From positions 1 through 35,163 of the forward strand of contig CAXHAT010000076.1 in the NCBI GenBank assembly GCA_964014485.1: a stretch of 35,163 nt of DNA, read 5' to 3'. The stretch is from an uncultured Deferribacteres bacterium. GTDB lineage: Bacteria; Zhuqueibacterota; Zhuqueibacteria; Zhuqueibacterales; Geothermadaptataceae. A program made the translations under genes and the position numbers. The notes beneath the pieces were generated by a model. The model ran no database searches. It saw nothing but the letters and a program-made list of their open reading frames with translations, and had not been told where the DNA came from. Every line of letters begins with the position of its first letter. The stretch's first letter is position 1. Shown here in pieces: positions 1 to 35,163 of the stretch.

Positions 1-61
1 GAAACTCTCCGATCTTTGCGTCTCTGCGTTAAGTCACGAGATTGAATGACTGCTCTTGGTT

Positions 62-172
62 AGTTCCGGCTTGTCCGGGTTGGGATGAACAAGATCAACC
101 GGATTATTGGTTCGCAAATTCTTCCATTCGTATGAAATTGTCAAACGATCCTGTTAATCTGGTTGATCCGGT
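62..172. repeat. Degenerate intergenic inverted repeat and possible right end of a MITE-like element that starts outside the window
   Basis: gatcaaccggatta (93-106) pairs with taatctggttgatc (155-168), 13/14. The reverse complement of about 62-84 (cccaacccggacaagccggaac) resembles the AACCTGGATAA terminus of the element at 5178. Confidence 0.35.
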
Positions 173-224
173 CAAAAAAACAAGTGCGGTACAATCCGCG
201 GTTTTGAGCTTTGTCGTCTGGAAT

Positions 225-1292
225 TTATTTGTGAATTGGGGTTTGCTTTTTGGAATTTTCTACTTTCGTCCAAAGCTGCCCACAAGCCGCGTCGATATCC
301 ACGCCCTTGCTCCAGCGAATGGTCACCGGCGCTTCGAGGCGTTTCATTTCGCGGTAGAAACGTTCGATGGTTTCCTTCGGCGGACGCTGAAAGCCGCGAT
401 AGGTTGTGTTGTAAGGAATCAGGTTCACTTTGCAGCGAATCGGAGTGACGAGCCGCGTCAGACGGCGGGCGTCGTCCATCGTATCGTTCACGCCGTCGAG
501 CAGAACGTATTCGAAGGTGACGCGCTCACGGCTGTCTCTCGCGTAGTCACTAACGGCTTTCAGCAGTGACCGAATCGGCCATTTTTTGTTGAGCGGCATG
601 AGTTCGGTGCGCGTTTCGTCGGTCGTGGCATTCAGAGAAATCGCCAGCCGATATTTTCGTTTTTCACTGTGGAATTTTTTGATGGCGGGAATCAAGCCGC
701 TGGTGGAGACCACGATCTGTCGCTTCGAAATATCGAGACCTTCCGGCGCGCTGAGAATGTCCAGCGCCGTCATCATATTTTCGTAATTCAGCATTGGTTC
801 GCCCATGCCCATGACGACGATGTTGGTGATTCGGTCGCCGTATTCGCGCTCGACCGCGAGCACCTGGTCGAGAATTTCTCCGGCTGTTAAATTGCGTTTG
901 ATTCCCATCGCGCCGGTCGCGCAAAATTTACAGTCGATAGGACAGCCGACTTGGGTTGAAACGCACAAAGTCCGTCGATCCCGCTCAAACATTAAAACGC
1001 ATTCGATGCGGTAGTCGTCTTGCAGCTTGAACAAATACTTGCGCGAGTCGTCTTGAGATGACGCTTGCACAAGGTCGAGCGTCATGGCGTTCATTTGCGC
1101 GGCGTCTTTGAGCTTTTCACGAAACGCTTTTGGCAGATCGGTCATCTCATCGAAAGCCGCCGCCTTGCGATGATACATCCAGCGAAAAAGCTGCTGCGCG
1201 CGATAACGCGGCTCGTTTTGCGCTTCGACGAAAGCTTGCAGCTCCGTAAGATTGAGTCCCTTGAGCTGCGTTTTTGTTTCTGTATTTGTCAT
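225..1292 (-). CDS. rlmN: Dual-specificity 23S rRNA A2503/tRNA C2-methyltransferase RlmN (radical SAM)
   Basis: CxxxCxxC (CPIDCKFC), MGMGEP, C-terminal DIDAACGQL. Start placed at ATG 1292 (MTNTETK); the ORF track extends to 1328. Confidence 0.95.
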   Translation of the reverse strand: MTNTETKTQLKGLNLTELQAFVEAQNEPRYRAQQLFRWMYHRKAAAFDEMTDLPKAFREKLKDAAQMNAMTLDLVQASSQDDSRKYLFKLQDDYRIECVLMFERDRRTLCVSTQVGCPIDCKFCATGAMGIKRNLTAGEILDQVLAVEREYGDRITNIVVMGMGEPMLNYENMMTALDILSAPEGLDISKRQIVVSTSGLIPAIKKFHSEKRKYRLAISLNATTDETRTELMPLNKKWPIRSLLKAVSDYARDSRERVTFEYVLLDGVNDTMDDARRLTRLVTPIRCKVNLIPYNTTYRGFQRPPKETIERFYREMKRLEAPVTIRWSKGVDIDAACGQLWTKVENSKKQTPIHK

Positions 1293-1321
1293 GTTCGATA
1301 TTTGTAAAATCATGTGATTGG

Positions 1322-1406
1322 AAAGCAATTGCCTTTGAATAGGCTTATCATTATCGTCGGGGGAGTTAATCGAAGCTCATCAAAAAATCAAGGGCGAAAT
1401 CGCGAA
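1322..1406 (+). repeat. Degenerate, internally deleted duplicate of the moxR promoter and 5' coding fragment (left copy)
   Basis: 1322-1354 matches 3662-3694 (26/33). 1363-1406 matches 3900-3943 inside moxR (40/44). Confidence 0.85.
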
Positions 1407-1435
1407 AGGCGCTTTGGAGTAAAAGGAACCAGCTT

Positions 1436-2620
1436 GTGTTGACGAGACAGGGAATACGGACGCTGCTAAAGGATGTCGAAGCTGACAATGTGGAGCGGAC
1501 CGTTTCCACTACCGATACAAAAAAAATTTGCGAAGCCATTTGCGCTTTTTCGAACGACCTTCCAGGGAACGGGAAGCCCGGCTACCTTTTTGTGGGCGCC
1601 GAAGATAAAACCGGCAAAATCACGGGCATTGAGGTCACGGATCAATTGCTGCAAAACCTGGCGAGCCATCGTGATTCAGGGCAGATTGTGCCCCTGCCTT
1701 CTCTCACCGTTCAAAAATTTTCATTCACGGAAGGCGAGGTCGCCGTCGTCGAAGTGCGGCCGTCGGACATGCCGCCGGTGCGTTATCGAGGCAGGGTCTG
1801 GATTCGCGTCGGCCCTCGACGAGCCATTGCAAGCGAACAGGAAGAACGCATTCTCACGGAACGGCGCGTACAAAACGCCAAATCTTTTGATTTGCAGCCA
1901 TGCTTCGACTGCGGTCGAGATCAAGTCGTGCATGCTCTTTTCGAAGATTATCGCAATGCCGCTGTTGCACCAGAAATTATTGAGGCGAATGATCGCGAGG
2001 CCTTTCAACAAATGGCGGCGCTGGGTTTGTGGGACATGCGACATGATTGCGCGACTTATGCGGGCGTTTTGCTTTGTTCCGAATCGCCGCAGAATTGGCT
2101 GCCGGGCGCCTACATTCAATTCGTCCGCTTTGAAGGAACCGGTTTGGAATCGGATGTTTTGGATGAACGCACGTTCACGGGCGATTTGCTCACGATGCTG
2201 CGTGAGTTGGACGCTTTTCTTAAAACGCTGTTTCCGTCGCGTCCCGTCCCTGCCTCCGCGCTCAGAGAAAAGCAGGTGACGCCATACCCGCAATGGGCGA
2301 TTCGCGAACTGCTCATGAACGCGGTCATGCACCGTGATTATCAGTCTAACGCGCCGATTCGTTTTTATTGGTTTTCTGATCACATCGAGATTCAAAATCC
2401 TGGCGGACTTTATGGGGCGGCTGCGAATTTCCCCAACCAGAACGACTATCGTAATCCCAAAATCGCCGAGGCGATGAAAAATCTGGCTTTCGTCAATCGC
2501 TTCGGGCGCGGCGTTGCAACAGCGCAGAGCGTGCTGCAAAAAAACGGCAATCCGCCGGCCGAATTCACCATTGATAACCCCAATTACTTCCTTGCGGTTA
2601 TCCCGGAGGCCAAGCAGTGA
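1436..2620 (+). CDS. Schlafen/AlbA_2 domain + HATPase_c_4-like domain protein
   Basis: N-terminal EADNVERT...ICAFSN...GYLFVG..D AlbA_2 pattern. C-terminal YP..AIRELLMNAVMHRDY...IEIQNPGGL...RNPKIA...GRG pattern. GTG start with upstream AAAGGA. No C-terminal wHTH seen. Confidence 0.85.
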   Translation: MLTRQGIRTLLKDVEADNVERTVSTTDTKKICEAICAFSNDLPGNGKPGYLFVGAEDKTGKITGIEVTDQLLQNLASHRDSGQIVPLPSLTVQKFSFTEGEVAVVEVRPSDMPPVRYRGRVWIRVGPRRAIASEQEERILTERRVQNAKSFDLQPCFDCGRDQVVHALFEDYRNAAVAPEIIEANDREAFQQMAALGLWDMRHDCATYAGVLLCSESPQNWLPGAYIQFVRFEGTGLESDVLDERTFTGDLLTMLRELDAFLKTLFPSRPVPASALREKQVTPYPQWAIRELLMNAVMHRDYQSNAPIRFYWFSDHIEIQNPGGLYGAAANFPNQNDYRNPKIAEAMKNLAFVNRFGRGVATAQSVLQKNGNPPAEFTIDNPNYFLAVIPEAKQ

Positions 2621-3609
2621 AAACAATCGCATTTTTCAACAACAAGGGCGGCGTCGGCACAACGACGCTGGTCTATCATTTGGCCTGGATGTTGGCGGAG
2701 TTGGAGCATAAAGTGCTCGCCGCCGATCTCGATCCGCAAGCTAATCTGACAAGTATGTTTTTGGCGGACGAACGTCTGGAGGAGATTTGGGCTGATGACG
2801 CCGACCGTCTGAGCTTTTTGCCGTCCGTCACGCCGATTTTGGAAGGCGTCGGAGACGTTTCCCCGGCGCATACGGAAAAGATTCTGCCGAATTTGCACCT
2901 GATTCCCGGCGATCTCGGTTTATCCATTTTCGAAGATAAGCTCTCGGACAGTTGGCCTCGGTGCTTGGATAATGATCCGGCTGCGTTTCGCGTTATGTCC
3001 GCCTTTTATCGCATTATTCTCGAGGCGGCGGAAAAGCTTGACGCCAATGTTGTGCTCATTGACGTCGGTCCAAATCTTAGCGTTTTGAATCGATCTGTAC
3101 TGATTTCGGCGAATTATTTTGTTACGCCCCTTGCGCCCGATCTCTATTCTTTGCAAGGTCTGAAAAACCTGGGGCCGACTTTGAAACAATGGCGCTCCGG
3201 TTGGAAGAAACGGCTTGGGCAGAAACCAGAAAACTTACAGATTCCGCTTCCGGAAGGCGGCATGTCCCCCGCGGGTTATATCATCATGCAGCATGTCGAA
3301 CGCAAAAGCCGCCCCGTTCTTTCTTATCGTAAATGGGTGGACAGAATACCCGGGACATACCGGAAATACGTTCTTGAACAGAGTGAGAAATTGGATTTTA
3401 AAGAAGATGATCCGAACAGGATCGGGTTGGTGCGCCATTATCAGAGCCTTATGCCTATGGCGCAGGAAGCGAGAAAGCCAATTTTTATGCTCAAACCGGC
3501 GGACGGCGCAATAGGCGCGCACGCACAAAGCGTGAGAAAGTGCTATATAGAATTTCAGCGAATGGCGGAATCTTTGGTGGAGAGAACGTCTCATAAGTCT
3601 GAGCTATAA
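2617..3609 (+). CDS. ParA/MinD (AAA_31/CbiA) family ATPase with an altered Walker A motif
   Basis: NNKGGVGTTT, DLDPQANLT, LIDVGPNL. GTGA 4-bp overlap with the upstream gene. Confidence 0.88.
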   Translation: MKTIAFFNNKGGVGTTTLVYHLAWMLAELEHKVLAADLDPQANLTSMFLADERLEEIWADDADRLSFLPSVTPILEGVGDVSPAHTEKILPNLHLIPGDLGLSIFEDKLSDSWPRCLDNDPAAFRVMSAFYRIILEAAEKLDANVVLIDVGPNLSVLNRSVLISANYFVTPLAPDLYSLQGLKNLGPTLKQWRSGWKKRLGQKPENLQIPLPEGGMSPAGYIIMQHVERKSRPVLSYRKWVDRIPGTYRKYVLEQSEKLDFKEDDPNRIGLVRHYQSLMPMAQEARKPIFMLKPADGAIGAHAQSVRKCYIEFQRMAESLVERTSHKSEL

Positions 3610-3668
3610 AGACATTTCCACAAATCTGAAACTTGCCATTTTTGCGTGAGAGAGAGCGGGAAAAGCGA

Positions 3669-3697
3669 TTGCCTTTCAAACGGGTTATCGCTATGTT
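3669..3697 (+). promoter_or_regulatory. Putative sigma70-type promoter of moxR (duplicated near 1329-1354)
   Basis: TTGCCT, 17 bp spacer, TATGTT. The related left copy also has TTGCCT followed by a TAT-containing -10-like segment. Confidence 0.4.
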
Positions 3698-3863
3698 TTC
3701 GCCTTCTCGTGAAACGCGAAATGCGCCCAGATTGTCCATTCAGGAGGAATCTATTTTGCATTACCTACGGGCAAAATAGATTCCTCCTGAATGACAGGTT
3801 GGAGCGTGTCTACCGTTCGAAAAATTTCAGTTCACAATCACAGCGAACCAACCGGAATCGTTC

Positions 3864-4859
3864 ATGGAATCGAAAAAGGGCGACGTTGCCGCCGTCGAAG
3901 AGTTAAACGAAGCGTATCAAAAAATCAAGGACGAAATCGCGAAGGTCATCATCGGGCAGGAAACGATCATCAACCAAATGTTGATCTCGCTGCTCGCGCG
4001 CGGCCACTGTTTGCTGGTCGGCGTCCCAGGTCTGGCGAAAACCTTGATTATCAGCACGTTGGCGCGCGTGCTCGATCTGAAATTCAGCCGCATTCAATTC
4101 ACGCCGGATTTGATGCCTTCGGATATTACCGGTACGGAAATTATCGAAGAGGATCGAACCGTTGGCGGGAAAGCTTTCAAATTCGTCAAAGGGCCGGTGT
4201 TCGCGAACATGGTTTTGGCCGATGAGATCAACCGTACGCCGCCGAAAACGCAAGCCGCTCTTTTGCAAGCCATGCAAGAGCACGAGGTGACCGCCGCCGG
4301 GACAACCTATAAATTGGAAGAGCCTTTTTTCGTACTTGCGACGCAAAATCCCATCGAACAGGAAGGCACCTACCCGTTGCCGGAAGCGCAGCTTGACCGT
4401 TTCATGTTCAATCTCTGGGTCGATTATCCGACTTACGAAGAAGAAAAAACGATCGTCAAATCGACGACCGGTGCATACACCGCTGAATTGCAAAAGGTTC
4501 TTGAGCCGCAACAAATCATCGATTTGCAAGACCTCGTCCGCCGCGTTCCGGTCGCGGACAATATTGTTGATTTTGCGGTAAAATTGGTTCGCCAAAGCCG
4601 CCCAAACTCTGAGGACGCACCGAAATTCGTGAAAGACATGACGCATTGGGGCGCCGGGCCGCGGGCGTCGCAATTTCTCGTTTTGGGCGCAAAAACACGC
4701 GCCGTTCTGGACGGCCGCCCGACGCCGGACATCGACGACGTTCGCGAAGTCGCCGTGCCCGTGCTGCGCCATCGGGTCGTAACGAATTTTAATGCTGAAG
4801 CGGAAGGCGTTTCTTCGGTGGATGTGATTAAGCGTTTGTTGGAAGAGACGAAAATTTAA
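3864..4859 (+). CDS. moxR: MoxR family AAA+ ATPase
   Basis: GVPGLAKT, RIQFTPDLMPSD, DEINR, ATQNPIEQEGTYPLPEAQLDRF. Confidence 0.95.
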   Translation: MESKKGDVAAVEELNEAYQKIKDEIAKVIIGQETIINQMLISLLARGHCLLVGVPGLAKTLIISTLARVLDLKFSRIQFTPDLMPSDITGTEIIEEDRTVGGKAFKFVKGPVFANMVLADEINRTPPKTQAALLQAMQEHEVTAAGTTYKLEEPFFVLATQNPIEQEGTYPLPEAQLDRFMFNLWVDYPTYEEEKTIVKSTTGAYTAELQKVLEPQQIIDLQDLVRRVPVADNIVDFAVKLVRQSRPNSEDAPKFVKDMTHWGAGPRASQFLVLGAKTRAVLDGRPTPDIDDVREVAVPVLRHRVVTNFNAEAEGVSSVDVIKRLLEETKI

Positions 4860-4897
4860 AACTTGCTCACCGCCCAATTTAAATAACGAGCAGTACC

Positions 4898-5152
4898 ATG
4901 ACTGACCGACTTGTCATTGAATATCCTGCAACTTTGCCCGACATCTTGCAAGAATCTCGCGAGCAATTCGAACAAGAAGCCAGAATGGCGATGGCGGTAA
5001 AGCTTTTTGAAATGAAGAGGCTGTCTTCAGGAATGGCGGCGAAGCTTGCCGGGATCGACCGAGTTTCGTTTCTTCTCCGTTTGCATCAATTTGGCGTTGC
5101 TATGATTGATTTGGACGAAGACGAAATCTCGCAGGATATTCAGAATGTCTGA
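4898..5152 (+). CDS. UPF0175 family protein (predicted HTH antitoxin)
   Basis: 84 aa with the AVKLFEMKRLSSGMAAKLAGIDRVSFL..L...GV signature. Confidence 0.85.
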   Translation: MTDRLVIEYPATLPDILQESREQFEQEARMAMAVKLFEMKRLSSGMAAKLAGIDRVSFLLRLHQFGVAMIDLDEDEISQDIQNV

Positions 5153-5177
5153 GTAAAAAGCTTACAGATTTAGCCTT

Positions 5178-5370
5178 AACCTGGATAATTCACAGATAAT
5201 TCACAGATAATTCACAGATAATTCACAGATAATTCACAAACGTCATTCCCGCGCAGGCGGGAATCCAGGAAAATCAACGACTTAGGTGCAATTCTGGATA
5301 CCCGCCTGCGCGGGTATGACATTTGGGGGGATTTGAGCGCAAGGTAACAGTTTTGTGAATTATCCAGGTT
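5178..5370. mobile_element. MITE-like element with terminal inverted repeats enclosing a palindromic REP/dRS3-like doublet
   Basis: Left end aacctggataattcaca (5178-5194); right end tttgtgaattatccaggtt (5352-5370). Internal arms at 5242-5268 and 5294-5320. Confidence 0.8.
5184..5238. repeat. Perfect tandem repeat (GATAATTCACA)x5
   Basis: Five exact 11-bp units, derived from the left TIR. Confidence 0.97.
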
Positions 5371-5399
5371 GGATAAAGCCGGAGAAAAATAGAACACAT

Positions 5400-6320
5400 A
5401 TGAACTCCCAATCATCCCGCCAGGACGTTTACAAGAAATATCTCAATCCCACGGTTGTTTCCCGGCTTTCGAGCATGGAGTTGCGCGCCAAATTGGTGGT
5501 GGAAGGCTTCATGGCGGGCTTGCACAAAAGCCCGTACCACGGCTTTTCCGTCGAATTTGCCGAGCACCGCCAGTACATGCCCGGCGATGATTTGAAGCAC
5601 GTCGATTGGAAAGTCTACGGCAAGACCGATCGCTACTACGTCAAGCAATTTGAAGAAGAGACCAATCTAAAAGCGCACATTTTGCTGGATTGCTCAGGCT
5701 CGATGGCCTACGGCAGCGGCGAAGTCAGCAAATTTCAATACGCCTCCTATCTCGCTTCAGCGATTATTTATTTACTGGTAAAGCAGCGCGACGCCGCCGG
5801 TTTGGTGACCTTCGACGAGAATATTCAACGCTACCTGCCGCCGCGCTCCGTCGCGACCTATCTGCCGGTTTTGCTTTCAGAGCTTGAAAATACGGAAACG
5901 TCAAAATCGACCGACATTGCCGCGACTTTGCACGAGATCGCCGAGCGCATCAAAAGGCGCGGACTGGTGTTGGTTTTTTCGGATTTTTTCGATCAGAACA
6001 TCGACGGCGTAATTCAGGGGTTGAAGCATTTCCGCCATCGCAACCACGAAGTGCTGGTTTTTCAGGTTTTGGATGTGATGGAATCGACTTTCGCCTTTAA
6101 GGACGACACGATTTTCGAGGATTTGGAAACGCAGGAAAAAATGAGCACGCAGCCCGCACAGATTCGCGCCGAGTACCGCAAGCTCATGCAGCAATTCATC
6201 CGCAGAATTCAGAAATCCTGTCGCGAAAACAATATCGATCACGTGCTTCTGACCACGGAAACGCCCTATGATCTGGCCTTGTCGCAATTCTTACAAAAGC
6301 GGAAACGCGTCGGCGGATAG
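5400..6320 (+). CDS. DUF58 domain protein (MoxR-associated, vWA-like)
   Basis: G.H.S...G.SVEFAEHRQYMPGDDLKHVDWK, LDCSGSM. ATG 5400 chosen because the upstream extension runs into the MITE. Confidence 0.93.
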   Translation: MNSQSSRQDVYKKYLNPTVVSRLSSMELRAKLVVEGFMAGLHKSPYHGFSVEFAEHRQYMPGDDLKHVDWKVYGKTDRYYVKQFEEETNLKAHILLDCSGSMAYGSGEVSKFQYASYLASAIIYLLVKQRDAAGLVTFDENIQRYLPPRSVATYLPVLLSELENTETSKSTDIAATLHEIAERIKRRGLVLVFSDFFDQNIDGVIQGLKHFRHRNHEVLVFQVLDVMESTFAFKDDTIFEDLETQEKMSTQPAQIRAEYRKLMQQFIRRIQKSCRENNIDHVLLTTETPYDLALSQFLQKRKRVGG

Positions 6321-6325
6321 ATGTT

Positions 6326-6742
6326 TCAGTCTTCAAATTCAATTTTTTCCAGCTCACACCATTCTCGTAAAGCCGCGCGTTCTTGCTCATTTTCGTACTC
6401 ATGCCATTGTTCAAGCATGCTCCGATCAGCAAGAAACTGTTTGTAACGCCTGTAAGCGCCCCGGTTGCTGAAAAATTCATAAACCTGGTCTACTGATCCC
6501 GGCATAAATTGCGCTGCAAATTTGAATGCAAGGCTGCGGCCAAGCCCGAGGTCATTCTTGTGTGGAATTTCAATATACTTTTCAACGTCGCCAACGTCTT
6601 CGGGAAGTTCTTCTTCGTTATCTCCGTACTCGGTATAATAAAAGATCTTCCCGCTTTCTTTTGATAAGAACGCGCTGTTTTCGCTCGGCGCTCCAAAGCT
6701 TACGTATTCAAAGGCCATTTCAATGTCAGAGAACTTTATCAT
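6326..6742 (-). CDS. UPF0158 family protein
   Basis: FL..ESGKIFY...YIEIP...F...GAYRRYK..L....W.EYE...LREW. GGAGG RBS upstream. Confidence 0.8.
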   Translation of the reverse strand: MIKFSDIEMAFEYVSFGAPSENSAFLSKESGKIFYYTEYGDNEEELPEDVGDVEKYIEIPHKNDLGLGRSLAFKFAAQFMPGSVDQVYEFFSNRGAYRRYKQFLADRSMLEQWHEYENEQERAALREWCELEKIEFED

Positions 6743-6760
6743 GACTTTTCCTCCAAATAA

Positions 6761-6798
6761 AAACGACTCCCTTCAAATACCCGGGAGTCGTTTGTTTT
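6761..6798. terminator. Intrinsic terminator-like hairpin downstream of the GlsB-family gene
   Basis: aaacgactccc / gggagtcgttt stem with A/T-rich flanks. Confidence 0.6.
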
Positions 6799-6820
6799 GG
6801 AATGATTTTTAATGCATCGA

Positions 6821-7063
6821 TCAAGCTTTTTTGAACAGCCCGACGACAAAAAGCAAGATAATCGCGCCGACGACCGCTGCAACAAGCTGCCAAATCAATC
6901 CGCCGCCGCCAACGCCCATTTCTTTGAAGAGCCAGCCGCCAATGAAACCGCCAATAACGCCGACGATAATGTTGCCGATCAATCCGAAACCGCCGCCCTT
7001 CATCATGTTACCGGCAATCCAGCCTGCAGCTGCGCCAATAAGCAGAAACCATAGAAGTTCCAT
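6821..7063 (-). CDS. GlsB/YeaQ/YmgE family stress-response membrane protein
   Basis: 80 aa, Gly-rich and hydrophobic: IGAAAGWIAG..MKG.GFGLIGNIIVGVIG. GGAGGAAGGA RBS. Confidence 0.92.
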   Translation of the reverse strand: MELLWFLLIGAAAGWIAGNMMKGGGFGLIGNIIVGVIGGFIGGWLFKEMGVGGGGLIWQLVAAVVGAIILLFVVGLFKKA

Positions 7064-7242
7064 TTCCTTCCTCCTTCAAAAGTTAATGAAAGACTAAGCC
7101 CGCCGGGAACTCCCGAGACGGGCGGATGATAAAACCGGCGAAAAATTTCTTTTTCGCACGATTTTGAATTCGACTATAATAAGAAACGATAAATTGCAAC
7201 AGTTTTTTCGTGCGAAAGCGAAGAAGCTCAATTCAAACATTC

Positions 7243-7441
7243 ACTACTTGGCACTTTTTATAGCAACTTTTCAAGCGTCTCAAAAAGTCCAAAATTGTCA
7301 TGCTGAAAGCATCTTTTTAGACCTAACCCTTGAACTCTTGGGGAAAATCTGTGCCGGACGCTAACAAAGATTCTAACAGAATGACAATTCGAGGTCTTCT
7401 CGCCAAGTTCAAACGGCAATTTGTAAAAAGTGTCTGGTAGT
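7243..7441. mobile_element. About 200-bp MITE-like element, copy 1 of 2 (other copy 21895-22090)
   Basis: Imperfect TIR actacttggcacttttta / taaaaagtgtctggtagt. Colinear with copy 2 (aattgtcatgctg..agcatcttttt..aacccttgaact..taacaaagattc..gaatgacaa). Confidence 0.85.
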
Positions 7442-7474
7442 AAATTCAAATAACGCATCCCCGCGCTTTTCAAA

Positions 7475-7861
7475 ATGGAAATGAAAACGAAACTTTGGCT
7501 TTGGGCGCCGGCTTTCCTTTGGGCCGCTTTGCTCTTTTTCTTATCATCGATTCCTGACATTCCTACTCCCGACGCCCTGCCCAAAATGAGCGACAAAGCC
7601 GCCCATGTCATTGCTTACATCCCCCTTGGATTTTTCATAATCCGCGCTCTCATCCGAGGGCAAGCGAAAGGCTCAGATCAGAAATTGAGTATTTGGGCGC
7701 AAGGCTTGGGTTCGCTGTATGGAATATCTGATGAAATCCACCAATATTTTGTACCCGGACGCATGGCCGATGTTTTTGACGCCGGAGCTGATGCGGTAGG
7801 CATTTTTATTGGCGTATCGCTCTTCTTTGTTTTAAAAAGTCTTGGGTTTCGCTTTGTGTGA
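7475..7861 (+). CDS. VanZ family membrane protein
   Basis: DKAAH...Y, YGISDEIHQYFVPGR..DVFD..AD..G. Confidence 0.9.
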   Translation: MEMKTKLWLWAPAFLWAALLFFLSSIPDIPTPDALPKMSDKAAHVIAYIPLGFFIIRALIRGQAKGSDQKLSIWAQGLGSLYGISDEIHQYFVPGRMADVFDAGADAVGIFIGVSLFFVLKSLGFRFV

Positions 7862-7888
7862 ATCTGCGGGGAGCATGGCGGACTTTGC

Positions 7889-7917
7889 TTGACATTCCAT
7901 CACGGGTTCGGTATTTT
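7889..7917 (+). promoter_or_regulatory. Putative sigma70 promoter of the ATP-grasp operon
   Basis: TTGACA (7889-7894), 17 bp, TATTTT (7912-7917). Confidence 0.6.
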
Positions 7918-8040
7918 CACGCCGATTTTTTTTCACCCCTGCGCTTGCCTGCCTGAGATAAAATCTTACAGACGAAATACAAGCATTTTTGCCAAAACAA
8001 AGACCTGCGCCAGTTGCGCGCGGATATGGAGAAAATAGAA

Positions 8041-8991
8041 ATGAGCCTTAAAAAAATCGGCATTCTTCGCGGCATGGAAACGACCTTTCCAGACGCGTTG
8101 ATACCTTATATAAATGAAAAATACGGCGATTCAGGCGTGCATGCCGAGTTCGTCGAACTTGACGCCGTTTCGCAAGACGGAACGCCGGAATACGCGGTTG
8201 TTCTGGACAGAATTTCGCATGAAGTGCCGTTCTACAGATCATGGTTAAAATGGACGGCCCTGAAAGGAACCTACGTCGTCAACAATCCCTTTTGGTGGAG
8301 CGCGGACGATAAATTTATCGACAACGTCATCGCGCAACAAGCCGGAGTCGCCGTACCGAAAACAGTTATTTTGCCGCACAAAAAGCACCCGGAAAACACG
8401 GAAGATTCCAGCTTTCGCAATTTAAAATTCCCGATAAATTGGGACGCGGTGGTTGAATACATCGGATTTCCAGCTTTCATGAAACCGCACGACGGCGGCG
8501 GTTGGCGCGGCGTGACCAAAGTGAGCAACCGCGACGAACTCTTCGCGGCTTACGACGATTCCGGGACCGACTGCATGATGCTGCAGGAAGGCATTGAATT
8601 CGAATCCTATTATCGCTGTTACGGCGTGGGACGCAAACACGTTCACATTATGAAGTACAATCCAGTCGCCGAACCGCACCTGAGGTATCACGACGTGCCG
8701 GAAGGCCCGATTCCGGAAGACATTTTCAACACTGTGCATTCGGGCGTCTTGGCGCTTTGCAAAGCGCTTGGTTACGATCTCAACACGGTGGAATTCGCCG
8801 TTCGCGACGGCGTGCCGTATGCAATCGATTTCATGAACCCTGCGCCGGACGCGGACTTCAATTCGGTCGGGCAAGAGAATTTTGAGTGGATCGTCAATCA
8901 CATGGCGGCGTTCCTGGTAGAAAGAGCGACCGAAAAAAGGCGCAAAAAACAATTCACGGCAAACGGCTTTTTAGACGCATATGCGAAGTAA
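8041..8991 (+). CDS. RimK/glutathione-synthetase-like ATP-grasp ligase
   Basis: VVNNPFWWSADDK, VAVPKT, FPAFMKPHDGGGWRGV, MLQEGI, EFAVRDGVPYAIDFMNP. ATG 8041 follows GGAG. Confidence 0.85.
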   Translation: MSLKKIGILRGMETTFPDALIPYINEKYGDSGVHAEFVELDAVSQDGTPEYAVVLDRISHEVPFYRSWLKWTALKGTYVVNNPFWWSADDKFIDNVIAQQAGVAVPKTVILPHKKHPENTEDSSFRNLKFPINWDAVVEYIGFPAFMKPHDGGGWRGVTKVSNRDELFAAYDDSGTDCMMLQEGIEFESYYRCYGVGRKHVHIMKYNPVAEPHLRYHDVPEGPIPEDIFNTVHSGVLALCKALGYDLNTVEFAVRDGVPYAIDFMNPAPDADFNSVGQENFEWIVNHMAAFLVERATEKRRKKQFTANGFLDAYAK

Positions 8992-10336
8992 GCTGAACGA
9001 GGCGATCGCCTGGTACCATTCGATTGTTCAGGCCGACAAGAAAGCCGCGGACGAGCAATTCGAGTGGTTGCAGCAAGAACAGATTGCGCGGAAAACGGAT
9101 TTCGGCGGAAGGCCCCTAGCCAACACTTTGCGTCCGGCGTTCCTTTCCGAAGGCATGCACACGCAAGTGCAAGACGCGGTCTACACCATTCGTCAAGCCG
9201 TTTTGAAATTGGCGGCGTCCTACTTCAGCGACTTCAAATATTTGCAGGAGTTGGGGTTGAATGAGGAGGAAGTTGAGCTCGTTTCCATCCCAACGAATGT
9301 GATACGCCTCTCCGCCACGGCGCGCATGGATTCGTTCATGACGGCGGATTCATTCAAATTTGTCGAGATAAATGCCGAGTCTCCGGCCGGGCCCGCCTAT
9401 TCGCACCACCTGGCTCAAATTTATCGTGAATTGCCAGTTTTTCAAGAGTTTGAAAAACGTTTCCCGGTTCGATTCGTCTCCCCCTTGGAGCACTTGGTCG
9501 CCGGGCTTTTGCGAACTTATCACGAAGAATTTGACGGCGTTTCCGCCAAGCCGTCGTTTGCGATTGTCGACCATCTCAACGTTCCAACTTTCAGCGAATT
9601 TGTCCTGACAAAAGAATATCTCGAAAAATTTGGCTTCTCCTGCGAAATCTGTGACCCGCGAGAACTGGAGTGCAAGGACGGTTGGATTTACGCCAACGGA
9701 CAAAAAATAGACATTCTCTACCGACGTTTGCTGATCTCGGAATTTCTTCCGATGAAAGACGACTGCCAGGCTTATTTTGACGGCTATCGCGCACAGAAGA
9801 CATGTTACCTCAACTCCTTCCGCTCGATGCTCGTCCACAAAAAGGCCATTTTCGCTTTTCTGACGGATGAAAAACACAACCAGATTTTAAACACGAATGA
9901 ATTAGAAGCGATCTATAATCACATTCCCTGGACGCGAATTTTAAAAGAACAAAACACGGCCTTTCGCGGTTTAAACATTGATCTTTTGGAATTCATCCGG
10001 GCGAACCGCCGCTACTTTGTCATTAAACCGAACGACGAATACGGCGGGAAAGACGTTTGTCTCGGCTTTACCGCTTCCCAATCGGAATGGGAAAAAGCTA
10101 TGGAAAAGGGCGTTGGTCACGGTCACATCGTACAGGAAATCGTTGATATTCACAAAGAACCGTTTATCATGCATCTGGACGGCGCATGGCAAGAAGTTCC
10201 GACGGTTCTTGACCTTGACCCATACTTGAACGGCCCGTTGATGGGCGGATGTTTGGCCCGTATTTCCGCCACGAATTTAGCAAACGTGACCGCAGGCGGC
10301 GGAACCGTCCCACAGTTTATCTTGCGTTATTTATGA
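8981..10336 (+). CDS. Circularly permuted ATP-grasp ligase (CP_ATPgrasp/glutathionylspermidine-synthase-like)
   Basis: RMDSF...FVEINAESPAG, IDILYRR, VIKPNDEYGGKDV, IVQE, ANVTAGGG. 11-bp overlap with the upstream gene. Confidence 0.82.
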   Translation: MRSKLNEAIAWYHSIVQADKKAADEQFEWLQQEQIARKTDFGGRPLANTLRPAFLSEGMHTQVQDAVYTIRQAVLKLAASYFSDFKYLQELGLNEEEVELVSIPTNVIRLSATARMDSFMTADSFKFVEINAESPAGPAYSHHLAQIYRELPVFQEFEKRFPVRFVSPLEHLVAGLLRTYHEEFDGVSAKPSFAIVDHLNVPTFSEFVLTKEYLEKFGFSCEICDPRELECKDGWIYANGQKIDILYRRLLISEFLPMKDDCQAYFDGYRAQKTCYLNSFRSMLVHKKAIFAFLTDEKHNQILNTNELEAIYNHIPWTRILKEQNTAFRGLNIDLLEFIRANRRYFVIKPNDEYGGKDVCLGFTASQSEWEKAMEKGVGHGHIVQEIVDIHKEPFIMHLDGAWQEVPTVLDLDPYLNGPLMGGCLARISATNLANVTAGGGTVPQFILRYL

Positions 10337-11193
10337 TGACCGACCCAAAACACACTGTCAAAGCAGCGGTTCTTGACCTTTACAACAACGAACCGAATGA
10401 AGGCATGCGCTGCATCCGCGACATTCTGCATCGCGCCAACGGCCGCGTCTGCGACGTGCCGCTCGTTTTTGACGTTTTTGACGTGCGCCACAAAGGGGAA
10501 ATTCCGGATTTATCCTACGATATTTACATCTCCTCCGGCGGCCCGGGCAGCCCGTTTGAAGGAGAAGGCCAGGCTTGGGATCGCGACTATTTCGATTGGC
10601 TGGACAAGCTCTGGCGGCATAACGAGACCGAATATTCCGGCAAAAAATTTCTCTGCGCCATCTGCCATTCTTTCGAATTAATGACGCGCTTTTTTGAATT
10701 CGCGGAGATTACGCCGCGCAAGTCGAAATCTTTCGGCATTATGCCCGTTCACAAAACGCCCGCCGGGAAGCACGAAATTATTTTCAGCGATTTAAATAAC
10801 CCGTTCTTTGCGGCGGATATCCGCGAATATCAAGTCGTTCAGCCGAAAAAATCCCGCATTCATGAATTGGGCGCGGAAATTATCGCTCTGGAAAAAATCC
10901 GACCGCACATCGATCTTGAGCGCGCCGTTATGGGCGTTCGCATGTCGCCGGAAATCGTTGGCGTGCAATTTCACCCGGAGGCCGACCCCGAAGCGATGGC
11001 CTATCATTTTCAAAACCCCAAAAACAAAAGCGCCATTATCCACGAGCACGGAGAGGAAAAATACAACATTATCATGCATCGCCTTGCCGACCCCAACTAT
11101 CTCACCCCGACGCAAGAAACCGTCATCCCCAATTTTCTAACCAACGCTATTGAAAACCTTCGTCCTGAATTAGTTTTTGACATGGCGATTTAG
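10333..11193 (+). CDS. Class I glutamine amidotransferase-like protein (GMP-synthase-like GATase or gamma-glutamyl hydrolase)
   Basis: SSGGPG oxyanion loop, AICHS nucleophile Cys, QFHPEAD His-Glu. ATGA overlap at 10333-10336. Confidence 0.85.
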   Translation: MMTDPKHTVKAAVLDLYNNEPNEGMRCIRDILHRANGRVCDVPLVFDVFDVRHKGEIPDLSYDIYISSGGPGSPFEGEGQAWDRDYFDWLDKLWRHNETEYSGKKFLCAICHSFELMTRFFEFAEITPRKSKSFGIMPVHKTPAGKHEIIFSDLNNPFFAADIREYQVVQPKKSRIHELGAEIIALEKIRPHIDLERAVMGVRMSPEIVGVQFHPEADPEAMAYHFQNPKNKSAIIHEHGEEKYNIIMHRLADPNYLTPTQETVIPNFLTNAIENLRPELVFDMAI

Positions 11194-11288
11194 GCGTTGC
11201 GTCAAACGTCCCAAGGTCGAAAACGAGCTTTTCCGTTTTGTCGCCTTCACAATGGAATCGTTTGATTTTGAAGATCGATTAAGTTGGC

Positions 11289-12764
11289 TCAATCATAATG
11301 CTTCAATCGCGGCCATGCTTGTTGAAAACTGATTTTGGGATTTCGGCAAATGAAAAGCGGGCGATTGTGCTCTTCGTTTTCTACGCCGTACTTATTGCGA
11401 ATCACGCCCGCCTCTTGCACGCTCTCATAATAACGCAAAAGGTTCGCCGCCGAATCCGCGCCCAATACAATAGCGACGCTTTTCATCTCTTCGCCCGGCC
11501 CCCAAATCCAATGGCTGTTGTGGCCGCTAATTGCTTTTGGCAGTCCGGCATTTCTCCCCAAAAAATTGATCGCGCCCGCTTGCCCGTAATTTCCAGTAAA
11601 AACAATGCAGTCTGCCTGCTCTTCCGGCGTCAAAGTTTGAAACGCTTCGGAAACGGCGGCGACCATCTCGTCCCAGCCGACCATGTCCTTGTAATCGCCG
11701 CTGGTTGTTTGTTCAACCGGGTAGATCGGCAGGGCGGTTTTGGGCATAACCAGAATGGAACCGGCGACAAAAACAATCGCCAGGCTTCCGCGCACCCACA
11801 AGGACTTGCCGATTTTTTCTCCCAACCAAACGGCGCCGCCAGCAAACAGCACCGGATAAATCGGGCCGAGGTAGTAAGGCTTGGCTTTTATGATCAGAAA
11901 AAGAAGCAAAATGGTCAGGTAAGCGACGCCAAAAACTTTGTAAGGACGGCCCTTTTCGGTGAAAAGAAAAAACCAGAGTCCGGCCAGCCAAATCGGGAAA
12001 GCAAATATTTGCTGGCTGCCAATCTGCCCGATGACGAAAAAATCGAAGAACGAGATGGTTTGCATTTTCTCTGCATTGATGAACTGCAGAAATTCAAGCG
12101 TCGGCCAGTCGTGTTTTATCTGCCACAAGACGTTCGGCAGAAAAATCATTGACGCAAGCGCCGCGCCGCCCGAAAACCATTTGTCGGCGAGCATTTTCCT
12201 CTGCGGCGCAGCGAGCAGACCGATAAGCGCGCCAAATAGAAAAAAGAGCATCGTATGCTTGTTCATCAAGCCAATCCCCGCAATCGCACCGACCGCCAGC
12301 CATAAGCGAGAATCTCCGCTTTTTATCGTGCGAATGATGAAGTAAGCGGCCAAAACCGAAAAGAATTGGTCGAAAGAAACGGCTTGCAACATGCCGTTGG
12401 AGTGCAGGTAGCGCGGCGCCAAAATGACCGCGAGCCCGCCCAAAAGCTGCGCGAATCGGCCGCCGCTGAATTGTCGAACCATCAAAATGGTCACTAGAAC
12501 GATTCCGGCTCCCGCCATCGCCGGGAAAAGCCGAATCGCAAACAGAGAATCGCCAAAAAGAGCGCGGGCAAAATTTGCCGCGGCGGGCGTGAACGGCGGG
12601 TGATCGACAAAGCCCCAATCGAGATTTTCGCCGCAGTCAATGTAGTACAATTCGTCCCGGTGAAAGCCATACTGGTCGTTGGTGGAAAAATGTATCGCCA
12701 ACTTGATCGCAATCAGCACGAAAAGAATGGCGTTTTCTTTTGATAAAAGCGATTTTGAATTCAT
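11289..12764 (-). CDS. GT-C fold membrane glycosyltransferase (GT39/PMT_2/ArnT-like)
   Basis: YGFHRDELYY....L.WGFVDHPP, many transmembrane segments, C-terminal NYGQAGAI..SGHNS.W.WGP. Confidence 0.88.
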   Translation of the reverse strand: MNSKSLLSKENAILFVLIAIKLAIHFSTNDQYGFHRDELYYIDCGENLDWGFVDHPPFTPAAANFARALFGDSLFAIRLFPAMAGAGIVLVTILMVRQFSGGRFAQLLGGLAVILAPRYLHSNGMLQAVSFDQFFSVLAAYFIIRTIKSGDSRLWLAVGAIAGIGLMNKHTMLFFLFGALIGLLAAPQRKMLADKWFSGGAALASMIFLPNVLWQIKHDWPTLEFLQFINAEKMQTISFFDFFVIGQIGSQQIFAFPIWLAGLWFFLFTEKGRPYKVFGVAYLTILLLFLIIKAKPYYLGPIYPVLFAGGAVWLGEKIGKSLWVRGSLAIVFVAGSILVMPKTALPIYPVEQTTSGDYKDMVGWDEMVAAVSEAFQTLTPEEQADCIVFTGNYGQAGAINFLGRNAGLPKAISGHNSHWIWGPGEEMKSVAIVLGADSAANLLRYYESVQEAGVIRNKYGVENEEHNRPLFICRNPKISFQQAWPRLKHYD

Positions 12765-12831
12765 GGAAAGTCTCGTTTTTCAATCAGCTTCTTTTCAGAA
12801 TACGATGTTTCCGGCTCAATAAAATTCAAAA

Positions 12832-13596
12832 ATGAACAGACAAATTTCCGGCGGACAATTAAGCGTCCTCATCGTGGACGACGAGCAACCGGCAAGGAGA
12901 AAAATTCGCGGTTTTCTACAGAACGATTCTCGCGTCTTGCAAATCAGCGAAGCGGAAAACGGCGTTGAAGCGGTTGAAAGAATTCAGCAAAATCCGCCGG
13001 ATCTCGTTTTCCTGGATATTCAAATGCCGGGCATGACGGGCTTTGAAGTGCTCGAAAACATCGGCGCTGTTGAAATTCCCGCCGTGATTTTCGTGACTGC
13101 CTACGATGAATTCGCCATCGCAGCATTTGAAGTGGAAGCTGTGGACTATTTGCTGAAACCGTTTGACCGGGAGCGATTGCACACGGCCTTTCAGCGGGCG
13201 ACAGACCGCATTCACGCCAGGGTCGATCACAGCAAGCAACTAAAAAGCATCATCCAGCAGTTTCGGCGGGATGAGGATTATCCGGAAAGAATTATGGTCA
13301 GCGTTGGCAAGAAGTTCATTTTTGTTCATACCGCCGAAATTCAACACATTTCCGCGGAAGAAAAATACGTCAATCTACACACGTCCGACGGGAAATATTT
13401 ATTGCGCGAGACGATGAGCAACATGGAAAAAAGGCTTGATCCTCGAAAATTCGCACGCATCCACCGTTCGGCCATCGTGAACCTGGAATTCATTAAGGAA
13501 ATCCAGTCCTGGTCGCACGGCGATTATATCGCAATTTTGAAAAACGGCAAAAAATTAACCGTCAGCCGGCGGTACAAAAACGGGATTTTCAAGTGA
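12832..13596 (+). CDS. LytTR family response regulator
   Basis: Receiver domain (IVDDE, FLDIQMP, FVTAYD, DYLLKP) plus LytTR domain (F.RIHRS.IVN...VSR). Confidence 0.95.
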   Translation: MNRQISGGQLSVLIVDDEQPARRKIRGFLQNDSRVLQISEAENGVEAVERIQQNPPDLVFLDIQMPGMTGFEVLENIGAVEIPAVIFVTAYDEFAIAAFEVEAVDYLLKPFDRERLHTAFQRATDRIHARVDHSKQLKSIIQQFRRDEDYPERIMVSVGKKFIFVHTAEIQHISAEEKYVNLHTSDGKYLLRETMSNMEKRLDPRKFARIHRSAIVNLEFIKEIQSWSHGDYIAILKNGKKLTVSRRYKNGIFK

Positions 13597-13635
13597 GGCG
13601 GGCAAAGCAAATGACATTTTTTGAAGGAGACTTGG

Positions 13636-15363
13636 ATGCACGGCGGTGATATTGTCGGCGAAGTTTTACAACGCCAAGGCGTCAAGTTTCTGTTTACGTT
13701 GTGCGGCGGTCACATTGCGCCGATTTTGAAAGGCGCGAAAGACCGCGGCGTGCGCATCATCGACGTGCGCCATGAAGTAACGACGGTTTTTGCGGCGGAT
13801 GCAGTCGCGCGCCTCAGCGGCGTGCCCGGCGTGGCGGCGGTGACTGCCGGGCCCGGCGTAACCAACACGATCACCGCCGTGAAAAATGCACAAATGGCGC
13901 AATCCCCGATCGTGCTGCTCGGCGGCGCGACGGCAACGGCTTTGAAAGGACGGGGAGCTTTGCAAGACATTGATCAAATGGCGTTGATCAAGCCGCACGT
14001 CAAGTGGGCGAAAGCGGCGAAGCGCGTGCGCGACCTCGCACCGATGCTGGAAGAAGCTTTCCAGGTTTCGCAATCCGGCGTGCCCGGCCCGGTCTTCCTG
14101 GAATGTCCGGTGGATTTGCTCTACGACGAATCCTTGGTTCGCAGTTGGTACGGGCTAAAATCGGATCGCGGCAAGAGCCTGGCGGACAAAGCGATAAAAA
14201 TGTATCTCGACAACCATGTGAATCGCGTTTTCGCTGGAGGGCGCGACGTGCATTTTTCGGAAAAAATGAATTTGGCTTTAGCGCAACCGGATTCGAGCAA
14301 AATCAATGATGCATGGAGCCGTCTGCAAAGCGCTGAACGGCCGCTCATGCTCGTCGGCAGCCAAGCAGTGCTTGATGCGAAAAATGCGAAAACGACAGCC
14401 GAAGCCGTGGCGAAATTGGGCGTTCCGGTCTACTTGTCGGGGATGGCGCGGGGACTTTTGGGCAAAGGTCACCCGTTGCAAATGCGCCACAAACGGCGCA
14501 ATGCGCTCAAGGAAGCCGACCTAGTCTTGCTCGCCGGCGTCCCCTGCGATTTTCGCCTTGATTACGGCAATCATATCCGGCGCAGCGCAACCTATATTTC
14601 CGCCAACATCAGCAAAAAAGACATGTCGTTGAACCGCCGCCCGAATCTTGGCGTTCTCGGCGATCCCGGCGCTTTTATCCGCGCGTTGTCTCAAAAACAA
14701 GACGGTTCCACAAAATGGGACGGCTGGATTCAAAGCCTGAGAGAACGAGATCATCGGCGTGAAGAGGAAATTCAGGAACAAGCGAATGCTTCGTCAGACT
14801 TGCTCAATCCCGTTCACTTGTGCCGCACAATTGAGAACGAGTTGGACGAAAACAGCGTGCTTGTCGCTGACGGCGGCGATTTTGTGGCGACGGCGTCTTA
14901 CACCATGAGTCCGCGCGGCCCGCTGCGTTGGCTCGACCCGGGACCGTTTGGCACGCTCGGCGTTGGCGCGGGCTTCGCACTTGGCGCCAAGCTCTGCCGC
15001 CCTGACGCGGAAGTCTGGATTATCTACGGCGACGGTTCGGTTGGCTATAGTCTTTCGGAATTCGACTCTTTTGTCCGTCACGAGCTTCCAGTTATCGCCG
15101 TTGTCGGCAATGACGCTTCGTGGATGCAAATCGCCCGTGAGCAAGTTGAAATTCTGGAGGATGACGTTGGTACGGTTTTGCGCCGGACGGATTATGACGC
15201 TGCAGCGGCTGGTTTCGGCGGACAAGGCTTTGTTTTAAAATCTCCCGGTGATATTGAAAAAACACTGGAAGCAGCCAAAGCCGCCGCTCAAGACGGCAAT
15301 CCGGTTCTCATCAACGCTCACCTCGGGAAGACCGATTTTCGCAAAGGGTCGATTTCCATGTAA
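13636..15363 (+). CDS. Thiamine-diphosphate enzyme, ILVBL/2-hydroxyacyl-CoA lyase-like (acetolactate synthase family)
   Basis: HGG..V..VL...[38 protein letters not shown] ThDP motif. GAAGGAG RBS. Confidence 0.88.
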
Positions 15364-15436
15364 CCAAATTCTTCATCGGAATAATGGAGCATTGCGTTGC
15401 CGGAGTCATGGACATAAGTTTTTTTACTGATATTAC

Positions 15437-15662
15437 GCACTGCAAAACATTTCCCGAAGCTCAAGCGCAAATTGCGGCTCGTTCCCAAACTCCGGCTTGG
15501 GAATGGAGATGAGCTCGAAACTCCGGTTTCGAACCAAAGTACTCACTCGAAACTGGAGTTTCGAGTGCAATCTCGCTCCCAATCCCGAGATTAGGAGCGA
15601 GAATTTTGGGCATTTCAAAATTCGGTTGAAGGTAATCCGCTCCCAGGAATGAAATTCAGTGC
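15437..15662. mobile_element. Degenerate MITE-like element with four REP-type hairpins
   Basis: Hairpins at 15478-15601 (gttcccaaactccggcttgggaa; tcgaaactccggtttcga; ctcgaaactggagtttcgag; ctcgctcc...ggagcgag). Weak TIR gcactg..catt at both ends. Confidence 0.6.
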
Positions 15663-15691
15663 TCACGACCAAAAGGATTTTGCTTCTTCGG

Positions 15692-15912
15692 GCTTCTGAG
15701 TAACTCTTTTCGGAGTGGGGTTGTCTCAAAACATAATATTTTTGATGCGCTACACCATATGTAGGGGTTCAAAATCTTGAACCCCTACGACATGTTGTAT
15801 GCTTTGCGTTCAGAGACCATGTTTTTAGACAGCCCCCGGTAACGGCAAGCCACACTCAAACGCTGAAGCGTTTGACTCCGGGGTGAGTTGTTTTTCAATC
15901 AAGACCGAAAGC
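15692..15912. repeat. GGAGT-type repeat element, homologous to 27854-27968, interrupted by another element
   Basis: Shares gtaactcttttcggagtg and ccacactcaaacgctgaa.cgtttgactcc with the 27.9 kb copy. Confidence 0.8.
15717..15836. mobile_element. 120-bp MITE-like element with 18-bp TIRs carrying a GTAG-type REP
   Basis: ggggttgtctcaaaacat / atgtttttagacagcccc (16/18). Central gtaggggttcaa-aatc-ttgaacccctac at 15761-15788. Confidence 0.8.
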
Positions 15913-15973
15913 ACGTTTGAAAGCACGTTTGGCTAACTCTACAATTACATTTTTCCTGATTTAACGTATTTCG

Positions 15974-16876
15974 ATGATCACCCAAATCCCTCTGTTGCAC
16001 ACATTGCGAGGCCATCGTTTTTGGATTTCCGACGCGACGATTACGCCGGACGGCAAGAAAGTCGTTTCCGCATCCTGGGATCGCACGCTGCGTGTTTGGA
16101 GCCTGGAAACAGGCGTCGAGTTAGCGACCTTGAGAGGGCACTGGGCGCTGGTTTCCGGGGTCGTCGTCACGCCGGACGGGACACGAGCCGTTTCCGCTTC
16201 ACACGATAATTCCCTCACGATCTGGCGTTTGGGAACGTACAGCCAGATGATGACCGTGGAAGAACACACGAACTCCGTCATGCGCGTCGCACTAACGCCG
16301 GACGGGCGGCATTTTGTGTCGGCGTCGGCGGATAAGACGTTGAAAATTTGGAATTTGGAAAACGGCCAGGTTTTAAAAACGCTTGAAGGTCATGAGAGCG
16401 AAGTGACGGCTGTCGCAGTAACCGCCTGCGGCAAAAAAATCGTTTCGGGCTCGTCCGACGCAGTCATCAAAATTTGGGATTTTGAGTCCGGAGAAACAGC
16501 GGCTGAACTGCGGGGCCATATGGACGAGATCAGCGCCGTCACCACCACGCCCGACAATAAGAAAATCTTGTCAGCTTCACGAGACGGCGACGTGAAAACC
16601 TGGCTGATTTCTTCCGGAGAATGTACAGACACGTATCATGGTCAGGGACGGCCTGTCGCCGCTCTTGCCGCCACGCCCGACGGCAGGCGCGCGATTTTCT
16701 CATTTTCGGATGACGACCCAATCGTATGGGATTTGGAAGAACGTCGGGAAGTCGCGGTTTTGGAGGGGCACGGCGACGTTGTTTCCGCCGTCGCCGTCTC
16801 GCCGAACGGGGAAAAAGCAGTCACCGGGTCATGGGATAATACGCTCAAAGTTTGGGACGTTAGCGCAATTCATTGA
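15974..16876 (+). CDS. Stand-alone WD40 repeat protein (about 7 blades)
   Basis: Repeated L.GH...V..V..TPDG...VSAS.D.TLKIW units across 300 aa. Confidence 0.92.
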   Translation: MITQIPLLHTLRGHRFWISDATITPDGKKVVSASWDRTLRVWSLETGVELATLRGHWALVSGVVVTPDGTRAVSASHDNSLTIWRLGTYSQMMTVEEHTNSVMRVALTPDGRHFVSASADKTLKIWNLENGQVLKTLEGHESEVTAVAVTACGKKIVSGSSDAVIKIWDFESGETAAELRGHMDEISAVTTTPDNKKILSASRDGDVKTWLISSGECTDTYHGQGRPVAALAATPDGRRAIFSFSDDDPIVWDLEERREVAVLEGHGDVVSAVAVSPNGEKAVTGSWDNTLKVWDVSAIH

Positions 16877-16881
16877 AAAGG

Positions 16882-17517
16882 CTAGCGCTCAACCTTGACA
16901 AACAAATCGTCGAACCACGCCTCCCCGATTGTCGAAATACCAGCGCGAATTGAAATGCTTGAAGGGATTTCAGGCAGTTGGATGATTCTCTCCATATAAA
17001 CAAAATTTCCTTCCGCTCCGGTCGGCTGGTCGAGATAAACGTTGGCAAATGTGCGGCCGTTTACCGCCGTTGCAAAGCGAATGTTCAGGCCGACCTTGAC
17101 TTTCGGTTCGCCATTCGTACGCACCCAACCGCCGAACCTGACTCGCGCCCCCGCCGCGGTTTCACCGATTTCCTGCGTCCAGGCGTGAAGGATTTCAGAA
17201 CCGCCTGCGCCGGGATGCCTTTCGATTCGAACATAGGCGCTTTTTCTTCCCGATTTAGCGTAAGAATTCGTGATTGAAATTTCAGCGTGGTTGGCGTAAT
17301 TAGGCGGCGCCGAAATGCGCCAATCCCCTTGAGCTTCAAAGCCGCCGCCCGTCACCAGCCCGTTCTTTCGAGGGCCGTCTTTTTTGAAAAGAATCGACGG
17401 ATTGATGCATCCAATTTGGGAAACGCAAAAAATCGCGACCCACAAAATTGTTGTCTCAAAGCTACCGACGTTTTTTGAAATGTTGGCGAGGAATGATCCG
17501 GATGACCTGTGCTGCAT
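16882..17517 (-). CDS. Probable lipoprotein with a carbohydrate-binding-module-like (CBM_4_9-like) jelly-roll domain
   Basis: Hydrophobic stretch ending QIGC; NGLV.GGGFE..W...SG.KS...WVRT...AWFDDL pattern. Start uncertain. Confidence 0.6.
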   Translation of the reverse strand: MQHRSSGSFLANISKNVGSFETTILWVAIFCVSQIGCINPSILFKKDGPRKNGLVTGGGFEAQGDWRISAPPNYANHAEISITNSYAKSGRKSAYVRIERHPGAGGSEILHAWTQEIGETAAGARVRFGGWVRTNGEPKVKVGLNIRFATAVNGRTFANVYLDQPTGAEGNFVYMERIIQLPEIPSSISIRAGISTIGEAWFDDLFVKVER

Positions 17518-17542
17518 GTCGCTCCCGCGAATCCCCAGTCAG

Positions 17543-18460
17543 TTATTTTCCCACAAAAAGGCTTTTCAATTGCGCAGCAAGGTAGCGGAGTCCGCCGCTG
17601 AACACAAGCAAAATTGCGATCAACGCGTTCGGCAATATCCACCTGGGTTTTGAAAAGTGTTTGGAAAAATAGCGAATGAAGGATTTGTGAGAGGACCAAA
17701 TCATCGCGGCGCGGTTGGCGTAAACGCTGCGTCCTTTGTGGTGCGTAATCTGGACTTCGGGCGTAAATAAAATCAAGAAGCCTGCATCGGTAACGCGCTT
17801 GCACCAATCAACGTCGCTGAAAAACATGGGAAATTCTTCATCCCATGCGCCAATCTTTTTGACGACGGACTTCCGCGTCATCAGAAACGCACCCTGCGGC
17901 TGGTCGACGTGTCGTACTTTCGTGTGATCAAAATCGCCCATTTTCCAGCGATTAAAAAGTGCGCTTTTCGAAAAAATTCGACTGAGTCCGGTCAATTCGA
18001 AAATAACGTCCGCGTGGCGGGGAAAACGGCGACAGGACGGTTGAATCGATCCGTCTTCGTTGCGCAGAAGAGGGGCGGCGACGCCAATTTTTCTGTCCTT
18101 TTGCAGATATTTTTTCATCCTGACGATGGCGTTTTCCTGCAAAATTGTGTCAGGATTTAGAAAAAGAACATAAGGCGCTTTTGCCAGCGCCAAGCCCTGA
18201 TTTAACGCAGCGGTAAACCCCTTGTTTTCACCGTTGACAATAATTTTGAACTTTGCAAAGCGATTCAACGCCCGGCTCTTGCTGACGAGAAAGGGCGTGC
18301 CGTCTGACGAGGCGTTGTCGATAATAAAAATCTCGGAGAGATGTGACGGTGCGGCGTTGACCAGAGACGCAATGCAACTTGCAATCTCGTCGCCATTGTT
18401 AAACGTCACGATAATGATTGAGAATTGAACGCTGGGCTTACTCGATTTCGATGAGCTCAC
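17543..18460 (-). CDS. Glycosyltransferase family 2 (WbbL-like)
   Basis: SIIIVTFN, IIDNASSDGT, N.GF..A.NQG, LFLNPD, WDE.FPMFFSDVDWC.R. Confidence 0.92.
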   Translation of the reverse strand: MSSSKSSKPSVQFSIIIVTFNNGDEIASCIASLVNAAPSHLSEIFIIDNASSDGTPFLVSKSRALNRFAKFKIIVNGENKGFTAALNQGLALAKAPYVLFLNPDTILQENAIVRMKKYLQKDRKIGVAAPLLRNEDGSIQPSCRRFPRHADVIFELTGLSRIFSKSALFNRWKMGDFDHTKVRHVDQPQGAFLMTRKSVVKKIGAWDEEFPMFFSDVDWCKRVTDAGFLILFTPEVQITHHKGRSVYANRAAMIWSSHKSFIRYFSKHFSKPRWILPNALIAILLVFSGGLRYLAAQLKSLFVGK

Positions 18461-19508
18461 GTGGAATCGGCGTTAAAACTTTCGGGTGACTGGGCGTGAC
18501 TAAAACGTCATCTTCAATTCGAACGCCCCCGACTCCCGGAACATAAACGCCGGGTTCAATTGTAATTACTGCATCGGCGGGAATGGATTCTTTGCTTCGC
18601 TCTGCAATTCCGGGGCTGCTGTGAACATCCAGCCCCAAGCCGTGACCGAGAGAATGGCTGAATTCTTTTTCGTAGCCTTGCGATTTCAAAAAGCGCCTGG
18701 CGACGCCGTCTAATCTGGCTGCCCCCATTCCGGCTTCAATGGAATCGACGGCGATTTGATTGGCCTGCTTTACGGCTTCATAAATATGGCGCTGTTTTTC
18801 ATTCGCTTCGCCCAACATAACGGTGCGCGTTATGTCCGAGCAAAAACCGTTGTATTTGCAACCAAAATCGATAACAACCAGCTCGCCTTTTTCCAGCTTT
18901 TTGCGGCTCGCCGTTCCGTGCGGCAAAGCGGAACGCCAACCGCTGGCCACGATCGGCTCAAACGCGTCGCCTTCCGCACCGCACTTTTTGGCTTGATAGG
19001 AAAGCTCCGCCGCAACGTCCAGCTCGGTCATTCCAGCCTGGATGAGCGGCAAAACGTTGTTCCAAACCTTGACGGCGATCTGACAAGCAACGTGTATCTG
19101 CTCAATTTCTTCAGGCGTTTTGGCAATGGTCGCAAGTTCGACAATATCTTTGGTCGGGCAAAATTTAACGTTTGGGGATGAGTCGCGAAGGTAAGTAAAA
19201 TTGTGGCAGGAAAGGTGTTTCGCTTCAAAAGCGACGCGCCTACAGCCTTTCAGCAAATCGTGTTTCTTAATCTCAGCGAAAAGGTCTTTTTCAGCGATAA
19301 TCGGCTCTGCATTTTTCGCTTCCAAAACGACCTGATCGCGGTATCGGCGGTCCGTGAGAATCGTGAGCGCGTCGCCGGTTATAAGAACCAGTGCATTTGA
19401 ACCAGAGAAGTTGGTGAGATAGCGAATACTCGCCAATGAAGAAACAACGAGCGCTTCACATTTACATACTCGGATCGCCCGTTGGATCTGGTCAAGCCTG
19501 TCAGACAT
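18438..19508 (-). CDS. Xaa-Pro peptidase (M24B family)
   Basis: Creatinase-like N-terminus; SALPHG, IDFG, SDITRT, HSLGHGLGLDVH, TIEPGVY, GVRIEDD. Confidence 0.93.
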   Translation of the reverse strand: MSDRLDQIQRAIRVCKCEALVVSSLASIRYLTNFSGSNALVLITGDALTILTDRRYRDQVVLEAKNAEPIIAEKDLFAEIKKHDLLKGCRRVAFEAKHLSCHNFTYLRDSSPNVKFCPTKDIVELATIAKTPEEIEQIHVACQIAVKVWNNVLPLIQAGMTELDVAAELSYQAKKCGAEGDAFEPIVASGWRSALPHGTASRKKLEKGELVVIDFGCKYNGFCSDITRTVMLGEANEKQRHIYEAVKQANQIAVDSIEAGMGAARLDGVARRFLKSQGYEKEFSHSLGHGLGLDVHSSPGIAERSKESIPADAVITIEPGVYVPGVGGVRIEDDVLVTPSHPKVLTPIPRELIEIE

Positions 19509-20964
19509 TCGCGCTTTCTTTCAACTTTTGGCGTAGAAAAACGATTTTCTCCTGGAAACCTGCGTTTGATTGATCTTTTTTCAGCAACAGCTCGAAAACG
19601 CTGATCGCTTTGGCGTACTGTCCTTGTGCTGCGTAAATTTCACCCAATGTCGGCGTCACAATTTTGTCCCTGCTAATCGCGTCAGTATCTTCGTCAACGC
19701 CGTTTGCGCCGGGTTCTTCCACGGCTTCAACAGGCGTTTCCATGGGCGGAGCAGGTTGATTTGTCTCAGCAGGCTCCTGGAAAGCTTCCTCAATCGGCTC
19801 CGGCTGTTTAAAATCAGTCGGGGGCAGGAAATCTGTAACCGACTCTTCCGGGTCGGGTTCCGGCTGTGCGACAGGCTCGGGCGCCGGCGCTTCAGGTTGG
19901 TTTTGAAGCGTTTGTTCGACAGCCTGCTCTCCAGGCGTATCGTCAAGGTTGAGGAAAACGTCGTTACCTGCATCGTCGTTCTCAAGCGGCGGCTCAGAAA
20001 GAAAATCCAATTCCCCGGTGTCCAATTGCTCTGAAGATTTGTCCTTCTCTGAGGCCAAATCCTTCATCGCATCAAATTCGATGGTTTCCTCTTCGAAAAT
20101 GCCAAAAACGTCATCGGGGTTTTCCGATTCAACTTCTTCCAGCCCTTGTACTGCGGGCGATTCTTGTTCTGGCGGCTCATCAGATTTTGAAGACGGCGGG
20201 CGATGAGAGATTTTGATATTCAAGCCTTCGATCATGCCGAATTCATCGGCTTCGGAATCATCGTCGTCTTCAAAAATGTCTTCAAGTATCGTTTTGATTT
20301 CCTTCTCGTCATCAGCCGGGGCGGCGACGTCCTTCGGAGCGGACGGCTCCGGAGATTCCACTGGAGCGTCCACTTCCGCGAATAAATCTTCCTCTAAATT
20401 GATAGACTCGGCGGCAGACGTTTCCGGGAGTTCTGGTTGCCCCAAGAATTCTTCTTCTTGATGGACGATTTCTTCCGCATGCGTCTTTTGCACAGGCGGC
20501 GTGTATGCGCTAATGAGAGGTTGTTCCGGCGTGACGACTTCCTGGTCTTGCGGTTTGGTTTGCTCCAGAGCGGCAAGCGTTTCCCGGACGTTTTTATCCA
20601 AAGGATCAATGCTCAGAATTTTGCGGTAGCTCATTTCGCACGTATTGTCCCAGCCGTGCTCTCGCATCAGATCGCCGTAAAGCTTGTGGGCGGCAATATA
20701 TTTGGGATCGAACAGGATGACGCGCTTGAATTCTTTTTCGGCAAGATCGAATAATTTCTTTTGCAGATAGCATTTGCCGAGCACCATATGCCCGGTTACA
20801 TAATACGGGTGCTTACGTATCCCTTCTTCGCACACGCCGATGGCTTCATCAACATTCCCCTGCTTCAGCAAACCGTCGGCGACTCTCGCAAACATGAGAG
20901 AGTCGGGGTTTTGCTGTAGGCGGCTTTTCAGCGCTTCAAATCGTGCGTCAAATTCTTCTAACAT
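19501..20964 (-). CDS. TPR protein with a long acidic Pro/Glu-rich linker
   Basis: N-terminal TPRs, D/E/P-rich middle, C-terminal VTPTLGEIYAAQG..KA TPR. CAGGAGG RBS. Confidence 0.85.
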   Translation of the reverse strand: MLEEFDARFEALKSRLQQNPDSLMFARVADGLLKQGNVDEAIGVCEEGIRKHPYYVTGHMVLGKCYLQKKLFDLAEKEFKRVILFDPKYIAAHKLYGDLMREHGWDNTCEMSYRKILSIDPLDKNVRETLAALEQTKPQDQEVVTPEQPLISAYTPPVQKTHAEEIVHQEEEFLGQPELPETSAAESINLEEDLFAEVDAPVESPEPSAPKDVAAPADDEKEIKTILEDIFEDDDDSEADEFGMIEGLNIKISHRPPSSKSDEPPEQESPAVQGLEEVESENPDDVFGIFEEETIEFDAMKDLASEKDKSSEQLDTGELDFLSEPPLENDDAGNDVFLNLDDTPGEQAVEQTLQNQPEAPAPEPVAQPEPDPEESVTDFLPPTDFKQPEPIEEAFQEPAETNQPAPPMETPVEAVEEPGANGVDEDTDAISRDKIVTPTLGEIYAAQGQYAKAISVFELLLKKDQSNAGFQEKIVFLRQKLKESANV

Positions 20965-21085
20965 AAAAAATAACCTCCTGCCGCAAATGCAGCATGCGAT
21001 AACTCCCTGTATATGATGAGAAATTCCTTTTCCTCATCCAAAAAATTCTATGATGGCCGTGACTTCCCCGAACTTGTTCAGCGTT

Positions 21086-21255
21086 TAAGAGCATATGTTG
21101 GTTGGTGCGAAACTGTCATTTTCAAAGCGTCTTTTTTTTGATTTTTCCGCCAAAGTTGCAGAAACGTCGTTACCTCGCGGCCAATGAAAATTTTGCTTCG
21201 TTGGCCTCCGGCTCCACGCAATGACAAGTCAAGAGACTTTCCAAATACACTCTAA
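21086..21255. repeat. Highly degenerate MITE/REP-like relic
   Basis: tgtcatt (21114-21120) pairs with aatgaca (21220-21226). Loosely complementary ends taagagcatatgttgg / ccaaatacactctaa. Confidence 0.35.
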
Positions 21256-21349
21256 GCAACAATAAGCCTTAACAATTATACTACGACTAGTCCGCCTGAT
21301 TGAGTAACCGTTTTAACGAAATTTTAAAAAACCGCAGATTTTCACGCAT

Positions 21350-21856
21350 CTACCAGCCTGAAACAGAACGGTCGAGCACTTCCTGCGTCAAAAGTGCAAT
21401 TGCTTCGGCGATGGCGTCTTCGCGGCTGTTCTTCTCGCTTGCATCCGGCGCATACGTTCCAAAACGACTCAATTGATCTTCCCAAAGCACTTTGCGCTTT
21501 TTCAAATCTTCATACTTCACTTCGACGGTTACATGCACCTGAATGCTCGAAACGCTCTCGTCTCGGTCATAGTCTCCGGCCCTGTCATTGACTGCCAGAA
21601 CGGTTCCGCTGATCAGTGCGTCGGCAGTGCGCCGATTCGCGATTTTCAGCGTATTATCGCGGTTAAATGCGTCGATGATGCTATTCGCCAAATCTTCCTT
21701 AACGCCGAACTCCGCGGTATTATCTTCAAACACCGGCACCGCTACGGTTTTGATGTGTGAGTTAGCCGAACCGGAAAAAGAATAAGGCCCGCAAGCAGAC
21801 TGAAAAAACAGGCCGATCGGCAATGCCAGATATGCGAAGATTGATTTTCTATTCAT
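21350..21856 (-). CDS. lptE: LptE-like LPS-assembly lipoprotein
   Basis: Lipobox QSAC followed by GPYSFSG, IKTVAVPVFEDNT, C-terminal W. Position between a sigma54 activator and a TPR gene is typical of FCB genomes. Confidence 0.78.
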   Translation of the reverse strand: MNRKSIFAYLALPIGLFFQSACGPYSFSGSANSHIKTVAVPVFEDNTAEFGVKEDLANSIIDAFNRDNTLKIANRRTADALISGTVLAVNDRAGDYDRDESVSSIQVHVTVEVKYEDLKKRKVLWEDQLSRFGTYAPDASEKNSREDAIAEAIALLTQEVLDRSVSGW

Positions 21857-21894
21857 TGCATTTATCGGCTAGAATATTGGATTGTCAAGTTTCA

Positions 21895-22090
21895 CTACCT
21901 GACACTTTTTATAGGCTTTTGAAGCCGGCGAAAAAGGCCGGAATTGTCATGCTGGAAGCATCTTTTTTTGATCCAACCCTTGAACTTTTGGGTATGATCT
22001 GTACTGGGCGATAACAAAGATTCCTCCTGAATGACAAAACGGGGCTTTTCGACGACTCGAAAATGTAGTTTACAAAAAAGTGTCAGGTAG
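21895..22090. mobile_element. About 200-bp MITE-like element, copy 2
   Basis: Perfect 16-bp TIR ctacctgacacttttt (21895-21910) / aaaaagtgtcaggtag (22075-22090). Homologous to 7243-7441. Confidence 0.87.
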
Positions 22091-22146
22091 AAAGTTGTCA
22101 AGCACATGTCAAAAGCAACAACAACCCAGCATTCCAAAAATCCAAT

Positions 22147-23319
22147 TCAAAACGGCAGATTAAATTCCTTAATTTTTCTATACAATGTTCTTTCGCTAAT
22201 CGCAAGCATATTTGCGGCTTTGCGCTTGTTGCCGCCGCTTTTTTCGAGCGCGCGATAAAGCAGTTCTTTTTCCATTTCTTCCATGGTCGGGAACGGCTCT
22301 TCCGGCGGAGGTTCTTCGAATGAACGAATTTCGCCGCTGCCAAGCTCGTAGCCTGAAGCTTCCACCGGGACGCGTGCAGGTATTCTCCTGCTTGGCGAAA
22401 CGTATTCCCCCAAGAATGCTTCTTTGAGCAAAGAAATTTCATTTTTGATTTCGAGAAGCAGACGGTAAATCAGTTCTCGCTCCAACTCATCGTGCGGTCT
22501 ATTTAAAGGCACGGGCAGCCCCCGATCCATATTAATTTCATGTACCGGCAATTGTCGGTGCACAGCCGCCCCATCGACGGATCCGCCGCCGCTGATCACG
22601 ATCAGGCTCTCAACGACATTCTTTAATTCACGGATATTTCCAGGCCAATGATAATCGATGAGCGCATCGACGGCGTCATCGGAGAAACCGCCGAAGCTGA
22701 AGTGATTCTGTTCGCAGAAAAGTTTAGAAAAGTGTTTGATTAACAGGGGGATATCACCGCGCCGCTCGCGCAATGCGGGCATGCTCAAACGAATCACGTT
22801 CAAACGATAGTACAAATCTTCGCGGAACGTTTTCTCGCCAACCATTTTTAACAAATCTTTGTTCGTCGCCGCGATCACCCGAACGTTAACCTTGCGCGGC
22901 GTGCTGCCGCCGACGCGGATAATCTCTCTATTTTCTAAAACGCGCAATAAACGCACTTGCGCGTCCAAAGGCATCTCGCCGATTTCGTCCAGGAAAATCG
23001 TGCCGCCGTCCGCCGTTTCAAAAAATCCGCGCCGCATACTGACCGCGCCGGTAAACGCGCCTTTCTCATGCCCAAAAAGCTCGGATTCGATAATTCCTTC
23101 CGGAATCGCTCCAGCGTTGACAACAACGAACGGCCCGTTGCGCCGCCCGCTGGCTTCGTGCAGCGCCTGGGCGATCAACTCCTTGCCCGTGCCGCTCTCG
23201 CCGATAATCAGCGCTGAAATGTCCGTCGGCGCGACTTGCTCAACGGTTCGCAATATTTGCTCAAACGCCGCGGATTTGCCGACCAGCCCTATTTTTCGTC
23301 TTATTTGCCCTAAGCTCAT
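22147..23319 (-). CDS. Sigma54-dependent Fis-family activator lacking an N-terminal regulatory domain
   Basis: GESGTGKE, GAFTGA, FLDEIGE, REDLYYRL, WPGNIREL, C-terminal Fis HTH. Confidence 0.95.
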   Translation of the reverse strand: MSLGQIRRKIGLVGKSAAFEQILRTVEQVAPTDISALIIGESGTGKELIAQALHEASGRRNGPFVVVNAGAIPEGIIESELFGHEKGAFTGAVSMRRGFFETADGGTIFLDEIGEMPLDAQVRLLRVLENREIIRVGGSTPRKVNVRVIAATNKDLLKMVGEKTFREDLYYRLNVIRLSMPALRERRGDIPLLIKHFSKLFCEQNHFSFGGFSDDAVDALIDYHWPGNIRELKNVVESLIVISGGGSVDGAAVHRQLPVHEINMDRGLPVPLNRPHDELERELIYRLLLEIKNEISLLKEAFLGEYVSPSRRIPARVPVEASGYELGSGEIRSFEEPPPEEPFPTMEEMEKELLYRALEKSGGNKRKAANMLAISERTLYRKIKEFNLPF

Positions 23320-23349
23320 AAAATTTATTTCAAGCCTTGCGGTGAAGGC

Positions 23350-24624
23350 TTAGAATCTGCCCTTCGCTTTATCCCCAATATCTTTTCGAAAATATACGCC
23401 CTCATAATTTATGCTCTTAACCAAATCGTAAGCGGCTTTTTGAGCATCCTTAAATTCTTTTTCTTGCGCAACGGCAGTCAGTACGCGGCCGCCGGAAGTG
23501 ACAATGTTTCCGCTGACGTCCTTTTTCGTTCCAGCGTGAAAGACCATGCGATTTTCAGGCAGAGATTTATCTAGGCCGTCAATCGTTTTCCCGGTTTCAT
23601 AGGCGCCCGGATAACCCGAGGAAGCCATCACCACGCCGACGGCGAATTCATCGTGGGTTTCGAGTTTATAATTCTTCAAATCGCCGGTGGCGGCTTTAAA
23701 AAGCAATTCGGCGAAATCGGATTTAATCAAAGGCAAAACCGCCTGCGTTTCCGGATCGCCGAAGCGGCAGTTGAACTCGACGACTTTTGGGCCTTCGTTG
23801 GTAATCATCAATCCGGCGTAGAGCACGCCGCGATAAGGCGCTCCCTCTGCGGCCATGCCTTTCAAAATCGGGACGATCACCTCATCTTCGGCGCGTTTGA
23901 GCATTTCGGCGTCCATGACCGGCGCCGGAGCGTAGGCGCCCATGCCCCCGGTGTTTGGGCCTTTATCGCCGTCAAAAATCGCCTTGTGATCTTGCGACGT
24001 TGGCAGAAGCACGTAATCTTCACCGTCCGTAACTACGAAAACTGAAGCCTCTTCACCGACCATGAATTCTTCGAGTACAACGCGCGCGCCGGCGTCACCG
24101 AACTCCCGTTGCAACATGATCTTTTGCAGCGTTTCCCGCGCTTCCATCTTGTTCTGGACGATAATTGCGCCTTTGCCCGCCGCTAAACCGTCCGCCTTGA
24201 TTACGTGGGGAAATTTGACAATCTCCAGGTAATCTATTGCTTCATCAAAAGAATCGAACACGACCCATTTCGCCGTGGGCGCCTTGTATTTCCCCATCAC
24301 GTATTTGGCGAAAGCTTTCGAGCCTTCCAGCGCCGCCGCCGCTTTCGACGGCCCACAGATTTTCAGCCTGGCTTCATCAAAAGCGTCGACAATGCCGTCG
24401 ACCAGCGGGACTTCCGGGCCAGGCATGGTTAAATCAATATTTTTCTGTTTAACGAAAGCAATCAGCGTTTCGAAATCGGTAATTCCGATATTCACGCAAG
24501 TCGCGATTTGCTCAATGCCGGGATTGCAAGGCGTACAGAAAATTTGTTCAATGGACGGGCTTTGCGCCAATTTCCAGACTATCGCGTGTTCCCTGGCGCC
24601 GTTGCCTAAAACGAGAATCTTCAT
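23350..24624 (-). CDS. purD: Phosphoribosylamine--glycine ligase
   Basis: MKILVLG.GAREHA, KADGLAAGKG, QDHK, GPNTGGMGAY, EFNCRFGDPE, GGRVL. True start at ATG 24624. Confidence 0.97.
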   Translation of the reverse strand: MKILVLGNGAREHAIVWKLAQSPSIEQIFCTPCNPGIEQIATCVNIGITDFETLIAFVKQKNIDLTMPGPEVPLVDGIVDAFDEARLKICGPSKAAAALEGSKAFAKYVMGKYKAPTAKWVVFDSFDEAIDYLEIVKFPHVIKADGLAAGKGAIIVQNKMEARETLQKIMLQREFGDAGARVVLEEFMVGEEASVFVVTDGEDYVLLPTSQDHKAIFDGDKGPNTGGMGAYAPAPVMDAEMLKRAEDEVIVPILKGMAAEGAPYRGVLYAGLMITNEGPKVVEFNCRFGDPETQAVLPLIKSDFAELLFKAATGDLKNYKLETHDEFAVGVVMASSGYPGAYETGKTIDGLDKSLPENRMVFHAGTKKDVSGNIVTSGGRVLTAVAQEKEFKDAQKAAYDLVKSINYEGVYFRKDIGDKAKGRF

Positions 24625-24677
24625 AAATTTTAGATGTTCGAATTTGCTGTTTTTGAGATTGATGGAAAATATAGACC

Positions 24678-24763
24678 AGCTAAAGCTTGAACTACAAACC
24701 ACAGTGATTCTTTTGCGCTCGAAGTAGAGGGAAGCACTGTCGTTTGTAGTTCAAACTTCAGTT
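24678..24763. repeat. REPIN-like doublet of GTAG-family REPs (left of the RAYT)
   Basis: agctaaagcttgaactacaaac...gtttgtagttcaaacttcagtt long hairpin; direct repeat of 25485-25572. Confidence 0.9.
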
Positions 24764-24811
24764 TGTTTTTGGAGTAGCTGCAATTCCAAAACTCCGCTTT
24801 CGTTCTCAGCA

Positions 24812-25417
24812 CTACATCTCAGGGTCATCCCACCCTTTTCCATAATCCAGTAAAGGATAATCGTCCCAGAGCATGAGCGCCTCGCGTTTTCCAAATTTTT
24901 CCAAAAAGGAATTCGCGCTAGAAAATGGCCAATCCTGCCATTTTTTGACATAACGATGATGTACCGGATTGTGATGAATGTAGTTTAAGGTCACGTAATA
25001 ATGCCGGTCATTGCGAATACTACGATCCATCGAATTGTGCCAGACTTTTCTTCCTTCTGTATCATCTTCTTTGTTCCACGAACGTGACATCCGGCCATGA
25101 AACTCGCCTAATTTCTCTGAAAATCCATCAAAAGACGCAACTTTCGAGAGAACGTGATAGTGATTTGACAGGACGCACCAAGCTGTAACACGAGCATTTA
25201 AGGTTTCAAAAGCTTCCAGTAAATCTACACAAAATTTTTCCATTCTATCCTCTGATTTACCGACAATGTGTCTGTGCTCGTAACAGGCGGCACTGATGAA
25301 GTAAAAATCAGATTCTCCTTTCCTGTGCGGCGGACTGTGCCAGGGACGACTGGCGAGCTTTCGTTCCTTCAAAATTTTTTCACGTTCTGCATGCGACATT
25401 TTTCGCCAATCGTACAT
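24812..25417 (-). CDS. REP-associated tyrosine transposase (RAYT, Y1 HUH superfamily)
   Basis: YFIS, AWCVLSNHYH (HUH), W....DR.IR, catalytic Tyr in LNYIHHNPV, W.FSS. Flanked by REPs. ATG 25417; the ORF track starts at 25432. Confidence 0.9.
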   Translation of the reverse strand: MYDWRKMSHAEREKILKERKLASRPWHSPPHRKGESDFYFISAACYEHRHIVGKSEDRMEKFCVDLLEAFETLNARVTAWCVLSNHYHVLSKVASFDGFSEKLGEFHGRMSRSWNKEDDTEGRKVWHNSMDRSIRNDRHYYVTLNYIHHNPVHHRYVKKWQDWPFSSANSFLEKFGKREALMLWDDYPLLDYGKGWDDPEM

Positions 25418-25484
25418 TGCCTTGCGCCCCAAAAAGTTCAGCTTTAAAGTGATTAATTCTTGAACAGAGCGTCATCTAAAAGGC

Positions 25485-25572
25485 AAGCTAAAGCTTGAAC
25501 TACAAACGACGGTGCTTCTATCTGCTCTGAGCGTAAGGAACGCACGGTCGTTTGTAGTTCAAACTTCAGTTT
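25485..25572. repeat. REPIN-like doublet of GTAG-family REPs (right of the RAYT)
   Basis: aagctaaagcttgaactacaaacgac...gtcgtttgtagttcaaacttcagttt. Confidence 0.9.
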
Positions 25573-25590
25573 ACTTGGACGTCTGCGGCC

Positions 25591-27636
25591 TTACCGCACA
25601 TACTTGGCGTATTTCGAACCGCCGCCTTTTTTCTTGCCCTTTTTGAGCCGTTCAATTTCGTCGCGCAGAGAAGCGGCTTTTTCGAATTCGAGATTTTTGG
25701 AGGCGGCGAGCATTTCTTTTTCGAGCATGTCAAGCCGTTCTTCCCGTTCAAAAGGCGCGAGACGGCTCCACTCCGCGTCCGAAATTGTGGCTGCATCACT
25801 TTCATCTTTCCCGTAACCGCCGCGCACGTCGGCGACGCGGGTGGATTGCAAGACGCTCTCAACGCTTTTGTAAATCGTCTTCGGCTGAATGCCGTGTTCT
25901 TTGTTGTAAACTTCCTGCAATTCGCGGCGGCGCTGCGTCTCGTCCATGGCTCTTTGCATCGAGCCGGTGATGCGGTCGGCGTAGAGAATCACCTTGCCTT
26001 CCGCGTTACGCGCCGCACGCCCGGAAATCTGAATCAGGCTGCGCTCGCTGCGCAAAAAGCCTTCTTTGTCCGCATCCAAAATCGCGACCAGCGCCACTTC
26101 CGGCAAATCCAGTCCTTCCCGCAAAAGGTTGATTCCGACGAGCACGTCAAATTCCGCCAAACGCAAATCGCGGATGATCTCCATGCGATCCAGCGCGTCG
26201 ATTTCCGAGTGCAGATAGCGCACGCGAATGTCCATTTCGGCGAGATATTCGGTCAAATCTTCGGCCATGCGCTTGGTTAAAGTCGTCACCAAAACGCGCT
26301 GTTGCTGCGCGACGCAAACGCGAATCTCCCCAATCAAATCGTCGATCTGGCCTTTCACTGGACGAATAATCATTTCCGGATCCATCAAGCCGGTCGGGCG
26401 GATAACCTGCTCGACAACTACGCCCTGGCTGCGCTCGATTTCCAGATCGCCGGGCGTGGCGGAAACGTAAATCGTCTGGGGCATGAGCGGCTCGAATTCA
26501 TCAAATTTCAACGGGCGGTTGTCCAATGCGCTGGGCAAGCGGAAACCAAACTCGACCAGCGTTTCCTTGCGCGCACGGTCGCCGTTGTACATGCCGTTAA
26601 TTTGCGGGACGGTCGCGTGAGATTCGTCGATAACGCAGAGAAAGTCACCTTCCGGAAAATAGTCGATCAGCGTGTATGGCCGCTCGCCTGGATTGCGCCC
26701 GGTGAGATGGCGCGAATAGTTTTCCACGCCGCTGCAATAACCAAGTTCTTGCAGCATTTCAATATCGAAGCGGGTGCGCATTTCGAGACGCTGGGCTTCG
26801 AGCAGTTTGCCGCGCTGGCGATATTGCGCCAAACGTTCTTCCAGCTCTTCTTCAATCGTCACAATCGCCTGTTCGAGACGCGGACGTGAGGTCACAAAGT
26901 GTTTCGCCGGATAAATCGCGATAGAATCGGCCTTGTCGAGAATTTCACCGGTGACGGTGTTGACCAGCGACAAGTCTTCGATCTCGTTGCCGAACATTTC
27001 GATGCGGTAGGCCTCGCGCTCATAAGCAGGCATGACCTCGACGACGTCGCCGCGAACGCGGAAAGTGCCGCGCTCAAATTCAAAATCATTGCGGGTGTAA
27101 TGAATATCCACCAGCTTGTTCAAGATCAAATTGCGGTCGATGAACTGCCCTTTTCGCAAAACCAATAGTTGTTCGCCGTACTCATTCGGGTCGCCGAGAC
27201 CGTAAATACAAGAAACCGAAGCAACGATAATCACATCCTGCCGTGAAAGGAGCGCGCTGGTCGCTTTCAGGCGCAGGCGGTCAATTTCGTCATTGACTGA
27301 GGTGTCTTTTTCGATGTATGTGTCGGAAGTGGGGATGTAAGCTTCGGGCTGGTAATAATCGTAGTAGCTGATAAAATATTCGACGGCGTTCTTGGGAAAA
27401 AAGCTTTTGAATTCGCCGTAAAGCTGCCCGGCGAGGGTTTTGTTGTGAGAAATAATCAGCGTCGGCTTGTTAACATTGGCGATGACGTTGGCGATGGAAA
27501 AAGTCTTTCCGCTCCCAGTGACGCCCAGCAAAGTTTGGTGGCGGTCGCCTCGCAAAACGCCCGTGGTTAGCTCATCAATAGCGCGCGGCTGATCCCCAGT
27601 CGGGTCAAATTCCGAGACGACTTCGAAGTGATCCAT
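25591..27636 (-). CDS. uvrB: Excinuclease ABC subunit B
   Basis: [24 protein letters not shown] beta-hairpin, [15 protein letters not shown]-terminal UVR domain. Confidence 0.98.
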
Positions 27637-27671
27637 AATTCCTTGAAAATTATTGGTTTTGAGCGGCCTGA

Positions 27672-27700
27672 AATATAGCTTTGGACGTCAAGAATGTCAA
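27672..27700 (-). promoter_or_regulatory. Putative sigma70 promoter of uvrB
   Basis: Minus strand TTGACA, 17 bp, TATATT. Confidence 0.72.
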
Positions 27701-27721
27701 GCGGCATTTTGGAAAAACGCC

Positions 27722-27750
27722 TTGCATCTCAGGGTCTCCCGCGCTATATT
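27722..27750 (+). promoter_or_regulatory. Putative sigma70 promoter of ppiD (divergent from uvrB)
   Basis: TTGCAT, 17 bp, TATATT. Confidence 0.55.
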
Positions 27751-27811
27751 GGCAGGCTCAAAAATGGCTTAAAACCAGAATTTTCCATTGCAACAAATCG
27801 TGTATTCGCAT

Positions 27812-28005
27812 TGTCATTCAGGGCGAATCTACTCGGTTAATTTCACAAAACAAGCTTCCGGGTAACTCTTTTCGGAGTGCGACGATTTATCGTTGCCAGC
27901 GACCACGATCCACACTCAAACGCTGAAACGTTTGACTCCAGAGTTACTTTTCGATCAGGACCGCAAGCGCGGTCAGGAAGTTGATTAGATTCTTCCTGGA
28001 TGACA
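27812..28005. repeat. Nested repeat: GTCAT-type inverted pair enclosing a GGAGT-type element
   Basis: tgtcattcagggcgaatcta (27812-27831) / tagattcttcctggatgaca (27986-28005), 17/20. Inner gtaactct...agagttac stem (27862-27947) is homologous to 15692-15912. Confidence 0.75.
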
Positions 28006-28046
28006 GATCCTGAATTTTTGAATTTATAACAGAGGGAGTTTTTCCT

Positions 28047-29858
28047 ATGGCGATGATGCAGTACATGCGTGGCGCCGTCGCAAAATGGGTTCTTTACCTT
28101 CTCATTTTCGCATTCGTCGGGTTAATTATTTTTGAATGGGGTATGGATTTCACAGGTTTGAGATCGAACCCAAACGTAGCCGCTAAAGTGAACGGCGAGG
28201 AAATAAGCCGCGAGGTTTACGGCCGCGCATATGAAGCGACTTATCAAAATTATAGTGCGCGTTTTGGCGCGGAATACGCCGAAAAACAATTGAAGCAAAT
28301 CGAAGATCAGGCGTTCAACGATCTCGTGCGCAACGTTCTCATCCGCCAGGAAGTGGAGAAAAGAAATCTCACCGTCTCACCAGACGAGATGTTTTATTAC
28401 ACCTACCACAACCCGCCGGAAGAAATTAAGCGCGATTCGACCTTCATGAATGAGCAAGGCCAATTTGATTTGGCGCGCTATCAGGCGGCGATCCAGAGCG
28501 GCGTGAACGAGCAAGCCATGCAATTCCTTGAATTTCAGCTCTCGCAAAGCATACCGACGCAAAAACTCGCTGACGAAATTTCTTCGACTATATTCGTAAC
28601 GGACAGCGAAGTTCGTGAAGAATATTTGCGCCAAAACCAAAAGGCGACCGTTGAATATCTGTTCGTCAATTCGTCGCGTTTCGCCAACGAAGAAATCGAA
28701 GTTACGGATGCGGAATTGCAGGCAAAGTACGATGAGCGCAAAGACAGCTTTAAGCAGCAAGAGCGTAAGAAAATCGAGTTTGTGCGTTTTTCAACTTCTC
28801 CAACCGCGGACGACTCCGCGTCAACCAAAGAATTGATTGAAGACTTGCTTCAGCGCGCACGCTCCGGCGTTGATTTCGGCGAGTTGGCTCGCGACTTTTC
28901 CGACGACAACACGAACAGCGAGCAAGGCGGCGACTTGGGCTTTTTCCCAAAAGAAAAAATGGTTGCGTCCTTTTCCGAAGCGGCTTTTAACGCTTCCGTT
29001 GGCGATATCGTTGGGCCGGTGGAAACGCAATTTGGCCTCCACATTATAAAAGTCAACGATCGCAAGGAAGAAGACGGCGTTCCCCAAGTTAGCGCCCAAC
29101 ACATCTTGCGAAACTTCACCGCATCGACGAAAACAAAAGACGCCGCCAGTGACAGCGCAGATTTTTTTGCTTCAAACGCACAGGATGAAAGCTGGGAAGC
29201 TGCTTTAGGCGTTGATAATCTGACCGCCCAAAGCACGGCGTTTTTTCAGGAAGCCAGCGGCTTTATCCCCGGCTTGGGGCCTGCATCGCGCGTATCAAAT
29301 TTTGTTTTTAGAAATGAAGTTGACGCCGTCAGCGATCCGATTCAAACCGATCAAGGCTGGATTGTCGCCAGAATTACTGAACGCCAGCCCGAACGCACTC
29401 AGACGCTCGACGAAGTGCGCGCCACGTTAGAAAACCAGATCAAACGCGACAAGAGGAATGCGTCGGCGGCCAATTTCGCCGACGGCCTGTTGCAAAAACT
29501 AAACGAAGGACTCTCGCTCGCGGAAATTGCTGAGCAGGACTCATCACTCACCTTTGAAGCGCCTGAAGCTTTCACGCGAAACGGTTATATCCGAAACGTC
29601 GGTCGCGACGCAGCTTTTATCGGTACGGCTTTTTCTCTGAATGTTGGAGAGACCAGCGGATCGATTGAAGGCAATAACGGCGGCTACATTTTGAAGCTCA
29701 CCGCGAAAGACGAATTTAATCCTGCTGAATACGCAGCCCGAAAAGAAGGCATTCGAACATCGCTTCGCCAACAAAAGGAGCAGCGCGTCTTTGAAGCTTG
29801 GTTGGCCGACCTCAGAGAGCGCGCGGAGATAGAAGACCTCAGGTATAATTTCTTGTAA
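28047..29858 (+). CDS. ppiD: PpiD-like periplasmic chaperone/parvulin peptidyl-prolyl isomerase
   Basis: N-terminal membrane anchor, SurA_N-like domain, parvulin motifs F.ELARDFSDD..GGDLG...F..AAF...GPVETQFG.HIIKV. Confidence 0.88.
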   Translation: MAMMQYMRGAVAKWVLYLLIFAFVGLIIFEWGMDFTGLRSNPNVAAKVNGEEISREVYGRAYEATYQNYSARFGAEYAEKQLKQIEDQAFNDLVRNVLIRQEVEKRNLTVSPDEMFYYTYHNPPEEIKRDSTFMNEQGQFDLARYQAAIQSGVNEQAMQFLEFQLSQSIPTQKLADEISSTIFVTDSEVREEYLRQNQKATVEYLFVNSSRFANEEIEVTDAELQAKYDERKDSFKQQERKKIEFVRFSTSPTADDSASTKELIEDLLQRARSGVDFGELARDFSDDNTNSEQGGDLGFFPKEKMVASFSEAAFNASVGDIVGPVETQFGLHIIKVNDRKEEDGVPQVSAQHILRNFTASTKTKDAASDSADFFASNAQDESWEAALGVDNLTAQSTAFFQEASGFIPGLGPASRVSNFVFRNEVDAVSDPIQTDQGWIVARITERQPERTQTLDEVRATLENQIKRDKRNASAANFADGLLQKLNEGLSLAEIAEQDSSLTFEAPEAFTRNGYIRNVGRDAAFIGTAFSLNVGETSGSIEGNNGGYILKLTAKDEFNPAEYAARKEGIRTSLRQQKEQRVFEAWLADLRERAEIEDLRYNFL

Positions 29859-29880
29859 GAAATCTCTCGATATTCTTTTG

Positions 29881-29910
29881 AAAAACCACTTCACTTCGAA
29901 GTGGTTTTTT
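29881..29910 (+). terminator. Intrinsic terminator after ppiD
   Basis: aaaaaccacttc / gaagtggttttt hairpin ending in a T run. Confidence 0.75.
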
Positions 29911-29924
29911 ATTTTAAGGGCGTC

Positions 29925-30764
29925 ATGAAAAATACGATCTCATTCATGAGCGCGAATTTCGTTGCGCGCGAGCTTGACTACCAAATGACCGCCGGCTGGA
30001 TGCAAGGCGATGGCGCCGCGAACGCTTTTTTTAAGCCGCTCGAAACGTTTGCTGAGCGATTTGAAGCGCTCGTGAAAGAGATTCATGCACTTGGCTTTCA
30101 AGCAATGGATTTGTGGCTGGCGCATCTCAATCCGCAATGGGCGACCACTGAGCACGTCGAAATCGCCGAAGGTGTTCTGCAAAAATATGCGATGCAAGTG
30201 ATCAGCCTGGCTGGATATTTTGGCGATGACGCCGACAATTTTGAATCCGCTTGTCAATTGGCGAACACTCTCGATACAAAAATTCTTGGCGGTGGAACCG
30301 GGTTGTTGGCGAAAGATCCGGAAACGCTTTGCTCGATTTTAGACACGCACGATTTGTCCTTTGGCCTTGAAAATCACCCGGAAAAAAGCGCGAGAGAACT
30401 CCTTGAAAAAATTGAAGCTGCGGGCGACGAACGGGTAGGCGCCGCCATCGACTCCGGATGGTTCGCATCCCAGGGCTTTAGCGCCGCAAAAGCGATCACG
30501 GAATTAGAAGGGCGCATAATACACGTTCATCTGAAGGACATTTTTCCGCCGCAAACAAAATCCCCTGCAATCACGCTTCGTGACATGGGCCACGAAACCT
30601 GCGCCTTAGGCGAAGGCGTCGTGCAAATAGACAATTGTTTGACCGCTTTAAAGAAACAACGATATGCAGGCCCAATCAGCATTGAACACGAGCCAGAAGA
30701 TCACGATCCAACGCAAGAAATCCTGAAGAGCTTGAGCTATTTAGAAGCGCATTTCAAGCAATAA
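29925..30764 (+). CDS. Sugar phosphate isomerase/epimerase (AP endonuclease 2 TIM barrel)
   Basis: LENH, IDSGW, HVHLKD, LGEG.V, Y.GPISIEHE metal-binding motifs. Confidence 0.88.
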   Translation: MKNTISFMSANFVARELDYQMTAGWMQGDGAANAFFKPLETFAERFEALVKEIHALGFQAMDLWLAHLNPQWATTEHVEIAEGVLQKYAMQVISLAGYFGDDADNFESACQLANTLDTKILGGGTGLLAKDPETLCSILDTHDLSFGLENHPEKSARELLEKIEAAGDERVGAAIDSGWFASQGFSAAKAITELEGRIIHVHLKDIFPPQTKSPAITLRDMGHETCALGEGVVQIDNCLTALKKQRYAGPISIEHEPEDHDPTQEILKSLSYLEAHFKQ

Positions 30765-30794
30765 ACTCATCCGAAAATATTTTTGAAGCGCGTC

Positions 30795-33341
30795 ATGAAA
30801 CGCACTGAAAAGCCCGTTCCCATCCTTTTCATTCTTCTCCTCAGCTTAACCGCCGCTCTCCCTTTAGCCTGGAATCAAAAAGCAGACAATTTAGCCACGG
30901 ATTTACTCTTCAAATTGCGCGGCGAACGCACCCTTGACGATAGAATCGCTCTCGTCTATCTCGGCGATGAAGATATTTCGGCGCTCGGCGGATGGCCGGT
31001 GACGCGTGATTTTTATGCGTACATCATCCACGCGCTCAACAGTCTGAATGCGCGCGTCATCGCCTTTGATTTGCTCCTGGATCAGCCAAACACGCAGTAC
31101 CCCGAATTCGACGCACGGCTTTCAGATTTTCTTGAATCTTCAAACAACGTCTGTCTGGCATATTCTCTTAGCATAAGCGCTCAAGATTCGTCGCAAATCC
31201 AGACAGGAGCCGACAATCTCAAGGTGATTTTGCCGGCAGAGACTTTCCGACGACACGCCGCAGGCTTGGGGTTCACCAACCTTACCGAGGAAACGGTTGC
31301 GCGGACCCAGCCTATTTTTTTTGAAAACACTGACAGCGTCTACTTTTCTTTCGCCGCGGAAATCATCAGAATTTTCAGTCGAGAAAGTTCGGAATTCGCG
31401 GCGAATTCGACGCAGGGCTTTCCAAGTGAAACGCTGAGACTCAATCATTTTGGCAGTTTGGAGCAAGTTCAAAAATTCAGTTTCATCGACGTGCTCCGTC
31501 GCTTCGAAAGTTCGCCGGACTCGCTTGATTTCACCGGAAAAATCGTCATTGTCGCCGCGACATCCGCAGCGTTCCCCATTCTAAAAGAAACGCCGTTTTC
31601 ACCAACCCTGCCTAGCGCGCTTATTCATGCAACGGCAATCGATAATTTGCTCAACGGTTCATTTATCAAAAGCCCGTCGACTTTTTTTTACGTCTTTGCG
31701 CTACTGGCTTTCGGCACGTTGCTTCTAGGCCTGGTTCGCATCAAAAAGTCGTCTCGCAGGTATGGATTTCTGCTTGGAGCGCTTTCCCTTTGGTTTGTTG
31801 CCGCTCTTTTTCTTTTCAGTTTTTTCAATTTTCTGCTGCCGATCTTCCACCCTGCCCTAATGACGTTTGGATTGCTGACGTTGTCTCTCGGAACTCAATA
31901 CAAAACCCGTCTGAGTTCGGCTCGCTCGGAAAGCGCTCGACTTTCTCAACAGGCGCAAGATTCAGAGGACGCCTTGGCCGCAAAAGAAAAGGCGTTAAAA
32001 CACGCCCAGAACGAAAGCCAGGCGTTAGCAGCCCAAACGCAGAAGCTGGCGCATGAAAAAGCGCAGACGATGGAACTATTAGTCAAAGAACGCCGAGACC
32101 AAAAAGCGGTCAATCCCACGCAGCCAAGCGAATCGGCGAACGCTTTTGGAATCATTCATTCGCCTGCCAGCAAGATGCGCAACGTATTGGAATTAGTAAA
32201 AAAAGTCGCCCGAGACGACCTGCCAATCTTGCTTTTTGGCGAAACTGGCACAGGCAAGGAAATGGTCGCCAATGCGATTCATCAATCCAGCGAGCGAAGA
32301 AACAACCCTTTTGTCGCGGTCAATTGCGGCGCGCTTTCCGAAACGCTTTTGGAAAGCGAGATTTTCGGGCATGAAAAAGGCAGTTTCACCGGGGCGCACT
32401 CCCAGCGGCGCGGGCGTTTCGAGTTGGCAGATAAAGGCGTGATTTTCCTCGACGAAATCGCCGAGACAACGCCTGCTTTTCAGGCGAAATTGTTGCGCGT
32501 CTTGCAAGAAGGCTCGTTTGAAAGATTGGGCGGCGAACGGACGCTGCAGGTTGATGTGCGCGTCATTTGCGCATCCAATGTTAATCTTAGAAAAGAGGTC
32601 GAAAATAATCGTTTCCGCGCAGATTTATTTTATCGCTTGAACGGCTTAACGATTGACTTGCCGCCGCTCAGAGAAAGAACGGAAGACATTTCATTATTAG
32701 CATCATTCTTTCTCGAAAAATACAACTACGCTGAACATGTAAAATTTTCCGAGAGAGCCTTTGGCAGATTGCTCGAGTATCAATGGCCGGGAAACGTGCG
32801 TGAACTTGAAAACACAGTCAGGCGGGCGGCGGTTTTGGCGGAGGGCGACGGGAGAAATCTGATTCAAATGGTTGATCTGCCGGACGAAATCCAGACTGAC
32901 TCTTCTAAAGCAAATGTTGATTCTTCGCTCGCAAATACAAACGCAACCACGAATTATGCATCGCTGGAAGAGCAAGTTTTAACCTGCCTGAGAGAAGCGC
33001 GCTTTTCACGCTCGGCAATTTCGCAAACGGCGCGAACGTTGGGCAATAGAGACAGGGGAACGGTGACTGAGTACTTTCGCGGGATTGTTTTCAAAACGAT
33101 TGTGGAGCAGGATTTCGATTTTCAGAAAGCGAAGGTTGCTATCGCAGGAACCGACGACAACGAAATTGTTGAAAGAGTGCGTCGCAAAATGGAAGATTAC
33201 CTAAAAAACGTTTATTCAGAGAAAAAATCGCCGTCAAATCTTGAGACCAAAAACCATCGGCTGTTTAAAGGTTTGCCGAGCACGTACCATCCCTTCCTCC
33301 TGAAAATCCTTGAGCATTTCCATTATTCTTCAAATACATGA
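30795..33341 (+). CDS. Membrane-anchored CHASE2-domain sigma54 enhancer-binding protein
   Basis: TM, CHASE2 (D..F.LRG, GGWP..R, ARVIAFD, IHA..IDNLL), 3 TMs, coiled coil, AAA+ (GETGTGKE, GSFTGA, FLDE, RADLFYRL, WPGNVREL), HTH-like C-terminus. Confidence 0.88.
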   Translation: MKRTEKPVPILFILLLSLTAALPLAWNQKADNLATDLLFKLRGERTLDDRIALVYLGDEDISALGGWPVTRDFYAYIIHALNSLNARVIAFDLLLDQPNTQYPEFDARLSDFLESSNNVCLAYSLSISAQDSSQIQTGADNLKVILPAETFRRHAAGLGFTNLTEETVARTQPIFFENTDSVYFSFAAEIIRIFSRESSEFAANSTQGFPSETLRLNHFGSLEQVQKFSFIDVLRRFESSPDSLDFTGKIVIVAATSAAFPILKETPFSPTLPSALIHATAIDNLLNGSFIKSPSTFFYVFALLAFGTLLLGLVRIKKSSRRYGFLLGALSLWFVAALFLFSFFNFLLPIFHPALMTFGLLTLSLGTQYKTRLSSARSESARLSQQAQDSEDALAAKEKALKHAQNESQALAAQTQKLAHEKAQTMELLVKERRDQKAVNPTQPSESANAFGIIHSPASKMRNVLELVKKVARDDLPILLFGETGTGKEMVANAIHQSSERRNNPFVAVNCGALSETLLESEIFGHEKGSFTGAHSQRRGRFELADKGVIFLDEIAETTPAFQAKLLRVLQEGSFERLGGERTLQVDVRVICASNVNLRKEVENNRFRADLFYRLNGLTIDLPPLRERTEDISLLASFFLEKYNYAEHVKFSERAFGRLLEYQWPGNVRELENTVRRAAVLAEGDGRNLIQMVDLPDEIQTDSSKANVDSSLANTNATTNYASLEEQVLTCLREARFSRSAISQTARTLGNRDRGTVTEYFRGIVFKTIVEQDFDFQKAKVAIAGTDDNEIVERVRRKMEDYLKNVYSEKKSPSNLETKNHRLFKGLPSTYHPFLLKILEHFHYSSNT

Positions 33342-33873
33342 CCAGCCTCGCCGAACGGTTCACAAAACATTGCGAAATGCAAAAAAATTCTTTGAAGATT
33401 GAGTTATCCACATTTCGAAGAGTTGCTCTAAAAGTTATGGTCGCTGAAGCGCAGTCTGATCGAATCAGCCCAGACACAACATATAGTGTATTCATCAGCA
33501 ACAGATACTACATAGATGTTAAAACATCGTCAAACTTTTCCGCATAAACATCAATTTTTAAAGGTTTTATGTCTTTATTGCAACGAAAGAGGCGATTTTC
33601 TCGCAGTTTTTCCGCCGGCAGCCCGGATCGACATTTTTTCTGTAAATTGCGTCTTATACACCGAAACAGGTTAGGCTGTGGATATTCATAAGTTATCCAC
33701 ATTTTTTAAACCGTTCAAATTGAACCCTAAAACCATAAGGCGCTTCAATTCAAAAAGCGAAAAAACAGCGTAATTGCAAGATGATCAGGAGGTTAGTGTT
33801 TCTATAAAAAATCGCGGAGCAACAAGACGAGATTTTTCCCCAGGGTTCGAACCGTTGCAAATTGCAAAAAGTG
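33342..33873. other. Candidate replication origin (oriC) or DnaA-box cluster
   Basis: 532-bp AT-rich gap between convergent genes. Perfect TTATCCACA at 33404-33412 and 33693-33701; near matches at 33536, 33654, 33677 (reverse) and 33834. Confidence 0.6.
33474..33520. promoter_or_regulatory. Tandem NrdR-box-like sites
   Basis: ACACAACATATAGTGT (33474-33489; 15/16 to acaCwAtATaTwGtgt) and weaker ATACTACATAGATGTT (33505-33520), starts 31 bp apart. Confidence 0.6.
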
Positions 33874-35163
33874 TTAAAGCATTCCCTTTCTTTTTCTCAG
33901 AAACCATTCCACGCTAAGCAGCAAAATGATGATCGCAAGCAGCACCCAGTTTGTCCAAAGCTGAAAGCTGGTTCTCTGCGTCAGTGTTCTTTCTTCAAAA
34001 GAAAGGCCGGCCGCCCATTGCTCCAGGCTGTCTTTCTCAACAAATTGACCGCCGGTTTTGCGCGACAAACGTTTCAGGAACTCACCGTCAGCCTGCGTTT
34101 GCTGGAATTCGACGCGATATGCTTCAACGGCAAATCGGCTCTCGGCTTCAGCCACCGCCGCCCCGTTTTCTTGCGCAACGGCTTTCATAACATACTCCCC
34201 GCCTTCCAAGACATTTAGCCGCGCTTCATAAACGCCCTGCCCTCTTCCTTCCAGCAACACTTCGTTTTCTTCACCAGCGCTTGAAACTGAGACTCGAATG
34301 TTCAGATTGTCTCGCGGCGTATAATCTTCGAAATACGCTTGCGCGGAAATGACGGCTTCTTCGCCGGATCGGTAAATTTCTTTGTTCGCGGCGAGCTTAA
34401 AAAGCCGAGCGTCGTCTTTTGAGACCAGCCAGCGAATGCCGTTTAAAAAGAATTTTTCAAAAAGATCGTGCTCCGGCGCGACAGGTTTCATCATCAGGCT
34501 CCAGCGCCAAAAACCGGCGCCCAAAGCGAGCAGCGTTTTTCGCCCCGCCGCACGATGCGCGACCACAACCGGCAAGCCTTCGTTCTCGTCGAACGCCGCA
34601 TCGCGCACGGCAAGAAGAACTTCCGCGTTGGGCAGCGTCTGCAATTCTCGAAATGAACTGAAAATTGGAGGAACGCCCGCCCACAATTCTTGCGTTTCAT
34701 TGACACTTTCGCGAATTCGCAAGATCGGGTGAGACGAGCCGCGCATTGTCGCTGCGACGGTCACCGTTTCCTCTTTGCGCAATCGCGGGCTCGCTTGTAA
34801 TGGAAGAATGTTTTTATAGCGCCAGAGCATGCTTGCGGTGGTAACAGGGCCGGTCAAGAAAAAGAGAGGCGCTTTGTTTTCCAGCGCCATCTTCGTGAGC
34901 CATGTCTCTAAAATGTTATTTCGATTTTGCGGCATGTTCACGGCAATAATGCAATCAATCGGCTCTTCTTCGCTGCTTTCCGGCAAATCGCCGCCAAGAA
35001 TTCGACTTGCCGAAATAGCGCTGTACACGCTCACATCCATGTTTTCGTCACGTTGCAACGCTTGCGCAATAAATGATACGTCCGGGCCGGGCGCTCCCGC
35101 CGCGATGACAACTTTCAATTTGCTCTTCAAAATCTTTATGAAGACTGCCCGATCATTGTTTCG
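33874..35163 (-). CDS. C-terminal part of a large vWA/BatA-associated membrane protein (5' end outside the window)
   Basis: Frame is open to the window edge. G.GFWRW, E......D..FL..LS..TGG and terminal L.LLSVEWFLRKRKG motifs are typical of these proteins. Confidence 0.75.
   Translation of the reverse strand, partial: RNNDRAVFIKILKSKLKVVIAAGAPGPDVSFIAQALQRDENMDVSVYSAISASRILGGDLPESSEEEPIDCIIAVNMPQNRNNILETWLTKMALENKAPLFFLTGPVTTASMLWRYKNILPLQASPRLRKEETVTVAATMRGSSHPILRIRESVNETQELWAGVPPIFSSFRELQTLPNAEVLLAVRDAAFDENEGLPVVVAHRAAGRKTLLALGAGFWRWSLMMKPVAPEHDLFEKFFLNGIRWLVSKDDARLFKLAANKEIYRSGEEAVISAQAYFEDYTPRDNLNIRVSVSSAGEENEVLLEGRGQGVYEARLNVLEGGEYVMKAVAQENGAAVAEAESRFAVEAYRVEFQQTQADGEFLKRLSRKTGGQFVEKDSLEQWAAGLSFEERTLTQRTSFQLWTNWVLLAIIILLLSVEWFLRKRKGML

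Follow-up and report, generated by a model that had tools for sequence, protein, structure and literature searches.

A conserved Schlafen-GHKL and ParA-like ATPase gene pair inserted between rlmN and moxR: a candidate ParA-effector defence cassette, probably impaired in this copy

The window analysed here is a stretch of 35,163 nucleotides (contig CAXHAT010000076.1, assembly GCA_964014485.1) from an uncultured Deferribacteres bacterium, and it carries a two-gene cassette on the plus strand. The first gene, ORF1 (1436-2620, GTG start), encodes a 394-aa Schlafen (AlbA_2)-GHKL ATPase protein of the architecture known as 'Schlatpase', with PF04326 followed by PF13749; Pfam placed SLFN_AlbA_2 at residues 16-128 (E 1.4e-15) and HATPase_c_4 at residues 306-386 (E 2e-12). 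The second, ORF2 (2617-3609, plus strand, GTG start), encodes a 330-aa ParA/Soj-like ATPase with ConB1 sequence marks, in which AAA_31 spans residues 1-198 (E 3e-29). The stop of ORF1 and the start of ORF2 are joined in a GTGA overlap on the plus strand (2617-2620), and the pair lies between divergent genes that Pfam recognised as RlmN (minus strand) and MoxR AAA_3 (plus strand, 3864-4859), an arrangement that the preliminary description had read correctly from the sequence. It had also reported a missing parB partner, and none is present in the window; the two ParB_N matches of this genome that exceed the cut-off lie on other contigs (C81 and C59), both of which also hold ParA matches, and a housekeeping parAB is present elsewhere in the same genome. 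The cassette does not stand out as GC-deviant (0.535 and 0.506, against 0.514-0.538), its GC3 being slightly lower (0.57-0.58 vs 0.59-0.67), and a promoter scan returned two sites against 2.4 expected, nothing usable. Outside the cassette, a REP-like hairpin with 23-base perfect arms (3737-3793) has dozens of related copies in the genome.

To define how tightly the two genes are coupled, we compared loci retrieved independently with each protein. Among 80 GTDB loci picked by ParA, which are the best 80 of at least 593 ParA relatives (50-69% identity, 20 phylum-level groups), the Schlafen gene lies directly upstream in all 80; conversely, when the Schlafen gene was used for retrieval, each of the 23 metagenome loci obtained had ParA directly downstream. 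A survey of 167 genomes of the phylum, for which 30 loci were fetched, recovered nine near-full-length clade members that were all paired (the window's own included) and one more that ends at a contig edge, whereas none of 20 distant Schlafen-GHKL loci (23-35% identity, a few of them near contig ends) was paired with ParA. The two families do co-occur, as the preliminary description had proposed to check. The opposing outcome that it had named, a pair that is core in all relatives, was also considered: the ParA clade is patchy, being present in 6 of 40 relatives, with the Schlafen gene directly upstream in all six. The overlap measures 4 bases in 61 of the 80 loci and 1 base in nine, and no third gene recurs beside the pair in these 80 loci, the next neighbour family reaching 6/80. 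The cassette is real and strongly conserved, and its tight coupling is limited to the close clade. Pairwise distances of the two proteins are correlated (Mantel rho 0.555; best of 999 permutations 0.114), a result for which shared descent alone suffices. Searches for close matches of the clade found none on 72,556 plasmids (best ParA match 34%) and none in 50,697 phage records (best ParA match 30.5%).

Natural fusions point in the same direction. We recovered 27 long proteins bearing this ParA, 16 of which also match ORF1, and nine of them join the two proteins cleanly and in frame through a linker (P0128, P0281, P0283, P0287, P0288, P0290, P0293, P0294 and P0295), P0128 being found on 7 contigs from four sources. 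Since clean fusions occur in both Schlafen clades described below, fusion arose at least twice. Seven candidates (P0277, P0282, P0285, P0296, P0298, P0299 and P0300) were rejected owing to garbled or truncated stretches resembling frameshifts, and P0248 was set aside for a stretch of the same kind. Complex prediction from alignments of the two proteins scored 0.00 in two runs with unfolded controls, a result that counts neither for nor against binding. Beyond the clade, seven loci of distant ParA relatives (25-34% identity) contained no Schlatpase: three had a SIR2 partner and one a HEPN partner, and the remaining three, on phages and a plasmid, had no such effector gene adjoining. The SIR2 and HEPN partners match the effector list of a computational preprint (10.64898/2026.10.19.760177).

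The cassette is an insertion between rlmN and moxR in this genome; in the family relatives G002 and G005 the two genes are directly adjacent, with about 450 and 390 bases between them. Other genes occupy the interval in G003 and G006; in G006 a separate copy of the cassette follows glgB at another place in the genome. In a further relative (G001:C2, L181:1571-2803), a lone 411-codon frame of CAP12/Pycsar-type TIR character lies between rlmN and moxR on the moxR strand, and this occupancy of the same site suggests that it may be a defence slot. The preliminary description also held that duplicated host sequence brackets the cassette, and the comparison bears this out (local score 68, where 60 shuffles reached at most 28). 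What lies to the left is a reduced version of the right flank, in which 33 bases of intergenic DNA and 44 from the 5' end of moxR are represented: on the plus strand, the decayed copy at 1322-1354 corresponds to the intergenic stretch 3662-3694 (26/33, E 1e-4), and that at 1363-1406, from which ORF1 begins 29 bases on, corresponds to 3900-3943 within the intact moxR coding sequence (40/44, E 5e-12). Flank repeats above shuffled expectation were detected at 8 of 74 testable GTDB loci as opposed to 0 of 74 mismatched controls, and a score of at least 60 was reached at 5 of these 74 loci but by none of 400 gene pairs taken from the window's genome. One of 22 further loci showed a strong repeat. 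At four loci (L030, L035, L086 and L098) the repeats are duplicated host gene ends of 83-185 bases; those at L069, L072, L078 and L097 are short or intergenic and were left uncounted as gene scars. Judged from these sequences, the cassette may have entered by single crossover, by way of a gene end that it had captured. On the far side of moxR, before the next gene (5355-6320), the stretch 4898-5370 contains a UPF0175 gene, along with an 11-base tandem repeat (5184-5238), a hairpin of 32 bases (5237-5325) and an inverted repeat of 17 bases (5178-5194 / 5354-5370). As moxR and the gene at 5355-6320 are adjacent in G002 and G005, the stretch between them represents a second insertion.

For the wider genomic context, the nearest ORF on each side was taken with our own ORF picker in 70 of the 80 loci (125 proteins). 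A defence-type nearest neighbour was present in 15 of the 70, a raw count under our own classification, and these neighbours comprise DUF1156/DUF499/SNF2 genes of Hma-like loci, restriction-modification enzymes, AbiEi, AAA_21, GmrSD, HipA, WYL and Uma2. The other 55 loci have no clear defence neighbour; five are doubtful, two adjoin a transposase or integrase, and the rest lie mostly among core genes such as gyrA/serC, aspS, recA and groEL. In L024, L032, L055, L036 and L047 the cassette is lodged tightly within core operons, following gyrA in L024 and L032 and separating two aminomutase subunit genes in L055.

The AF2 model of ORF1 (pLDDT 93) matches DIP2311 (3LMM, E 3.4e-21), followed by human Schlafens and GHKL kinases, and ends in a beta strand at residues 384-390. 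It lacks a C-terminal wHTH, in agreement with the preliminary description; taking that absence as an argument for regulation by the partner is weak, because same-length unpaired proteins exist and the commonest architecture of all in an earlier survey is Schlafen-HisKinase lacking an HTH (34.0%, vs 19.2% with HTH; PMC13056530). The EADNVER motif that it singled out is present at residues 15-21 and supplies both Schlafen acids, E15 and E20. It overlooked, here and clade-wide, that Thr22 replaces the lysine of the E-x4-(E/D)-x-K triad of active Schlafen tRNases, a triad that is incomplete in ORF1. In the GHKL domain, the catalytic Glu (E291) and the Mg-binding Asn (N295) are retained. All 75 intact relatives keep E15 and E20, and all 75 likewise keep N295.

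Comparison of paired, non-fusion relatives (n=98) separates them into two catalytic configurations: 60 combine Thr or Ser at position 22 with Glu291 (T/E, to which the window belongs), 37 combine Lys22 with Gln291 (K/Q), one has Lys and Glu, and none lacks both. By contrast, both residues are present in every one of the 17 unpaired Schlatpases that are complete. We considered whether this pattern reflects repeated co-variation and rejected the idea, as each configuration is a single branch (FastTree supports 0.9 and 0.999). The T/E clade, with Thr or Ser at the Schlafen Lys position in 61 sequences, has a basic residue at position 30 in 61/61, compared with 43% of K/Q and 0/17 unpaired proteins, and from the alignment this residue may compensate for the absent Lys; mean identity of the Schlafen domain is 0.562 in T/E vs 0.553 in K/Q. 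In the Cash study, K24A abolished cleavage by CbCash (PMC13462974), and the putative T/E nuclease may accordingly be weak or dead. For the other clade, the corresponding RzAgo mutant E314A stopped hydrolysis but kept ATP binding and oligomers (10.64898/2026.05.29.728809), and by this analogy K/Q proteins likely bind ATP without turnover.

The nearest solved relative of ORF2, by both sequence and fold, is the uncharacterised DIP2308 (3PG5, E 5.6e-47, vs 8.8e-18 for Soj), and ORF2 falls below the NCBIfam partition cut-offs. Our literature search found no paper naming DIP2308. DIP2308 and DIP2311, the top structural hits for ORF2 and ORF1 respectively, lie three locus numbers apart in one genome. 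ConB1/PriB1 marks are present in the form of Walker A V13, the leading N9 and Q41 two residues after DxD, and are widespread in the relatives (Val 79/80, Asn 77/80, Gln 80/80). Basic residues occur at position 229 (R/K in 76/80) and position 276 (R in 60/80, Gln in ORF2), which we take as possible counterparts of the Soj DNA-binding arginines.

The Walker A motif of this copy reads KGGVGTTT: the nucleotide-binding Lys is replaced (K15T), and the intact KGGxGK[ST] pattern of the family is absent here. The position is encoded by ACA (2659-2661, plus strand), compared with AAA or AAG in five close relatives; KGGVGKTT is found in 109 of the 119 closest homologues and the Lys in 75 of the 80 loci. 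ORF2 additionally carries G155S and A156V, at columns conserved in 80/80 and 78/80. An assembly slip was considered and rejected, given that a Logan contig over 2563-4000 agrees (though it may derive from the same sample) and the ParA gene bears further private changes. Private changes number 12 in ORF2 as against 1-4 in five close sisters, and three in the Schlafen gene as against 2-12. In relative-rate tests against the five sisters, this ParA showed more unique changes than each of them in 10 of 10 comparisons, with p under 0.05 in six (the comparisons being non-independent), and the Schlafen gene did not. In ParA/MinD proteins, loss of the Walker A Lys blocks ATP binding. K15T together with the accelerated evolution of ParA indicates that selection on this ParA is probably relaxed and this copy of the cassette impaired. 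Across the clade, the Lys has been lost in 5 of the 80 loci as well as in the window, beside an intact Schlafen gene, and in a quick ParA tree the nearest neighbour is intact each time. As a group, the degenerate ParAs are not significantly more eroded than others (p 0.23), and the losses seen in metagenome-assembled genomes may include errors. Such repeated loss favours ParA as an activator over an ATP-dependent antitoxin, without proving it.

The preliminary description did not recognise the pair as a named system, and this no longer holds: a computational preprint (Li, Burroughs, Aravind 2026; 10.64898/2026.10.19.760177) already lists the pairing as ParA-effector subtype (iii), in the ConB1 clade, and states that the Schlafen-HisKinase subtype is enriched in multicellular taxa. 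PADLOC and NCBIfam gave the pair no system name, and a PADLOC pAgo model matches ORF1 residues 17-353 (E 6.9e-26). Our locus resembles the ParA-effector subtype in coupling a ParA gene to a HisKinase/GHKL and Schlafen gene, in the Walker A Val, the leading Asn and DxDxQ, and in the sirtuin and HEPN sister subtypes among its distant relatives; it differs in lacking the Walker A Lys. The preprint text at hand makes no mention, for this subtype, of fusions, T/E and K/Q clades, Walker A losses or flank duplications, and the available 5,025 characters of its supplement contain no Schlafen match.

Among the other systems compared, SLFN-pAgo RzAgo (10.64898/2026.05.29.728809) shares the Schlafen domain and the PF13749 GHKL domain, E291/N295 corresponding by spacing to E314/N318. 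In that study, its Schlafen-GHKL module forms a tetramer on ATP and cleaves tRNA, and no conserved partner gene was seen for SLFN-pAgos. ORF1 differs in having no Argonaute core (394 aa, ending after GHKL), a separate ParA instead, and Thr where RzAgo has the lysine of E(x)4(D/E)xK. The Schlafen proteins pSlfn5 and pSlfn7 (PMC13056530) and Cash (PMC13462974) share a Schlafen domain with two catalytic acids, and the model for them is tRNA cleavage and abortive infection; unlike our pair, each is encoded by one gene, is controlled by a fused sensor or by cA4, and has a full E-D/E-K triad. The predicted dyad of HEPN (MAE_18760) and ParA/Soj (Anantharaman et al. 2013, PMC3710099) likewise couples an RNase effector to a ParA/Soj ATPase, the effector being HEPN rather than Schlafen and its ParA having been proposed as an antitoxin; the HEPN-linked ParA recovered here (L008) is only 27-30% identical. 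GiPD474 of Gifsy-1 (PMC12724215) is an AAA_31 ParA/Soj-like protein with shown anti-phage activity, which works alone and is prophage-borne. ParABS ATPases (Soj/ParA) share the fold and motifs, whereas ORF2 has no adjacent parB and about 75 extra residues. Our literature search, with subscription papers largely outside its scope, found no experimental test of any such pair.

Our preferred reading, which we hold tentatively, is a horizontally spread ParA-effector (Schlafen-histidine-kinase) cassette that would likely act in abortive-infection defence, the present copy being likely impaired. ATP-bound ParA would sense invading DNA, then bind and switch on its Schlafen-GHKL partner, by activation and not inhibition; oligomerisation through the GHKL domain would bring the Schlafen domains together as a cleft that cuts tRNA, as in RzAgo, and tRNA cleavage, again by that analogy, would lead to abortive infection and phage defence. 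The sensor/effector idea of the preliminary description survives in this form, favoured by the fixed but patchy unit, its insertion and the natural fusions, and the claim that the pair was unrecognised falls away. Patchy presence, SIR2 and HEPN partners among distant ParAs, the 15 of 70 loci with defence neighbours and the TIR gene in G001 argue for defence, as do tRNA cutting by the RzAgo Schlafen-GHKL module and the phage block by GiPD474 alone. Against it stand the 55 of 70 loci without a clear defence neighbour and the E. coli tests, for which Schlafen-HisKinase fusions were among the architectures chosen and only DUF262 and Ig-like fusions defended (constructs unspecified in the accessible text of PMC13056530; one of its supplements has no match for HisKinase constructs). 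The non-defence explanation, a module that serves in stress, in quality control of RNA or in the positioning of DNA, or else a selfish passenger without an anti-phage role, draws on those same 55 loci, on the lack of close plasmid or phage matches and on the lack of a PADLOC model covering the pair. We regard it as highly improbable in view of the patchy presence and varied insertion sites, the embedding in Hma/BREX-related and restriction-modification loci, the exchangeable SIR2 and HEPN partners and the housekeeping parAB elsewhere in the genome.

The direction of control is more closely contested. ParA might instead restrain a Schlafen toxin and itself form the first line by coating invader DNA, the nuclease being freed when ParA is overcome. 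This is the model of the preprint (10.64898/2026.10.19.760177), where ParA is the first-line inhibitor of invader DNA and the effector is released later, and it follows the toxin-antitoxin logic of 2013 for HEPN and ParA/Soj (PMC3710099). The stop/start overlap fits fixed stoichiometry, no near-full-length clade member without ParA was found (in the best 80 of at least 593 GTDB relatives, the metagenome loci and the phylum loci), and GiPD474 defends alone (PMC12724215). An ATP-dependent antitoxin should not tolerate the recurrent P-loop-dead ParAs beside intact Schlafen genes, although a ParA devoid of nucleotide could act as an inhibitor permanently and would then also be tolerated; fusions in both clades would hinder the freeing of a toxin, and the toxin-first gene order is fixed. 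We therefore rate restraint as possible but the less likely alternative to activation. A different concern is that the T/E-clade Schlafen may cut no RNA, and would bind nucleic acid or scaffold ParA, with ParA polymerisation on invader DNA as the effector. The triad Lys is Thr/Ser in 60/98 paired proteins and kept in 17/17 complete unpaired ones, K24A kills CbCash (PMC13462974), and the preprint (10.64898/2026.10.19.760177) argues that ParA is often the primary effector. Set against this, E15 and E20 are kept in 75/75, conservation of the Schlafen domain is no lower in T/E (0.562) than in K/Q (0.553), the invariant basic position 30 might stand in for the Lys, and erosion in this copy affects ParA, not Schlafen, all of which makes a non-cutting Schlafen distinctly unlikely in our judgement. 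A bolder reading, which we hold to be rather doubtful, is that coupling to ParA rewired the Schlatpase, each clade dropping one catalytic residue (Lys to Thr, or Glu to Gln): ParA would have taken over the ATP switch in one and completed or replaced the nuclease step in the other, yielding a two-NTPase immune switch with two wirings that spreads into core genes by single crossover and leaves a duplicated gene-end scar.

The pairing itself is already predicted in 10.64898/2026.10.19.760177; new here are the nine in-frame fusions, the two catalytic clades, the repeated Walker A Lys losses and the host-gene duplications at several loci. Among the Schlafens of prokaryotes, the Schlafen-GHKL type is the most frequent (58.6% of 103,533; 10.64898/2026.05.29.728809). 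Its single member with demonstrated function depends on an Argonaute sensor, and the clade described here names a fixed partner; it also supplies single-chain fusions and cultured hosts, and its natural variants (T/E, K/Q and Walker A-dead) could separate activator from antitoxin models. For such tests, the window's copy is of little use other than as a naturally occurring P-loop mutant.

Several further observations were made in passing. Elsewhere in the window, a 206-aa ORF (24812-25432, minus strand) resembles, by eye, a REP-associated tyrosine transposase, and three overlapping ORFs (8014-11193, plus strand) appear by eye to encode two ATP-grasp ligases and a glutamine amidotransferase. 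This ParA clade is also fused to a RES domain (P0188, 545 aa) and to a HerA/DUF87 ATPase (P0286, 758 aa). Ten further ParA fusions of 676-678 aa (P0275, P0276, P0278-P0280, P0284, P0289, P0291, P0292 and P0297), one of them named Candidatus Palauibacter, have a C-terminal region without a Pfam match in which a PD-(D/E)xK-like motif can be discerned by eye, and five of the ten do not match the Walker A pattern. Two distant ParAs (25-30% identity) occur in settings of the kind reported for GiPD474 (PMC12724215): one follows cI and a DUF3024 gene in the immunity region of Salmonella phage ST160 (L155:2495-3568), and the other lies where a Pf1 prophage ends (L154:2573-3526).
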